Below, piece by piece: positions 1 to 64,000 of a stretch of 64,000 nucleotides of DNA. The stretch's first letter is position 1. Every line of letters begins with the position of its first letter. The position numbers and the translations under genes are program-made. A model generated the notes under the pieces. It saw only the letters and a program-made list of their open reading frames with translations. It did not search any database and was not told where the DNA came from. This stretch comes from a virus (Duplodnaviria; Caudoviricetes): the IMG/VR virus record IMGVR_UViG_3300021960_000017; one strand, written 5' to 3'.

Positions 1-900
1 GCAACATCAAATGCAAGTGACCTTGGTATTGTTATGGAGCGTGGTTCAACTGGTGACAATGCGTTCATGGGTTGGGACGAAAGTACTGACAAGTTTATTG
101 TTGGTACAACCACAGCAACAGGTGCTTCAAGCGGTGACTTAACAATCAGTGCTGGTACACTTGTAGCAGCGACTTTTGAAGGTGCTCTAAGTGGTAACGC
201 CACAACAGCAAGTGCTTGGGCAACTGGTAGAACAATAACCCTAACAGGTGATGTTACTGGTACAAGTGGTGCATTTGATGGTTCAGGTAACTTGTCATTT
301 GCTACAACCATTGCTGCTAACTCAGTTGCTCTTGGTACTGATACTACAGGCAACTATGTTGCTACAGGTGCAGTAAGTGGTAACGGTTTAAGTGGTAGTG
401 CAAGTAGTGAAGGTGCAACATTTACTGTTACATCAAACGCTACTAACGCAAACACTGCTTCAACCATCGTGTTCCGCGATGGTAGTGGTAACTTTAGTGC
501 TGGTGTTATTAGTGCTACATCAACTGCTGCTAGATACGCTGACTTGGCAGAAAAATATGCTGCTGACGAAGATATCGAAGCAGGTACAGTTGTAATGTTC
601 GTAGGTGAAGGTAAAGTTGCAGCATGTGATGCAGACGCAAGTCGTGCAGTAGCAGGCATTGTTTCAACTGATCCAGCTTACCTAATGAACACTGCACAAG
701 ACGGTGTTGCACTTGCTCTTGCAGGACGTGTACCTTGTAAGGTAACAGGCCCTGTAGCAGCAGGCGACCTAATGGTTAGCGCAGGCAACGGTATGGCTCG
801 TGCAGAGGCAAACCCAGCAATAGGCACAGTAATAGGCAAAGCTATTGAGGCAAATGAAGGTGGCGAAGGTGTCATCGAAGTATTGGCATTAATGATGTAA
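1..900 (+). CDS. Tail fibre/spike-like protein, C-terminal part (5' truncated), ending in a peptidase G2/intramolecular-chaperone-like domain
   Basis: Frame 1 is open from base 1. Thr/Ser/Gly-rich. C-terminal ARYADLAEKY...GIVSTDPAYLMN...ALAGRVPCKV...GTVIGKA module typical of phage fibre C-termini. Paralog of 3711..5264. Confidence 0.75.
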   Translation, partial: ATSNASDLGIVMERGSTGDNAFMGWDESTDKFIVGTTTATGASSGDLTISAGTLVAATFEGALSGNATTASAWATGRTITLTGDVTGTSGAFDGSGNLSFATTIAANSVALGTDTTGNYVATGAVSGNGLSGSASSEGATFTVTSNATNANTASTIVFRDGSGNFSAGVISATSTAARYADLAEKYAADEDIEAGTVVMFVGEGKVAACDADASRAVAGIVSTDPAYLMNTAQDGVALALAGRVPCKVTGPVAAGDLMVSAGNGMARAEANPAIGTVIGKAIEANEGGEGVIEVLALMM

Positions 901-922
901 TAACAATTACAGGCTTACAGAG

Positions 923-954
923 AATAGGGAGGATTAGTCCTCCCTATTTTTTTT
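923..954 (+). terminator. Rho-independent terminator
   Basis: AATAGGGAGGA-ttag-TCCTCCCTATT followed by a T-tract, just after the stop at 900. Confidence 0.85.
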
Positions 955-956
955 GG

Positions 957-963
957 ATAAATA
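957..963 (+). promoter_or_regulatory. Late-promoter motif (A)TAAATA (representative copy)
   Basis: T4-late-like motif shortly upstream of late genes. Plus-strand copies also at 3683, 11254, 13046, 16402, 17124, 19838, 24462, 28124, 33373, 36869, 49226, 61187. Minus-strand copies at 9042, 12988, 48446. Confidence 0.75.
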
Positions 964-987
964 CAATATAAATTAGGATGTATCAGT

Positions 988-2163
988 ATGGCTTTCACTA
1001 GACCTAGAGCAGCACAAATTGACTTCGACGTTACCAATATATCAGACCCGCTACTTAGACTTAACAGTGGGCAAAGTGGTAGTGCAGACAAAGATGTAGG
1101 TATTGTTATTGAACGTGGCAGTGATACCAATGTTGCTTTAATTTATGATGAAAGTGCTGATGAGTTTGTACTAGTTAATACTACAGAAGATGGAACTACC
1201 AGCGGTAATGTAACTATTAGCAGTTATGCTGATTTACAAGTTGGAACAATTAACACAGCCACATTAGAAATAGGCGGCACTGCCGTAACATCAACAGCAA
1301 CTGAACTTAACTTGCTAGATGGAGTAACTGGAACACTAGTAACTGAAGCAGGCACACAAACACTAACAAACAAAACACTAACTAGCCCAACTATTAGTGA
1401 TCCAACATTAACTGGTACCTTTGCATTTACCTCAGACGCAACTTCAACACCTGCAATGACATTAACAGCCAACAGTATCAGTGACGGTGTAGGTACTTTG
1501 AGAATAAACGGCGCACAAGCAGATATATTCCTAAACCCTGCTACTGCTACACATACCACTGTAACTTTTGCAGTTAACGATGACCAGCGTCTTGCGTTTG
1601 GTATGGACAACAACAGTGATTTCTATATCACAAGAAGAACAAGTAGCACATGGTATGATGATACTTTTGTATTGGATAGAGATACCGGTTTACTTAGTTT
1701 AGGATATGGCGCAACTGTCGCAGGCGGTGATTTTACTATTAACGATGCAGATTATCAAATCATACACGGTGACACAGCTTACAACCAAAAACAATATGTG
1801 TTATATGGAACAACAACCAACGCTACAGAAACAGAAATATTTGTAGGCGGAACAGCAAGCAGTCGTATACCAGTTGCAAGTAATACAACAGTTTTCTATG
1901 AAGTAGATATTGTTGCAAGACGCACTGACGCTACTGGCGAAAGTGGTGGCTGGCATTTAAAAGCAGTAGCAGATAACTTTAGTGGTACAGTTGCAGACGT
2001 TGGGACTGTATATGAGGTCCAGGTAGCTACAGATGATGCAAACTATGCTGTGGATGCTAGAGCAGATAATACTAACGATTCTATTGGCATATATGTAACA
2101 GGCGTAGCAGCAAAAACAATTAGATGGACTGCAATAGTTAGAACTTTTGAGGTAGCACAATAA
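988..2163 (+). CDS. Tail fibre/virion structural protein
   Basis: 391 aa, Thr-rich. Shares the GIVIERGS..N...DES.D.F and TQTLTNKTLTSP motifs with neighbouring fibre genes. Late motif ATAAATA at 957-963. Confidence 0.7.
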   Translation: MAFTRPRAAQIDFDVTNISDPLLRLNSGQSGSADKDVGIVIERGSDTNVALIYDESADEFVLVNTTEDGTTSGNVTISSYADLQVGTINTATLEIGGTAVTSTATELNLLDGVTGTLVTEAGTQTLTNKTLTSPTISDPTLTGTFAFTSDATSTPAMTLTANSISDGVGTLRINGAQADIFLNPATATHTTVTFAVNDDQRLAFGMDNNSDFYITRRTSSTWYDDTFVLDRDTGLLSLGYGATVAGGDFTINDADYQIIHGDTAYNQKQYVLYGTTTNATETEIFVGGTASSRIPVASNTTVFYEVDIVARRTDATGESGGWHLKAVADNFSGTVADVGTVYEVQVATDDANYAVDARADNTNDSIGIYVTGVAAKTIRWTAIVRTFEVAQ

Positions 2164-3686
2164 TGGCAAGACGTAATAGAAGTTTTTTCTTTGATAATAA
2201 AACTGGTAAACTACAATCTGATGGTAAGACACTAATTGACACAACCAGTTCAGATAACATTGCACAGGTAAAAGGCTCAACAGCAGGTAATCCAGTTCAG
2301 TTATTAGCAGCAGGTGACGACACTAACATTGATATTAGAATCACACCAAAAGGAGCTGGTAATGTAGAAATTTTAGCTCCATTGGAAATATTGACCGGTA
2401 AGCGTATTATTGATAGTGCTGGCACTAATGTTGAATTTGGCGATGATATCCATATGAACAGTAACAAGATTACAAATCTTGGTACACCAAGTGCTTCTAC
2501 TGATGCTGCTACAAAAGGTTATGTTGACACTAACTACTTGCCACTTACAGGCGGTACAATTAGCAGCAATCTTACTGTCAGTGGAAACTTTACAGTCAGC
2601 GGCACAACTACAACAATTAACACAACTACACTTAGTGTTGCAGACAATCTTATTGATTTAAACAGTGATGTAACCAGCGGCACGCCTACTGAAAATGCTG
2701 GTATTAGAGTGTTGCGTGGTGATAGCAATGCTGTACAATTGCGTTGGAATGAAACATCTGATGTCTGGGAAATGACCACAGATGGTAGCACCTATCAAAC
2801 TATTGGCAGTTTAGCCAGCAGTGATACAGATGATCTTAGCGAAGGATCAACTAACCTGTACTATACAGATGCTAGAGTTAGAAGTGCTATCAGTGTAACA
2901 GATGCAGGCGGCGATGGTAGTCTTACTTACAATAGTTCAACTGGAGTTATAACCTATACAGGACCTGACGCACTGGCATTAGCAGGCGGTACTATGAGTG
3001 GTGCCATTGCAATGGGTACTAATAAAATTACTGACATGGGTGATCCTACTGCGGCGCAAGATGCTGCTACTAAGGCATATGTTGACAGTCAAGTAAGTAG
3101 TGTGCCAACAGGCGACATCACAAGCGTTACAGCAAGCACAGGGTTATCTGGCGGAGGAGACACAGGTGATGTTACACTTAGTATTGACAGTACAGTTGCT
3201 ACCCTTACTGGAACACAAACATTAACAAATAAAACCCTAACAAGTCCAGAAATTACTACAGACATTAGACTCAATGCACAAGCAGAATTAGAGTTTTATG
3301 ATAGTGATAGCAGTCATTATGTGTCGTTGAGAGCACCTGCTACAATATCAAGTAGTGTGACTTGGACATTGCCAAATACTGATGGTACAGAAGGACAAGT
3401 ACTTAGTACTAATGGTGCTGGTGTCTTTAGTTGGGCTGATGCTGGTTCTGGTGGTGGAAGCTCTGGCGCAAGTTATCCAAATTCAACATTTAGTACAGTG
3501 CCAGGAACTGATGGCAATTTTGACATGAGTTATAATGTTGCACAAACAACCCAAGAAACACCATTTGAAGCAAGCGGTACTGATGCCTTTGGTGTAAACT
3601 TGGGTAGTGTGTTTAGTTTAATGGATCCAGTTGGTAGTTTAGAAAGTATAGACTATGGTGATAGCGAGGCATATGTGGGCGCATAA
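2163..3686 (+). CDS. Tail fibre protein
   Basis: 507 aa with two N/K-KIT.(L/M)G.P....DAATK.YVD fibre repeats and TQTLTNKTLTSP. Start overlaps the upstream stop (TAATG). Confidence 0.75.
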   Translation: MARRNRSFFFDNKTGKLQSDGKTLIDTTSSDNIAQVKGSTAGNPVQLLAAGDDTNIDIRITPKGAGNVEILAPLEILTGKRIIDSAGTNVEFGDDIHMNSNKITNLGTPSASTDAATKGYVDTNYLPLTGGTISSNLTVSGNFTVSGTTTTINTTTLSVADNLIDLNSDVTSGTPTENAGIRVLRGDSNAVQLRWNETSDVWEMTTDGSTYQTIGSLASSDTDDLSEGSTNLYYTDARVRSAISVTDAGGDGSLTYNSSTGVITYTGPDALALAGGTMSGAIAMGTNKITDMGDPTAAQDAATKAYVDSQVSSVPTGDITSVTASTGLSGGGDTGDVTLSIDSTVATLTGTQTLTNKTLTSPEITTDIRLNAQAELEFYDSDSSHYVSLRAPATISSSVTWTLPNTDGTEGQVLSTNGAGVFSWADAGSGGGSSGASYPNSTFSTVPGTDGNFDMSYNVAQTTQETPFEASGTDAFGVNLGSVFSLMDPVGSLESIDYGDSEAYVGA

Positions 3687-3710
3687 ATAGTAGGTTAACA
3701 GGAGTTTAAG

Positions 3711-5264
3711 ATGCCAACAACAGTACAATTTAGACGAGGAAATACTTCCCAAAACGATTCCTTTACAGGCGCGGCTGGTGAACTTAGTATTGATACAACT
3801 TTAAATACTATCAGAGTTCATGATAATAGTACTGCTGGTGGGTACGAACTCACAATGAATAGTGCTACTCAAACTCTTACAAATAAGACTCTTACAAGTC
3901 CAGTAATTAGTAGTATCAGTAATACGGGCACACTTACATTACCAACCTCAACAGACACATTAGTTGGTAGAGCAACAACTGATACATTAACAAACAAAAC
4001 ACTTACTTCTCCAGTTATTAGCAGTATCAGTAATACTGGTACACTTACATTACCAACCTCAACAGACACATTAGTTGGTAGAGCAACAACTGATACATTA
4101 ACAAACAAGACTCTTGCGAGTCCAACAATTACTGGTACTGCTACTGTAGCGTCAATGACCATTAGTGGTGATTTAACAGTTAGTGGTACTACTGTTACCA
4201 ACAACGCAACAAACCTAGTAGTTAATGACGCTCTAATTGAACTTAACCATAGTTTAACTGGTGCTAATACAAATGACTTAGGTCTTGTCCTAGAGCGTGG
4301 TTCAACAGGCGATAACGCATTTATTGGTTGGGATGAGAGTGCAGACAAATTCATAGTAGGCACTACCACAGCAACAGGTGCTAGTACTGGTGACTTAACA
4401 ATTACAAGTGGTACACTTGTAGCAGCGACTTTTGAAGGCGCTCTAAGTGGTAATGCAAGTACAGCAAGTGCTTGGGCTACAGGCAGAACAATTTCATTAA
4501 CAGGTGACGTTACAGGTACTAGTGGCTCATTTGACGGCAGTGGCAACTTATCATTTGCTACAGACATTGCTGCTAGTGGCGTAAGTGCAGGGTCCTATGG
4601 TAGTGCAACTGCTATCCCTGTAATTACTATTGCAGCAGATGGTCGTATTACTAGTGCGTCAACTAGTGGTATTACGGTAGGCAACGGCACACTCACAATG
4701 AATGTAAGTGGTACAGGCCTTAGCGGTAGTCAAACATTTACTGCTAACCAATCAGGAAACGCTACTTTCACAGTAACAAGTAATGCTACAAGTGCAAATA
4801 CAGCAAGCACTATTGTTGCTCGCGATGCTAGTGGTAACTTTACTGCTGGAGTTATTACTGCTACAGCAACCGCTGCTAGATACGCTGACTTGGCGGAACG
4901 ATATGCGGCAGATGCAGAATATGAACCTGGCACAATAGTATGCTTGGGAGGTGAAGCAGAAGTTACGCAATCCACTAAAGCATTAGACAAAAAAGTAATT
5001 GGTATTGTGTCTACTGATCCAGCATATTTAATGAATAAAGATCTAGAAAACAGTGTTGCAGTAGCTCTAACTGGCCGTGTTCCATGTAAAGTAATTGGTG
5101 CAGTAGCAAAAGGTGATATGCTAGTATCAAGTGCTACCCCAGGACATGCAATGGCCTGGCATGAAGAAGGTGATCCACCCTATGGTAGCGTAATTGGCAA
5201 ATCTATAGAAAACAAAGATTCATCTGCTGCGGGCGTAATTGAAGTTGCTGTTGGCATAAAATAA
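3711..5264 (+). CDS. Tail fibre protein with Mtd_N-like N-terminus and peptidase G2/chaperone-like C-terminus
   Basis: MPTTVQFRRG...FTGAAGELSIDT N-terminus resembles the major-tropism-determinant/hyaluronidase N-terminal module. Carries a 37-aa tandem repeat and a C-terminal ARYADLAERY...GRVPCKV module. Confidence 0.75.
   Translation: MPTTVQFRRGNTSQNDSFTGAAGELSIDTTLNTIRVHDNSTAGGYELTMNSATQTLTNKTLTSPVISSISNTGTLTLPTSTDTLVGRATTDTLTNKTLTSPVISSISNTGTLTLPTSTDTLVGRATTDTLTNKTLASPTITGTATVASMTISGDLTVSGTTVTNNATNLVVNDALIELNHSLTGANTNDLGLVLERGSTGDNAFIGWDESADKFIVGTTTATGASTGDLTITSGTLVAATFEGALSGNASTASAWATGRTISLTGDVTGTSGSFDGSGNLSFATDIAASGVSAGSYGSATAIPVITIAADGRITSASTSGITVGNGTLTMNVSGTGLSGSQTFTANQSGNATFTVTSNATSANTASTIVARDASGNFTAGVITATATAARYADLAERYAADAEYEPGTIVCLGGEAEVTQSTKALDKKVIGIVSTDPAYLMNKDLENSVAVALTGRVPCKVIGAVAKGDMLVSSATPGHAMAWHEEGDPPYGSVIGKSIENKDSSAAGVIEVAVGIK
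3874..4108 (+). repeat. 111-bp (37-codon) tandem duplication inside the fibre gene
   Basis: TLTNKTLTSPVISSISNTGTLTLPTSTDTLVGRATTD occurs twice. 68 nt are identical between 3930-3997 and 4041-4108. Confidence 0.9.
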
Positions 5265-6028
5265 TGTACAAATTTTATACTAGTGAATACGAGGGCGAAA
5301 CAGTTTCGGATTCAGTTCACTGGCGTGACGGAAATAAAGATAGCAATGGTGTCTGGATTCCGAAAACTATTATTAATGAAGGGCACACCGATGTTGCTCA
5401 TGTTATAGGCAATGGTCCGAGTAGACTTAAACACAAACTTGAGTTTTTGCACGGCCAAGTAGGTGGTGAAGGTGGTCCACACAGTGTAGGCCAAAGTTAT
5501 GGTTGCAATCAGTTGTTCCAGGACTTTAATCCTACATTCTTATTTTGCGTAAATCCTGAAATATTACAGTGGATAGTGGATTCCAACTACTGTGAAGACA
5601 ATATTGTTTACACTACTAGAAAAAATCTAATTAAATTTCCAGGTAAATTTCATCTTTATCCTCACTATGAACCCTTGTTTATGGGTCCTGCCGCTCTAAG
5701 ACTAGCCTGTGCTGATGGTCATAAAAAGATTTTTATGATTGGCTGTGACTTTTATGCGCCAAATACCAAATCACATATCTATCCTGCAACTGCTCATTCC
5801 TATCTAGAAATGCAAGATACTACAAAATTAAGAGAAAAACTTATACGGCAGTTTATTAATGTTATGGAATTATATGATGATGTTGAATTTTATCATGTTA
5901 TATCTGAACAAGTGAACGACCCGCATCATTCAATAGAAGAGTTTAACTGGTTAGATAATGTTAAATGTGTTGGATCTTTGCAGTATATTAATATGGCTGG
6001 ACTAGGCGCCGTTCACCGCACCAAATAA
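5264..6028 (+). CDS. CstII (GT42)/Maf/DUF115-like glycosyltransferase
   Basis: VIGNGPS, SYGCNQLF, LFCVNP and GHKKIFMIGCDFY parallel the remembered Campylobacter CstII motifs IIAGNGPS, VFRCNQFY, VFYNP and GYKEIYLSGIDFY. Confidence 0.6.
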   Translation: MYKFYTSEYEGETVSDSVHWRDGNKDSNGVWIPKTIINEGHTDVAHVIGNGPSRLKHKLEFLHGQVGGEGGPHSVGQSYGCNQLFQDFNPTFLFCVNPEILQWIVDSNYCEDNIVYTTRKNLIKFPGKFHLYPHYEPLFMGPAALRLACADGHKKIFMIGCDFYAPNTKSHIYPATAHSYLEMQDTTKLREKLIRQFINVMELYDDVEFYHVISEQVNDPHHSIEEFNWLDNVKCVGSLQYINMAGLGAVHRTK

Positions 6029-6451
6029 GTCAGTAATAGTTGCTATTTTTTTCTTTATTTCTTCTGCTTGAATTGTATTAAATACGCCAGGATGTAATGG
6101 TTTAGGCCATCCTTCTATAGTTGTCCAAGCATAACCCTTGTGTTCAGTATTAAGTACAGGAATAAATTCTTCATCTACTATACTAACAAATGTATGATAC
6201 TCGAAACCTTTTTTGTCATTAGTAAACTTTTCTATTGGAATAATTTTTATTGTAGGCCTTACATTACCAGTTTCTTCTAATGTCTCTCTTTTTAGAGCCT
6301 CAAGTATACTTTCTTTTGCCTCTACTTTACCACCTACAAACGCCCAGGTGTTTTCAAAAGTAGTTTCACTTCTTAATAAAAATAGAAATCTTTTTGTCGA
6401 TTTAGCAAAGAATACAGTGCCTACACTTTGCTTTAAATTACCAGTGTCCAT
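6002..6451 (-). CDS. NUDIX hydrolase
   Basis: Nudix box GGKVEAKESILEALKRETLEETG. Confidence 0.9.
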   Translation of the reverse strand: MDTGNLKQSVGTVFFAKSTKRFLFLLRSETTFENTWAFVGGKVEAKESILEALKRETLEETGNVRPTIKIIPIEKFTNDKKGFEYHTFVSIVDEEFIPVLNTEHKGYAWTTIEGWPKPLHPGVFNTIQAEEIKKKIATITDLFGAVNGA

Positions 6452-7833
6452 TCTCCGGCCTTGTATTCACCTTCATAACTCTTAACCCAGGTATCACCAG
6501 TCCATTTGTACTGTATGCCTGTATTGGTATTTGTCATATAGTGTACACCCGTTTCAGTGCTGCTGTCAAATACTACATTCCAACGAATTCCGTCATATTG
6601 TATAATATCATTTGCTCCAGCAATAAAATCATTACCACTTGAATCTTTCCATGCATCTGCACCGTCTGTATTGCTAGTGTCACCTATACCTTTTAATATA
6701 AGATATCTTTGACCATTAGCAGCACTGGCTAAGCCAGCGCCTGGTCCTACTCTAAGCGGATTAATAATTTTTAACACAGGATTTAGATCATTTGTTGGTA
6801 TGGTATCAGCATCTACTGTAAACAATAACTTTGTATCGTCACTAGGGTGATGTGCAACTGTACCTATTATCTCGCCCGTACCAAAATCTATGCGTATTTG
6901 ACTTATGCCAGCCTGTAATTCACCATATTGATTGATTACAGATCGCCAAGTTATATCGTCTGCTCCAACCTTTGCTGGAGGATCGTCGAGTATACTTCCG
7001 TCTACTTTGTTTGTTACAGTTTCCTGTCTTTCTAAGATAGTAATTGTATTTCCTAATAACAGTATACCAAAGTTCATTGGTGTAAACTTCATTCTAGTAC
7101 CCAATAGTATGTCTCTGTCAATTACACCATCACTAATACTGCCTGATTCGTCGTATATACTAGCAATAATTTTTTGTACAACACCAAGTTTTTTAACTTT
7201 GGCTGGCGGTGAAAGCCATATAGGAACCCTAAATTGTAGTGTAGCAATATCAATTTGTTCATCCACGCCAACTGGTACTGCTCTACTTGACCAGGTAGTT
7301 TGCTCAAGTTCAATATAACTTAAACTTCCCCAATCCAAATAATTGTCTGTACTTTGTATTTCTAGTGCTGGATTAAACAATACTAGTATCTGTTCTAGTA
7401 ATTGTAACTTTTGGTTTGTATTACTTGTCCAGATATCTGTAGTCATTGTAAGGTTATAAGGGACAGGCATATGACGTTCTACACTAAATGCATTGCCTTG
7501 TTGTGTAGTATACTCGCCTGTATTTGTGTCATACTTACGCATTCTTATATGGCGTTTATCTATGAAAGTAGGTTCCTGTCTGCGATCTGCACTGTATTCC
7601 ATACCACTAACATAACAACTAATCATAGGACTTGGATTAATTTTATTTTCACTTCCATCTCTTATAAGGCTACTAACTATTCTAGTTGCGTCGCCATACC
7701 TAACTGGCACTGTTACTAGCGTAATATTTCCGTCACGGTCCTTGCCATATTCAACTTGGAAATTACTAAATGCTCTAATAAACTGTAGTAAGAAGCGTCT
7801 AATCTGCTGGTCATAAAAAAATTGCTGTGGCAT
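6433..7833 (-). CDS. gp15: Tail terminator/sheath stabiliser (T4 gp15-like) with C-terminal extension
   Basis: N-terminus FFYDQQIRRFLLQFIRAFSNFQV...VPVRYGD resembles gp15. Contains LQLLEQILVLFNP. Adjacent to the neck genes. Confidence 0.7.
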   Translation of the reverse strand: MPQQFFYDQQIRRFLLQFIRAFSNFQVEYGKDRDGNITLVTVPVRYGDATRIVSSLIRDGSENKINPSPMISCYVSGMEYSADRRQEPTFIDKRHIRMRKYDTNTGEYTTQQGNAFSVERHMPVPYNLTMTTDIWTSNTNQKLQLLEQILVLFNPALEIQSTDNYLDWGSLSYIELEQTTWSSRAVPVGVDEQIDIATLQFRVPIWLSPPAKVKKLGVVQKIIASIYDESGSISDGVIDRDILLGTRMKFTPMNFGILLLGNTITILERQETVTNKVDGSILDDPPAKVGADDITWRSVINQYGELQAGISQIRIDFGTGEIIGTVAHHPSDDTKLLFTVDADTIPTNDLNPVLKIINPLRVGPGAGLASAANGQRYLILKGIGDTSNTDGADAWKDSSGNDFIAGANDIIQYDGIRWNVVFDSSTETGVHYMTNTNTGIQYKWTGDTWVKSYEGEYKAGEWTLVI

Positions 7834-9020
7834 TAGTCGTCTTCCCTAGCACTAAGTATCTCACTTAATCCAACTCGTTGTGGTATAACAACATTGTCGT
7901 CTCTAGTTGTTGTTGCTGTATTATTGATAAATGTATCTATCTGACGCTGCCCAGTGCCTGGAGTTAATTGTGTTCTTACACTATCTTCTACTTTTACCCA
8001 GCGTCTACCATCAAATCTAAAAAGTCTATTAGGCAAGAAGTCCAATCTCAATACATAATCTCCTTCTACTGCGGTACTTGGGAAACTGGTACCCATTGTT
8101 ACACTCTCACCATTAGGAGCAATGCCATCACCAACCAAATATCCACTATATGCATTTGCATTTTTTGGACTAATTCTAGTGCTATCGGATGATACAAGAT
8201 TGCTGTCAGTAGTAATGCCAGTAACATCTGCTGTATATCCTTTAGGTTCAAGTGGTTTTCCAGTTTCGTCAGTGGGTACAACATAGTATCTACTAGTATC
8301 GTAACCGCTTTTGGGAACTTCCGCTTCTGCCTGTTCAACAACCTTATTTGTAATTTCAAGCTCTTTCTGATAAGTGCTTAATAAGTCACGAAGTGTTTTG
8401 TCTGTACTTTCGCCTGTGTTCTCATCAATCTGTATTTTGTTTAGTATGTCATTGTATTCTTGACTGTCTACTAGGGGACCACATTTTACACGCCAGAGAT
8501 GTGGCCACCAAGTTGGTGAATATCCTTCTGTAGGTCTTGTACCTTCCTGAACAACATAATACCTTTTTAGTGCTACTTCTAAACTAGTATCTAGACTATT
8601 ATAGTCCTTGAGGTGTGGTAATTCCAACACATCACCTGCCATTAGCCTGCGTCCTAGAATACGATCCATATCCTGCAGATGGAATGTTATAAACAGTGTG
8701 TCATTCTGCAAAAACAAACCAAACTGACTCAAATCAAAGTCTGTATCTGCTACATTGTATATGCCTCTTAGGCTATAAATGTCTTGCTCATATTTGCGAT
8801 CTCTGTTTTCTAAAAACAACAAATCCTGTATAGCAAGCGGATCGTTTTCAGTCACACTGGGTTGTGTGGCATCTTTTGTGTTACCTTGATCTAAAATACC
8901 AAGATATTTGTGTACATGAATTCCTGTGCCGCCTACAGTAAACATCTCTCTAATGTTGCGATCAAAGAATTTGAAATCTGAGGTGTGTGCACCCTCTTTC
9001 CACATGCTTATACGAGGCAT
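7833..9020 (-). CDS. gp14: Neck/head-closure protein (T4 gp14-like)
   Basis: QDLLFLENRDRKY...FDLSQFGLFLQNDTLFITFH and GDVLELPHL motifs. Position next to the gp15-like gene. Minus-strand TAAATA at 9042-9047. Confidence 0.65.
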   Translation of the reverse strand: MPRISMWKEGAHTSDFKFFDRNIREMFTVGGTGIHVHKYLGILDQGNTKDATQPSVTENDPLAIQDLLFLENRDRKYEQDIYSLRGIYNVADTDFDLSQFGLFLQNDTLFITFHLQDMDRILGRRLMAGDVLELPHLKDYNSLDTSLEVALKRYYVVQEGTRPTEGYSPTWWPHLWRVKCGPLVDSQEYNDILNKIQIDENTGESTDKTLRDLLSTYQKELEITNKVVEQAEAEVPKSGYDTSRYYVVPTDETGKPLEPKGYTADVTGITTDSNLVSSDSTRISPKNANAYSGYLVGDGIAPNGESVTMGTSFPSTAVEGDYVLRLDFLPNRLFRFDGRRWVKVEDSVRTQLTPGTGQRQIDTFINNTATTTRDDNVVIPQRVGLSEILSAREDD

Positions 9021-9058
9021 AGAAAACTCCTACAGTTATAGTATTTAGTTGTTTTTCT

Positions 9059-9100
9059 GGTTGACTGTCTGGGTATCTGTGTTATTATAGATATAGTTAA
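9059..9100 (+). promoter_or_regulatory. Early sigma70-type promoter (TTGACT-16-TATTAT, TGn extension, ATAGTTAA)
   Basis: Same architecture recurs at 9663, 51450, 51706, 52189 and on the minus strand at 51371-51428. Confidence 0.8.
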
Positions 9101-9117
9101 AGAAAACAGAGAGAGCA

Positions 9118-9315
9118 ATGACAATGACATACGAAGATGGTGTAATTGCTGCTACAACAGAAATTGCAAAATATGGTGTAGACTTGGAATTGCTCAACGA
9201 TTATGTTGCTAACCCAGAGCACTTCTTCCATAAGATTCCAGGCACTATTGTTGGTGACTTCCCCAACTTTACCAAAGGTTACATGGAAACAATGCTCAAA
9301 GCAAAGTCTGCGTAA
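9118..9315 (+). CDS. Small early hypothetical protein
   Basis: 65 aa, directly after an early promoter and an AGAGAGAGC RBS. Confidence 0.7.
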   Translation: MTMTYEDGVIAATTEIAKYGVDLELLNDYVANPEHFFHKIPGTIVGDFPNFTKGYMETMLKAKSA

Positions 9316-9506
9316 TGGCTCATTCTAGCGAAATAGTGAATACAAAAGGACACCCATTTGTGGGTGTGCAATGGCCTGTAATAGGCAGCAAGGGTGATGT
9401 CTACACTGTCATAATGTTTGATGGTGGATTTCATTGCAACTGTGTTGCACGGACCAAATGCAAACACATTAAGAGTGTAGAAGCGAGGTTTGAAGATGGG
9501 CGGTGA
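9315..9506 (+). CDS. SWIM zinc-finger protein
   Basis: FHCNCVARTKCKHI fits the CxCxnCxH SWIM pattern. Confidence 0.7.
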   Translation: MAHSSEIVNTKGHPFVGVQWPVIGSKGDVYTVIMFDGGFHCNCVARTKCKHIKSVEARFEDGR

Positions 9507-9660
9507 TTTTAGTTTAGCCTGGGATGCTATACAAATACTGGCTGTTATTGGTGTTAGCATAGGTGTTGTTTTAGCAGTTATAGGTGGTGCATTTAGATTG
9601 GGTTGGAAATATGCCCCATATGTATGCGCTGTTGCATTATTAATTTGGTTCTTTGCATAA
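9496..9660 (+). CDS. Small membrane protein (54 aa; absent from the ORF track)
   Basis: Translated by hand: MGGDFSLAWDAIQILAVIGVSIGVVLAVIGGAFRLGWKYAPYVCAVALLIWFFA*, two hydrophobic segments. Confidence 0.65.
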   Translation: MGGDFSLAWDAIQILAVIGVSIGVVLAVIGGAFRLGWKYAPYVCAVALLIWFFA

Positions 9661-9662
9661 TC

Positions 9663-9704
9663 GGTTGACAATCTGTATATTTGTGTTATCTTATGTATAG
9701 TTAA
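9663..9704 (+). promoter_or_regulatory. Early sigma70-type promoter (TTGACA-16-TATCTT)
   Basis: GGTTGACA...TGTGTTATCTT...ATAGTTAA, member of the repeated motif family. Confidence 0.75.
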
Positions 9705-9721
9705 ACAACAAGGACCAAGCG

Positions 9722-9952
9722 ATGATTTACTCCATATTAGAAAGCAAAATGCGTAACGCCATCGAGCTCGAAGAAAACCGCAATGCTGATGGTAGCATTA
9801 ACTGGAACTTCGTAGATGCTGATTGCTACACGGACCTCATTGATTTCTTTAGAAGCACTACAGATTTCTATGAAGCTTTCAATGACATCGCAGACATAAT
9901 TGAAGCAGAGTTCCCAGTTGATACAGCAGTTCAATTAGAATTTGCTGTATAG
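9722..9952 (+). CDS. Small acidic early hypothetical protein
   Basis: 76 aa downstream of an early promoter. Confidence 0.65.
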   Translation: MIYSILESKMRNAIELEENRNADGSINWNFVDADCYTDLIDFFRSTTDFYEAFNDIADIIEAEFPVDTAVQLEFAV

Positions 9953-9963
9953 GAGGGTAAATA

Positions 9964-10137
9964 ATGTCAAATGTATTTGACACCCAGCCAGGAAAATTGT
10001 TATCCTTGTCACAATTCCAGCGTGAATGGGTTGAGACTGTTGCAAATGAGTCTATAGATAACTTAGACACTGCTGATGTAATTAGCCTAGTTAAAGGCAT
10101 GGAGGAATACTATGGCGCTAGCAACAAAGAAGCGTAA
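9964..10137 (+). CDS. Small hypothetical protein (57 aa; absent from the ORF track)
   Basis: AGGAGG RBS, then MSNVFDTQPGKLLSLSQFQREW...GASNKEA*. Confidence 0.6.
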   Translation: MSNVFDTQPGKLLSLSQFQREWVETVANESIDNLDTADVISLVKGMEEYYGASNKEA

Positions 10138-11254
10138 AAAGACCACTGCTCCTAGGAGGGTTAAAAGTGGGTTTGCTGCCATTGATACAGCACGAGGTTT
10201 CCGTAAGTTTCAACAAATTGCTCACATATATGTTGATAACAAAGAATATGCTCCAATTATAAAAACTTATATTAGAAAAAAGTTTGATAAGAAAACAGCA
10301 CAATCTATTCTTAGCAATCCTGATTACAAATTTGTAAGCAGTAATATTGCTTCTTATTGTTATTACTCTCAACTTGAAAATGTTGATCCAGTGCCAGAAG
10401 AAACAGTGGATTGGATCAATACTAGGTTTGCTAATCTGGTTGAATCAGGTAAGAATGTTGTTGTAGAAAAAGTAAAAGTAGAAAAGGTTAAGGCTCAAGT
10501 TTACAAGCCAAGTATTCAGGAACGCATGGCAGAACAATTAGAAAATATTATTGCTGAAATAGAATCCTGGGTGGACGAACAACCCTCGAGTACCGTTCCT
10601 AAACTATTTGATTACCTAAAGAGCAATAATGTTGCTCAAGCACACATAAACAAAATTCGCAGTTTTTATGAGCCCGTAGCAGCAGAGTATCAGGCCTTAA
10701 CGGAAAAAGACTGTCCAGAGGATCTTAAAGAAGGATACTCACACTATAGCAAAGCAGAAATTAAACAGATAATAAAGTTTTATGAAAGTCTGTTTAGTGA
10801 CTTAGACGCTTATGCTAATCTTAAAAGGGTTTCAAGAGCCACTCGTAAGCCAAGGCTCAAGAGTGCAGACAAACAAGTAGCAAAACTTAAACTTAAAAAG
10901 GACGATGCACGATATAAGATCGTTAGCCTGGATCCCATACAAATTATAGGTGCAAGTGAGCTTTGGATTTTTAATGTAAAAACTCGTAAGTTAGGCAAGT
11001 ATGTAGCACAAAACATTGACCCTACTGGTCTTGCTAGAGAAGGCAGCGGGTTTAGTGTTAAAGGGACTACACTCGTCGGCTTTAATGAAGAGGAGAGTGT
11101 ACAAAAGACACTACGCAAACCTGAAGAACAACTCAAAGAGTTTATGGGTAGCGGTAAAGTAGCATTAAGAAAGTTCTTAGAAAATATCAAGGCTACTGAA
11201 ACTAAAATGAATGGTAGGTTTAACGAACATACAGTACTGCTAAAGGTTTCCTAA
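10112..11254 (+). CDS. Conserved T4-like phage hypothetical protein (Lys-rich)
   Basis: 380 aa with GGAGG RBS. The C-terminal SLDPIQIIGASELWIFNVKTRKLGKY...KGTTLVGF...QKTLRKPEEQL block resembles a family I recall from aquatic T4-like phages. Confidence 0.6.
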   Translation: MALATKKRKKTTAPRRVKSGFAAIDTARGFRKFQQIAHIYVDNKEYAPIIKTYIRKKFDKKTAQSILSNPDYKFVSSNIASYCYYSQLENVDPVPEETVDWINTRFANLVESGKNVVVEKVKVEKVKAQVYKPSIQERMAEQLENIIAEIESWVDEQPSSTVPKLFDYLKSNNVAQAHINKIRSFYEPVAAEYQALTEKDCPEDLKEGYSHYSKAEIKQIIKFYESLFSDLDAYANLKRVSRATRKPRLKSADKQVAKLKLKKDDARYKIVSLDPIQIIGASELWIFNVKTRKLGKYVAQNIDPTGLAREGSGFSVKGTTLVGFNEEESVQKTLRKPEEQLKEFMGSGKVALRKFLENIKATETKMNGRFNEHTVLLKVS

Positions 11255-11278
11255 TAAATACATGATAAGGAAACTCGT

Positions 11279-12037
11279 ATGGCAACAGACTTAACTACTC
11301 TACGCAAAGACATTCAAGACTACATTTACCTACGCTTAGGTGGCGATATGGTTGATGTAGAACTGGATCCTGCACACTATAATATGTGCATAAACAAGGC
11401 AGTTGAGCGTTATCGTCAAAGAGCAATGGCGAGTACTGAAAGTAGTTATGTATTTTTAGGTCTAGTAGAAGATCAGCAAGAGTATGTACTACCAGATGAA
11501 ATACAAGAGGTTAGACAAGTTTTCCGCCGTAGTGTAGGCAGTGGAACAAGCGATACTGGTACACAGTTTGAACCTTTTGAAGCAGCCTTCGTTAACACCT
11601 ATCTGTTACAAGCAGGACGTGTTGGCGGCCAAGCAACCTACGAAATGTACTACCAGTACCAGGAACTTAGTGCAAGATTGTTTGGTGGGTTTGTTAATTT
11701 TGACTGGAACCACGTAACAAAAACTCTTACACTTTTGCGTAAATTCAATGCAAGTGGCGAGCAAGTCGTGCTTTGGGTTTATAATACAAGACCAGAACAG
11801 AGACTACTGCAAGACAGTTATGTAAAGCCCTGGATTAAAGATTATAGCCTTGCAATGGCCAAGTATACACTAGGTGAAGCTCGTAGTAAGTTTAGCACTA
11901 TTGCTGGTCCACAAGGTGGTACAAGCCTAAATGGTGACACACTTAAAGCAGAAGCCCAGGGCGAAATGCAGGTGTTAGAAGAAGAACTAAAGAACTTCGT
12001 AGACGGTTCAGATCCACTATCATTTATTATTGGCTAA
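11279..12037 (+). CDS. gp13: Neck protein/head-tail adaptor (T4 gp13-like)
   Basis: DYIYLRLGGDMVDVELD and WIKDYSLAMAKYTLGEARSKF...GGTSLNG motifs. ATAAATA at 11254-11260. Confidence 0.75.
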   Translation: MATDLTTLRKDIQDYIYLRLGGDMVDVELDPAHYNMCINKAVERYRQRAMASTESSYVFLGLVEDQQEYVLPDEIQEVRQVFRRSVGSGTSDTGTQFEPFEAAFVNTYLLQAGRVGGQATYEMYYQYQELSARLFGGFVNFDWNHVTKTLTLLRKFNASGEQVVLWVYNTRPEQRLLQDSYVKPWIKDYSLAMAKYTLGEARSKFSTIAGPQGGTSLNGDTLKAEAQGEMQVLEEELKNFVDGSDPLSFIIG

Positions 12038-12064
12038 TACACACAAACTTGTTATAATATAGAC

Positions 12065-12685
12065 ATGATTATAGGACTTGTAGGACTTATTAGTTCAGGA
12101 AAAGGCACTGTAGGCGATATGCTTATAGAGCGTGGATTTGTGCAGGCTAGTTTTGCATCGCCGCTAAAAGATGCAGCCGCAAGTATTTTTAATTGGGATA
12201 GAGAACTACTAGAAGGAGCAACTTCAGAAAGTAGAGTGTGGCGTGAAGTTGTAGATCCATGGTGGTCTGAACGATTAAATATTCCAGATTTTAGTCCTCG
12301 TTTAGCACTACAACTTTTGGGCACAGAAGTATTTCGCAATCATTTCCATCAGGACACCTGGATACTCAGTATGGAAGCCAGGTTACGTGATGCAAAGCAT
12401 GATGTTGTAATCACAGATGCACGGTTTCCTAATGAAATAAACATGATTCGTAGACAGGGCGGTGTAGTTGTACGAGTGAAACGAGGCGTTGACCCAGAAT
12501 GGTTTAGGTTAGCAGAGCGTGATCCTGCTAGTATGCCCCAAGTTTATCCAGAAGTACATGCCAGTGAGTATAGTTGGTGCAGTATTACACCCAACTATCT
12601 TATTACTAATGATAGTACACTAGAAGACTTACAAGAAACAGTTACAGATCTTCTTCAAGATCTCCTTGCGTCCAACCAGTCCTAG
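12065..12685 (+). CDS. Deoxynucleoside monophosphate kinase (T4 gp1-like)
   Basis: MIIGLVGLISSGKGT P-loop, SFASPLKD, RLALQLLGTE and VVITDARFPNE. Confidence 0.85.
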   Translation: MIIGLVGLISSGKGTVGDMLIERGFVQASFASPLKDAAASIFNWDRELLEGATSESRVWREVVDPWWSERLNIPDFSPRLALQLLGTEVFRNHFHQDTWILSMEARLRDAKHDVVITDARFPNEINMIRRQGGVVVRVKRGVDPEWFRLAERDPASMPQVYPEVHASEYSWCSITPNYLITNDSTLEDLQETVTDLLQDLLASNQS

Positions 12686-12983
12686 ATAGTTCATAATTAC
12701 AATTAAGACAAACAGTGCGTAAATTTTTTACATTTATGTGCTGTTGATTTCTGTCTATGCTGTAAACAGTTAGTTGCTCCGACATTATAGGCTTAAACCC
12801 ACACTTCTCACAAGTAGTCTTCTTTTTATAACCTGCTAGTTGCCATCTAGACTGTGTATGTAATTTTTTCTTTGCTGCAATTTTGTGACAACTTTCACAT
12901 AATTTCCTATAGTAAACTTTTCCCTTTAGGTGATAATTTACTGCTCTAGGATTGATTTTGCAGTTATTACATACAGGCCTCAT
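12642..12983 (-). CDS. Zinc-finger/degenerate HNH-like protein
   Basis: Four CxxC pairs. TVYSIDRNQQHINVKNLRTVCLNC resembles HNH (HxDGN...NL..LCxNC) but lacks the first His. Confidence 0.55.
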   Translation of the reverse strand: MRPVCNNCKINPRAVNYHLKGKVYYRKLCESCHKIAAKKKLHTQSRWQLAGYKKKTTCEKCGFKPIMSEQLTVYSIDRNQQHINVKNLRTVCLNCNYELSRTGWTQGDLEEDL

Positions 12984-13084
12984 ATGCTATTTATTAATGA
13001 ACCTTTAAAGGGATGTCCTAATACCAGTGTTTCTACTGCATTATAATAAATACTATAAAGAAATTCTTTGCAAAGGAATAAAAC

Positions 13085-16000
13085 ATGGCATTAGTATCTC
13101 CAGGCGTAGAGGTTACAGTAATTGACGAAAGCAACTATGTTGCTAACGAGGCCGGCACAGTTGCCGCAATTATAGTAGCTACAGCACAGGACAAAACAGC
13201 AGGCAGTGGTAGTGGTACTGCCGCTGGAACAACAGCCGCTAACGCAGGCAAAACATACTTAATTAGTAGTCAAAGAGATTTGGTTACTACATTCGGTAAT
13301 CCATTATTTTACAAAAGCGCAGCAGGCACACCAATTCATGGTTATGAAATTAACGAGTACGGCCTTATGGCTGCATATAGTTTACTTGGTGTAAGCAATA
13401 GAGCTTATGTAACAAGAGCAAACATTGACCTAGCTCAACTTTCAAATTCAACAAGTAGACCACTAGGAACTCCAAGCAGCAATACAATTTGGTTAGACAC
13501 TGGCGCTGACACACGCTGGGGTATTTTTGAATGGAGCAAAACAGCAGGAACATTTACTAATAAAGTTCCTACAGTAATCACAAGCACAAGTGATTTGACA
13601 GGCGGCGTTCCAAAGACAAGTATTGGTGCTGTCGGAGATTATGCTATTGTCGCAACTAATGCAAGCAATCCAGGCTACTACAAAAACCGTAGTAATTCAT
13701 GGGTTTTAATTGGTAGTGCAAGTTGGCAAAATTCACATGCAACTATTGCAGGTACAGCGGCTAGCCCAACATTAACAAATGGTAACAGCATTAGTATTAA
13801 CGGCACAACAGTTACTCTTACAGGCACAACAGTTACACAATTAGCAGCAGATATAAATACACAGGCAATTACAGGTGTTACAGCTGGTGTACAAAGCAAC
13901 AAGATAGAAATTTATGCTACAAGCAGTGCAGCAAGTGATGGTTCCACAACAGATGGTAAGATACTTCTTGCTAATGGTTCTGGTACTATCCTAACTGATA
14001 CTGGTATGACTGCTGGTACATATGCATGTCCACTTGTTCAACAAAGTCAACATTATAGTGTTCCTGAATGGAAGACTACAGATAGTGTACCACGTCCAAA
14101 TGGTAGTGTTTGGGTTAAGACAACAGCAACAAATACAGGCGCATCTTTTGATGTAAGTGTTTATAGTACTACAACATCAGCATTTGTATCTCAAAGTGTT
14201 TCACTTTATGAAAACGATCGTACAGCTAATAAAAACTTAGATTCTACAGGCGGCAAGGCTATTGCAGTTGGTGCATTTTATGTTCAGTACGATGTTACTG
14301 AAAATGACACAGTAACATATAAACTTTTCCGTAGATATGCAACTGGTCAACTAGAGGTTACTGGTAATATTAATACAGCAAACCCATTAACATCAAGTGA
14401 ATCATTTACAATTCAGGCAAGTGCAGCCAACAGTACAGCATTAACTAGCGCAGTAACAGTTACACTTAGCGGTACTGCATTAGCAGATATGGCAAGTGAC
14501 ATTAACGGCGCAAATGTTGCTAATGTTAGTGCGGAAGTTACAAGTGATGGTTACTTAAAAATTAAACATGCCCTTGGTGGTGTAATTGTTCTTAAAGACA
14601 CAAGTGGTACCCCATTAGTAGATGCAGGCATTGTAACCGGCATCACAACAGGCCAAGTAAGAGCAGGCAATAGTAGTAACATTATCCTAAGTAACTGGGT
14701 TGCTCCAACACACACTGCAAACTCAACTCAGCCAAGCAGTGATCCAGCAGACAACAGATACTGGTACCATGGTGGCACAGAGGCTGACATCCTTATCAGT
14801 GACGGTAGTAACTGGAAAGGTTATCAAAACGTAACCAATGATGCACGTGGCTTTAATCTAGCTAATACAAGTCCAGATGGTGTAATTTTTAGCGCATCTG
14901 AACCTACTACACAGAGCGATGAAACTGCTCTAGTAGTTGGTGATTTGTGGCTTGACACTAGTGATTTAGAAAACTATCCAAAACTTTATCGTTACCAAAC
15001 AGTAAGCGGTGAAAATCGTTGGGTATTAATAGATAATACAGATCAAACAACAGAAAATGGTATACTATTTGCTGACGCTCGCTTTATGGGCGACACATCA
15101 ACTGATGTTGTAACAGGTACTATTCCAACAACAAAGAGTTTGCTAACAAGCAATACTGTTGATATTGATGCACCAGACGCAACATTATATCCAAGAGGTA
15201 TGCTACTTTTCAACACACGCAGAAGCAGTTACAATGTTAAGCAGTTCCGCAAAAATTACTTTAGTAGAACGAACTTTAGCGATACAACACTTTACCCAAC
15301 ACTTCCAACAGAAAAGGATGCATGGGTAACAGCAAGCGGTAACCGCAACGACGGTAGTGCATATATGGGCCGCAAAGCAGTTCGCCAAGTTGTAACAGCA
15401 GCAATGAAAGCAGCTATTGACGGTAGTGAAGAGCTTAGAGAAGACTCAAGAAACTTCAACATTATTGCAGCACCAGGTTATCCAGAGCTCATTAGCAACA
15501 TGGTAAGCCTAAACAATGACAGACGCAATACAGCATTTGTTGTTGCTGATACAAGCATGAGATTGGCTGCTACAGGCACCGCAATACAAAACTGGGCAAG
15601 TAATGCTGGTAATGCAGGCGGAGATGGAGAAGACGGCTTAGTAACTGCTGATCCATATCTTGGTGTATTTTATCCAGCAGGCCAAACAAATGACCTAAGT
15701 GGTAATACTATTACAGTTCCAGCAAGTCACATGATGCTAAGAGCTATTAGCAGAAGTGATGATCAGAGCTTCCCATGGTTAGCACCAGCTGGTAGCAGAC
15801 GTGGCCTTGTAGACAATGTAAGCAGTATTGGTTACATTAATAGTGCAACAGGCGAGTTTGTAGTTGATAACATTAGAGAAAGTTTGCGTGATACACTTTA
15901 TAGCAATAAAGTTAACCCAATTACTTTCTTTAACGGAACAGGAATCCTAAACTACGGCAACAAGACTAGAGCAACTACAGCAAGTGCACTAGACCGCATT

Positions 16001-16333
16001 AATGTAGCAAGACTTGTAGCATATCTCCGTAGACAATTACAGGCAACTGCTATAGGTTTTGTGTTTGAACCAAACGACAAAATTACACGCGATGAACTCA
16101 AACAACAAGTTGAGCAGTTAATGAATGATCTTGTACAAAAGCGTGGCATTTACGATTACTTGGTAGTTTGTGATGAAACAAACAATACACCAACAAGAAT
16201 TGATCGTAACGAACTATATGTTGACATTGCTATTGAACCAGTTAAGGCTGCGGAATTTATTTACATTCCAATTAGACTTAAGAATACAGGCGAGATAGAA
16301 GGCGGCAACGTAGCCAGTGCAAATGCTGTTTAA
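13085..16333 (+). CDS. gp18: Contractile tail sheath protein (T4 gp18-like) with large insertions
   Basis: MALVSPGVEVTVIDES N-terminus. C-terminal sheath domain with WLAPAGSRRG, LYSNKVNPI, SALDRINVARL, VFEPND and IDRNEL. ATAAATA at 13046-13052. Confidence 0.95.
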   Translation: MALVSPGVEVTVIDESNYVANEAGTVAAIIVATAQDKTAGSGSGTAAGTTAANAGKTYLISSQRDLVTTFGNPLFYKSAAGTPIHGYEINEYGLMAAYSLLGVSNRAYVTRANIDLAQLSNSTSRPLGTPSSNTIWLDTGADTRWGIFEWSKTAGTFTNKVPTVITSTSDLTGGVPKTSIGAVGDYAIVATNASNPGYYKNRSNSWVLIGSASWQNSHATIAGTAASPTLTNGNSISINGTTVTLTGTTVTQLAADINTQAITGVTAGVQSNKIEIYATSSAASDGSTTDGKILLANGSGTILTDTGMTAGTYACPLVQQSQHYSVPEWKTTDSVPRPNGSVWVKTTATNTGASFDVSVYSTTTSAFVSQSVSLYENDRTANKNLDSTGGKAIAVGAFYVQYDVTENDTVTYKLFRRYATGQLEVTGNINTANPLTSSESFTIQASAANSTALTSAVTVTLSGTALADMASDINGANVANVSAEVTSDGYLKIKHALGGVIVLKDTSGTPLVDAGIVTGITTGQVRAGNSSNIILSNWVAPTHTANSTQPSSDPADNRYWYHGGTEADILISDGSNWKGYQNVTNDARGFNLANTSPDGVIFSASEPTTQSDETALVVGDLWLDTSDLENYPKLYRYQTVSGENRWVLIDNTDQTTENGILFADARFMGDTSTDVVTGTIPTTKSLLTSNTVDIDAPDATLYPRGMLLFNTRRSSYNVKQFRKNYFSRTNFSDTTLYPTLPTEKDAWVTASGNRNDGSAYMGRKAVRQVVTAAMKAAIDGSEELREDSRNFNIIAAPGYPELISNMVSLNNDRRNTAFVVADTSMRLAATGTAIQNWASNAGNAGGDGEDGLVTADPYLGVFYPAGQTNDLSGNTITVPASHMMLRAISRSDDQSFPWLAPAGSRRGLVDNVSSIGYINSATGEFVVDNIRESLRDTLYSNKVNPITFFNGTGILNYGNKTRATTASALDRINVARLVAYLRRQLQATAIGFVFEPNDKITRDELKQQVEQLMNDLVQKRGIYDYLVVCDETNNTPTRIDRNELYVDIAIEPVKAAEFIYIPIRLKNTGEIEGGNVASANAV

Positions 16334-16346
16334 GGCATAAGAAAAG

Positions 16347-16390
16347 CATGAAATTATGGGGTAGACTCAAAGTTTGCCCCATTTTTCATG
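16347..16390 (+). terminator. Hairpin (terminator or processing site) between sheath and tube genes
   Basis: ATGGGGTAGAC-tcaaa-GTTTGCCCCAT, with outer CATGAAA/TTTCATG pairing and a T-run. Confidence 0.6.
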
Positions 16391-16432
16391 ACCACTTTCA
16401 GATAAATATTATTATATTAAGGAGGCAGACAT

Positions 16433-17050
16433 ATGTCAGTTTCATCACTATTAAAATTTACTGTACCTTTAGACAGTGATCAGTCAGCAAATGCACAAGG
16501 CTTGTTAATGCCTAAGCTCCAATATCGCTTCCGTGCAATGTTTGAAAATCTTGGCGTGTCTACTCCACGTACAGAATTAACAAAGCAGGTAATGGATATT
16601 ACTCGCCCTAGCGTAACATTTGAAGAAATGGAAATACCAGTTTACAATAGCCGTGTTTACCTAGCAGGCAAACATGTATGGGATATGTGCACAGTCAATT
16701 TCCGCGATGATGTAAATGGTAGTGTAACAAGACTACTTGGTGAACAGATTCAAAAGCAATTTGATGTTATGGAACAAGCCAGTGCCGCAGCAGGTATTGA
16801 CTACAAATTTATTACAAGATTCGAAATACTTGATGGTGGTAATGGAGCAAGTGCAGCCAACGTTCTAGAAACTTGGGAACTATATGGTTGCTTCCTTCAG
16901 AATGTTAACTATAACACCCTTGCTTATGCAAGCAACGAACCAGTAACTATTACTGCAAGTATACGTTTTGATAACGCAGTGCAAACACCAATTGGTGATG
17001 GTGTAGGTGCGACAGTTGCAAGAAACCTAGGACAAACAGTAACAGGTTAA
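16433..17050 (+). CDS. gp19: Tail tube protein (T4 gp19-like)
   Basis: PKLQYRFR...YLAGKHVW...FRDD...W.LYGCF...I.FDNA tube signature. Directly after the sheath gene. AAGGAGG RBS. Confidence 0.9.
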   Translation: MSVSSLLKFTVPLDSDQSANAQGLLMPKLQYRFRAMFENLGVSTPRTELTKQVMDITRPSVTFEEMEIPVYNSRVYLAGKHVWDMCTVNFRDDVNGSVTRLLGEQIQKQFDVMEQASAAAGIDYKFITRFEILDGGNGASAANVLETWELYGCFLQNVNYNTLAYASNEPVTITASIRFDNAVQTPIGDGVGATVARNLGQTVTG

Positions 17051-17076
17051 TTACTAATTAATCATTACGCATTAAG

Positions 17077-17098
17077 CCTCCCGCAAGGGAGGTTTTTT
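17077..17098 (+). terminator. Rho-independent terminator
   Basis: CCTCCC-gcaa-GGGAGG-TTTTTT. Confidence 0.9.
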
Positions 17099-17149
17099 GT
17101 TATAATAGCATATATTTTTTAGGATAAATACATTATATGGAGTAAATCT

Positions 17150-18544
17150 GTGGCTAGTGTCAATGTTTTATTAAATGCTATATCTAAAGGAGATCACATA
17201 AGAGATTTCCAACATGCATCTAGATTGTTTGTGGATAATAACTATGAGTTGCAACCACGATATTCTCATCTATTTCATGTTGTTTTTAATTTAACTCCTC
17301 AAGCAGCAGCACTATTTGATAATCAAGAAAAACTTGAAATTAACATGCTAGTAAAAAGCATTGATTTGCCTAGTTTTAATTTTGATGTGCAAACACATAA
17401 TCAATATAACAGACAAGTACATACTCAACATAAATTAAATTATAATCCTGTAACTGTAACATTTCATGATGATCAAAAGGATATTATAAGAAGTTTGTTA
17501 CACACTTATGCAAGTTATCACTATGCAGACTCCAGATATGCCCTAGGCGGTAAGTCTTACAATACTAATGACAGGTACTTTAATCATAACGGTGACAGTT
17601 ATGGTTTAGCAACAGGCCAGCAAAGATTTTTTAAAGATATTAGAGTATATAGTATGTTGCAAAAAAGATTTGCAGAGTATATTCTAATTAATCCTATTAT
17701 TAATGCATTTGGCCATGACAACCATAGTTATGCAAATAGCGGATTTATGCAACATACGATGCAAATTAACTATGAAACTGTAAAGTATGCAACAGGTTTT
17801 GTTAACAATGTTACACCCAAAGGCTTTGGGGAAGTACATTATGATAAAACACCTAGTCCACTTGGAGTATTTGGTGCTGGATTTGAAGATAGCATATTCT
17901 TTAGAGGTGGACTAATAGAAGCAATCAACACTGTTGCCCGAGATGTTGCTAGTGGAAACATACTCGGAGCAATAGCAAAAGGTGCTATAATCTTTAATAA
18001 TACCAAAGATGCAAACTTGGGTCAAGTTTTGGAAAAAGACCTTACAAGAGTTTTGGGTAGCGTTTTGCGTGGAAATAATCCACTTAGTGATGTAATACTA
18101 CCTACTATATTTGGTGCAGATAATATTATAAGAAACACTGTTGGTATAGGGGGTGATAGAATAGGTGGTACAGGTGCTCCTGTGGATAGAAATGTTAATG
18201 CCGGAACTTCATCTATTGTAACCAGTAATAGTGGTAATGTTACTAGTGGTTTGTTTAGTGGCGTTAGCAATATAATAAACGATCCTCTTAGTTTTGGCAG
18301 CGGTATATTTAATCCAAGCACTACTAGAAGTCCTGGCAGTCCTAGATTTTTAAGCGACGGAGTAGCAGCAAATACAGCGCCAGGAGTATCTGAATCAAAA
18401 GATAAAAAACTTTCCTTCTTAACAGATCGTATAAATCAATTAAACACACAAATAAACAATGCTAGTGCTGGGCAAGATGTTACCTTTGTAACAAAAGAAA
18501 GAGACGATCTAATTCAACGCAGGAATTTAGAATTTAACATATAA
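17150..18544 (+). CDS. Tube-fold baseplate/tail-tube junction protein (gp54/gp19-like)
   Basis: LVKSIDLPSFNFDVQTHNQYNR...YNPVTVTFHDD tube-fold motif plus a Gly/Ser/Asn-rich tail. GTG start. ATAAATA at 17124-17130. Confidence 0.6.
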   Translation: MASVNVLLNAISKGDHIRDFQHASRLFVDNNYELQPRYSHLFHVVFNLTPQAAALFDNQEKLEINMLVKSIDLPSFNFDVQTHNQYNRQVHTQHKLNYNPVTVTFHDDQKDIIRSLLHTYASYHYADSRYALGGKSYNTNDRYFNHNGDSYGLATGQQRFFKDIRVYSMLQKRFAEYILINPIINAFGHDNHSYANSGFMQHTMQINYETVKYATGFVNNVTPKGFGEVHYDKTPSPLGVFGAGFEDSIFFRGGLIEAINTVARDVASGNILGAIAKGAIIFNNTKDANLGQVLEKDLTRVLGSVLRGNNPLSDVILPTIFGADNIIRNTVGIGGDRIGGTGAPVDRNVNAGTSSIVTSNSGNVTSGLFSGVSNIINDPLSFGSGIFNPSTTRSPGSPRFLSDGVAANTAPGVSESKDKKLSFLTDRINQLNTQINNASAGQDVTFVTKERDDLIQRRNLEFNI

Positions 18545-18555
18545 GGTATTACTCT

Positions 18556-18924
18556 ATGGCTCAAGATACTAGTTTACCACTTATAACCATTAATGATGAT
18601 ATAGACAAAAAAGTAAATGACTTTTTTGATACTTACTTTTCTCCAAACGCAAAAATAAATGAAAACGATTATGAACTTGTGAAAAGTTTTTGCGTTAACA
18701 GGACTAGTAATACCGACAGTGCTGCTGCTCTTACGGCAGCAATTATTAATTGTATAAACGAATTAAATCTATATGCGACAGATGTTATAGACCAATTTAA
18801 AACAAATTCAGATCCTAATACTATACCATTGTTCTTAAATCTAAGCAGAAAAGGTGTAAGTTTGTTAGGTTATAAAAATGCAAAAATTACACCTTCACGA
18901 GTCAAACAACAGGTTATAACCTAA
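18556..18924 (+). CDS. Hypothetical protein (tail module)
   Basis: 122 aa, co-oriented within the late operon. Confidence 0.6.
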   Translation: MAQDTSLPLITINDDIDKKVNDFFDTYFSPNAKINENDYELVKSFCVNRTSNTDSAAALTAAIINCINELNLYATDVIDQFKTNSDPNTIPLFLNLSRKGVSLLGYKNAKITPSRVKQQVIT

Positions 18925-19358
18925 TGGCTAACTGGGCAAATGGCATATATGAAGTAGTAAATGCTGAAAAATATGCAGGTAATCGCAAGCCACGCTACAG
19001 AAGTAGTTGGGAACATGCCTTTATGCGTTTTGCAGACAATCACCCTAGTGTAGTAAGTTGGGCTAGTGAAGCAGTCCAAATACCTTACCGGAACCCTCTT
19101 ACAGGCAAACAAAGTGTTTATGTTCCAGACTTTCTTATTGTATACCAAAATAAAAGCGGCAGCAAAAGAGCAGAACTTATAGAAGTCAAACCCGCAAGTC
19201 AAACTAGACTTACAGACAAAACAAGACCACAGGAAAAACTACAGATTGCACTAAACCATGCCAAGTGGGAAGCCGCAGCAAAATGGTGTAGACTAAAAGG
19301 ACTTAATTTTAGGATTATTAATGAGTCTGATATTTTCCACAGTGGTAAAAAACGCTAA
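18924..19358 (+). CDS. gp4: Head completion nuclease (T4 gp4/TnsA-like PD-(D/E)xK)
   Basis: YRSSWE, WASE...IPY, YVPDF and LIEVKP. Confidence 0.85.
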   Translation: MANWANGIYEVVNAEKYAGNRKPRYRSSWEHAFMRFADNHPSVVSWASEAVQIPYRNPLTGKQSVYVPDFLIVYQNKSGSKRAELIEVKPASQTRLTDKTRPQEKLQIALNHAKWEAAAKWCRLKGLNFRIINESDIFHSGKKR

Positions 19359-19366
19359 GTAAATGT

Positions 19367-19840
19367 ATGACAAAAAAACTTGAATCCCTATTTGACTTGC
19401 CAGAAATTGACGAGGAACCTAAAGAAACAGAGACAACTGCAAAAGATGTTCCTGTATTAAAAGATACACTAGAAGCTGTAGACAAAATAGACGCAGCATT
19501 GCCAACTATCAGAGACCTTGAGACAAGCGATAGAGAGCTAGACGAAATAGCAGATACAGCAAAGCAAACATTTCAGGATCTAATGGATCTTGGTATGAAT
19601 GTAGAAGCACGCTTTGCTGGAGAAATATTTAACAATGCAAGTAAGATGCTAGACACTGCTCTTACTGCAAAAACAAACAAGATAAACAAAAAACTTAAAA
19701 TGGTAGAGTTACAGCTTAAAAAAGCAAATCTAGACCTAAAAAAGAGTGATGTAAGTTATGGTCAAGACATAAGTGACGGTGATGGCGTGGTACTAGACAG
19801 AAATACACTACTACAGGAAATTTTAAGTAAAAATAGCTAA
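19367..19840 (+). CDS. Putative terminase small subunit (gp16-like)
   Basis: Helical 157-aa protein with DLMDLGMNVEARFAGEIFNNASKML and a coiled coil, reminiscent of gp16. Lies in the packaging region. Confidence 0.45.
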   Translation: MTKKLESLFDLPEIDEEPKETETTAKDVPVLKDTLEAVDKIDAALPTIRDLETSDRELDEIADTAKQTFQDLMDLGMNVEARFAGEIFNNASKMLDTALTAKTNKINKKLKMVELQLKKANLDLKKSDVSYGQDISDGDGVVLDRNTLLQEILSKNS

Positions 19841-19852
19841 ATATACAATAGG

Positions 19853-20365
19853 ATGAATGCTATGAAAAGTTTAAAAACATATCTAATGGAAGCACAAAAA
19901 ACCTATCAGTTTAGGTTGAAGGTTGCTTGTGAGTGTAATGAAGAAACACTTGATAAACTAGAAACAGCCCTAGAAAAGTATGAGCTAAAAAGTTTAAGTA
20001 AACCAAAGCGCACACCTATCCAGGAGCACCCAACAGATTTCCAGACATTAAGTAATGCAGAAGTTTACTTAATGGATGCTGAAGTTACATACCCAGTAAC
20101 TGCTTACCAATTATATGAATACATTAGCCAAGTAGTTGGTATACCTGCCAACCAATTAGTAGTAATAAACAAAGATCATCCAGAAGAGATTGCTAGAGAA
20201 GAAGCACTCCAAGAGGAAGGTGCGGAATACATTACCAAACTCGACGATGCCGATTATAAAGATGCAGACGCTGTCAAAGTAGAGGATCATTTCGGCGACA
20301 AATACAACGAGAACATGTTGAAAGATTTAGAAACTCGCAAGTATGAGTTTGCAAAGGAAAAGTAA
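19853..20365 (+). CDS. Hypothetical virion-morphogenesis protein
   Basis: 170 aa, acidic. TAAATA at 19838-19843. Confidence 0.6.
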   Translation: MNAMKSLKTYLMEAQKTYQFRLKVACECNEETLDKLETALEKYELKSLSKPKRTPIQEHPTDFQTLSNAEVYLMDAEVTYPVTAYQLYEYISQVVGIPANQLVVINKDHPEEIAREEALQEEGAEYITKLDDADYKDADAVKVEDHFGDKYNENMLKDLETRKYEFAKEK

Positions 20366-20366
20366 T

Positions 20367-21839
20367 ATGCATATGATTGATGTAGTGCAGAAACTAAAAG
20401 AGATTGCTGAAAAAGGTTATGATAACGAAGACATCCAACGCGGTATTACTGCTGCCAGTAAACACCAAGTAACAGAGGATGTTCAATCAGAATATCAAGA
20501 TTTGCTAAAGTCAATGGCTGGTAAAAACGAACGTGCAAGAACAAAGCTTCTTGGTGATTTTATGGACAAGCACAGTTTACCAGGCATGTATGATCCTGAA
20601 AGTGGTTACTATGTCTATATGGGCAACGATGGTCCTGAGATTTCAGGATATGGTAATATGAAAAGTGCTAAAGCACTTGCCGCTAAAGGATTGTTACCTG
20701 ACGTAGTTAGAAAAAGATTTGGCGATCAATTAAAAGATGCAGAATCTAATGCAAAACTAAAAGTAGACTATGAATATCCTGACTCTGGTAGACCTACTAG
20801 ACCAAGTGTAACTTCAGAACTACCATTTGGTAAAAATCCTAAACTTGCTAAAGATATGCGAGACATTTTAGGTTTAGATGACAAAGCTAAAGGTAAAGCA
20901 TCAGACGAAGAACCTGCAAAACCTAGTAAACCATCAGCTGATTACTCAAACACAAACAGCGACATAGGCGCAGGCGAAGATCCCAATGATACCGTAAATA
21001 CTGCAAATATTTTTCCAGGTAAAGTAGATAAAGAAGAACTTCCGCCTCCAGGAAAAGGTTATACTGGTATACCAACTACAGCAGCAGGCGGTAATGCAGG
21101 CACAAACAGTGACATTGGTACAGGCGAAGAACCAGTACTGCCAATGTTCAAACGTGGGGGAAAGCCTGCAGGAAAATACAACAGGGATGCAATTAAAATG
21201 GAAGAAATTGAAGAAGTATACGAATCTGAAGAAGAAAATACTGCACTAGAAGACATTCTAAGATTAGCAGGCCGTAGTGGCGTTCTTGGCATGAACAAGC
21301 CAGTTAGTATAGTTGCTGAAAGTTTAGAACTTGAAGAAGGCAGTATGAAAGACATGATGCATGCAGCCGCAGAAGACATGGAGCTCAAAGATTTTATTGA
21401 ATATAGTGCAGAGGAATTTGGTATGTCCAAAGAAGGAGCTGAAGAGTTCTGGCAAGCTATAAATGGTGAGATTGACGAAGCAGAAGTACAGGAATGTGAT
21501 GCAGTTGAAGAAGAAGCAGTTGAAGAAACAGTAGAAGTTCCAGTAAGCACACTAGCAGATCTTATGCGTCTTGCAGGCTACACAGACTACCAGGAAAAAG
21601 TAGAAGAATATGCTAATGATCCAGCAGAAGAATACATGGACGCTGAAGAGCAACTTATTGGTTTAAGTGGCGGCATGAACGGTCCTAAGAAAATGTATCC
21701 AGCTGCGGCAGGTGGTGACAATCCAATGGATCAAGAGCCAAGAGAAATTGAGGAAGTAGCTGAAGCAGAAGAAGACTTCACTACAAGTTTTTACAAGAAG
21801 TATGATGCCTTCTTAGAAAGCCTCAACAAGGATAATTAA
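20367..21839 (+). CDS. Highly acidic head-associated/internal protein (scaffold-like)
   Basis: Glu-rich C-terminal half, two xxRLAG motifs and a short NSDIG.GE.P repeat. Start placed at ATG 20367, right after the upstream stop. Confidence 0.55.
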   Translation: MHMIDVVQKLKEIAEKGYDNEDIQRGITAASKHQVTEDVQSEYQDLLKSMAGKNERARTKLLGDFMDKHSLPGMYDPESGYYVYMGNDGPEISGYGNMKSAKALAAKGLLPDVVRKRFGDQLKDAESNAKLKVDYEYPDSGRPTRPSVTSELPFGKNPKLAKDMRDILGLDDKAKGKASDEEPAKPSKPSADYSNTNSDIGAGEDPNDTVNTANIFPGKVDKEELPPPGKGYTGIPTTAAGGNAGTNSDIGTGEEPVLPMFKRGGKPAGKYNRDAIKMEEIEEVYESEEENTALEDILRLAGRSGVLGMNKPVSIVAESLELEEGSMKDMMHAAAEDMELKDFIEYSAEEFGMSKEGAEEFWQAINGEIDEAEVQECDAVEEEAVEETVEVPVSTLADLMRLAGYTDYQEKVEEYANDPAEEYMDAEEQLIGLSGGMNGPKKMYPAAAGGDNPMDQEPREIEEVAEAEEDFTTSFYKKYDAFLESLNKDN

Positions 21840-21840
21840 G

Positions 21841-21936
21841 TAACACACGAGTTATAGGTAGCCTCTTTTCAAGTTAAGTAGGGGATCAACAGGCGTGTGA
21901 CATAATAGTCACTGTCAATACAGATACCTAAGGAGT
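21841..21936 (+). promoter_or_regulatory. Candidate structured RNA leader
   Basis: CACACG 21844-49 pairs with CGTGTG 21894-99. TAGGTA 21855-60 pairs with TACCTA 21925-30, which abuts the AGGAG RBS. Also GTGAC/GTCAC and CTGT/ACAG hairpins. Confidence 0.4.
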
Positions 21937-21943
21937 AAAAACT

Positions 21944-22111
21944 ATGAAGATTGTAAGTTGGGTAAAAGACCGCTTCGCTGAACGTACATCATGGGACGGC
22001 GGCGTAGTTATAGCAGTCAGCGTACTCGCCTTAATAGCTAGTCCAATAATTAAATGGGTGGCATGGGCAGGTTTAGCCTATGGTATCTGGACTATTATTA
22101 AAAAAGGTTAA
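21944..22111 (+). CDS. Small membrane protein (55 aa; absent from the ORF track)
   Basis: AAGGAG RBS, then MKIVSWVKDRFAERTSWDGGVVIAVSVLALIASPIIKWVAWAGLAYGIWTIIKKG*. Confidence 0.75.
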   Translation: MKIVSWVKDRFAERTSWDGGVVIAVSVLALIASPIIKWVAWAGLAYGIWTIIKKG

Positions 22112-22138
22112 TAATCTTTTCTAAGGAGGAGAGTATAA

Positions 22139-22369
22139 ATGGACGCTCTTAAAAAAGTAAAAGGTTGGGCAGCATCACTAACAGACGTTGGTGTAAGTCT
22201 AATCGCACTAGGAATTGTTCTTGAAGTTCTATTCAAAGGTTCAGTTCCGTTTTGGTCAGACATGAGTGTAATTGCTAATGTTACAGGCATTATCAAAGGC
22301 TTATCAGCAGAAGGACTTGTTGGTCTAGTTGCAGTCTGGGTCTTGTACCATATCTACAAGAGTAAGTAA
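22139..22369 (+). CDS. Small membrane protein (76 aa)
   Basis: AAGGAGGAG RBS, two hydrophobic helices and a basic C-terminus. Confidence 0.75.
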   Translation: MDALKKVKGWAASLTDVGVSLIALGIVLEVLFKGSVPFWSDMSVIANVTGIIKGLSAEGLVGLVAVWVLYHIYKSK

Positions 22370-22398
22370 TAGTTTAGATACCTAAACAACTACTCGAG

Positions 22399-22422
22399 AG
22401 GGCGGCTTTTTGCCGCCCTTTC
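22399..22422 (+). terminator. Rho-independent terminator
   Basis: AGGGCGGC-ttttt-GCCGCCCT-TT. The same stem occurs at 29205. Confidence 0.8.
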
Positions 22423-22458
22423 ACTTTGTGATAAGTATTCATATATGAGGAGTAAGAT

Positions 22459-22887
22459 ATGCGTGATGAATATTTTGTCCCAATGAACGAGATAGTTCTT
22501 AACACACAGACAGAGACAGGATATGAATTACCAGAGGATGTTACAGTTTATGTAGGCGCTTTATTAGCCAGTTTCATCGATAAACCAGACTTCCTCCCTG
22601 AAAGAAGTTTTGCTGATGCCTACAGCAAACTTAGAAGAAAAGATTTAAGCCAAGCAAAAGAGCTAGGCGATACATGTCTATTTTTAAGTGGGGTGTTTCC
22701 CAAATATGGTAGGCGGTATGGATTAAATAAACGATACTATCGTGAGATAGGGTCAAACAGTTATGATATTGCAAGTATGCGAATGAGTCATGAAGTGTTT
22801 AGTTTGCTATCAACACACTTTGACTTTGTTGCAGATTTCATAACACTTTGCACACACAAGAAGCATAAAACTATAATAATAGGATAA
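22459..22887 (+). CDS. Hypothetical protein of a bacterial-type unknown-function family
   Basis: KELGDTCLFLSGVFP...YYREIGSNSY block. GAGGAG RBS. Confidence 0.6.
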   Translation: MRDEYFVPMNEIVLNTQTETGYELPEDVTVYVGALLASFIDKPDFLPERSFADAYSKLRRKDLSQAKELGDTCLFLSGVFPKYGRRYGLNKRYYREIGSNSYDIASMRMSHEVFSLLSTHFDFVADFITLCTHKKHKTIIIG

Positions 22888-22890
22888 GTT

Positions 22891-24456
22891 ATGTCTAAAA
22901 GTTTAGATGGCGTTTTAATTAAAAAAGCACATAAACAAGAAAGTTATACCCATAAACAAATCCAAGAGTTTGCAGCATGTGCTGATAGTAGATCAGGACC
23001 TATGCATTTCTTGGAGAACTATTTTTATATACAGCATCCTACAAAGGGCAAGTTGTTATACACACCGTTTGAATATCAACAAAAATTATTAGATACCTAT
23101 CATAATTTTAGATTTAATGTTAACATGTTACCTAGACAAACTGGTAAAACAACTACCGCTGCGGGTTACTTGTTATGGCGTGCTATGTTTGTGCCAGATA
23201 GTATTATCCTTATTGCAGCACACAAATATTCTGGTGCTCAGGAAATTATGCAGCGTATTAGATATGGATATGAACTATGTCCTAATCATATCCGTGCTGG
23301 TGTTACCAGTTACAATAAGGGTAGTATAGAGTTTGATAACGGTAGTAGAATTATAGCACAGGCAACTACTGATAATACCGGACGTGGTTTAAGTATTAGT
23401 ATGCTATACTGTGACGAGTTTGCGTTTGTGAGACCAAGTATTGCTAGAGAATTCTGGACAAGTATTTCTCCTACACTTGCTACTGGTGGACAGGCAATTA
23501 TTACAAGCACGCCTAACAGTGATGAAGACCAGTTTGCTATGATCTGGAGAGATGCAAACAAGTGTTTTGATGCACACGGTAACGAAACAGATATTGGCGT
23601 AAACGGTTTTAAAGCATATCGCAGTTACTGGTGGGAGCATCCTGACAGAGACGAAAAGTGGAAAGAAGAAGAATTAGGACGCATTGGTGAGGAGCGTTTT
23701 AGACGTGAACATGATTGCGAGTTTATTATTAATGACGAAACTTTAATCGATAGTCTTGTTCTTACAAATATGATTGGCACAGATCCTATACACAAGCAGG
23801 GCACAGTGCGTTGGTATAAAATGCCCGAGCGTGGCTGCACATATATTGTTGCCTTGGATCCCAGTTTAGGAACAGGTGGTGATCCTGCTGCAATACAGGT
23901 ATTTGAAGCACCAAGCATGATACAAGTTGCAGAATGGTGTCATAACAAGAGTGCTATACCACAGCAAATAGACATTTTATCAGGTATATGTAAGTTTATA
24001 GGTGATCAGATTGGTGACTCAAACAGCGTGTACTACAGTGTGGAAAACAATACACTTGGCGAAGCAGCTCTTATTAGCATATACGAGCGTGGCGAAGAAA
24101 ACATTACTGGCGTGTTTTTAAGTGAAAGTAAAGCACATGGCAACAGTAGAAGGTTCAGAAAAGGCTTTAACACCACACAGAGAAGTAAGTTAACTTATTG
24201 TAGCAAGTTAAAAACCATGGTAGAAACAGACAGACTTAAAGTAAAAAGTAAACTTCTTGTTAGTGAACTTAAAAACTTTATAGCAAATGGTACAAGTTAT
24301 GCTGCAAAGATAGGCGAAACTGATGACTTAGTTATGGCTACACTACTAGCAGTGCGTATGGCTACAGAAATTAAAAACTATCTACCAGAACTAGATAATC
24401 ACATGAGGGACGGAAGCGATCAAGACATCGCTCCGATGCCCTTTGTAATAGTTTAA
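22891..24456 (+). CDS. gp17: Terminase large subunit (T4 gp17-like)
   Basis: Walker A PRQTGKT, Walker B LYCDEFAF, ITSTPN, and nuclease acidic motifs ALDPSLG and TDDLVMA. Confidence 0.97.
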   Translation: MSKSLDGVLIKKAHKQESYTHKQIQEFAACADSRSGPMHFLENYFYIQHPTKGKLLYTPFEYQQKLLDTYHNFRFNVNMLPRQTGKTTTAAGYLLWRAMFVPDSIILIAAHKYSGAQEIMQRIRYGYELCPNHIRAGVTSYNKGSIEFDNGSRIIAQATTDNTGRGLSISMLYCDEFAFVRPSIAREFWTSISPTLATGGQAIITSTPNSDEDQFAMIWRDANKCFDAHGNETDIGVNGFKAYRSYWWEHPDRDEKWKEEELGRIGEERFRREHDCEFIINDETLIDSLVLTNMIGTDPIHKQGTVRWYKMPERGCTYIVALDPSLGTGGDPAAIQVFEAPSMIQVAEWCHNKSAIPQQIDILSGICKFIGDQIGDSNSVYYSVENNTLGEAALISIYERGEENITGVFLSESKAHGNSRRFRKGFNTTQRSKLTYCSKLKTMVETDRLKVKSKLLVSELKNFIANGTSYAAKIGETDDLVMATLLAVRMATEIKNYLPELDNHMRDGSDQDIAPMPFVIV

Positions 24457-24475
24457 AAGTAATAAATACAATATA

Positions 24476-26896
24476 ATGGCAGACACGACATCAAAAGACT
24501 TATTCAATAAACTCCGTGGAAAATTCGGAAACCTAACGCTGGGCAAAGCAGATGGCCAGCAAACACTCATGCCCCAAGAGGCAGTATTTTTTGAATTTGA
24601 TTATACAAATCAGGGACAAAAATTAGGCAGTGTAGTAGTAAGTCTAGTTGATGAAGGTGCCCTAAAAGTCTATTTTAACAACGACATTGTTACCGAACAG
24701 GATGCAGACGCTACACAAGGATTTTATGATTTCCTTACAGGACTAAAACATTTTGCTACTGCTAACATGTTAAACTATGAAGCAAAAAACATTAGTAAAA
24801 CTAGACTTGACAAAAAAGATTACGAATATCTCGCCAATCAGAATAAGACAGAGGAAGAACTTGCTATGGAAAGCAGACTTTACGGCAGCAAGCAAAAGAG
24901 TTACCAGGATTTAAATGGTGCAAAACTTATTGTTCAGCATACTCGCACTGTTGATGAAGAACGTCACGGCGCTCGTAGTAGAAACATTAAAGCAATTTAT
25001 ATTGAAAACGGCCAGGGCGAACGATTCCGTTTTGAAAACAACTACCTACCTGGTGCTAGAGCAATGGCACGTCATATTAGCAATGGCGGTTATCAAAACG
25101 ATCAATATGGCGAACACATTTCAGAAATCATGGCAGAAATGTCACAACTAAAAGATTTTGTTCGTGGTGTTAAACGCAATGACTATGTAAATGAAGACGC
25201 ACAAGACATTATTGAAAAAGCAACTGGCAGATATTATGGTTTAAAAAGCACACTAGAAAGTATTAGCAAACAAAAAGGCTATACAGATTATTTTGAAAAC
25301 TACTCACCAGATGCTGTTGAAGTATCTGATGATGATATTAATGATATCAAATCTAAATTAACAAGATCAGTATTTGATGACAGACTAGAAGGCAGTTTAT
25401 CTGCTGTGGGTAAAGCAATGAAATTACAAGAAAAGAAAAGCGGTGATTATTACGATATGGACGATTTCATTGCTGCTGCTAAAAAGAATGGTGCAGAAAT
25501 CCAGAGAGACGAAGACGACAAAGGTACAATTACACTTACTGCAACTGTAGCTGGCAAAGAGATTGGATCATTTACACAGGACAAGCAGGACCGTGAAGGA
25601 CAGAAAGTTGCTAGTAGATTTAAAAATCCTGGCTATGGAGAACTTAACATGGATGACAGTGACCGTGGCGATGCTCCAGGTCGTGAATTTACAGTACCAA
25701 GTGATCTAAAACTTATTCCAGGCGAGATGCCAAAGTTTACTGCTAGAGATAACAAAGCAGTGCTACAGATGATTCTAGTAGACATTGCGAGTAGAGCAGT
25801 AGATGATGAAGTAAGTATTTTTGCTGCTGATATGGCAGAAAAAATTGGTAGTCAAGGCGGTCCATTTGGACAGGTAGACACACCAGAATTTAAAGGCCAG
25901 AAGAAACAAGCAATTGAATTAGCAAAAATGTATTTGGCTCAGCACAAAAAAGCAGAAGAGAGTATTGATATGAAAGCACAAGAAGTCACAGGCGTAAGCA
26001 GCAGAGATTATTTTGCAGAATATGAAGACAGTATGTCAGAACTTATCGGCGAGAAAAAAGGCAAGGATCATGACGGTGATGGAGACATTGACAGCGATGA
26101 TTACATGGCTGCTCGTGACAAGGCAATCAAAAAGTCAATGGGTAAAAAAGTAGGCGAAGCAACTTCATCAGATGCTTCTGCTATGAGCGATGAAGCTCAT
26201 GAGCTAGTACTATTTGGCGAGAACGATGGTGACTTGTATCGTCAACGCACTACACCAATTGTTAAAAACCTTGCAAGGAAAATGGCAAAGGGTGTATACG
26301 ACAGCGAGTTGGCTAAGAAACTTTGGATGTACTGGGCAACAGATGCTGCCAAGCGTTATGCACAACAGCACAGTGTAGGCACAGATTGGAATCGTATCTT
26401 TAATACATCAGTTCGCCGTGAAGTAGCAGCATACATGGAAGACTACTGGAAAGGTGAACTAGAACTAGGCAACACTATAGATGAAGGCATGGACGAAGGT
26501 TGCGGCAAGCCTCATAGAAAGATGAGAGAAGACGAAACCCAGGTTGATGAAGGCAAAATGAGAGACATTGACCAGCATGTTGAAGAAATGATTCAAGATG
26601 GTGCAAGTGACGAAGAAATTATGGCAATGCACCCAGGCGTAGTTACACAAGAATATCTAGATCAGAAGAGAATGGAATCTGATGAAAAATATTATGACGA
26701 TATGGAACCAATGGAAAGCGTAGAACAAGCACAGGAAGGCACTGACGAACTAGACTGGATTAAACGCATGTCAGGCATAGGGTCAACAGCAAGAAGCAAT
26801 CACGGGCTAAGAGAAGGCGAACCAGGCTATCGAATAACACCAAGAAGTATAGTTGCTAGAGAAATGAGAAAACTACAAGACATCGAAAGCAAATAA
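24476..26896 (+). CDS. Large acidic head-associated protein with inserted modules
   Basis: 806 aa. ATAAATA at 24462-68. EF-hand-like DHDGDGDIDSDDY. C-terminal ELDWIKRMSG motif. Confidence 0.6.
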   Translation: MADTTSKDLFNKLRGKFGNLTLGKADGQQTLMPQEAVFFEFDYTNQGQKLGSVVVSLVDEGALKVYFNNDIVTEQDADATQGFYDFLTGLKHFATANMLNYEAKNISKTRLDKKDYEYLANQNKTEEELAMESRLYGSKQKSYQDLNGAKLIVQHTRTVDEERHGARSRNIKAIYIENGQGERFRFENNYLPGARAMARHISNGGYQNDQYGEHISEIMAEMSQLKDFVRGVKRNDYVNEDAQDIIEKATGRYYGLKSTLESISKQKGYTDYFENYSPDAVEVSDDDINDIKSKLTRSVFDDRLEGSLSAVGKAMKLQEKKSGDYYDMDDFIAAAKKNGAEIQRDEDDKGTITLTATVAGKEIGSFTQDKQDREGQKVASRFKNPGYGELNMDDSDRGDAPGREFTVPSDLKLIPGEMPKFTARDNKAVLQMILVDIASRAVDDEVSIFAADMAEKIGSQGGPFGQVDTPEFKGQKKQAIELAKMYLAQHKKAEESIDMKAQEVTGVSSRDYFAEYEDSMSELIGEKKGKDHDGDGDIDSDDYMAARDKAIKKSMGKKVGEATSSDASAMSDEAHELVLFGENDGDLYRQRTTPIVKNLARKMAKGVYDSELAKKLWMYWATDAAKRYAQQHSVGTDWNRIFNTSVRREVAAYMEDYWKGELELGNTIDEGMDEGCGKPHRKMREDETQVDEGKMRDIDQHVEEMIQDGASDEEIMAMHPGVVTQEYLDQKRMESDEKYYDDMEPMESVEQAQEGTDELDWIKRMSGIGSTARSNHGLREGEPGYRITPRSIVAREMRKLQDIESK

Positions 26897-26918
26897 TCAA
26901 CACAAAAATAACAAACTA

Positions 26919-26942
26919 GAAGAGGTCCGCAAGGGCCTCTTC
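26919..26942 (+). terminator. Terminator hairpin
   Basis: GAAGAGGTCC-gcaa-GGGCCTCTTC. Confidence 0.75.
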
Positions 26943-26944
26943 AT

Positions 26945-26972
26945 TTGACAACTAGAACAAATATGTTATAAT
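26945..26972 (+). promoter_or_regulatory. Sigma70-type promoter TTGACA-16-TATAAT (TGn)
   Basis: Consensus hexamers immediately before ORF 26979. Confidence 0.75.
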
Positions 26973-26978
26973 AGTATT

Positions 26979-28082
26979 ATGTTTTTTAATCTATCTAAAA
27001 AATTAGATAAAAATTTTCCTAACCATTATGTGCTACCAAATAACTTGGTTTTAAGCACTGATGATGGCTGGAATACAAAAACTATTGAGAAGTATACATT
27101 TGTATACAAAGGCTATGTAAATCATTGTCGATTAGAGGATTGTTTAGGAGATTTACAGGAGCAGTCTTTCCCTACTTTTAAAGGTAACTTTTGTGCTTTC
27201 ATTGCAGATAGCAATAGTGTAAGACTTATTCATGATACTAATAGAGGATTTCCCCTATGGGTGTCAAGTGATTACTTAACTAATTTACATGAAAGTGAAG
27301 AACAAATTTGGGCTGACTGTATAGTTGAAGTACAGTCCGATTTGACTGTAAACAAGCAATGGTATAAACCTTTTACATATCCAAACAATACACTGACTAA
27401 TGAGCAAGTTATTGAAACTCTACATAACAAACTGTGCACAACAGTAGAACAGTTTTTAACACACAATACACTACCTTTAAAAGTTTTTTTAACTGGTGGT
27501 ATAGACACTACAACTTTATGGGCATATATAGATCATTTTACTAAAAACTATGAATTACTAGATTACATTTATATTAAATTAACTCCGTTTTATAAATCTA
27601 ACGTTATGAGATTAAAACAGTTTTGGGCATATAATCAAATACATTTATGGGACGCAGATTGTGTATTAGTTACCGGCGGCAACGGCGATGAAAACATGTT
27701 ACGTGGCCCAACTGCATTGGCGATGATATTGAAACATTGGGGACTTACCTTAGACGACATTCTTACTCCAGATGATTATCATTACACTTATTTTAAAAAA
27801 AAGAATATAGACATACCGTCCTCCATCAATGATGACGTATTTCACTCTGTGTTAGATATGAATATTAATGATCATCAACATTGGCATTTAGATAGGACAC
27901 TAACTTTTACTCCTTTTAAAGATATTACTTTATCTGAAACAATATTATCTGCTAGTAAAGACCTAATAATAAAACAAGCAAAAAGTGCACATATCAATAA
28001 AGAGCTAATAAGAAAATTAGACTCAAAAAAATTAGATAAAATTAGTAATCAAAAAAATTACAAAAATTTCAAAATCTTATAA
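26979..28082 (+). CDS. Asparagine-synthetase-like ATP pyrophosphatase/amide ligase
   Basis: LKVFLTGGIDT (SGGxDS variant), VTGGNGDE, and an N-terminal Ntn-like region without the catalytic Cys1. AT-rich. Confidence 0.6.
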   Translation: MFFNLSKKLDKNFPNHYVLPNNLVLSTDDGWNTKTIEKYTFVYKGYVNHCRLEDCLGDLQEQSFPTFKGNFCAFIADSNSVRLIHDTNRGFPLWVSSDYLTNLHESEEQIWADCIVEVQSDLTVNKQWYKPFTYPNNTLTNEQVIETLHNKLCTTVEQFLTHNTLPLKVFLTGGIDTTTLWAYIDHFTKNYELLDYIYIKLTPFYKSNVMRLKQFWAYNQIHLWDADCVLVTGGNGDENMLRGPTALAMILKHWGLTLDDILTPDDYHYTYFKKKNIDIPSSINDDVFHSVLDMNINDHQHWHLDRTLTFTPFKDITLSETILSASKDLIIKQAKSAHINKELIRKLDSKKLDKISNQKNYKNFKIL

Positions 28083-28217
28083 AATTTTTATATCAAAAAA
28101 ACTTAAATTTAATTGTTGACAAGATAAATACGAATGTCATACACTATAAGAGTTAGTGTAGAGTATGATTTAGGCATTAACAAAGGCTAAAACAATAGGC
28201 AAAGGAGAATAGGCACT

Positions 28218-29195
28218 ATGGCATCTTTAGCAGAAATTCGTGCAAAACTAAAAGCACAAGAAACACGCACAGAGCGTACAAGCGGCGGCGGCGACAACGC
28301 AATTTTCCCACATTGGAATATCCCAGAAGGCTCAACAGCAGTTGTTCGATTCCTTGCGGATGGCGATCCTTCCAATACATTCTTTTGGAAAGAGCGTCTA
28401 ATGATCCGTTTACCATTTAATGGTGTAAAAGGACAGATGGACAGCAAGCAGGTAGTAGTACAGGTACCCTGCGTAGAAATGTGGAACGATGCCTGTCCAG
28501 TACTCAGTGAAGTACGTGGATGGTTCAAGGACTCCAGTTTAGAAGAAATGGGCCGCAAATATTGGAAGAAACGTAGCTATATCTTCCAGGGCTTTGTGAA
28601 CGAAAACCCAATGGTAGAAGACGAAACTCCTGAGAATCCAATTCGCAGGTTTGTAATTAGTCCAAGCATTTTTGGTATTATTAAAGATGCACTTATGGAT
28701 CCAGATATCCAGGAGCTACCAACTGATCTTGATGCAGGACTTGACTTCCGCATCACAAAGACTACCAAGGGTCAGTATGCAGATTATAGCACAAGTAAAT
28801 GGGCTCGCAAAGAAACCGCTGTAACTGCGGCACAAAAGGCTGCTATTGATGAACACGGCTTATACAATTTGTCCGATTTTCTACCCAAACGTCCTAGTGA
28901 GGTAGAACTAAATGCTATCAAGGAGATGTTTGAAGCATCAGTTGATGGCGATGCGTATGATGTTGAGCGTTTTGGGCAATACTATCGCCCATATGGCGTT
29001 GATGCTCCTGCAGGATCCTCTGTGTCTGACACCCCTGCACCAGCAGCAACTCCAGCGCCAGCACCTGCGACTGCACCTGAACCAGTTGTAGAAGCAGCAC
29101 CACAGCCAGCTCCAGTAGCAACAGCACCAGCAGAGTCAGGCGGTAAGAGTGCGGATGACATTCTTGCAATGATTCGCGCAAGACAAAAGTCCTAA
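28218..29195 (+). CDS. gp32: Single-stranded DNA-binding protein (T4 gp32-like)
   Basis: AVVRFL, CPV...WFK...RKYWKKRSY, G.DFRI.K.....Y.DYSTSKW, and a Pro/Ala linker with a DDILAMIR tail. Confidence 0.9.
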   Translation: MASLAEIRAKLKAQETRTERTSGGGDNAIFPHWNIPEGSTAVVRFLADGDPSNTFFWKERLMIRLPFNGVKGQMDSKQVVVQVPCVEMWNDACPVLSEVRGWFKDSSLEEMGRKYWKKRSYIFQGFVNENPMVEDETPENPIRRFVISPSIFGIIKDALMDPDIQELPTDLDAGLDFRITKTTKGQYADYSTSKWARKETAVTAAQKAAIDEHGLYNLSDFLPKRPSEVELNAIKEMFEASVDGDAYDVERFGQYYRPYGVDAPAGSSVSDTPAPAATPAPAPATAPEPVVEAAPQPAPVATAPAESGGKSADDILAMIRARQKS

Positions 29196-29204
29196 GGCAA
29201 AAGT

Positions 29205-29229
29205 AAGGGCGGCTTTTGCCGCCCTTATT
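29205..29229 (+). terminator. Rho-independent terminator
   Basis: AAGGGCGGC-tttt-GCCGCCCTT-ATT. Confidence 0.8.
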
Positions 29230-29245
29230 CTTACGGAGTAAACTT

Positions 29246-30037
29246 ATGAATTTACAGTTGGTATTTGAAAATACTGGCGATTATATAGATTTAATAGATA
29301 CTAATCAAGAACTAGTAAATTATTATGTAGACTCTGTAAATAAAACCAACACTAATAAGTTTACTATTGACAATACTAAATTACTTGACAATATAAAATA
29401 TTTGCAGGAATGTTTAGCTGACGTTGACAGTTTTTTTGTCACAAAGTTAAAGAACACTACCTTTAGTAAATTTCTAAACATAGATTTATATAATCAGAAT
29501 ATTCTCAATAATTTACATATGGTATGGGTAAAATTGCTTATAGAATACAAGCACATACCAACTTTGCTCTCAAAGACTGATAGTAAATTACTTAAAAAAT
29601 TTAATGACATTAATAATACAATACACTACTTAGAGACTATAAATTTCAAGTTTAAAAATTTTGATACATATAGAATGTGGTTTTGCAATAATATTTTTGG
29701 CAACAAGATTATTAATTTTAACAGATACAATGTAAGCATTAAGTTTAATAATTTAGGAAGAAATACCTACAATAAATGGGAAATTTATGACCAAAATGTA
29801 CTAGATAGTGACACTAATGACTTTAGTTTACTAAGTGGAGAACTACTACTAAAGACTACTAGACCATATACCCAAGAAGCTCCTAAAGAATATAATGAAT
29901 GGTGTAAAGCAAATAGTCTTCCTGTGATTGGTGATACTGTTGGTTTAGGAAATTTTAAACAATCTGTAGAGCAAGTACAAAGCATTTTGCATAGGAATAT
30001 TAAACTTGAAAGCAATTCAATCATTATTAAAGTTTAG
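29246..30037 (+). CDS. AT-rich hypothetical protein
   Basis: GGAG RBS then ATG at 29246 (MNLQLVF...). Asn/Lys/Ile-rich. Confidence 0.6.
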   Translation: MNLQLVFENTGDYIDLIDTNQELVNYYVDSVNKTNTNKFTIDNTKLLDNIKYLQECLADVDSFFVTKLKNTTFSKFLNIDLYNQNILNNLHMVWVKLLIEYKHIPTLLSKTDSKLLKKFNDINNTIHYLETINFKFKNFDTYRMWFCNNIFGNKIINFNRYNVSIKFNNLGRNTYNKWEIYDQNVLDSDTNDFSLLSGELLLKTTRPYTQEAPKEYNEWCKANSLPVIGDTVGLGNFKQSVEQVQSILHRNIKLESNSIIIKV

Positions 30038-30638
30038 ACCTTCATCTGATTACATTCGTAATAATACAGGTTTGCCATGGCTTAGACTTAATATAGATGT
30101 TCCTGTTAATGATATTCTATTAGAATATGAACAAAATACAGAATTTTTGGTTTCCCATAGATCACAGGATTCATGGGCTAATATGTCGCATAAAGGTTGG
30201 AAGAGTGCAGTATTATATGGTGTAGATACTCATATCACTACAAACAGTGACCTTCCTCATAATTGGACTTATCTTTCCTATAAATGTCCTAAAACGACAC
30301 AGTGGATAAAAGACAATTTTATAATAAATGAGGAAACTAAAAGAATTAGGTTTATGCTGCTTGAACCAGGCGGCTATATTCTCCCCCACGCAGATAGATC
30401 TGAACAGGGGTTAAAAGAAATAAATGTAGCAATTACCCAACCAGAAGGTTGTTGTTTTAGATTTTTAGATAGAGGAACGATACCTTTTGAAGTTGGTAGT
30501 GCTTTTATAATAGATACTAGCAACAGGCATATGGTATTTAATAACAGTGATCAATATAGATTGCATATAATATTGCATACTACAATAAGTAATAAAATTT
30601 TAGAGGATAGTTATGCGAACAGCTTTTATAGTACATGA
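30006..30638 (+). CDS. Aspartyl/asparaginyl beta-hydroxylase-family 2OG-Fe(II) oxygenase
   Basis: RIRFMLLEPGGYILPHAD (HxD), FIIDTSNRHMVFN (distal His) and RLHII (2OG-binding Arg). Confidence 0.75.
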   Translation: MKAIQSLLKFRPSSDYIRNNTGLPWLRLNIDVPVNDILLEYEQNTEFLVSHRSQDSWANMSHKGWKSAVLYGVDTHITTNSDLPHNWTYLSYKCPKTTQWIKDNFIINEETKRIRFMLLEPGGYILPHADRSEQGLKEINVAITQPEGCCFRFLDRGTIPFEVGSAFIIDTSNRHMVFNNSDQYRLHIILHTTISNKILEDSYANSFYST

Positions 30639-31437
30639 TTGTGATAATGAAAGTCTTTTAAGATTTACGCAAACAAAACTCTTGTTTGATGCCAAAAATC
30701 AAGCAATAGACTTTGTAGATCATATTGTTACTGTTCCTGACTATAATAATGCAGAAAAATTAGCAGGCAGTAATGACGTAATTTTAGAAACTGGAGATTT
30801 TCTAACCACTGATTTTCGTTCTCATAATTATACCAAATATGCAAAAGATAGTGAATTTGTTATTAAATTTGACAAACAAATACCGATTGACTTTAAACGT
30901 AGGTATTATCAACCCGGATCTAAACAACTATACATTATTGAAAATCTTTTGAAGGTTTGTATACGAAGTAATAAATTGGTGTATTTAGACAACAACGAAC
31001 CGCCTATAACTCATACCCACAATTGTGCTCATCTTTATGGTTTAGCCAGTGGTTGGAAAACAGCTCTTTATGCATTGCAGGGAGATTTCAAAACAATTAC
31101 AGTATATGATTACTGTGCTAGACAATTAGAGTTTGCTGAATATCTACACAGTCAACCAGAATTACCTAAAACTGTTAACTTAGCACAGCCTACGTCTGGA
31201 TTTTATAATCCACCACTAAATCTATACGAAAATTGGCCAAATTGGCATAAAATGAAAGTAAATTTTCAAAAAATAGATTTATATGATGCACCTGTCTTTC
31301 CGGATAATAGTTTAATATGGATAAGTAATGCATTCAGGTACGAACCAACAATTTTTACTAGAGGATATGAGGCTACAGTTCAAGCAAAAAATAACTTGCA
31401 AGAACTTAACAAGAATAGTATAATAACAACTAATTAA
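30613..31437 (+). CDS. Hypothetical protein
   Basis: 274-aa AT-rich ORF overlapping the oxygenase gene. Confidence 0.6.
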   Translation: MRTAFIVHDCDNESLLRFTQTKLLFDAKNQAIDFVDHIVTVPDYNNAEKLAGSNDVILETGDFLTTDFRSHNYTKYAKDSEFVIKFDKQIPIDFKRRYYQPGSKQLYIIENLLKVCIRSNKLVYLDNNEPPITHTHNCAHLYGLASGWKTALYALQGDFKTITVYDYCARQLEFAEYLHSQPELPKTVNLAQPTSGFYNPPLNLYENWPNWHKMKVNFQKIDLYDAPVFPDNSLIWISNAFRYEPTIFTRGYEATVQAKNNLQELNKNSIITTN

Positions 31438-31452
31438 GGCAAGGAAATTACT

Positions 31453-32529
31453 ATGGGAAAACCGTTTGACGTAAGTAAGTTTCGAAAGGATATTACTAAA
31501 AGTATTGATGGACTTAGTATTGGGTTCCATGATCCAACTGATTGGATTAGCACAGGCAACTATGCTCTAAACTACCTTATTAGTGGCGACTTTTACAAAG
31601 GTGTGCCTATGGGCAAGGTTACAGTATTTGCTGGGGAATCTGGTGCAGGCAAGAGTTACTTTGCTAGTGCTAACATTGTTAAGAACGCACAAGAGCAGGG
31701 CATCTTTGTTGTGCTTATTGATAGTGAAAACGCACTGGATGAAAGTTGGTTACACGCACTTGGTGTTGACACCGATGAAAGCAAACTGCTCAAATTGAGC
31801 ATGAGTATGATTGATGATGTTGCTAAAACTATTTCAACATTCATGAAGGATTATAAGAGCATGGCTGACGAGGATCGTCCCAAGGTCCTGTTTGTAATTG
31901 ACAGTTTGGGTATGCTACTCACACCAACAGACGTTGATCAGTTTGACAAGGGTGATATGAAAGGTGACATGGGTCGTAAGCCCAAAGCACTAACTGCTCT
32001 TGTGCGTAACACTGTAAACATGATTGGTAGTTACAACGTTGGCATGGTGTGTACCAACCACACATACGCTTCACAAGACATGTTTGATCCGGATGACAAG
32101 ATCTCTGGTGGACAAGGCTTTATCTATGCTTCAAGTATTGTAGTTGCAATGCGTAAGCTCAAGTTAAAGGAAGATCTGGATGGCAACAAGACAAGTGAAG
32201 TAAATGGTATCCGTTCAGCGTGTAAGGTTATGAAGACACGCTATGCAAAACCTTTTGAAGGCGTGCAGGTTAAGATTCCATACGAAACAGGCATGGATCC
32301 TTACAGTGGCCTAATGGATATGTTTGAAAAGCAAGGCCTACTCGTAAAGCAAGGCAACAGGCTAAAGTATACTACTGCGGCTGGTGAAGAAATCCTAGAG
32401 TTCCGCAAGGGCTGGGATGGAGAAAAGTTAGAAGTTATCATGCATGACATTTCCAATGGATTGGTAAATAAGTCCATGGAAGTTGAACCTATAGAAAATA
32501 CAACTGAACTCGTGGAGGAAGAAATATAA
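31453..32529 (+). CDS. uvsX: RecA-like recombinase UvsX
   Basis: Walker A AGESGAGKS, LIDSENA, VIDSLGML, MGRKPKAL and ISGGQGFIYASS. Confidence 0.95.
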   Translation: MGKPFDVSKFRKDITKSIDGLSIGFHDPTDWISTGNYALNYLISGDFYKGVPMGKVTVFAGESGAGKSYFASANIVKNAQEQGIFVVLIDSENALDESWLHALGVDTDESKLLKLSMSMIDDVAKTISTFMKDYKSMADEDRPKVLFVIDSLGMLLTPTDVDQFDKGDMKGDMGRKPKALTALVRNTVNMIGSYNVGMVCTNHTYASQDMFDPDDKISGGQGFIYASSIVVAMRKLKLKEDLDGNKTSEVNGIRSACKVMKTRYAKPFEGVQVKIPYETGMDPYSGLMDMFEKQGLLVKQGNRLKYTTAAGEEILEFRKGWDGEKLEVIMHDISNGLVNKSMEVEPIENTTELVEEEI

Positions 32530-32747
32530 TGGAAGATGAACTCTTAATTGAAACGTGGATAATTTTAAGAGAGTACATCAAAGACAAACAGAATGCAGCC
32601 GACCATTGGATAGGGGAGCTTATAGATTTAGGAGTTAGCGACGAAACTCTAGAAGCCATGGCTGCAGAAGACAAATTTCTAGCAAAAGCAGTTGAATATA
32701 ACGATAACGACCAAGATACCGACGATTATGATGATGAGGATTATTAG
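32529..32747 (+). CDS. Small acidic hypothetical protein
   Basis: 72 aa, coupled to uvsX by TAATG. Confidence 0.65.
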   Translation: MEDELLIETWIILREYIKDKQNAADHWIGELIDLGVSDETLEAMAAEDKFLAKAVEYNDNDQDTDDYDDEDY

Positions 32748-32758
32748 TAAGTAAGTAT

Positions 32759-33376
32759 ATGAAAAATCCCTCAGAGCGCACGTGGCAAATTATTGGTGCA
32801 ATTTTTTCAGACAACAGCCATGTTGATATAACAGTAAAATTTAATACTAGTCAGTTTAACTTTAACGTTGTAACAGACTTTTCATTTGAAGACTATAATG
32901 TTAGATGGAACGAGCTCATGGGGGATATTTCAATTAATAGAAAAGTTCTGGCTGAGTTTAATATGCCCTATAGTATGCATGGCAATATACCATTAGAGAT
33001 ATGTCTAAATACACCAGGAAAATTAATATATTCTAATATTAAGTGTAATTATACAGTTGCTTCTGTTGATACCTACACTGATCCTAAAATAACCTTTGGA
33101 AGCTCTTGCGGGATATATGTTTCTGAAAAAAGATTTTGTACTGAATCTGATAAATACAGTGAAAACAGAATTAATGTATTTGTAGATGGATATCCAATAG
33201 AAGCTAGGGATAGGGGTTGGGAATACCATATCACAAATTTAGGTAGCCCTGGGCACCTTTCATGTAATATAAAAGTAGATAAAACATATATAACAAGATA
33301 TAGTTTGCCAGCCGTAGTAGAAAGACAATTTGACGAGTCTTATGTACACTCCTACCTAATGAGAAAAAATACATAA
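32759..33376 (+). CDS. AT-rich hypothetical protein
   Basis: 205-aa ORF preceded by TAAGTA motifs. Confidence 0.55.
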   Translation: MKNPSERTWQIIGAIFSDNSHVDITVKFNTSQFNFNVVTDFSFEDYNVRWNELMGDISINRKVLAEFNMPYSMHGNIPLEICLNTPGKLIYSNIKCNYTVASVDTYTDPKITFGSSCGIYVSEKRFCTESDKYSENRINVFVDGYPIEARDRGWEYHITNLGSPGHLSCNIKVDKTYITRYSLPAVVERQFDESYVHSYLMRKNT

Positions 33377-33410
33377 ATACATTATATTAATATACAGGAG
33401 TCTCCATACT

Positions 33411-34355
33411 ATGACAACTCAAAAAATAGTAAAATGGGTAATTGCACACGAACCTATTCATTTGTTTCTAAGAACTGCTGAAGCATTTGCAGCAGAAATC
33501 GAAGAAACTACAAAAGGTGCATTAAAAATTGAAGTATTAACTGTACCAGAATATGTAGAAAAATACAATGATGAAGCAGTGCGTGATGCTGGCGGAACTT
33601 ATGAGTCAATTTTTGATGCATTAGATGATAATCGCATATCAATGAGCCAAACAGTAGTTTCAGCATTTGGCAAAATTAACAAAGATTTTTATGCTTTAGA
33701 TTTGCCATTCTTATTCCGTGATCATGATCATGTAAGCTCAGTTGTTGATGGGCCGATTGGTAAAATACTATGTGATAGTTTAGCAGAACGTTCAGGATTA
33801 CGTGGTCTCGCATTTACATACAGTGGCGGGTATCGTGTTATCGGTTCAAATAAGCCAATTGTTTCATTAAATGATTTACAGGATTCAACTGTGCGTGTAA
33901 ATGGTAATCCAGTAAACTTTATGACAATGCAAAACATTGGCGCACAGCCTAAAACTCATAATGAATTAGGCTATGGCTATGATGAAATTGAACAGGGTTC
34001 TCTTGATGCAGCAGAAACAACTTATTTGCGTTTCAAAGGTACTCATGTGCTTAAAACTCAGCATAGTATGTTTATGACTACTATTGCAGTCAGTAAAAAG
34101 TTTTGGAACGAACTTGATGAAACAACTCAAGAGCTATTTAAAGTTGCGGCTGCTAATGCAGCAGCAATAGAACGTAAATGGTCTATTGAAGATTGTGAAA
34201 AGTTTGAACAAGATTGTGATAAAAATGGTATTACAATCTCCAGCATGACAGATGTAGATAGAACAAATCTTAAAGCTCTAACACAGTCAGTATATGATGT
34301 TGTTGATGAATTCTTCACACCCGGATTTGTTGCCAACATTCGTAATACACACTAA
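33411..34355 (+). CDS. dctP: TRAP-transporter solute-binding protein (DctP family) lacking a signal peptide
   Basis: LKIEVLT, ALDLPFLFRDHDHV, DGPIG, GYRVI...PIVSLNDLQDSTVRV (conserved Arg position) and EQGSLDAAET. No hydrophobic N-terminal leader. Confidence 0.85.
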   Translation: MTTQKIVKWVIAHEPIHLFLRTAEAFAAEIEETTKGALKIEVLTVPEYVEKYNDEAVRDAGGTYESIFDALDDNRISMSQTVVSAFGKINKDFYALDLPFLFRDHDHVSSVVDGPIGKILCDSLAERSGLRGLAFTYSGGYRVIGSNKPIVSLNDLQDSTVRVNGNPVNFMTMQNIGAQPKTHNELGYGYDEIEQGSLDAAETTYLRFKGTHVLKTQHSMFMTTIAVSKKFWNELDETTQELFKVAAANAAAIERKWSIEDCEKFEQDCDKNGITISSMTDVDRTNLKALTQSVYDVVDEFFTPGFVANIRNTH

Positions 34356-34380
34356 ATTAATAATAAACAAGTATGGACTT

Positions 34381-34418
34381 AAATACCAGGAAGTTAGAAA
34401 TTAACTTCCTGGTATTTT
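34381..34418 (+). terminator. Perfect 16-bp hairpin terminator
   Basis: AAATACCAGGAAGTTA-gaaat-TAACTTCCTGGTATTT. Confidence 0.85.
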
Positions 34419-34437
34419 GCTGACTACAATTTCGCAC

Positions 34438-34465
34438 TTGACAAATTTGCAAAATACTATATAAT
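34438..34465 (+). promoter_or_regulatory. Sigma70-type promoter TTGACA-16-TATAAT
   Basis: Consensus hexamers upstream of uvsY. Confidence 0.75.
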
Positions 34466-34472
34466 AATAATT

Positions 34473-34931
34473 ATGATAAACTGGTATACAAAAGTTACAG
34501 ACAATCTGGCCAACATACCAGATTTCATAACTTACTACGAAGCAGAGCTAGAATTAGCTAGGCGTGAAGTAGGCATACACGGCTTAGTAGAAAAGAGTAT
34601 AAAAGAACTTCCTGCAATTACTGAAATTAGATTCAATCAGTTGCAGGAAGTTGAAGCCGTTCTTAATTTTTTAAACATACAATTACGCAAAATTAGACGT
34701 AAACATTTTGTAAAGTATCTGGAAAACTATCCACGAGCACTTACTAGCAGAGATGCAGAAAAGTATGTGGATGGTGAAGATGAAGTGGTAGACTTCGAAT
34801 CACTTATTAATGAAGTTGCCTTATTACGCAACAAGTGGTTGGGCATAATGAAAGGATTGGATTCCAAGCAGTGGATGAGCGGACACATAGTTAGGTTACG
34901 CACTGCTGGTATGGAAGACGTCCAGGTATAA
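34473..34931 (+). CDS. uvsY: Recombination mediator UvsY
   Basis: AEKYVDGEDEVV...WLGIMKGLDSKQWM...IVRLRTAG matches the UvsY C-terminal pattern. Confidence 0.8.
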   Translation: MINWYTKVTDNLANIPDFITYYEAELELARREVGIHGLVEKSIKELPAITEIRFNQLQEVEAVLNFLNIQLRKIRRKHFVKYLENYPRALTSRDAEKYVDGEDEVVDFESLINEVALLRNKWLGIMKGLDSKQWMSGHIVRLRTAGMEDVQV

Positions 34932-35251
34932 TGGATAAGCATCAACGCATAATGGACTTGCTTGAACAAGTAGAACGGTTCTTAGAAGATTTCGAACAAG
35001 AAAAACATACAATGCTTAGAGCAATGCGTAACAAAGAAACATCTAAAGAGACCTGGGCCAAATATAGAGATTGCCAAAAGTTCTATTCTAACGCTAAACG
35101 AGAGTTAAATAGTGCACATAATGAATGTTTAGATGCTGTTAAAAGACCAACAGACGGTAAAATTCGTAGCATAGAAAATCATTTGAGAATGTTTAATGAA
35201 ACCTGGCAGTATGCTAGACAGTACAGTATGATAGGTGTATTATATAAATGA
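34931..35251 (+). CDS. Helical hypothetical protein
   Basis: 106 aa, coupled to uvsY. Confidence 0.6.
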   Translation: MDKHQRIMDLLEQVERFLEDFEQEKHTMLRAMRNKETSKETWAKYRDCQKFYSNAKRELNSAHNECLDAVKRPTDGKIRSIENHLRMFNETWQYARQYSMIGVLYK

Positions 35252-36012
35252 TATTTACTAGTGAGCAAGAAAGTCACGAGCATAGTTTAGAAACGCTAGA
35301 AAAGTTAAATGAACATTATGAGTTCAAAACTAGTGTAAGTAGTGTGTTAGATATAGGCTGCGGTAAAGAATTATTAGACCTAAAGTACTGGGCTAATATG
35401 ACTGATGAGTTTGATGAGGAAAATCCAGGACGTCGCCTCAATATAGACTGTGTTGGACTTAACAAAATTGATGTAGTACAGCCTGTAGAGAAAAACATAA
35501 CAACAGTTAAACATGACTTTAATACTGAACAAGGCATGGGAGAGTTTGAAAAGAAGTTTGACGTAGTTTGGTGCCATGATGTCATGCAGTACAGTTGGAG
35601 TCCATTGTGGTTTTTAAATAATGTTAATAAGGTTACAGCAGACGGCGGCATGCTTTATTTGTGTGTGCCAACTACAATAAATGTACTATACCATCAGTTT
35701 ACAAACTATACACTGCCGCTTAGTTTTAATACATTTACTACTACTCAACTATTATACCTGCTAGCACTTAACGGGTTTGATACTAAAAGTTTCTATATGA
35801 AGAAAGAAGCATATGTAGACAGGATAGAGGTTATGACTTATAAAGTCAGTGAACCACTTGACTATAATACAACTTGGTATCATTTAGTGGAAAAAGATTT
35901 ACTAACAACAAACATGTCAGAAATTATATATGAAAAAGGTTACTTGTCCAATCAGGGCCTAGTCACAACCTGGATGGATGGTCAAGTTTACGATTATAGA
36001 TACGAGCGTTAG
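35248..36012 (+). CDS. Class I SAM-dependent methyltransferase
   Basis: VLDIGCG motif I, KFDVVWCHDVMQY and DGGMLYLCVP. Confidence 0.8.
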   Translation: MIFTSEQESHEHSLETLEKLNEHYEFKTSVSSVLDIGCGKELLDLKYWANMTDEFDEENPGRRLNIDCVGLNKIDVVQPVEKNITTVKHDFNTEQGMGEFEKKFDVVWCHDVMQYSWSPLWFLNNVNKVTADGGMLYLCVPTTINVLYHQFTNYTLPLSFNTFTTTQLLYLLALNGFDTKSFYMKKEAYVDRIEVMTYKVSEPLDYNTTWYHLVEKDLLTTNMSEIIYEKGYLSNQGLVTTWMDGQVYDYRYER

Positions 36013-36866
36013 AGCTTAGTCCTTAAACGCTGCCATTGTGTGCCTATTTCATCAGCACGCCATTCAATGTTACACATCTTGATTAGCCATTCACTACGAG
36101 CAAAGCAACGCACTTCTTGCATAGTACTACTCATATCCCAGGCTAAACTGTGTTCACTTACTATGCTAGGAATACCTTTTATAATACTGTTTACGCCGGC
36201 GTTACTACTAAAACTTACAGTTAAAAAAGTTTCTTTAAGTTGGTCTTCTAAGTCAAAACTGTCGTAAGTTTTCTGTACAGGCTTTGCAATATTCCATTCA
36301 CAGTTTTGCTCTTTATACCAACCAGGATCACTTATACTAAAATGTAAGTTTTCTCTAAAACGAGGATGTGCTCTTAGTACAATAGGATTATCATACTGTT
36401 TGCGTATTTCAGTTACAGTGTTGCGGAAGTAGGTGTCCATGTCTGGCATGCCTTCCCACTGTAAACTATGAGCATGCTGACCACATATTAATATGTAAGG
36501 CTTCTGTGCACAGTTCCAGGGCTCCTTTACGACACCTAATTGTTTGACCCTATCAGGATTTATGCCCACGTCCAGTGCAAAATCAGCATCTCGATTTATT
36601 CCATTAATACCTAGTTTCCAAGTTTCGTTGCGTATAAGGCCGCCAACTTCTATAACAACTACTGGCTTGCCCTGTGCACGATAATGATCCCATACTCGCT
36701 TATTACCACTCATCTTGCCAAACCAAAGTACACTCCATATAAGTGCAGCATCAGCATCCATGTTCCCCTCAACTAATTCATCTGTGCTTTTTATTGCATC
36801 AATTAGTTGGGGATAAACCATATTTTGGTTTGTTGGTAAGTTATTTGGGAAGTGTGATATCTTCAT
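36009..36866 (-). CDS. KpsS/KpsC (capsule synthesis, GT107-like) family protein
   Basis: ILICGQHAHS, IVLRAHPR and VSFSSNAGVNSIIKGIP. Probable start MKISHFP at 36866. Confidence 0.6.
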   Translation of the reverse strand: MKISHFPNNLPTNQNMVYPQLIDAIKSTDELVEGNMDADAALIWSVLWFGKMSGNKRVWDHYRAQGKPVVVIEVGGLIRNETWKLGINGINRDADFALDVGINPDRVKQLGVVKEPWNCAQKPYILICGQHAHSLQWEGMPDMDTYFRNTVTEIRKQYDNPIVLRAHPRFRENLHFSISDPGWYKEQNCEWNIAKPVQKTYDSFDLEDQLKETFLTVSFSSNAGVNSIIKGIPSIVSEHSLAWDMSSTMQEVRCFARSEWLIKMCNIEWRADEIGTQWQRLRTKL

Positions 36867-36879
36867 GGTAAATAGTAAT

Positions 36880-37770
36880 ATGCGTACATTATCAGTATTT
36901 ACCACGTGGCATCCTACAGGCTATAAAAAGTACGGTAACCACTTTATACAGGGCTTCCTACAAAACTGGCCTAGTGAAGTAAAGTTAACAATTTATGCAG
37001 AGGACCACGAGCCAAACACATACAATGCTGACAACATAGAAGTTTTGGATCAACGCTCTACACTGCCAGACCTTAAAGCCTGGCAAGAACGTCATAAAGA
37101 TAATCCACATGCTCACGGTTGGAATGCTGACAAGTCAAAGAAAAGTTTTCTATGGGATGCAAGTAGATTTGCAAACAAGGTGTTTGCACTCTGGCACTTT
37201 GCTAAACACACCGATGCAGACATTATGATCTGGTGTGATGGTGATGTGCGTACACATACTCCAATGCCTATGGAATTTTTACAAGAGATCGCTCCCAGTG
37301 AACAACAACTTACTACACACCTAGGACGCAAAACCTGGCCAGAATGTGGTTGGATGATGTTTAATAGACGCCACCCACAGTTTGAAGAGTTTATGAGTCA
37401 GTGGCGTTGGATATACGAAAGCGACGATATTTTTAATCATGAAGAGAGTCATGATAGTTTTATATTTGGAGAAATGGTACAGGACTTTGCAGATGCAGGG
37501 CATCGTGACCTAGGCGGTCCAAGTATGGGCGGTCATGTTTTTATTAACAGTGTACTAGGCAAGTATATGGATCATCTAAAAGGCTTCCGCAAGGAAGTGG
37601 GCAAAAGTTTAGTGGGTGATGTATATGCTAGGCAGTATGATCATTTTGCTACAGGCGAATGGTGGCAGGATCTCAGGCATGTTACTAAAGCAGACATCCG
37701 TAAGGAAAAATTAAAAAACCCGCACGAATACGATGCAGAACAACAAGTCAAATCGAAAGGTCTAAAATAA
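36880..37770 (+). CDS. GT-A glycosyltransferase (nucleotide-diphospho-sugar transferase)
   Basis: FANKVFALW, IWCDGDV (DxD), ECGWMMFN, HDSFIF and YMDHLKG. TAAATA at 36869-74. Confidence 0.7.
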   Translation: MRTLSVFTTWHPTGYKKYGNHFIQGFLQNWPSEVKLTIYAEDHEPNTYNADNIEVLDQRSTLPDLKAWQERHKDNPHAHGWNADKSKKSFLWDASRFANKVFALWHFAKHTDADIMIWCDGDVRTHTPMPMEFLQEIAPSEQQLTTHLGRKTWPECGWMMFNRRHPQFEEFMSQWRWIYESDDIFNHEESHDSFIFGEMVQDFADAGHRDLGGPSMGGHVFINSVLGKYMDHLKGFRKEVGKSLVGDVYARQYDHFATGEWWQDLRHVTKADIRKEKLKNPHEYDAEQQVKSKGLK

Positions 37771-38573
37771 TGGGATGGAATCCGTTCAAAAAGTCAAGTT
37801 GGCAAAAAGTAGGCAATGATATTGCCAAAGGAACATCAACAGTAACAAACACTGTGGGAAAAACTGCAACAGATGTAGCAAATACAGTAGCAGATGGTAC
37901 AGTTGATGCCGCTAACACAGTAGCAAAAACAGCAACTGATGCATACAATGCAACCGCCCAAGCAACCACAGATGCTATTAACACAATTAACAGTCAAGTA
38001 CTTCGCCCAGCAACGCAAAGCACAGTAGACAGTTGGAACAAAGCAGCACAAGGTGCACAAATTGGCTGTGATGAATTTACAGCAGGTTGTGTTACAGCAG
38101 GAAAAGCATTTGAAGCAGGTGCTGAAGCTGTAGGCAAAGATCTTGTAGCAATGGGTGAATACCTAGCGGAGAATATTTGTACTATTACTGTTAGTGCAGC
38201 TATCTCAGGCGCATTTGCTGCTACACTAAACAACCCTGCGACCGAAGAAGAAACAACAGCAATGTTTGCTCCATTGTGTGCTGAAACAGCAGCCGCAGCA
38301 GCAGCAGGTGCAGTTGATCAAGCAGTAATTGCCACAGAATGTCATGCAGTTTGTGCTTACTTTGTTGAAATACTTTGGGCTATTCCGGATGTAAGAGAAG
38401 GTGTAGGCGGAGAAAAGGACGCACTTATTGGCGCTCTTGCTACACTCTTAGGACTAGCAATTAGTGAAGCACCCTGGGCGTATGTAAGTCCACAAACAGC
38501 AAGTTTAGTTGTAGCCGGCCTTGTTGGCTATGTTACAGCAAGTCTATGTTGCACAGGTAAATTGCCAGCATGA
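37770..38573 (+). CDS. Ala/Thr-rich protein with 11-residue repeats and a hydrophobic, Cys-containing C-terminal half
   Basis: TATDVANTVAD/GTVDAANTVAK/TATDAYNATAQ/ATTDAINTINS periodicity and a hydrophobic C-terminus. Confidence 0.65.
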   Translation: MGWNPFKKSSWQKVGNDIAKGTSTVTNTVGKTATDVANTVADGTVDAANTVAKTATDAYNATAQATTDAINTINSQVLRPATQSTVDSWNKAAQGAQIGCDEFTAGCVTAGKAFEAGAEAVGKDLVAMGEYLAENICTITVSAAISGAFAATLNNPATEEETTAMFAPLCAETAAAAAAGAVDQAVIATECHAVCAYFVEILWAIPDVREGVGGEKDALIGALATLLGLAISEAPWAYVSPQTASLVVAGLVGYVTASLCCTGKLPA

Positions 38574-39343
38574 ACGGTGTTCTCAGTGTACTGCAAAATG
38601 TAAAGACAGTGTTTGCTCATCCTTATCCGCATGTTTGCGTAGAGGATGCGCTGCCTGATCACATTTATGCAGAACTTGAGGAAACTTTTCCTGAAGAACT
38701 AGTTACAAGTACACCTGCACATGATGGTGGCATCACTTACAGATACAAGAGTAATCCAGCACTAGTAGAAGGCAAAATACCAGCCATATGGCAAGAGTTT
38801 TTTGAATATCATACCAGTGCTGATTACTTTGGGGAATGTATCAGTTTATTTGAGCCACACCTTGAAAGGCTATATCCTGAACTGCTAACAGAACTATATG
38901 CTAAACCTGTGACAGTTAGGGATGTAGACAATAGTGGCCACTTTGTAACAGACTGTCAGTTTGTAGTACATGAGCCAGTAGACGAGACCGGCACAAGCAG
39001 AACACCTCATGTTGACAACCCAGTAGAAATTTATGCTGGGCTCTTGTATATGCGTAAGCCTGGTGACGAAAGTGTGGGCGGTAATTTTACTATACATGAA
39101 GTTACAGGTGAGATAACTGAAGTAAACAAAACACTGGGCAGACAAGTGGACAACAGTTTACATCATGCAGTAAAGCAAGTGCCCTATAAGCGCAATACCT
39201 TTTGCATGTTCCTTAATGTAAAGAACAGTGTACATAGTGTTACACCAAGAATCAATCCACAACATACTCGTAGAAGTATTAATATTATTGGCGAGTTCAA
39301 TGGTACAGGTCGTATGTGGAAAGTTAAAGAAATTAAAAACTAA
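38570..39343 (+). CDS. 2OG-Fe(II) oxygenase
   Basis: TPHVD (HxD), GLLYMR, SVHSVTPR (His) and RRSINII (Arg). Confidence 0.8.
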   Translation: MNGVLSVLQNVKTVFAHPYPHVCVEDALPDHIYAELEETFPEELVTSTPAHDGGITYRYKSNPALVEGKIPAIWQEFFEYHTSADYFGECISLFEPHLERLYPELLTELYAKPVTVRDVDNSGHFVTDCQFVVHEPVDETGTSRTPHVDNPVEIYAGLLYMRKPGDESVGGNFTIHEVTGEITEVNKTLGRQVDNSLHHAVKQVPYKRNTFCMFLNVKNSVHSVTPRINPQHTRRSINIIGEFNGTGRMWKVKEIKN

Positions 39344-40575
39344 TGCAGTATACTATGGGCAAAGCTAGCTGGTGTTTTATGACAGGAGAGCATGTTGTAA
39401 AAAGTTACAGTACTAGAAATAAAAAAAGTGTTAAGCCTGCCCGCGGTAGCATATATGATTGTTGGTTACGAGAAACAACTTGTTTGCAAAGACTACAAGG
39501 AAAACTACATTTTCCTAACATGATAGGTGCAGACAAAACTGATCATAGTTTAGCAATGACATTAGTTGGCGAAAGTTTATTTCACACATGGCATGAACAC
39601 AATTTAACCAAGTATCATGATCAAATTGATTGTATTGCAAATGAACTAGAACATGCTAACATAATGTATTTCTATCCAGGAATGGATCCAGCAAGTAAAT
39701 CAAAAGACTTCGCAAAGTTTCCGCTAAGTAACTTTTGTATACAGGATGGCGAAATAAGTTTAATAGACTTTGAGATGTCGTGTCCAATAAACAGTCTAGC
39801 ACACGAAAGATTAAGTGATAGGTTAGGATATCTATACAGTTTTTACAACAAGGATGAGTTTAGACAAGCACTACACATTTGTCTAGATGATCCAAGACAA
39901 AGTTGGGAAAGTGAGCTAATGGCTAAACTATCTGACAAGTCTAAGTTTGATGAGTTACGCAAAGGTAATCCAAGAGAAATATGGGATAATATGACAATGT
40001 TTACACAACCACCAGAAAAAGTAGTCAAAGAATGGAACAAATATCAAAAGCGTTATGGCATTGCTGATGCAGAAGATAGAGTCCAACGTATGAAACTTGT
40101 TGAACTAGCACAACAATGGAACGGAAATGCACAATTGATTGATATTGGATGCAATGATGGATTCATTACCAAACTTATGGCACCACATGTAGCAAAAGCA
40201 ACAGGCGTAGAACCTTTTGTAAAGTTACGTGATGATAAAAAGCCAGCCAATGTAAAATGGTACACAGGCACATTCAATGACTATATGAAGTTCAAAGCAA
40301 CTGACTACTATGATATTGTATTAAGTTTAGCAGTGAGTATTCAATTGCGTGACTTTGGCGGATTAACAGAACAAGAGATAGTTGATGCTTATTACGACTT
40401 GTTAGCGCCTGGTGGTGTTGTTGTACACGAGACACAAAAACTTGAAAACCGCCCAAACAATATAGATCACACAAACAAGATGCTAGCAGCATTTAAAACA
40501 AAGTTTACACAGGAAGCACATGGACAGGCTCGTCCAAGTGGACAGCGAGAATACTATCACTTTAGGAAAGTATAA
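39343..40575 (+). CDS. Kinase-like plus SAM methyltransferase fusion
   Basis: N-terminus VVKSY...ETTCLQRL...HFP...NFCIQDGEISLIDFE is protein-kinase-like. C-terminus LIDIGCNDG, TGVEP, YDIVLSLAV and LAPGGVVVHE is a class I MTase. Confidence 0.65.
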   Translation: MQYTMGKASWCFMTGEHVVKSYSTRNKKSVKPARGSIYDCWLRETTCLQRLQGKLHFPNMIGADKTDHSLAMTLVGESLFHTWHEHNLTKYHDQIDCIANELEHANIMYFYPGMDPASKSKDFAKFPLSNFCIQDGEISLIDFEMSCPINSLAHERLSDRLGYLYSFYNKDEFRQALHICLDDPRQSWESELMAKLSDKSKFDELRKGNPREIWDNMTMFTQPPEKVVKEWNKYQKRYGIADAEDRVQRMKLVELAQQWNGNAQLIDIGCNDGFITKLMAPHVAKATGVEPFVKLRDDKKPANVKWYTGTFNDYMKFKATDYYDIVLSLAVSIQLRDFGGLTEQEIVDAYYDLLAPGGVVVHETQKLENRPNNIDHTNKMLAAFKTKFTQEAHGQARPSGQREYYHFRKV

Positions 40576-41378
40576 TGGCATTCAACAATATTATGCAGTT
40601 AGCCTGTGCTGAGATAAGCAAAACAACATCAGGCACTGTAGTAGAGTGGGGTAACCAACGTTTCCGTTACACAGAGAGTTGGGTGCAACAGTGCAGTGAG
40701 CGGGCAGGTAAACCTATACGCAAGCCTGTAAATTATGTTTGGGAATACTTTGAAGACATTGGCTTCCCAGAGTATTTGGCTATAGACATTAACACAGAGT
40801 TGCGAAGTGTAGCCATGGACTTAAACTTTATTCTCCGGGACAAATACAATTACATTAAACAATTTGATCTAGTGACCAATAATGGTACAGGAGAGCATAT
40901 ATTTGATCAGCGTACAGTGTTTGAAAACATGCACAATCTATGCAGGGTTGGCGGAGTAATGTTATGTGTACTGCCCTTTGCTCCTTGGATTAATCATGGC
41001 TTTTATAATTATCATCCTGCTTTATTTAGAGATATAGCAGCGGCTAATGGATATGAATGGCAGTTTTTATGGTTAGCACAAAACACAGGACGCTATATAG
41101 AAATGCCCACCACAATGGATGGCTGGGCAAACTTTGAACAAAAGAAACCAAGAGCCCCTGTAAGCGATTTGGAACGAGCATATGATGAACTACATCAGCG
41201 TGATAGCCGAGCACAAAATATAAGTTTAGTAGCAGCATATAGGAAACTTAAGGATCAACCTTTCCAGATTCCTATGCAGGGTCGATATGTTAATGATGTT
41301 GTCGCTGAATTAAGATCAGAATATAGTGATGCTAACATAGACACTAGACAGGGCAATCATACTAGTGCGGCTTATTAA
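40575..41378 (+). CDS. Methyltransferase-fold protein
   Basis: VVEWGNQ, QFDLVTNNGTGEHIFDQ and LCRVGGVMLCVLP. Confidence 0.65.
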   Translation: MAFNNIMQLACAEISKTTSGTVVEWGNQRFRYTESWVQQCSERAGKPIRKPVNYVWEYFEDIGFPEYLAIDINTELRSVAMDLNFILRDKYNYIKQFDLVTNNGTGEHIFDQRTVFENMHNLCRVGGVMLCVLPFAPWINHGFYNYHPALFRDIAAANGYEWQFLWLAQNTGRYIEMPTTMDGWANFEQKKPRAPVSDLERAYDELHQRDSRAQNISLVAAYRKLKDQPFQIPMQGRYVNDVVAELRSEYSDANIDTRQGNHTSAAY

Positions 41379-41381
41379 AAA

Positions 41382-41987
41382 ATGAAAATAGCAGTCTGCA
41401 TAAGTGGGGAAAATAGAGGCAGCGAACAATTAGTTCTGGAAAGTATAGGCAAATATTTGCCTTATGATCAGTTTACTCACACTTGGGCAGAAACGCCACA
41501 GCCTGATTTGCCCGATTTAGAAAGTTTTTTACGGGCATTTAATACCTATATTCTGTCTTTACCAGACGGAAATCCTAGCAAGACTTGGTTCTCCCGCAAG
41601 TTTGATGGTGGAAGAACACAACACGATCGTGTATACCAATTGTATAATCACTGGCATTGTCTAGCCAAAGTACCTGAAGAATATGACATGATTATTCGTG
41701 TAAGGCCTGATGTAGTTTTATACGAGCACGATTGGCAGGCAGATGTTCAAGCAGCATATGAGCAGGATCTACTTTACGGGTATGGCAGCGGGCAAGGTGT
41801 AGAGCAAGGACTAAAAGATAGATTTGCCAGTGACTTTGTTATTATGCATCGCAGGGAGCGTATGCGGAATCCATACGATATAGATTTATGTCCTGGGCAT
41901 GTAGGATGGTGGATATGTTTACAAAAAAACATGGAAGAAAGATTTGTAAATAACAACAGCGTAGTTAAACTAGTAAGAGAGTTATGA
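41382..41987 (+). CDS. Putative glycosyltransferase (KIAVCISG/IRVRPD type)
   Basis: MKIAVCISGENR...YDMIIRVRPDV pattern, which I recall from phage and giant-virus sugar loci. Confidence 0.5.
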   Translation: MKIAVCISGENRGSEQLVLESIGKYLPYDQFTHTWAETPQPDLPDLESFLRAFNTYILSLPDGNPSKTWFSRKFDGGRTQHDRVYQLYNHWHCLAKVPEEYDMIIRVRPDVVLYEHDWQADVQAAYEQDLLYGYGSGQGVEQGLKDRFASDFVIMHRRERMRNPYDIDLCPGHVGWWICLQKNMEERFVNNNSVVKLVREL

Positions 41988-42610
41988 CACATCAACAACA
42001 GTTTAAAGATTTTATTCAAGCAGTAGCAGACTTTGACTATGTAATATTCAGAGGATTTTTAAGACTGCCTGACCTTCCTGATACAGATGTTGATTTAACT
42101 GTCAGACCAGATCAGTATGAACAGTTTTGTAAGATTGCTAGGGAATACTTAAAGCCAGGCACACATCAAAATTATGGTTATGCAGAATGGTGTGATATGC
42201 AATACTGGCCACATTTTACTACAGCACCACGAGATCCTAGGATACCCAACAAGCATCAGGCATTTAGAGTGGATTTTTACAACAGTTTATATTTTAAGTC
42301 TCCTCTAGAAGATTACACTACAAATTGGACTGTTAGTAAACGCTATTATGATAATGTTTTAAGCAGACGCAGACTGGAAAACTTTTACTATTTAATCAGT
42401 CCAGAAGACGAAATTGCTCTTACAATATGCAGGGGTGCACTAGACAACCAGGGTGCTTGGAAAGAAAAACATAAGACACGAATTCAGGAACTATTAAATA
42501 CAGTAGATAAACAAACAGCAATAAACACTATAGGCGAAGTTTTGCCAGACGCTGATAAAACTTATGAATTGCTTGTTGCTGAAAAATATGGTGATATAAA
42601 ATGGGACTAG
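41984..42610 (+). CDS. Nucleotidyltransferase-fold protein
   Basis: YVIFRGF...PDTDVDLTV (DxD) and a later VDF acidic residue. Confidence 0.5.
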   Translation: MTHQQQFKDFIQAVADFDYVIFRGFLRLPDLPDTDVDLTVRPDQYEQFCKIAREYLKPGTHQNYGYAEWCDMQYWPHFTTAPRDPRIPNKHQAFRVDFYNSLYFKSPLEDYTTNWTVSKRYYDNVLSRRRLENFYYLISPEDEIALTICRGALDNQGAWKEKHKTRIQELLNTVDKQTAINTIGEVLPDADKTYELLVAEKYGDIKWD

Positions 42611-42816
42611 TAGTTAAAAGTTTGGGTAGAGGGGAATGTAATTTTCCTGTTCCGGGTAATAGTCAGTTTCATATAGAGGATAATGTGGGGGACGAATTTC
42701 CTATACACATTCATTTTGGCCAACGCAGTCCTAAAAAATGGCTAGTAAGATTACATTTTACATATTCTGAATATGTAGAGTTTGCAGACAAAATCCTAAA
42801 AGCAGGAAGACTATAA
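42601..42816 (+). CDS. Small hypothetical protein (IEDN...IHIH)
   Basis: 71 aa, related to the next ORF. Confidence 0.55.
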   Translation: MGLVVKSLGRGECNFPVPGNSQFHIEDNVGDEFPIHIHFGQRSPKKWLVRLHFTYSEYVEFADKILKAGRL

Positions 42817-43013
42817 TGGGACATATTGTTAAAAAAATTATAGGCGACGTTGAACAAGATCCAGGTTATGAAACTCTTACTGTAGAGGACAACAGCAATG
42901 CAATGGTACATGTTCATTTAAAAAACTTAAGATTTGATATTGATCATGACACATACAATGCTCTGCATGATGCCATTGCATCTAGCATAGAGGACATCAG
43001 GGCCAAGGTATGA
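42816..43013 (+). CDS. Small hypothetical protein (VEDN...VHVH)
   Basis: 65 aa, related to the previous ORF. Confidence 0.55.
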   Translation: MGHIVKKIIGDVEQDPGYETLTVEDNSNAMVHVHLKNLRFDIDHDTYNALHDAIASSIEDIRAKV

Positions 43014-43606
43014 AAGTTATAAAGGAACTCCAGTACTGGAATAAGCCAGGCGACAGGCGTTACCAAATACTTGAGGACTCTGATAAAACTTACTTTGCAG
43101 TTTACAATGTTGACGGGCTAGTACTTCCTCAACAAGTACTAGATTATTCGCAAAAACAAAATGACATTATACCTATATACGAATGTGGAGAATGGATACT
43201 AACAGAATATCTGGAAGATTTCCAGCCTGTAATAATAAGAGGTAGTTGCGACTTTTATGAAGACTTGCGGGTAAAAGAGTATAATGATTATTTTAAAGAT
43301 CCAAAAAATATCCTTGCTTATTATAAAAGAGTAATAAACGCCCATCAAGACTTTATTGCTGACACTCATTGGTATTTTGATGACAGAACTGGCACCAATG
43401 TACTAGTTAATCCTGACTTTACAGATTTGCGTATTATTGATGTTTGCAGTTTACGCCCAGTACAGCGTACTTTAAAAATTACATTTTCTCCTAGTGAATT
43501 TTTTTATCCCAGAGAATGGGAAAAAGCAATAGCACACAAGCATGGGTTAAAAAAGCCAGATCTAGAACATCTAGAAGAGTATGACTTTGCCATCTCTATA
43601 CTATAA
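43010..43606 (+). CDS. Possible kinase-like protein
   Basis: FDDRTGTNVLV...LRIIDV resembles a kinase catalytic loop (DxxxxN) plus a metal-binding Asp. Confidence 0.4.
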   Translation: MKVIKELQYWNKPGDRRYQILEDSDKTYFAVYNVDGLVLPQQVLDYSQKQNDIIPIYECGEWILTEYLEDFQPVIIRGSCDFYEDLRVKEYNDYFKDPKNILAYYKRVINAHQDFIADTHWYFDDRTGTNVLVNPDFTDLRIIDVCSLRPVQRTLKITFSPSEFFYPREWEKAIAHKHGLKKPDLEHLEEYDFAISIL

Positions 43607-44366
43607 CAAACAAAGTCTCAATAGTAAGTGTAATTGGGTAATGGACAGTCTAGCAGTGGGCTGGGCTGGTGATGGACATCACTTTTGGGGATTTATAAAC
43701 GACAACCAAAAACAAATTGGTTATTTACAAGCACAAGGTGCTGACTGGTACTTTTGGGATATGCCCTACTGGGGACGCTGGCGGCCTGGTGCTGATGTAT
43801 TTTATTGGCGTGTTAGTAAAAACTCAATCCACGAAACACAAATAGTAAATAGACCCGATGATAGATTTAATCAATGGAACTTAAAAGTTAAACCCTGGCG
43901 CAACAGTGGGTCTGAGATAGTTGTTTGCCCAAGTAGTGACACCATAACACGCTATTGTACTGGGCAGGGGGAAAAGGAATGGACTGCCAGTGTAATAGCA
44001 GAATTACAAAAGTATACTGACAGACCAATTAGAGTAAGACCCAAACCTAGAGCAGGCAAAACTAGTGGCCCAGTAGCAGCACAAATTGCAGGTATTAATA
44101 GTTTTAAAGAAGACATACAGGATGCTTGGGCTGTAGTTACCAGCGTTAGTATGTGTGCAGTAGAAGCAATAAGCGAAGGTGTGCCTGTATTTTGTGATGT
44201 AAAAAGTTTTGCTTCACCAGTATCTGAAACACTACTAAGTAATATAGAACAGCCTAAACGGACTAACACGAGATCATGGTTTAATCACCTTGCTTACTGT
44301 CAGTTTACTCAACAAGAAATAAGATCAGGATTGGCCTACGGGATTCTAGAATGCAAAGAAAAATAG
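43581..44366 (+). CDS. KpsS/KpsC-like family protein
   Basis: IVVCPSS, IRVRPKP and AVVTSVSMCAVEAISEGVPVF. Confidence 0.6.
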   Translation: MTLPSLYYNKQSLNSKCNWVMDSLAVGWAGDGHHFWGFINDNQKQIGYLQAQGADWYFWDMPYWGRWRPGADVFYWRVSKNSIHETQIVNRPDDRFNQWNLKVKPWRNSGSEIVVCPSSDTITRYCTGQGEKEWTASVIAELQKYTDRPIRVRPKPRAGKTSGPVAAQIAGINSFKEDIQDAWAVVTSVSMCAVEAISEGVPVFCDVKSFASPVSETLLSNIEQPKRTNTRSWFNHLAYCQFTQQEIRSGLAYGILECKEK

Positions 44367-45268
44367 TAGTTTATGGAACAGGAAGACCAAAAACAAGTCA
44401 AATAATGAGCGACTTTTTTGCTGGCGTAAATTATTCTGGCACTAATTGGATTGCTGAATATCACGGTATTGAAGAATTTTTACGCAAAGGTATACCCAGA
44501 GCAACAGATGCTATTGCTGTATTAGGAATACTAAGAGGCACTGGACTTGCAATGCAAAGAGCAGCATCATTAGGCATAGACAGATACTATGTAGACCATA
44601 GTTATTTTAATCCAGGATACGATGGCAAGTGTTGGCTAAGAGTAAGTAAAAATAGACATACTATGAATTATTTGCCCGAGGTAGACATAAGCAAAGATCG
44701 CTGGAAAATCTTTTTTGCAGAAACCAATCCAGTGCATCCATGGCGAACAAGAGAACAGAGAGGCGATAATATCCTAGTTTTACCGCCAACTCATGCAGTG
44801 CAATGGTATTTTAACACTGGCGACTGGGCTACAAAAATAGTAGATAAACTTAAAGAAATTTTACCACCAGAGCAACATCAAAATATCAAAGTAAGAGTTA
44901 AGCCTAATGAGCCTATTGTAGATAAAGCAGGCAATCTATTAAGATTAGAAAAACACAAAGATGAAAGTCAAGTACCACTAGAATATGATCTGGCTAGGAG
45001 TAATATAGTAATTGCTTATAATAGTAGTGTGGCATTACAGGCAACTATGCTTGGTATTCCAGTTATAACAAACAAACATTGCAGTGTTTATCCGATAAGT
45101 TTTAACTTAGAAGATTTGTATAAAGGTACAGACAGTGAAATATTCGACAATGAGCCTAACAGAGCAAAACTGTTACATTGGCTAGCCAATTGCCAATATA
45201 AACATAAGGAAATAGTGTCAGGTAAAATGTGGCAGCATATACTCGAGCATCAGGAGCCAGTAGACTAA
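44351..45268 (+). CDS. KpsS/KpsC-like family protein
   Basis: ILVLPPT, VRVKPNE and VIAYNSSVALQATMLGIPVI. Confidence 0.6.
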   Translation: MQRKIVVYGTGRPKTSQIMSDFFAGVNYSGTNWIAEYHGIEEFLRKGIPRATDAIAVLGILRGTGLAMQRAASLGIDRYYVDHSYFNPGYDGKCWLRVSKNRHTMNYLPEVDISKDRWKIFFAETNPVHPWRTREQRGDNILVLPPTHAVQWYFNTGDWATKIVDKLKEILPPEQHQNIKVRVKPNEPIVDKAGNLLRLEKHKDESQVPLEYDLARSNIVIAYNSSVALQATMLGIPVITNKHCSVYPISFNLEDLYKGTDSEIFDNEPNRAKLLHWLANCQYKHKEIVSGKMWQHILEHQEPVD

Positions 45269-46134
45269 TGGCACACCCACAAGTAAACGAAATAATAAAA
45301 TCTAACCCTGCGCTAATGAAAGTAAAAACTCAGGTTTTGTATCTTCCTGAAAGCAAAGAATACTTTATACATATTCCTAAATGTGGAGGTACTAGTGTTA
45401 GAGATGTATTAATTTTAAAACATCTTGAAACAAAAATACCACTGGAAACAATAGAAACTGGTAACCATAGTAAATCAGCAGAAATAGGCAAACTTATAGA
45501 TTTAGAAACAAATAACTTTTTGGTAAGTGTAAGAAATCCTATTGGAAGATTTATGAGTGCCTATAATTTCCTTAAGGATATAGACAGACGTAAACTCGTA
45601 CATGCTGAACAAGGAAAAGTAGAACTTAATGAAGGGGAAAGACAGTTTTTATCAGATAGACTTGATGCTTTGGAATCCTTAGAAATAACAGGATTTGTTA
45701 ATTTTTTAAAAAATTTGGGAAAGCGACGAGACTTTTATAATACCTGGTACAGAGCAGAACCAGAGCCAAATCATTTTACCTGGGCGTTTGAACGACAAGT
45801 TGATTGGATTGCTGGTATACCTCAGGCAAATGTTAAGTGTTTCAAAATAGAAAGTCAGAAAATTTTTGAATACCTGGGCACAGCCTATGGCGGAAGTAAA
45901 GTTAAACAGTACAGTAGAAAAGCAAATTTAAAACTTAAAGATGCTATACACGAATATTTTGTAGAAGATTTTAGACGTTTAGGATATACAATAAGTGACG
46001 ACTTTAATGTTGTAAGACCAATAATGGTTAAACGAGAAGAAGAAAATAGAAAATGGGTCGATCAAGGTGGTGATGAAAATGCACCACAGTGGCTCAAGGA
46101 CTTTATGGCATCAGTTAAAATTAAAAAGACATAA
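45268..46134 (+). CDS. Sulfotransferase (family 2)
   Basis: 5'-PSB loop FIHIPKCGGTS and 3'-PB VRNPIGRFMSAY. Start placed at ATG 45268. Confidence 0.8.
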   Translation: MAHPQVNEIIKSNPALMKVKTQVLYLPESKEYFIHIPKCGGTSVRDVLILKHLETKIPLETIETGNHSKSAEIGKLIDLETNNFLVSVRNPIGRFMSAYNFLKDIDRRKLVHAEQGKVELNEGERQFLSDRLDALESLEITGFVNFLKNLGKRRDFYNTWYRAEPEPNHFTWAFERQVDWIAGIPQANVKCFKIESQKIFEYLGTAYGGSKVKQYSRKANLKLKDAIHEYFVEDFRRLGYTISDDFNVVRPIMVKREEENRKWVDQGGDENAPQWLKDFMASVKIKKT

Positions 46135-46138
46135 TACA

Positions 46139-47128
46139 ATGTTTATACAAACCGTCAGACAAATATTTCCCAATAGCATAATTGTTGATGCTGCTCTAAA
46201 GTATCCTATAACGCCACAGGGCTGGGATGTAGAAATGCCAGGACGTTCAGAATGTAGATTTAATGAACCTGATTTTAAATTAGTTCTTAATCTGCAGGAC
46301 ATGCTTACTATGGGTCCAGATGGCATTCCAAATGAATTAACTCGCATACACAGTTTTTACAAGCCCTGGGCTGATATGAATAAAATAATAGTTGTAGTCT
46401 GGCCACTGCGTCTTGCAGATGAGTATGATGGAGAATTTCATCTTGTTGAATTTAGCACACATCAGTATGAAACTTGGCAGTCCTATAAGAATGGCGAAGA
46501 GGTTTTACGTGAAGCGTTTGATAAAAAACACAAGGACTTTCAGTATAATTTCCTGTGTATGAATAGGATATCTAAACCACATAGAAAGATCTTATACAGT
46601 AAACTAATGTCACTAAGCAGAGGCAATATTAGTTTACAAACACACGGCCATGAATTAAAATATCCAGGATTAGATTACAAAACCTATAACAATACCTATG
46701 ATAATTTGAGCAACCTGTTAAGTTTGAAACAAAACTTTAATACTAGTATGTTTAGTATTATATCCGAAAGCCAATATGAGGAACGCTGGGGTATAATAAG
46801 TGAAAAGACTTTTAATGCTATTGTAGCAGGCCATCCCTTTTTAGTTGCTGGGCACCAGAGCTGTTTAGATGACATAAAAAGTTTCGGATTTAAAACCTGG
46901 GACTGCATGTTTGATGAAGAATATCAATATGCACAAAATACACATAGAATAGATGCAATGCTAGAGTCAAATGGAAATTATCTGACACTAATAAAACCGC
47001 AACTGTTGCAAGGTCTAGTAGATTATCATCAGAGTGTTATAGATTATAATAGAGATTATTTCTTTAATAGATTTGGGCCAGATAGACTTGCTTACTTTAG
47101 AGCACAGTTACTAAACATTTGGGAGTAG
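46139..47128 (+). CDS. Putative GT-B glycosyltransferase (SEK-motif family)
   Basis: FLCMNRISKPHR and SIISES...ISEKTFNAIVAGHPF, reminiscent of the GT10 YxxEK motif. Paralog at 59220. Confidence 0.5.
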   Translation: MFIQTVRQIFPNSIIVDAALKYPITPQGWDVEMPGRSECRFNEPDFKLVLNLQDMLTMGPDGIPNELTRIHSFYKPWADMNKIIVVVWPLRLADEYDGEFHLVEFSTHQYETWQSYKNGEEVLREAFDKKHKDFQYNFLCMNRISKPHRKILYSKLMSLSRGNISLQTHGHELKYPGLDYKTYNNTYDNLSNLLSLKQNFNTSMFSIISESQYEERWGIISEKTFNAIVAGHPFLVAGHQSCLDDIKSFGFKTWDCMFDEEYQYAQNTHRIDAMLESNGNYLTLIKPQLLQGLVDYHQSVIDYNRDYFFNRFGPDRLAYFRAQLLNIWE

Positions 47129-47869
47129 ATGCTGCTTGCCAAAGTCAGTATCATAAGGGTCTGGCTGCCCATGGAAGACAACGATGCTACACTGTTTATC
47201 TATTACCCAGGGTTGTTCAGGATCACAGTATTTGTTTTTAGCAGCAGGCCATTTGCCATGCTCATCTAATCCAGTGCCACTTTGTATTAAACCGCCCCTA
47301 AAAACATCCCACTTGAAACTCTGCGCCCAGGTCCTAGGCCACCATACTAGGTCAGATCTATCTTTAAAGTAATTGGTAATATAGTCCTGGTCGCCTAAAA
47401 ACCTTTTTATATATCCAGGTATATCCTGTATAAAATTAGTATAGATATCAGTATAGTCTGGTGCATAGTATCGCATAATGCTGCTATTGCTAACACTATA
47501 GTTAGGTATCCAGCGACTATTAAAGTCCTGACATATACCAAACTTATCAGGTTGATAGTCAAAGAACTTGTCTATATTTTTTACAAGCACAACGTCTAGA
47601 TCCATGTAAAAGACATCTTTAAATCCGTGTGCTGGATTAAACATTTGTATTTTATACCACCAGTATTTCCTCATGCCATTGGCTTCAGGCCAGTCTGGCA
47701 CAATATGTACTCGAGCGTCTATTGTCGGGTAAAAAGGATGGTGTTTGTCTGTTATAATATGAAAAATGTAGGGCTTTGATACAAAGCGTTTTACGGCGAT
47801 GTATAGCTGCCCTACATATATTTCAGGGGGATATTTGTCCCCAACACAGACACAAACAATATCAATCAT
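47111..47869 (-). CDS. GT8-like glycosyltransferase
   Basis: WWYKIQMF, VFYMDLDVV (DxD), NSSIM, GDQDY and IVVFHGQPDP. Confidence 0.75.
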   Translation of the reverse strand: MIDIVCVCVGDKYPPEIYVGQLYIAVKRFVSKPYIFHIITDKHHPFYPTIDARVHIVPDWPEANGMRKYWWYKIQMFNPAHGFKDVFYMDLDVVLVKNIDKFFDYQPDKFGICQDFNSRWIPNYSVSNSSIMRYYAPDYTDIYTNFIQDIPGYIKRFLGDQDYITNYFKDRSDLVWWPRTWAQSFKWDVFRGGLIQSGTGLDEHGKWPAAKNKYCDPEQPWVIDKQCSIVVFHGQPDPYDTDFGKQHLLPNV

Positions 47870-48240
47870 GCTTCCATAATTGTTTGTTTTTGTGTAGCAG
47901 GCCCACCAACAGTGCGTCTAACAATGTCAGTGCTTATGGGCTCTACATAATAGATTTCTAAAACCTGTGCAAATTCAGTGCCAGTTTCAAACCAATGGTA
48001 TTCATTGGGCGCAACAGTGGTAAATTCACCTGCGGTTATTTCTGTAATGTCTGTTAAATCGTAAGCATTTTTCCTTACATGAATTTGCATGCTTCCACTA
48101 ACACAATAAAATGCATTCCATTTAAACTCATGTTTGTGTTCGCTACACTTCATGTGTGGCTCAACATTTATACGATGTAGTTCGATCATCGGGGTAACTA
48201 ACAAACTCTCTGTAGTACCCCATACTTTACCTTGCAACAT
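47866..48240 (-). CDS. Cupin (sugar isomerase-type)
   Basis: KVWGTTE, CSEHKHEFKWNAFY and VAPNEYHWF. Confidence 0.75.
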   Translation of the reverse strand: MLQGKVWGTTESLLVTPMIELHRINVEPHMKCSEHKHEFKWNAFYCVSGSMQIHVRKNAYDLTDITEITAGEFTTVAPNEYHWFETGTEFAQVLEIYYVEPISTDIVRRTVGGPATQKQTIMEA

Positions 48241-48416
48241 TACATTGCGTTCTTTTTGTCCTGAATTTCAGCACGGCGAGCTTTTGCTAGTTTACCTAGT
48301 TCGCCAAGTGCTTTACGAGCACGAGCAGCCGCAGCCTTTACACCTTTGGTTTCGAATGCTTCGCTTTCTTTTACATATGCTTCAAATTGAGCAACAATAT
48401 CGTCATGACTAGACAT
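48240..48416 (-). CDS. Histone H1-like (Hc1-family) small basic protein (58 aa; absent from the ORF track)
   Basis: MSSHDDIVAQFEAYVKESEAFETKGVKAAAARARKALGELGKLAKARRAEIQDKKNAM*. AAAGGA RBS. Minus-strand ATAAATA at 48446-52. Confidence 0.7.
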   Translation of the reverse strand: MSSHDDIVAQFEAYVKESEAFETKGVKAAAARARKALGELGKLAKARRAEIQDKKNAM

Positions 48417-48448
48417 ATTCTATTCCTTTCTGTTAGTCGATTAAATAT

Positions 48449-49213
48449 TTATTCTAATGGTAAACGTTCTATATCTTCTTCAACACAATTGGTGCCATAT
48501 TGTATTTCAACCAGCTTAAGAGGTTTATCTGTTTCATTGGCGAGCTGATGCCACATGCCAACAGGTATATGAAGGTTTTGGTGTTTATTATAAACTCCAA
48601 ACAGTTCGTAATCACTACTTGTATTAATTGTATAAACTGTAGCAGTACCTTCTGCTACAAACCAGTGTTCAGATCGCTCTTGGTGCTTTTGCATTGATAG
48701 TTTGCTGCCTGGATCTACTGCCAGTTCTTTCAACTTTGTATGACTGCCATACTCGTGCACTACTCGATAATATCCCCATTGTCTCTGGGTTTTAGGAGCT
48801 TTCCACTCTTCTAAAATCCAACTTGAACTATTTGCTTTATTCTCGCCGCCTACACCAAATACAAACTCAACATCATCGAACACCATTTCTGGGATGTTGT
48901 CAGCAGTCCTATCACCACCGTTAACAAATACAATTTGTGCGTCAGGGTATTTATCCTTTACACGCTGTATTGCCCCAATAGCTGAGTTATCATCGTCAGG
49001 AAAGGCAACAATTTCGTCAACCACACTTAAACTTTCAACAATGGTGGAACGCTCTTGCCAGGGCATAAAACTTCTGCCTTTTTTTCTTGCTAACCATGCG
49101 TCACTGTTAACACCTATAATTAGGCGATCGCCTAACTGTCTTGCCGCTTTAAAATAACTAATATGGCCAGAATGTATGGGATCGAATCCACCAGTTGCTA
49201 AAACTATTTTCAT
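48449..49213 (-). CDS. Cytidylyltransferase (HxGH, TagD/RfaE-like) fused to a mannose-6-phosphate-isomerase-type cupin
   Basis: GGFDPIHSGH, GVNSDAWL and FVNGGDR, then RQWGYY...LSMQKHQERSEHW...IPVGMWHQL...EIQYG. Confidence 0.85.
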   Translation of the reverse strand: MKIVLATGGFDPIHSGHISYFKAARQLGDRLIIGVNSDAWLARKKGRSFMPWQERSTIVESLSVVDEIVAFPDDDNSAIGAIQRVKDKYPDAQIVFVNGGDRTADNIPEMVFDDVEFVFGVGGENKANSSSWILEEWKAPKTQRQWGYYRVVHEYGSHTKLKELAVDPGSKLSMQKHQERSEHWFVAEGTATVYTINTSSDYELFGVYNKHQNLHIPVGMWHQLANETDKPLKLVEIQYGTNCVEEDIERLPLE

Positions 49214-49263
49214 AAGATTTGTCCTTATAAATATATGTGTATATTATAAGGTAATTCGCAAAA

Positions 49264-49947
49264 ATGTTCAATATATATGTTGGCTGGGATAGCAGAGAAG
49301 ACATTGCTTACCAGGTATGTGAGCATAGTATCTTAAGAAGAACATTTCGTAAAAAAGTAAATGTTATTCCACTTAAACAGCATGAATTAAGAGAACAAAA
49401 AGTCTACTGGAGAGATATAGACAAACTTGCCAGTACTGAATTTACCTTTACAAGATTTTTAGTACCCTACCTAAACGAGTACGCTGGATGGGCAGTGTTT
49501 TGTGACAGTGACATGGTGTGGCTTACAGATGCGTGTGAGTTAATTAAAGGGTTGGATCCGTCTAAAGCAGTGTATGTAGTTAAACATGACTACAACCCTC
49601 CTGAAGGTATAAAGATGGACGGCCAGTTACAGTTGCCCTACCCTCGCAAGAACTGGAGCAGTATGATGATATTTAACTGCGAGCATCCTAGTTGTAAGGG
49701 ATTAGATTTAGAAACGGTTAATAGTAAAACAGGTGCATACTTGCATCGTTTTGAATGGTGTTCGGATAGTGAAATAGGAGAACTGGGCCCTGAATGGAAC
49801 TGGTTAGTAGGACACTATCAGGAAGGCACTGATGGTACTCCCAAAGTCCTACACTATACAGAAGGTGGGCCCTGGTTCGAAAACATGCGTGATTGTGAAT
49901 ACGATCACATCTGGAAAAAAGAAGTTATTAACCTTTATAGTTCATGA
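49264..49947 (+). CDS. GT8-like glycosyltransferase
   Basis: IYVGWDSRE, STEFTFTRF, VFCDSD, YPRKNWSS and LHYTEGGPW. TATAAATA at 49226-33. Confidence 0.8.
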   Translation: MFNIYVGWDSREDIAYQVCEHSILRRTFRKKVNVIPLKQHELREQKVYWRDIDKLASTEFTFTRFLVPYLNEYAGWAVFCDSDMVWLTDACELIKGLDPSKAVYVVKHDYNPPEGIKMDGQLQLPYPRKNWSSMMIFNCEHPSCKGLDLETVNSKTGAYLHRFEWCSDSEIGELGPEWNWLVGHYQEGTDGTPKVLHYTEGGPWFENMRDCEYDHIWKKEVINLYSS

Positions 49948-50996
49948 TGCAAAATATACGAGAAAGATTTGACAAGACGGGAATTGCGCTGTTTAGGGAA
50001 GTGCAAATACTTGACTTGGGTAAAACTGGACAAGAAATATTTGTAGAAGGCGAAGATATATATCCCCTATTGTTGGGCAAGAATAAGAATGCAGCACTTC
50101 AGCATTTAAAAATATCTGATCACCAGCCAGTGTTTAATAAAAAAGAGGGTAAATATTTTTATTGGTATACCAGACCAACTTTTAATTATTATCATACTTT
50201 CCTGGACAGTTTTGGATGCCTTTGTAGATATTTAGAGTTAAAAGAACGTATACCAGATTTGCAGTTTATGTTTAATCAGAGCCCAACGCCCAAAGGAGGT
50301 TCACTAAAGCATCCTCCTTATGTTTATGAACTATTAGAATTGTTAGGAATAGATTACCAACTAACCGATGAAAATACACAATATGAATTAGTATATTTTG
50401 GTGATACTATGTGTAACGATCCCGGCACTGGTAAACGTATATGGCCCAGTATAGAACAATATACCCAACTTAATAATTTAATACAACTAGCACATAAAAA
50501 AGTAAATTTACCACCTATAGAAAGGGTGTATTTAAGTAGACGTGCTCATGCAAATCCTTTAAAAAATCGAAAGGATATTATTGGCGAGGATAATACTGTA
50601 AAACGCGGTCTTACAAACGAAGATCAAGTTGTAGATATTTTATCAAGTTTGGGCTATACAGAAGTTTTTGGGGAAAACTATACACTAGCAGAAAAAATAG
50701 TGTTGTTTAATGGAATGAAAAAATATATTAGTACTGCGGGTGCTGGAGTTACTAATATAATCTGGACAATGCCAAACCCGTGCAGTGTAGGCGGAATACA
50801 TACGCCAGGATTTCCTTTTCCTTCAGCAAATCACAAACGACATATATGTTGCCATCCAGATTTTATAAAAGCAAAAATAGATAATTATCCAGGAAAAGTT
50901 CGTTATGTAGACGAATCAGGTAACCCAGCAGATTATAATAGGCCCTGGTATATCAATAACCTAGTAGCATTCGAAAACTGGGCGAAAACTATCTAA
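49944..50996 (+). CDS. GT61 (DUF563) glycosyltransferase
   Basis: NYYH, VYLSRR, NEDQVVDILSSLGY and STAGAGVTN. Confidence 0.7.
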   Translation: MMQNIRERFDKTGIALFREVQILDLGKTGQEIFVEGEDIYPLLLGKNKNAALQHLKISDHQPVFNKKEGKYFYWYTRPTFNYYHTFLDSFGCLCRYLELKERIPDLQFMFNQSPTPKGGSLKHPPYVYELLELLGIDYQLTDENTQYELVYFGDTMCNDPGTGKRIWPSIEQYTQLNNLIQLAHKKVNLPPIERVYLSRRAHANPLKNRKDIIGEDNTVKRGLTNEDQVVDILSSLGYTEVFGENYTLAEKIVLFNGMKKYISTAGAGVTNIIWTMPNPCSVGGIHTPGFPFPSANHKRHICCHPDFIKAKIDNYPGKVRYVDESGNPADYNRPWYINNLVAFENWAKTI

Positions 50997-51129
50997 ATGA
51001 TCCAATAACCAATAATACTAACAGGCTTAGGAAGCCTAGAATTATTACCCAGCCGATAAATCCTAGCACGCCGGGAAACCATTGTGCTAGGAGTATAACA
51101 ATTATTACTAATAGTAAAAATGCTATCAT
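50989..51129 (-). CDS. Small hydrophobic membrane protein (46 aa; absent from the ORF track)
   Basis: MIAFLLLVIIVILLAQWFPGVLGFIGWVIILGFLSLLVLLVIGSFR*, overlapping the stop of 51126..51371. Confidence 0.55.
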   Translation of the reverse strand: MIAFLLLVIIVILLAQWFPGVLGFIGWVIILGFLSLLVLLVIGSFR

Positions 51130-51371
51130 CTTGGTTTGCTATTGTTAAGGGCTTCTTCTTGTGCAGTTGCCATATTGCCCATTATATCCGAAAACATTCT
51201 AAACATAACAGCACTTTTGTCTTCTTCTTTCTGGGTAATAATACAACTAGCAGTTACGTCTGGTTGCGAAATCACCTTTGCGCGAGCAGCCAAACATTCG
51301 TCCATGTCAGTAAACCAAGCATTGCCAACTATTGTGCCAGCAACAGCAGTGACCATCATAATTGTATTCAT
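51126..51371 (-). CDS. Small early protein with hydrophobic N-terminus and two Cys
   Basis: 81 aa behind the minus-strand early promoter. Confidence 0.6.
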   Translation of the reverse strand: MNTIMMVTAVAGTIVGNAWFTDMDECLAARAKVISQPDVTASCIITQKEEDKSAVMFRMFSDIMGNMATAQEEALNNSKPR

Positions 51372-51428
51372 AGGTCCATCCTTTAATTAACTATACTTAT
51401 GATAACACACCTATTAATGGTGTCAACC
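51371..51428 (-). promoter_or_regulatory. Early promoter and RBS (TTGACA-16-TATCAT...ATAGTTAA), divergent from 51450
   Basis: Reverse complement reads GGTTGACACCATTAATAGGTGTGTTATCATAAGTATAGTTAATTAAAGGATGGACCTATG. Confidence 0.8.
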
Positions 51429-51449
51429 AGGATATTTTTTTTGTATTTT

Positions 51450-51492
51450 GGTTGACTTTCTGGCTATCCGTGTTAATATGATCATAGTTAAA
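51450..51492 (+). promoter_or_regulatory. Early promoter (TTGACT-16-TAATAT...ATAGTTAA)
   Basis: Near copy of the 9059 promoter, including downstream ATAGTTAAAGAAAAC.GAGAGAGCAATG. Confidence 0.85.
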
Positions 51493-51508
51493 GAAAACGG
51501 AGAGAGCA

Positions 51509-51700
51509 ATGAGCAAAGAAGTTAGTGTACAAGAGCTATTTGCAAGCCTGCCAAATGTAGGTAACCTTGTAAAGTTTGATGTACGCACAGGCACCGTTTG
51601 TGGCACAGTAGTTGCTGTAACAGACAAGGCTGCTGTAGTTGAATCCGCACTAGGCGGTGTAATGTATCCTGTCCCTTTTAATAAGGTAAGGCCACTTTAA
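51509..51700 (+). CDS. Small early hypothetical protein (SH3/KOW-like beta barrel possible)
   Basis: 63 aa with a GGAGAGAG RBS. Confidence 0.65.
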   Translation: MSKEVSVQELFASLPNVGNLVKFDVRTGTVCGTVVAVTDKAAVVESALGGVMYPVPFNKVRPL

Positions 51701-51705
51701 AAACT

Positions 51706-51748
51706 GGTTGACAACTGCGTTATTCGTGTTAATATAGGTATAGTTAAA
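51706..51748 (+). promoter_or_regulatory. Early promoter (TTGACA-16-TAATAT...ATAGTTAA)
   Basis: Member of the repeated motif family. Confidence 0.85.
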
Positions 51749-51764
51749 CAAAAGGAGAGAGCAA

Positions 51765-51986
51765 ATGGCTACCGATTTAAGAAGCAACACAGAAGGTTTA
51801 CAGCTCACTCGTTTTTGGGGCGGAGAAAACCGCGGTGTTTGTGTACAGGTCACCTCCACTTACCGTAATCTTGCTAGTAACGAATTCTTTCAGTATGTAA
51901 CACTGAGCCGTGAAGAAGCTCGTACACTTGCAAATGATTTGCTGGCATTTGCTAACAAGCGTGAAATAGACATCACACGAGCATAA
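51765..51986 (+). CDS. Small early hypothetical protein
   Basis: 73 aa with a GGAGAGAG RBS. Confidence 0.7.
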   Translation: MATDLRSNTEGLQLTRFWGGENRGVCVQVTSTYRNLASNEFFQYVTLSREEARTLANDLLAFANKREIDITRA

Positions 51987-52181
51987 ATGGAAGATAAAAA
52001 ACAAGAGTTTTGGGACGCATTGCGTATGCCTGTTGAGGCAGATAGAAACTGTTCTAACTGTTTACACGGAGGAATAGACACTAAATTCAGATGCTTTCGG
52101 TGTACGCACTGTCCTAGACCAGCTGGTTACTATAGTCCATATGACAAATTAGAAAATTTGTGGGAATGGGATAAAAGTTGA
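51987..52181 (+). CDS. Small Cys-rich (zinc-binding) protein
   Basis: CSNCLH...RCFRCTHC. Confidence 0.55.
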   Translation: MEDKKQEFWDALRMPVEADRNCSNCLHGGIDTKFRCFRCTHCPRPAGYYSPYDKLENLWEWDKS

Positions 52182-52188
52182 TAAAAAT

Positions 52189-52220
52189 GGTTGACGTAAT
52201 AGCAATCCGTGCTATTATGA
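52189..52220 (+). promoter_or_regulatory. Early promoter (TTGACG-16-TATTAT)
   Basis: GGTTGAC...CCGTGCTATTAT, followed by a GAGGAGAGAGAG RBS. Confidence 0.8.
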
Positions 52221-52243
52221 AGGTATAAAGAGGAGAGAGAGAA

Positions 52244-52396
52244 ATGATAAAGTTCGTAATTACAGCCTACACAGAAAAAGGCCCTTATTCCCAAACTTCA
52301 CGTGGCACCGTAAAAGGCATGAACGACGCCTGCACTGAATTACTTCGTGATCCTAGTATTGTTCGTTACACCGTTGAAGAGGTGGAGATAGACTAA
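52244..52396 (+). CDS. Small early protein (50 aa; absent from the ORF track)
   Basis: MIKFVITAYTEKGPYSQTSRGTVKGMNDACTELLRDPSIVRYTVEEVEID*, coupled to the ATPase by TAATG. Confidence 0.65.
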   Translation: MIKFVITAYTEKGPYSQTSRGTVKGMNDACTELLRDPSIVRYTVEEVEID

Positions 52397-53445
52397 TGGA
52401 TTATGTTCTTATCGCAGACGGGCAGTATCAAAAACTGCAAATCAGAGACAAAGTGTTCCCTGTAGTAAAGGGCTTTAAAACTGGCGCCCGCGGGTCCTAC
52501 ATTACTGTGGATGCTAGCATCCTTGGTAGTGACTATGCTCGCCCAGTGCGTATTAAGTGCAGCAAAAAGGATCTAACCTTTGTAGAAGCAGATGCTTACA
52601 AGCGTCAGCTGGCTGCACTAGACATTAATCGGGATATCAAAGCTAAAAAGCAAACGACCTTTACAGAAGCTCAAGATGAGCAACGCATGAAAGAGATTGA
52701 GGAGCGTTTCGAAATCCTCAACGAAATGACAGGTGCTCTTAAGAGCGGTGACATTCGTGCAATGATTGTTACAGGTCCTCCGGGTGTAGGCAAGAGCTAT
52801 GGCGTTACACAGACACTAGAAGCACAAAGCATCTTTGAAGATGTTGCCAGTCAAAAGCGTAAGTTTGAAGTTGTCAAGGGTGCAATGACTGCACTAGGCT
52901 TGTATGCCAAACTATACGAGTACAGCGATAAAGGTAGCGTACTGGTATTCGATGACTGTGACAGTGTACTTATGGACGACCTTGCACTTAACATTCTTAA
53001 GGCTGCACTAGACTCAGGAAAGAAGCGTAAGATATTCTGGAATGCAGACAGTGCTAAATTGCGTAGTGAAGGCATTCCAAGTGACTTTGAGTTTAAAGGT
53101 ACTGCTTGCTTTATTACAAACATCAAGTTCGAGAATGTAAAGAGCAAACGGTTACAGGATCACTTAGAGGCACTGCAATCACGCTGCCACTATCTGGACC
53201 TTACACTAGACACAATGCGTGACAAGTTCCTACGCATCAAACAGATTGCTAGAACTGGCAAGTTGTGGGGTGCAGACTATGGCTTTACTCCAGAAGGAGA
53301 ACAGGAAATCCTAGACTTTATGTATGCTAACCGCAACAAACTCCGCGAAATGAGCCTGCGTATGGCTCTTAAGATTGGTGACCTTAAAAAAATATCAGAA
53401 AAGTGGAAAAGTCTTGCAGAAAGTACTTGCATGAAGCGAGTATAA
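52396..53445 (+). CDS. AAA+ ATPase of unknown function
   Basis: Walker A GPPGVGKS, Walker B LVFDDCD, FITN and ALQSRC (Arg finger). Confidence 0.85.
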   Translation: MDYVLIADGQYQKLQIRDKVFPVVKGFKTGARGSYITVDASILGSDYARPVRIKCSKKDLTFVEADAYKRQLAALDINRDIKAKKQTTFTEAQDEQRMKEIEERFEILNEMTGALKSGDIRAMIVTGPPGVGKSYGVTQTLEAQSIFEDVASQKRKFEVVKGAMTALGLYAKLYEYSDKGSVLVFDDCDSVLMDDLALNILKAALDSGKKRKIFWNADSAKLRSEGIPSDFEFKGTACFITNIKFENVKSKRLQDHLEALQSRCHYLDLTLDTMRDKFLRIKQIARTGKLWGADYGFTPEGEQEILDFMYANRNKLREMSLRMALKIGDLKKISEKWKSLAESTCMKRV

Positions 53446-53460
53446 TGTAGTATACTACAA

Positions 53461-53551
53461 GTTAGTTAGCTGTATCACTTGCTCCTCTCCTCCTCCAGAT
53501 GCAGTTAACACTGGGCGGTGTGTTTAGAAATAGACACACCGCCACTCTTTT
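53461..53551 (+). ncRNA. Candidate small RNA: 12-bp stem with anti-Shine-Dalgarno loop, followed by a terminator
   Basis: GTTAGCTGTATC (53465-76) pairs with GATGCAGTTAAC (53498-509) using two G-U pairs. Loop ACTTGCTCCTCTCCTCCTCCA. Confidence 0.5.
53514..53551 (+). terminator. Rho-independent terminator with GAAA loop
   Basis: GGCGGTGTGTTTA-gaaa-TAGACACACCGCC-ACTCTTTT. Confidence 0.85.
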
Positions 53552-53564
53552 ATTATAATAAAGT

Positions 53565-54224
53565 ATGAGTGATATGCTTTTATACACGGTAGGTGACAGT
53601 TTTACATTTGGACAGGAACTAACCGATCCTGAGAAATCCTGTTGGCCTAGACTTGTAGCAGACGCCATTGATTATAAATTAATTAATGATGGCCGGCCAG
53701 GAGTAGGTAATGAGTTTATGGTTAAAAAAACTATGCAGGCTGTTGGCGAAATAAAGCCTGATTTGGTTATAGTATCCTGGTCTAGTGCTGGGCGTTGCGA
53801 GTATGCAGATGAATGGGGAGCATATGATATTTGGCCTGCATGTAGCAGTCGTGTGTTTGACCAAGATCCTAAACTATCCTACCGTAAGCAATTAATAAAA
53901 TACATTACAGCCTATAATAATGAAGAACATGAATACCGTAGATGGTTACGACAAGTTATTCTTTTACAGAGCTTTTTAAAATGTTATAATGTAAACTATA
54001 AATTTGTATCAGCATTTGACAATCAACGCCGCAATAAACGATATATGAAGCATAGTGACGGCTATGTTCAAATGATAGATACCGATAACTTTATAGGTTG
54101 GCCATATGAAGGGCTTGTGGAATGGTCTTACAGAACTCCTCAAGGCCCTGGTGGTCATCCACTTGAAGAAGGTCACCAAAAGGTAGCGGAGAAGATAGTT
54201 GAAGCCTTGCGTATTACACGTTAA
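53565..54224 (+). CDS. SGNH/GDSL hydrolase-like protein
   Basis: YTVGDSFTFG block I, GVGN block II and HPLEEGH block V. Confidence 0.7.
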   Translation: MSDMLLYTVGDSFTFGQELTDPEKSCWPRLVADAIDYKLINDGRPGVGNEFMVKKTMQAVGEIKPDLVIVSWSSAGRCEYADEWGAYDIWPACSSRVFDQDPKLSYRKQLIKYITAYNNEEHEYRRWLRQVILLQSFLKCYNVNYKFVSAFDNQRRNKRYMKHSDGYVQMIDTDNFIGWPYEGLVEWSYRTPQGPGGHPLEEGHQKVAEKIVEALRITR

Positions 54225-55656
54225 AGACGAAGTTAATGTTAAGATAGAAGGCTTAGATTTGGATACTCGCCGCAAGTTGAGTAATAAATTTAAGTATGAG
54301 ATACCTGGTGCTCGTTACATGCCAGCAGTAAGACTTGGACGCTGGGACGGCAAGATGGCTTTCTTCCAGTTAGGCGGCAGTACCTATATTAACTTGCTGC
54401 CTGAGATACTTCCCATCCTTAGCAGTGACGGTTATGATGTTACACTTAATGACGTCAGAGACTATCAGATGGATTATCCGCTGGAGCCAGTGGATGAGAA
54501 TAGTTATGCTGACAAAGTATGGCCTGACAAGCATCCAGCAGCAGGGCAGCCAATCATACTCAGAGACTATCAAGTAGAAGTTATTAATAACTTTTTAACT
54601 AACCCACAAAGCCTACAAGAAGTAGCAACTGGTGCTGGCAAAACACTTATAACCGCAGTGCTAAGTCACAGATGCGAAGCACATGGACGCACTATTGTTA
54701 TTGTGCCCAACAAGAGTTTGGTGACACAAACAGAAGCAGACTACATCAACATGGGGTTAGATGTGGGCGTGTTTTATGGAGACCGTAAAGAGTTTGGGCA
54801 TACACATACCATCTGTACCTGGCAAAGCCTAAACATACTTCTTAAGAATACAAAGAACCAGGTTGCTCCTATAACTATACAAGAGTTTCTAGAGGGCGTC
54901 GTGTGCATCATGGTAGATGAGGTGCATATGGCTAAAGCAGATGCACTAAAGACATTACTCACTGGCGTAATGAGCCAGATACCCATACGCTGGGGATTAA
55001 CTGGAACAGTACCCAAGGAAGACTTTGAAAAGATCAGTTTGGTGTGCAGTTTAGGTCCAGTTATTAATCACATTAGTGCTGCTGATTTACAGGAAAAAGG
55101 AGTACTTGCAAATTGCGAAGTGAATGTGTTACAATTAATAGACTTAAAAGAGTACACAAACTATCAGAGTGAACTAAAATACCTACTAGAGCAGGAAGAT
55201 AGAATAGATTACATTGCTGGTGTAATTGAACAAATTAGACTTACAGGGAATACCCTAGTATTAGTGGATAGGATAAATGCAGGAACAAAAATTACCCAGA
55301 GGATTCCGGGCGCCGTTTTTGTCAGCGGTGGCACGAAGGCACAAGCTCGTAAACAAGAATATGACGAAGTCGCAGATTCTAGCGATAAGGTTATTGTGGC
55401 CACTTATGGTGTTGCCGCTGTGGGTATTAATATCCCTCGCATTTTCAATCTCGTACTTTTGGAGCCTGGTAAGAGCTTCGTTAGAGTTATACAATCTATA
55501 GGGCGAGGTATTCGTAAAGCAGAAGACAAGGACTTTGTTCAAATCTGGGACATTACAAGTACTTGTAGATTTGCAAAACGACATCTAACAAAAAGAAAAG
55601 CATTTTATACTGAAGCAAAATACCCATTTAACGTACAGAAAGTAGACTGGAAATGA
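54199..55656 (+). CDS. uvsW: SF2 DNA helicase UvsW-like
   Basis: LRDYQ, ATGAGKT, VDEVH, GLTGT, VGINIP and QSIGRGIR. TTG start after a GGAG RBS. Confidence 0.9.
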   Translation: MKPCVLHVKDEVNVKIEGLDLDTRRKLSNKFKYEIPGARYMPAVRLGRWDGKMAFFQLGGSTYINLLPEILPILSSDGYDVTLNDVRDYQMDYPLEPVDENSYADKVWPDKHPAAGQPIILRDYQVEVINNFLTNPQSLQEVATGAGKTLITAVLSHRCEAHGRTIVIVPNKSLVTQTEADYINMGLDVGVFYGDRKEFGHTHTICTWQSLNILLKNTKNQVAPITIQEFLEGVVCIMVDEVHMAKADALKTLLTGVMSQIPIRWGLTGTVPKEDFEKISLVCSLGPVINHISAADLQEKGVLANCEVNVLQLIDLKEYTNYQSELKYLLEQEDRIDYIAGVIEQIRLTGNTLVLVDRINAGTKITQRIPGAVFVSGGTKAQARKQEYDEVADSSDKVIVATYGVAAVGINIPRIFNLVLLEPGKSFVRVIQSIGRGIRKAEDKDFVQIWDITSTCRFAKRHLTKRKAFYTEAKYPFNVQKVDWK

Positions 55657-56279
55657 CTTTATTTTTAAATGGGTGTAGTTATGGCGCGGCATGGAAGGAT
55701 TTCCCAGGTGTAAATCTTAGTAGGGGTGGTGGCAGTTTTTATAGAAGTATAAGAACTACTATGGAATGGATAGCAGTAAACGGAAAACCCGTCTATGTTT
55801 TTATACCTATTACAGTTTGCACTAGATTTGAAGTAAGCAAAGTAGTAGTTGATCAACCTATAGAAGGAGCATATGATCTTGCTCCGTTTGAACATTATAA
55901 AATAGAGGGTCAACTATCTGATAGTTGTTATAGATCCTGGGACTATCTTTTTATGAATATTATAATGTTTGCTAGTTGGTTGGATCAACAAGGTATAAAA
56001 TATTTGATCTGGGATCAGTGTAATAAGTTTGAAAATGTGCATATTACCGGATTTAAAGCATTTGAAAAACTTAAATGGATACAGGAAAATCCAAGGATTG
56101 TTCCACTGTTTGAGTTTTGCGGCAATCAATATATGTATGACAATGGCGGTGAGAGTTTTGATAATGACGCTAATTTGGAACCTTGTATTAGGCATTATGC
56201 GCCAGAGTCATATACAATTTTAAAGCATTATTTAGACAATTATATAAAAACAAAATTAAATGAAAGGGTAGATTGGTGA
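55653..56279 (+). CDS. SGNH-like protein (GCS variant)
   Basis: LFLNGCSY...GGGS...RTT and a C-terminal IRHY. Confidence 0.5.
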   Translation: MTLFLNGCSYGAAWKDFPGVNLSRGGGSFYRSIRTTMEWIAVNGKPVYVFIPITVCTRFEVSKVVVDQPIEGAYDLAPFEHYKIEGQLSDSCYRSWDYLFMNIIMFASWLDQQGIKYLIWDQCNKFENVHITGFKAFEKLKWIQENPRIVPLFEFCGNQYMYDNGGESFDNDANLEPCIRHYAPESYTILKHYLDNYIKTKLNERVDW

Positions 56280-56776
56280 GAATATTAACACTTGAAGATG
56301 CAGCATTTGAAATGAATGAACTACCTGATGAGGTAGATGATTTGCGTTTTGCTGTACTGGATAATTCAGATCCAGTAAATCCAGACTACTTTTTTATTCC
56401 TCTTATATTTCTAGAAAGTTTTAATGCGCCAGCACTTGTATTACGGATAGCTGGAAATATTATTAAGATGCCAGTGGACTGGAAGATTCTAATTGGCGAA
56501 CCTGAGCATGGCGACCTGGAAATGTGTAACCTGAGTAGCCTTAATGACAGAGGATTTAAAGCATTTAGTTTTAATCCTATTAGCGGGTTTTTAGCAGACT
56601 ATCTTCCTATTGACATTGTAGATTTGTATACTGATGTTAAGTGGTTTTTCCCTAAAATTAAACAGGGCCAAATACTAGCTATTCCTATTGAAACTGGACC
56701 CAAGCCAAGGTGTGTCTATTGTGCTAAAGAAATTAACAAGCAGAACGAAATAATAGACATTAGTAAGGTGTTATGA
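56276..56776 (+). CDS. Conserved phage hypothetical protein
   Basis: MRILTLED... from a GTG start, 166 aa, in the replication cluster. Confidence 0.6.
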   Translation: MRILTLEDAAFEMNELPDEVDDLRFAVLDNSDPVNPDYFFIPLIFLESFNAPALVLRIAGNIIKMPVDWKILIGEPEHGDLEMCNLSSLNDRGFKAFSFNPISGFLADYLPIDIVDLYTDVKWFFPKIKQGQILAIPIETGPKPRCVYCAKEINKQNEIIDISKVL

Positions 56777-57000
56777 GTTTAGATCTTCATGGTATGACAA
56801 TACACGAAGGCTGGATTTATTTTAATAATGAAGTAGACCAGGCCTTTTGGCGTGGTGTTAAGTCCATGAAGGTAATTACAGGTAAAGGACTTATGCTGCA
56901 TGAGTTTCCAACATGGGCAAGAAACCATCCTAAAATTCGCGAAGTTGAGTTAAACAAAGATGGTGGAAGTTTTCGTGTTTGGTTAAAGAAGAATGCCTAA
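56773..57000 (+). CDS. Stand-alone Smr (MutS2 C-terminal) domain protein
   Basis: LDLHG, VITGKG and GGSFRVWL. Confidence 0.8.
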   Translation: MSLDLHGMTIHEGWIYFNNEVDQAFWRGVKSMKVITGKGLMLHEFPTWARNHPKIREVELNKDGGSFRVWLKKNA

Positions 57001-57262
57001 AATTATCGTAAGAGAAGATTATAGAGTATATTATTATATGGTGGATCCGCAAAGCAGAAGTCACAGAGATGCTATTGCAGAAGTACAGCGTAAGGTTAAT
57101 GATTTTTTTGCGAGTAGAGATATTCAAGCAACTAGACATATACATCGCAGTTCACAGGGCAAGGGTATGATGTGGATTCATTTTGAAACTCTAAACGACA
57201 GCAATATGTTTTACATGGCTCTAGCAGAACATATTACTAGTAAAGGAGTAAGATTTGACTGA
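56993..57262 (+). CDS. Hypothetical protein
   Basis: 89 aa, coupled within the operon. Confidence 0.55.
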   Translation: MPKIIVREDYRVYYYMVDPQSRSHRDAIAEVQRKVNDFFASRDIQATRHIHRSSQGKGMMWIHFETLNDSNMFYMALAEHITSKGVRFD

Positions 57263-57689
57263 ACTGCCTCTTAATCAGGTATTGGGTGCTCTTGATAAAA
57301 AGGATATGAAGTTCTGGGATCGTTGCACACCTGAACAGCAAAAGAAGATTGCTCCATTTCTACTAAACAGATATATGAGTATTGTGAAAGGTAGTGCAGA
57401 GTTGCATGCTTATTATCTCATGGCTACCAATCAGCGTGTGAATGTAAACTATTTTGCACTCAGTAAGCATCCTAAACTTGTATGGCAACTGTTATGTACC
57501 GTGAGCCCAGGCATGGGCAATCAGTTCCATCAGTGGATAGGCAACAAAAAGAAAAAGTCCAGTAATACGGACATACGCAAAAGACTCGCAGAGTTATATC
57601 CTAATTACAAAGAGGATGAACTAGACTTACTAGCCAGTATTACTACAGCATCTGAATTAAAACAACTGGCTGAGGCTAGTGGACAATGA
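57255..57689 (+). CDS. Clamp-loader small subunit (T4 gp62-like)
   Basis: PFLLNRYMS...N..VN...LSKHPKLVWQLL...QWIG...LAELYP pattern. TTG start. Confidence 0.6.
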   Translation: MTELPLNQVLGALDKKDMKFWDRCTPEQQKKIAPFLLNRYMSIVKGSAELHAYYLMATNQRVNVNYFALSKHPKLVWQLLCTVSPGMGNQFHQWIGNKKKKSSNTDIRKRLAELYPNYKEDELDLLASITTASELKQLAEASGQ

Positions 57690-58483
57690 TAGACTTTAAC
57701 ACAGATAAAGTTGTAATTGCTTACTATCCTCCGGGCGCCGGCGGAAAGACTGTCTTAAACTGTCTAGGAATAAGCAAAAACTTTTGTATACAAGATATTG
57801 ATGCGCCGCTAGACAGTCTTAGCAAGTTTAATCTTATAAAAACACGAATAGATCAATATGAAATAAGCAATAATTGGTCAGATTTAGATTTAGGTTGTGT
57901 ACAACTTTATGGATTAGATGCATTTAAAGGGTTTAGTCCTGCTTTTTATCGTACTGCAATTTATAATGAAAAATTAGTAGAATTATTTCAAAGTGGTATA
58001 TATATGCCAATTGTTTGCCATACATATGCACAATTAAAAAATGTCCTTGGTATTTTTCCTAACAGCCAAATAATTGGGTTGCAGAATAGTTTTAATTTTA
58101 CAGCAAGCCGAAATTACGAAATTTTTAATATTAAAAAAGGATATAATGAAATAAAAGGTGACAATTGGCCCAGGGTAGTACCTAAAAAATTTTCCGATTT
58201 CCCAAAGGAAATTCAACAGGAAATACTAAATGACTTTCCCACATTTTATAATGCAATAACAAACAGAAAACATTATAACGATACATTTTTACAAGATGTT
58301 CATATGGATCATATATGGGATGTGCAATGGTTTTCAAATGTAGAAAAAACTTTAACTGAACTAAAATCCCTTTATAATGCTCTGAAGTTGGATGATTTTG
58401 ATACAGAAAAAATCCGATATTATTACACTAGATGGAAAACAAAAGTATATGATATATCCATGGATAACAATAAAGTCGTATAA
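57686..58483 (+). CDS. AT-rich hypothetical protein with a P-loop-like start
   Basis: IAYYPPGAGGK. 265 aa. Confidence 0.5.
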   Translation: MIDFNTDKVVIAYYPPGAGGKTVLNCLGISKNFCIQDIDAPLDSLSKFNLIKTRIDQYEISNNWSDLDLGCVQLYGLDAFKGFSPAFYRTAIYNEKLVELFQSGIYMPIVCHTYAQLKNVLGIFPNSQIIGLQNSFNFTASRNYEIFNIKKGYNEIKGDNWPRVVPKKFSDFPKEIQQEILNDFPTFYNAITNRKHYNDTFLQDVHMDHIWDVQWFSNVEKTLTELKSLYNALKLDDFDTEKIRYYYTRWKTKVYDISMDNNKVV

Positions 58484-59220
58484 TGCAAATGAATGACTTT
58501 ACAAGTGTTATAAAAGATGCTATAATTAATTATAGTATGGAACCTAAAGATTATACATGTAAGTATTGTGGCAGATCGTATCGTAAAGAAAGCACTCTAG
58601 CAGCGCATCTATGTGAGCCTAAACGTAGAGCACAACAGGAGCGCGAACCTGGTGTACAGATTGGTATGCAGGCTTATTTGCGTTTCTATGAGCTCACACA
58701 GGGCAGTGCTAAACTAAAAACATATGCTGACTTCAGTGAATCGCCATACTATAATGCTTTCGTGAAGTTTGGCAGACATTGTCAGAGCATTCGTGCAATA
58801 AACATCAGTGGCTTTATAGACTATGTAATTAAGGAAAACAAGAAGCTGGATAACTGGACCAAGGACAGTGTATACCAGGACTTCTTGTTTATGCATCTAA
58901 AACGAGAGAGTGTACAGGATGCACTGGAGCGTAGTCTGGAAACCATGGCAGATTGGGCGGCTGAAAAGGAAAGTGTATACAATCATTATTTCCTATATGC
59001 TAGTAAAAATCGTATTGTAAGTGATATTACCAAGGGACGCATCAGCAGTTGGGTTGTGTTTAACAGTAGTACTGGTATTGAAATGCTGGACAAGTTGAGT
59101 ACTGAACAAATTGAGATAGCGTTTCCCTATATTGATCCAGACTTTTGGAAACGCAAGTTTGTGGACTATGTTGCTGATACTGAATGGGTAAAGCATATAC
59201 TAAGTGAGGCAAAAATATAA
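58483..59220 (+). CDS. Zinc-finger (Cx2Cx12HxC) protein in the replication cluster
   Basis: YTCKYCGRSYRKESTLAAHLCE followed by a helical domain. Confidence 0.65.
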   Translation: MQMNDFTSVIKDAIINYSMEPKDYTCKYCGRSYRKESTLAAHLCEPKRRAQQEREPGVQIGMQAYLRFYELTQGSAKLKTYADFSESPYYNAFVKFGRHCQSIRAINISGFIDYVIKENKKLDNWTKDSVYQDFLFMHLKRESVQDALERSLETMADWAAEKESVYNHYFLYASKNRIVSDITKGRISSWVVFNSSTGIEMLDKLSTEQIEIAFPYIDPDFWKRKFVDYVADTEWVKHILSEAKI

Positions 59221-60263
59221 TGTTTGTGTCGGGTACTATAGAAGATTGCTTTACAATGCAATTTTTTGACATTTTATCAGCATATGCAAAAGCAAATAAT
59301 ATCAATATTGATACAGATAAAAAGTTTTATCTAATAGATCATGTTACAGATGATTATCCCCCTGGCTATGATCATTACTTTGTTGAAAATGGAAATGAGC
59401 ATTTATCTGTCTTAGGAAAAGCAAAACGTCTAGTAGACGAACAAAAAGCAGATTTACTATATGGGAGTTATCTGCATAAAAAGCATCCCTTATTTGATAG
59501 AACTATTAGTATGGCTGGAAGTACTAATCTTTCCAATATTTTTTATACAAGTCCTTTTTATTTTACTAGTTTGTTATTTAAAAAACAACATCGCGATAAA
59601 AATTTAACTTTTATAAATGGCGAAAACAGAAGTGTACGACATTATTTTTTAGATCAAGTTAGCAAATATATGGATTTAGTAATTAACAATAGTCAGTCAA
59701 CAATCAAAACAAATCTAACTGGATATTATAATAATGCTGATAATATCTTTGCAAATTATTGTAACAATTTATATGACATAGATAATTCACCTACCAATCA
59801 TATTAGTACGAATATAATAAGTTTTGGAAAATTTGGTCAAACCAGATTAAGTTATGAACCTTTGCCAGAGTATTTTACAAGTCGTTGTATGGTTTATCCA
59901 GAAACTACCTTTTATAACTGGGAAATATTTATTACTGAAAAAACATGGAAATGTGTAAAAGCAAAAACACACTGGATTATATTTGCAGGTGCAGGTAGTT
60001 ATGAAGTAATGCGTGAAGTAGGATTAAGGAGCATTATAGAACTATGTCCAGATTCTATGAATGACTTTGACAGTATCGAAGATCATATCCTTAGAATAGA
60101 AAAAATTAGTAAATGTTGTGAATATATTTCTAATAACAGTAGCATATTTGATAGTTCTGAAGCACATAATATGTTAGAATTAAATTATGAAAATTTCCAT
60201 AATCCATTATTAAGTGTGGAACGTTGCGTAAAACCCTTTATTGATAGGTATATAAGCACATGA
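59220..60263 (+). CDS. Putative GT-B glycosyltransferase (TEK-motif family)
   Basis: FINGENRSVRH, VYPET...FITEKTWK and FDSIEDHILRIE. Paralog of 46139..47128. Confidence 0.5.
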   Translation: MFVSGTIEDCFTMQFFDILSAYAKANNINIDTDKKFYLIDHVTDDYPPGYDHYFVENGNEHLSVLGKAKRLVDEQKADLLYGSYLHKKHPLFDRTISMAGSTNLSNIFYTSPFYFTSLLFKKQHRDKNLTFINGENRSVRHYFLDQVSKYMDLVINNSQSTIKTNLTGYYNNADNIFANYCNNLYDIDNSPTNHISTNIISFGKFGQTRLSYEPLPEYFTSRCMVYPETTFYNWEIFITEKTWKCVKAKTHWIIFAGAGSYEVMREVGLRSIIELCPDSMNDFDSIEDHILRIEKISKCCEYISNNSSIFDSSEAHNMLELNYENFHNPLLSVERCVKPFIDRYIST

Positions 60264-60823
60264 TTGACTTGCCTGATATTGATATAGACTTTAAAAATAG
60301 ATCTGATATTTTAAAGTTTATAGAGCATACACCTGCAAGATTAGAGACTGGCAGGCAGCATAACACTGGTGTATACTTTACTGACATACCCAGTGCAGGT
60401 GATGGTATGAGTACCTTTGATCACAAGCAAGCGGAACAACTGGGTTACTTTAAATTAGATTTGCTCAATGTAAGCGTATATGATCAGGTAAGAGACGAAG
60501 TACATTTAGTAGAATTAATGACTACAGAACCTCGGTGGAATAGACTCTGGGAAGATAGGGAGTTTTGTGAACAAATTGTACACATTGGTAATCATTATGA
60601 TTTAATTAAACAAATGAAGCCAGACAGTATACCCAGGATGGCTATGTTTTTAGCAGTGATGCGGCCAGGTAAAGCACACTTGCGTAACAAACCCTGGGCG
60701 GAAATTGCCAAAACTGTCTGGCAGCGACCTGAAAACGACAAATACTTTTTTAAGAAATCACACAGTGTAAGTTATGCACATCTTGTAGTCGTGCACATGA
60801 ATTTACTTGACTCGCTTAACTAG
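60260..60823 (+). CDS. Miniature DNA polymerase III alpha (DnaE)-like protein
   Basis: PDIDIDF, QHNTGVYF (HAAGV-like), GYFKLDLLNV (KxDxL), AVMRPG and FKKSHSVSYA (FNKSH..AY), all within 187 aa. Confidence 0.8.
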   Translation: MIDLPDIDIDFKNRSDILKFIEHTPARLETGRQHNTGVYFTDIPSAGDGMSTFDHKQAEQLGYFKLDLLNVSVYDQVRDEVHLVELMTTEPRWNRLWEDREFCEQIVHIGNHYDLIKQMKPDSIPRMAMFLAVMRPGKAHLRNKPWAEIAKTVWQRPENDKYFFKKSHSVSYAHLVVVHMNLLDSLN

Positions 60824-61177
60824 TGTAATATTTTTTCGCTTACTGCGACTTTTGGCCATCTCTAGTATGTTAACACTTGGTCCAAATATTATTTCTACAT
60901 CTTTAATATTAAGAGTAATTAAACTATAAGTGAACTTTGCCCAATCACCTTTTAGAAATAAGTTGATAGGAATTTTTTGGTTACTTTCCCACCACCAGGT
61001 TTCACCTAATTCCAAAAATTCTTGTCTATCGTCCTCAGTCTTTAGTGCTTCATAATTGTAAATGCTACAAACAGTATCATCGGAATTTTGTATTATTCCT
61101 AGATACTCATCACCACCATAACTAACAAGGCTTAAAAACGGATATTTTTCTTTTATTTCGTCGCTGATTCTTGCCAT
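60803..61177 (-). CDS. Conserved phage hypothetical protein
   Basis: 124 aa, KYPFLS...WWWESNQKIPIN. Confidence 0.65.
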   Translation of the reverse strand: MARISDEIKEKYPFLSLVSYGGDEYLGIIQNSDDTVCSIYNYEALKTEDDRQEFLELGETWWWESNQKIPINLFLKGDWAKFTYSLITLNIKDVEIIFGPSVNILEMAKSRSKRKNITLVKRVK

Positions 61178-61202
61178 TATAAAAACTATAAATAGTAGTG
61201 AT

Positions 61203-61961
61203 ATGACTACTATTACCAGTTACTTATACGAGCAAAATATTAAGGTTACCACAACTGATGTAACCGTGGGAAATGTTATGAGTATGTTTTACACACCAAA
61301 CATCAAAGTCTACAGAGGGATCGATAATCCTGTTAGAGTAAACTTTGTTAACAGGGATCAGAAGAAGGTCAGCCTAACTGATAAAACTGTTACCTTTGTT
61401 ATGATAGACAAAGAGACAAACAAAACACTCCTACAAAGAAGTGTTACAAGTATAAACCCAGCCGCTGGTACAGCAGAGTTTACACTCAGAGATGTTGACA
61501 TGTACAACCTAGACGGCAAATATTATACATATGCTTTTAAAGTTGTTAACGGCGAAGGCAGAACACAAATTGGTTATAGTGATGACAACTATGGTGCAGG
61601 TGGTGTGCTTGAGCTTATAGAAGGCGTTTATCCAACATTTGCTGCTAGTACTCTAGAAGATTTTGGTGCTGGCGATAATGGAAGTATCATTTATATTGAT
61701 CCATATGTTAATTCGAACAATGCGTTACACACCGCACAAGTTTATTTTTCAAGTGCATTTACAGGCACACTAACAGTCAAAGGCAGTTTAAGTCCAGGAG
61801 GTAGTGGACTTACAGCAGACGACTTTACTACTATTACAACTCAAACCTACACTGCACAGTCAGATAATGTTGCTTTTAGTTGGAATGGTGTTTACAGTGC
61901 TATACAATTTGTTCGCAGTACAACAACTGGAACACTTAGTAAAGTGCTGTATAGGCCATGA
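61203..61961 (+). CDS. Virion structural protein (BppU-N/baseplate-like beta protein)
   Basis: IKVYRGIDNPVRVNFVNRDQK... Thr/Ser-rich. Exact T4 late promoter TATAAATA at 61187-94. Confidence 0.55.
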   Translation: MTTITSYLYEQNIKVTTTDVTVGNVMSMFYTPNIKVYRGIDNPVRVNFVNRDQKKVSLTDKTVTFVMIDKETNKTLLQRSVTSINPAAGTAEFTLRDVDMYNLDGKYYTYAFKVVNGEGRTQIGYSDDNYGAGGVLELIEGVYPTFAASTLEDFGAGDNGSIIYIDPYVNSNNALHTAQVYFSSAFTGTLTVKGSLSPGGSGLTADDFTTITTQTYTAQSDNVAFSWNGVYSAIQFVRSTTTGTLSKVLYRP

Positions 61962-62617
61962 AGTTAGTAGGATTTGGCTGTAGTTTTACATATGGAAGCG
62001 AACTAATAGATCCCAACATAAATGAATGGGATCAACATCATACAAATAAAAAGTATAGAGAAAGTCATGCCTGGTTAGGCTTACTTGCTAAACGACTAGG
62101 GTGCGAGTTTGATAATCGAGGTGAACCTGCTAATAGTAACTTTGCAATAGGTCAACAAGTTGCTGAATATGTTCGAACAAATCGTGAGAATTTACAAGAT
62201 ATTACTATTTGTATTGGATGGACTGGGCGACCAAGAATGAGCTGGTATGATGATCACTGGACACACAATGGTTTTGTCAGCGATAAAACAGGCTGGACAG
62301 ACAGTTGTCGGGAATGGGTAACTAGACACACTAGTCAAAGTTTAGATATGTTTACTGATAATGCTAAATTGATTGCTAATAGTGTGTGTAAGTTTTACGA
62401 TGTTAATCTACTACAGTTTAATTCACTTGGAAAACATGGGACAACAGGCTATAACAAATACCTTGCTGACGGATCCAGTATGGATGAATATTTAAGAAGT
62501 AAACAAGTTGATTTCGAAAAAAACTTTTTTGCAAGTGGCGATCATCCCAACGAAAGTGGTCATGAAGAATGGACAACATTTATGTGTGACTGGATAACGG
62601 GAAACAACCTTGTCTAA
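61958..62617 (+). CDS. SGNH-like protein (GCS variant)
   Basis: VGFGCSFTYG, PANSN, IGWT...R and DHPNESGH. Confidence 0.7.
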   Translation: MKLVGFGCSFTYGSELIDPNINEWDQHHTNKKYRESHAWLGLLAKRLGCEFDNRGEPANSNFAIGQQVAEYVRTNRENLQDITICIGWTGRPRMSWYDDHWTHNGFVSDKTGWTDSCREWVTRHTSQSLDMFTDNAKLIANSVCKFYDVNLLQFNSLGKHGTTGYNKYLADGSSMDEYLRSKQVDFEKNFFASGDHPNESGHEEWTTFMCDWITGNNLV

Positions 62618-63173
62618 AAAACTTTGGCAGTTTGGATGTAGTGTAAGCCTTGGTGAAGAAGCAACAAAGCCATATGGCGTCTGGATTGCAGAACATATTG
62701 GATATGAGTTTATCCAGCAAAGCGAAAGCAGTGCTAGCAATCCAAGTATAGCATTAAAGTTTTGCGAACTATATACCAAAATTGACAGTGAAGACCTAGT
62801 AATATTTGGCTGGAGCCATCCTAGCAGATCAAGTTGGTACAATAAACATGCACAGGGATGGGAACATTTAAATTATATACAACAGAAAAAGCGGGGAGAT
62901 CCGTTAACTGGAAGTGTGGTAGATTACATAACACACCAAATATGTGATTATGTTATAAACACCAACGATTGGTATCCTAAACATATTGTAGACACAACCT
63001 GTAAACTTAATAACCTAAAATATCTACATGTAGATTGTGTTCCAGGAATGGTAGATTATTTAATGCATGAACAAGCCAAATACATAGCAGACCACTTGCA
63101 TCCTAATGATCTAGGACATGAACGAATTTTCCACTTGATTAAATCGGACATTTTTAGTATAATTAATACATGA
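62610..63173 (+). CDS. SGNH-like protein (GCS variant)
   Basis: QFGCSVSLG, SASN, FGWSHPSR and HLHPNDLGH. Confidence 0.7.
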   Translation: MSKKLWQFGCSVSLGEEATKPYGVWIAEHIGYEFIQQSESSASNPSIALKFCELYTKIDSEDLVIFGWSHPSRSSWYNKHAQGWEHLNYIQQKKRGDPLTGSVVDYITHQICDYVINTNDWYPKHIVDTTCKLNNLKYLHVDCVPGMVDYLMHEQAKYIADHLHPNDLGHERIFHLIKSDIFSIINT

Positions 63174-64000
63174 ATTCTATACAGCAAGCAGTAATTGATA
63201 ATCTGCCCAGGCAGAAGCGTAGTCCAGGTGGCTGGTATACGTTTAATGCTGTATGCTGTCATCACAATGGAGAGAGCCTGGACAAGCGTGGTAGAGGCGG
63301 TGCTATAACAGATGGCGAGGCAATAACCTATCACTGCTTTAACTGTGGATTTAAAACTGGCTGGCGTCCTGGCAGACATGTTAGTTACAAGTTTCGTAAA
63401 CTGCTAACCTGGTTAGGCGTAGAAGAAAATGAGCGTCAGCGTCTTGTAGTAGAAGCACTACGCATCAAGGAAACTGTAGTTGTTGAAGAGGAAGATGAGC
63501 CTGAATTTACTATAGAGTTTCCAGTTAGAAAACTTCCTGAAAATTGTGTACCATTAACTGAAGCACCGGCTGAGTTACAGGAGTATGCAGTCAGCAGATG
63601 CTTGCCAGTAGATGAATTGCTCTGGAGTAATACTAGAGCAGGCGGGTTATATCGTCGGATAATTGTACCTTGTACGTGGGACAATCGAGTCATAGGGTCA
63701 ACTGCCAGGGCGGTTACTGACGATATAAAACCCAAATACTTTAACAACTATGAAGCCAACTATGTTTATGGAATAGATCGCCAATTAAAGGATGGAAAGT
63801 TTAGCATAGTGTGCGAGGGTATTTTGGATGCACTAGTAATTGGTGGTATAAGTATACTAACTAACAGGTGTAATGACATACAAGCACAGATAATAGACAC
63901 GTTGGGTAGAGAAATTGTGCTGGTTCCTGACAGAGACAGGGCAGGACAATCACTAATAGATGATGCACTAGAGCATGGCTGGAGTGTAAGTTTTCCTGAA
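63170..64000 (+). CDS. DNA primase (gp61/DnaG-like), 3' truncated; absent from the ORF track
   Basis: Translated by hand, open to the window end. Zn-binding CC...YHCFNC, Toprim IVCEGILDAL and VPDRDRAG (DxD). Confidence 0.88.
   Translation, partial: MNSIQQAVIDNLPRQKRSPGGWYTFNAVCCHHNGESLDKRGRGGAITDGEAITYHCFNCGFKTGWRPGRHVSYKFRKLLTWLGVEENERQRLVVEALRIKETVVVEEEDEPEFTIEFPVRKLPENCVPLTEAPAELQEYAVSRCLPVDELLWSNTRAGGLYRRIIVPCTWDNRVIGSTARAVTDDIKPKYFNNYEANYVYGIDRQLKDGKFSIVCEGILDALVIGGISILTNRCNDIQAQIIDTLGREIVLVPDRDRAGQSLIDDALEHGWSVSFPE

Follow-up and report, generated by a model that had tools for sequence, protein, structure and literature searches.

A conserved two-hairpin RNA family in marine phages with a loop predicted to pair with early ribosome binding sites

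At the 3' end of an early operon of an uncultured giant marine phage we find a two-hairpin RNA that is a member of a conserved, structured, plus-strand family, previously uncatalogued. The window that we analyzed is a stretch of 64,000 nucleotides, corresponding to bases 14946-78945 of a 117-kb IMG/VR virus record read on the minus strand. Positions 53465-53553 of the window would form the 3' end of an early operon consisting of a promoter (52191-52218), a purine-rich leader, a 50-aa ORF and an ATPase resembling NrdC.10 of phage T4. We regard it as almost certain that the family is real. With moderate confidence, we propose that the element acts as an anti-RBS repressor of the early ATPase operon and of sister early genes that have the same leader.

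Most of what is known of post-transcriptional control in phages concerns a small number of T4 proteins (RegA, RegB and gp32). Regulatory RNAs directed by phages against their own genes are rare, and we know of none described for the abundant uncultured giant phages of the sea. Here an uncatalogued RNA family of more than 100 members combines strong structural covariation with a specific predicted partner, and its clade-specific pairs of leader and loop amount to natural compensatory mutants. If the proposal is true, it would allow the early regulon to be recognized in uncultured phages from sequence alone, and would illustrate a cis 3'-UTR element turning into a trans-acting sRNA.

The 117-kb record is rated only 32% complete, and therefore the full phage genome is probably well above 300 kb. 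The GC content of the window is 38%. The terminase is 52% identical to that of the Pseudomonas jumbo phage PA5oct, which is the closest cultured relative judged by terminase and ATPase; the tail sheath, tube and helicase are T4-like. A nucleotide search of a phage collection gave no match and no close relative, and the DNA sequencing runs listed as holding the stretch, 20 in number, are estuary and marine metagenomes. ATAAATA words lie 15-30 nt before the starts of several structural genes in the window (for example at 3711, 11279, 16433 and 24476). They resemble the T4 late promoter, TATAAATA, and this suggests a late transcription system like that of T4.

The two-hairpin RNA at the 3' end of the ATPase operon

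A sequence-only reading of positions 53461-53551 had described the two hairpins and their surroundings, and when we re-read these from the sequence every coordinate and every sequence that it gave was correct. Hairpin 1 (53465-53509, plus strand) has a stem of 12 bp, two of which are G-U pairs (53465-76 with 53498-509), that presents a CU-rich loop of 21 nt (53477-53497; ACUUGCUCCUCUCCUCCUCCA), the putative anti-RBS sequence. Hairpin 2 (53514-53553, plus strand) is an intrinsic terminator, with a 13-bp stem (53514-26 with 53531-43), a GAAA loop and a U-rich tail. Just 5' of hairpin 1 (53441-53458, plus strand) there are two -10-like boxes, TATAAT (53441-46) and TATACT (53451-56), together with the 12-nt palindrome GTAGTATACTAC (53447-58), forming a possible weak internal promoter. 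The G-U pairs of the hairpins fit the plus strand only. The plus strand is calculated to fold with -41.4 kcal/mol (z = -5.7, with none of 200 shuffles as good), compared to -31.6 kcal/mol and z = -2.2 for the minus strand. If one U-rich run is set aside, the plus strand of the window has no other pyrimidine run like the CU run at 53482-96. No terminator intervenes between the ATPase stop (53445) and hairpin 2, so that the element shares the terminator of the upstream mRNA, as a 3'-UTR-derived sRNA would.

The operon, on the plus strand of the window, starts from a sigma-70-type promoter at 52191-52218 (TTGACG, 16 nt, and a TG-extended TATTAT). This is followed by the 5' leader and RBS at 52225-52246, where the purine tract AAAGAGGAGAGAGAGAAA precedes the AUG and is the predicted partner of the loop. 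The leader belongs to the 50-aa ORF (52244-52396), which matches no Pfam family and is read together with the ATPase, its stop codon overlapping the ATPase start (TAATG). The P-loop ATPase (52396-53445, with the TAA stop at 53443-45) is a homologue of T4 NrdC.10 (31% identity, E 8e-46) and not of NrdC.11. Many phage records name the ATPase homologue 'thioredoxin', a label apparently carried over from the neighboring nrdC gene.

A scan anchored on the ATPase protein gave 80 viral contigs. In the closer relatives (about 65-87% protein identity) the same two-hairpin layout is found 3' of the stop codon; the stems differ greatly in sequence and the loop remains CU-rich. From an alignment of 18 sequences we derived a consensus of 23 base pairs, 18 of which have changed on both sides with pairing kept, so that the covariation check proposed for the homologous ATPase 3' regions came out positive. 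In hairpin 1, nine of the ten stem pairs have changes on both sides. Overall 96.8% of cells are paired; sliding the 3' partners by 1-3 columns lowers this to 29-41%. The alignment has a covariation score of 0.735, compared to 0.279 in shuffles. G-U pairs fill about 39 of the 410 pair cells, and would be A-C if read on the other strand. The element is conserved in relatives with compensatory changes, and we therefore conclude that it is more than a product of chance.

We built a covariance model, termed R1, for the element. In 29 protein-anchored viral contigs it detects a single strong copy per contig, and the 117-kb record also has one copy. Five contigs of 47-203 kb yield one strong copy each, with a second, divergent copy in one of them. 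A pattern scan returned 20 viral stretches, 72 metagenome stretches (all of which pass R1) and one stretch of a prokaryote genome. In total the 29 viral and 72 metagenome contigs hold 65 distinct element sequences. More than 100 phage contigs, marine and estuarine, contain a family member, and all occurrences of the family are on phage-like contigs; the single prokaryote match among 185,579 genomes scanned, in an archaeal MAG (L113), fails the covariance model and is a chance match. Rfam 15 gave no match at the gathering score in the whole window, and for 52900-54100 gave two matches at chance level (E about 9-10), neither on the element. R1 gives no match in T4, KP182, FBB1, Atu_ph07 or PA5oct. 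In PA5oct the ATPase homologue is followed by no more than a small hairpin, and the element is absent.

The loop carries 15-25 nt of almost pure C/U, variable in length, and spans 20-27 nt across the members. Loops fall into type A, to which the window belongs, with the sequence AC(C)UUGCUCCUCC...CCA, and type B, (G)CUCCUCUCUCCUCUCUCCUCCAA. A subgroup of type B (L096:5950-6160, L118, L115, L138, L026:3773-3870 and L028:863-966) has a second, divergent CU-loop hairpin directly 3' of the ATPase, with a loop such as UCCUCUCUCUCUUCUUCUCA and its own strong terminator. The spacer between this hairpin and the main element contains 2-4 copies of AAAUUGACGG (AAA(A)UUGACGG). We considered these TTGACGG words before type B elements as possible -35 boxes, and found no -10 box at promoter distance. 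In T4 a hairpin lies directly after nrdC.10 (minus strand, L266:10290-10345), and its 5' arm and loop start, GGCAGTTCAGAAATAGA, are identical at 16 of 17 bases to GGGCAGTTTAGAAATAGA of hairpin 2 in type B members. The T4 hairpin has an 8-nt insertion before its 3' arm and is not scored by the covariance model; one T4-like record annotates a terminator at this site. The two hairpins may be homologous or convergent.

The promoter of the next gene overlaps the terminator (53531-53567, plus strand), its -35 box TAGACA (53531-36) lying inside the 3' arm of hairpin 2 and followed after 17 nt by the -10 box TATAAT (53554-59), with 11 of 12 matches. The gene encodes an SGNH/DUF6071 protein, and is probably translated from a leaderless mRNA because its ATG, at 53565, is only 5 nt after the TATAAT. 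The layout of TGTTATAAT, 5-7 nt and ATG is conserved before the next gene in most relatives; it also precedes window ORFs at 12065, 26979 and 34473. The apex motif of hairpin 2 is unique in the window. Pairing of this apex with the 5' end of the early leaders would be possible at 9 of 11 positions in type A and at none in type B despite the same apex. We therefore dropped this idea, and prefer the explanation that the conserved apex holds the predicted -35 box of the next-gene promoter. In one metagenome relative (L156) the element is followed by a tRNA-like sequence, GCGGGTGTCGTATAATGGTAATAC..., in place of the SGNH gene, which suggests that cargo genes are exchanged at the site past the terminator-promoter.

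Complementarity between the loop and early leaders

Early cassettes in the window have a TTGACA-like box, 16 nt and a TG-extended -10 box (51452-79, 51708-35 and 52191-218). Next come a conserved transcript start, which is UAGUUAAAC in type A and UAGUAAGUUG in the type B relatives, then a short leader and an RBS rich in purines. A similar cassette lies at about 9070-9120, and the repeated cassettes each drive small ORFs of unknown family. Two of the leaders, both on the plus strand, are predicted targets in trans. The first (51485-51511; promoter 51452-79) reads UAGUUAAAG..GGAGAGAGCA before the AUG of a 63-aa ORF, and the second (51741-51767; promoter 51708-35) reads UAGUUAAAC..GGAGAGAGCAA before that of a 73-aa ORF. 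The same cassette at 9094-9120 (plus strand), with AGAGAGAGCA and AUG before a 65-aa ORF, is a weaker predicted target. There are exactly two copies of GGAGAGAGCAA, at 51499 and 51754, each immediately 5' of ATG, and near copies AGAGAGAGCAA at 9108 and GAGGAGAGAGAGAAA at 52230, just as the sequence-only reading had it.

Among the 138 start regions of the 117-kb record, the five best partners of the loop include three that belong to the cassette genes immediately 5' of the ATPase. The predicted duplex has -19.2 kcal/mol for the start at 52244, second best of the 138, and -18.1 kcal/mol for each of those at 51509 and 51765; the other two of the best five are genes elsewhere with strong SD sequences. 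As a class, start regions are only about twice enriched over internal sites, as for any anti-SD sequence. When the whole element is folded together with a leader, the four cassette leaders give a ddG of -8 to -13 kcal/mol (-13.0 for 52225-52246, -11.2 for 51485-51511, -8.9 for 51741-51767 and -8.1 for 9094-9120), compared to -1.5 to -5 kcal/mol for five other starts. None of 100 loop shuffles pairs as well with the 51741-51767 leader, and the duplex of the 9094-9120 leader has -13.3 kcal/mol. The operon leader and the loop can form 8 contiguous bp (GAGGAGAG/CUCUCCUC). The immediate RBS of the ATPase in the window, one of these five other starts, is not complementary (ddG -3.4 kcal/mol); the operon leader alone is. 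Across the family, the most widely conserved predicted partner of the loop is this leader of the ATPase operon itself.

For the relatives, early leaders were defined by promoter or transcript-start motif alone, ignoring the RBS, giving 101 cassettes. For 90 distinct pairs of loop and leader on the same contig the mean is -12.0 kcal/mol, compared to -8.3 kcal/mol for 100 composition-matched loop shuffles, and most of the strongly pairing loop-leader pairs are equalled by at most 5% of shuffles. At a threshold of -14 kcal/mol or lower we find 42% of a phage's own early leaders and 5% of other ORF starts (Mann-Whitney p = 4e-23). Any CU-rich tract pairs with any strong SD. In a control with the plain 16S tail, early leaders gave -7.0 and other ORF starts -4.5, that is, early leaders have the stronger SDs, and thus part of the pairing signal is generic SD strength. 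About half of the promoter-defined early leaders of the type A relatives, those of AAGGACC type, are without complementarity.

Loop and leader go together by type. Type A loops (UUGCUCCUCC...) accompany leaders GGAGGAGCAA or GAGGAGCAAG, and type B loops (...CUCUCUCCUCCAAU) accompany (A/U)UUGAGGAGAGA or GGAGAGAGA. The preference for the own type amounts to a loop by leader interaction of -2.3 kcal/mol, a value that 5,000 permutations of the labels never reached. It arises because the non-pyrimidine flanks match their own leaders: in type A the UUGC of the 5' part of the loop matches GCAA 3' of the SD, and in type B the CCAAU of the 3' part matches AUUG 5' of the SD. In the type A ATPase leaders GGAGGAGCAA or GAGGAGCAAG opposes UUGCUCCUCC or CUUGCUCCUC, with 10 contiguous pairs; in L013 and the type B ATPase leaders GGAGAGAG(A) opposes (U)CUCUCUCC.

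The relation extends to clades without hairpin 1. In a distant clade (L019; 64-66% protein identity) hairpin 1 is absent, and a tail that spans the stop codon, UAGUUGCUCCUU, complements the leader AAGGAGUAACUA. Within it L021 has the compensating tail UAGUUACUCCU (leader/tail AGGAGUAACUA/UAGUUACUCCU), and L020 has AAGGAGCAA/UUGCUCCUU. A second protein-anchored scan, started from the L019 clade, gave still more distant groups that keep the relation with other sequences (CUAGGAGAA/UUCUCCUAG, UAGGAGUUCAGUA/UGUUGAACUCCUA, AGGAGCUA/UAGCUCCU and UGUUGAAAGGCU/AGCCUUUCAAUA), and a further co-varying pair of leader and tail is UAGGAGUUCA/UGAACUCCUA. In the distant groups the partner in the tail often lies within a hairpin loop 5' of the terminator.

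Over 84 distinct loci, many of them without the hairpin element, the leader pairs with its own tail at -13.7 kcal/mol and with permuted tails at -11.0 kcal/mol (centred trace z = -8.9, p <= 5e-5, with none of 20,000 permutations as low), where this p-value, like those of the other permutations, is optimistic, overstating independence, because the sequences are related. For 14 clade representatives again none of 20,000 permutations was as low. At least 10 contiguous pairs are found in 21% of own pairs of leader and tail, and in 2% of cross pairs. Some fits are poor: ranked among 21, the own loop comes 19th for L003, 13th for L004 and 9th for L010, and the window operon ranks 8th. Several clades are without any 3' element, and in T4 nrdC.10 no complementarity between leader and tail was seen by eye. 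Different sequences that keep the same relation of leader and tail are what a functional RNA-RNA contact would predict. The suggestion that the loop is aimed at the phage's own early RBSs therefore stands as predicted complementarity, which beats composition-matched shuffles and in which leader and loop co-vary.

Proposed function and alternative explanations

In the mechanism that we propose, hairpin 1 would display the CU-rich loop of 20-27 nt and hairpin 2 would terminate the transcript. The loop would base-pair with the SD region and flanking bases of the operon's own 5' leader, and also with the near-identical sister leaders (51509 and 51765, and more weakly 9118). Pairing that covers the ribosome binding site would lower translation initiation. 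Once the 3' end has been made, the result could be a delayed negative feedback, or shut-off, of the early genes that share the leader. Pairing in the cell, repression and its route, be it within one mRNA, between molecules or by an sRNA of ~90 nt, are what we infer from the sequences.

The element had been read as an sRNA. This is borne out as regards a conserved plus-strand RNA. A promoter of its own would be possible in part of the members, 61% of which have a -10-like box 4-10 nt 5' of the stem (37 of 61 distinct members, compared to 20% at random positions); before hairpin 1 of the window no -35 box or TG extension was found. An interaction in cis between the 5' and 3' UTRs seems as likely as an sRNA acting in trans, because it is the ATPase operon whose leader is the most conserved partner. 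In favor of trans action, the complementary leader recurs at further early genes, numbering three or four in the window and up to four per contig in type B relatives. The -10-like boxes before the stem also count on this side, as does the type B subgroup, where a different CU-loop hairpin, ending in a strong terminator, precedes the element. In favor of cis action, the element is always within the 3' UTR of the ATPase operon, hairpin 1 of the window lacks a -35 box and TG extension upstream, and in the simplest clade the tail element overlaps the stop codon, so that a promoter would have no space. Both modes may hold.

The element might instead be a 3'-end module only, a stabilizing hairpin joined to a terminator-promoter of the PeSL type, with the complementarity a low-complexity SD/anti-SD by-product homogenized by recombination. 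PeSLs are composite terminator/promoter cassettes of T4-like phages that serve as multi-copy recombination modules (PMC2839356, PMC4122927). Hairpin 2 is like them in that a stem-loop precedes an overlapping sigma-70-type promoter, and the early cassettes, composed of promoter, leader and SD, resemble their shuffling modules (PMC4122927); the weak complementarity in some members also points this way. However, the element is single-copy in the 117-kb record and the five contigs, unlike the many copies of PeSLs, and hairpin 1 has no counterpart in them; PeSLs carry no anti-RBS loop. Nor does this account explain why the C/U order of the loop fits the leaders better than shuffles, why flanks outside the SD also match (UUGC/GCAA, CCAAU/AUUG and AUAG/CUAU), or why unrelated sequences keep the relation of leader and tail in distant clades. 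We consider it unlikely.

The pairing could be real and yet protective or activating, closure of the 5' and 3' ends shielding the mRNA from RNases or timing its translation. In some clades the complementary segment of the leader lies upstream of the SD (at -22 in L072 and -27 in L080), and for these closure is favored over occlusion of the RBS. In most clades, however, the SD itself lies within the paired segment, which extends up to 3-6 nt from the AUG, and pairing of an sRNA or anti-SD sequence over the SD blocks binding of the 30S subunit. As a general explanation closure therefore appears to us quite improbable.

Ribosomal protein S1 and Rho bind pyrimidine-rich single strands, and a loop of 15-25 nt that is nearly pure C/U and variable in length might be a protein binding or decoy site for them. 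It might also mimic the 3' tail of 16S rRNA and titrate a factor or nuclease; the loop has CCUCC, and some members have AUCAC...CUCC, like GAUCACCUCC of 16S rRNA. On a decoy model, the co-variation of the leaders with the C/U order and with flanks that are not pyrimidines would go unexplained, and the distant clades have swapped the CU run for unlike anti-leader sequences, such as UGAACUCCUA and AGCCUUUCAA. We think such a role very unlikely.

We give almost no credence to a functional minus strand, whether as the GGAGG-rich RBS of the micro-ORF MIQLTNL, which the sequence-only reading had itself named as a potential refutation, or as a purine-rich RNA binding the anti-SD of the ribosome: although in the window the GTG at 53478 follows a purine run, the micro-ORF is not conserved (a start codon 3-13 nt past the purine run is missing in 44 of the 65 distinct members). 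The 39 or so G-U cells among 410 would become A-C, the minus strand folds much more weakly, and both the neighboring genes and the U-tract of the terminator point to the plus strand.

Comparison with known systems

Repression of the operon through its own 3' UTR would have its nearest mechanistic analogue in the icaR mRNA of Staphylococcus aureus, where the anti-SD motif UCCCCUG in the 3' UTR pairs with the SD of its own 5' UTR (PMC3868564). In both there is a pyrimidine-rich anti-SD motif in the 3' UTR, 5' of the terminator, that is complementary to the RBS of the same transcript; here this is found for the leader 52225-52246 and the loop 53477-97, and likewise over the 84 loci, with co-variation. 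The proposed outcome is translational repression in each case. Unlike icaR, the phage element does not lie in a bacterial regulator gene, and its motif is presented in a long hairpin loop. The phage loop also complements several sister leaders, and the relation is kept with changing sequences in many clades.

In form, the closest analogues are the cuckoo/alpha-r14 sRNAs of Alphaproteobacteria (RSs0680/CcsR1-4 and C14/NfeR1), with 2-4 adjacent hairpins that have the loop motif CCUCCUCCC (PMC4615179). The phage RNA likewise has variable, compensating stems (nine of ten pairs in hairpin 1) with a CU-rich, anti-SD-like loop that is kept, and the size of the window loop falls inside the 9-27 nt range of that family (PMC4615179). 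It differs in having one CU hairpin and a GAAA-loop terminator rather than 2-4 motif hairpins, and in lacking the exact CCUCCUCCC, the window loop being CCUCCUCC then A. It has no Rfam match, and is carried by phages at the 3' end of one gene, not by an alphaproteobacterial chromosome or plasmid. As summarized in the same source, a C-rich hairpin loop starts pairing with the SD region in S. aureus RNAIII and RsaE (PMC4615179). The phage RNA has no sequence or structural homology to these, and it differs in its phage context and much longer loop.

The nearest function in a phage would be that of T4 RegB, an endoribonuclease that inactivates early mRNAs at ribosome binding sites of the GGAG type soon after their synthesis (PMC3014915). 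The RBS of T4 nrdC.10, GGAGAAUAAAA, fits the published RegB consensus GGAGRAYARAA (PMC3014915). A search for the RegB family (PF10715) gave no match in five contigs of the phage group, nor in the control genomes. The likeness is a functional analogy only, in that early mRNAs would be selectively inactivated through their RBSs, by a protein nuclease in T4 and by the proposed antisense RNA loop here. More tentatively, long-range contact between the 5' leader and 3' UTR of the NrdC.10-like gene could be an old and conserved means of control in giant and T4-like phages. Among the marine relatives to which the window belongs, it might have grown into a loop-presented and possibly free sRNA that governs all the early genes sharing the leader, as an RNA counterpart of the shut-off by T4 RegB.
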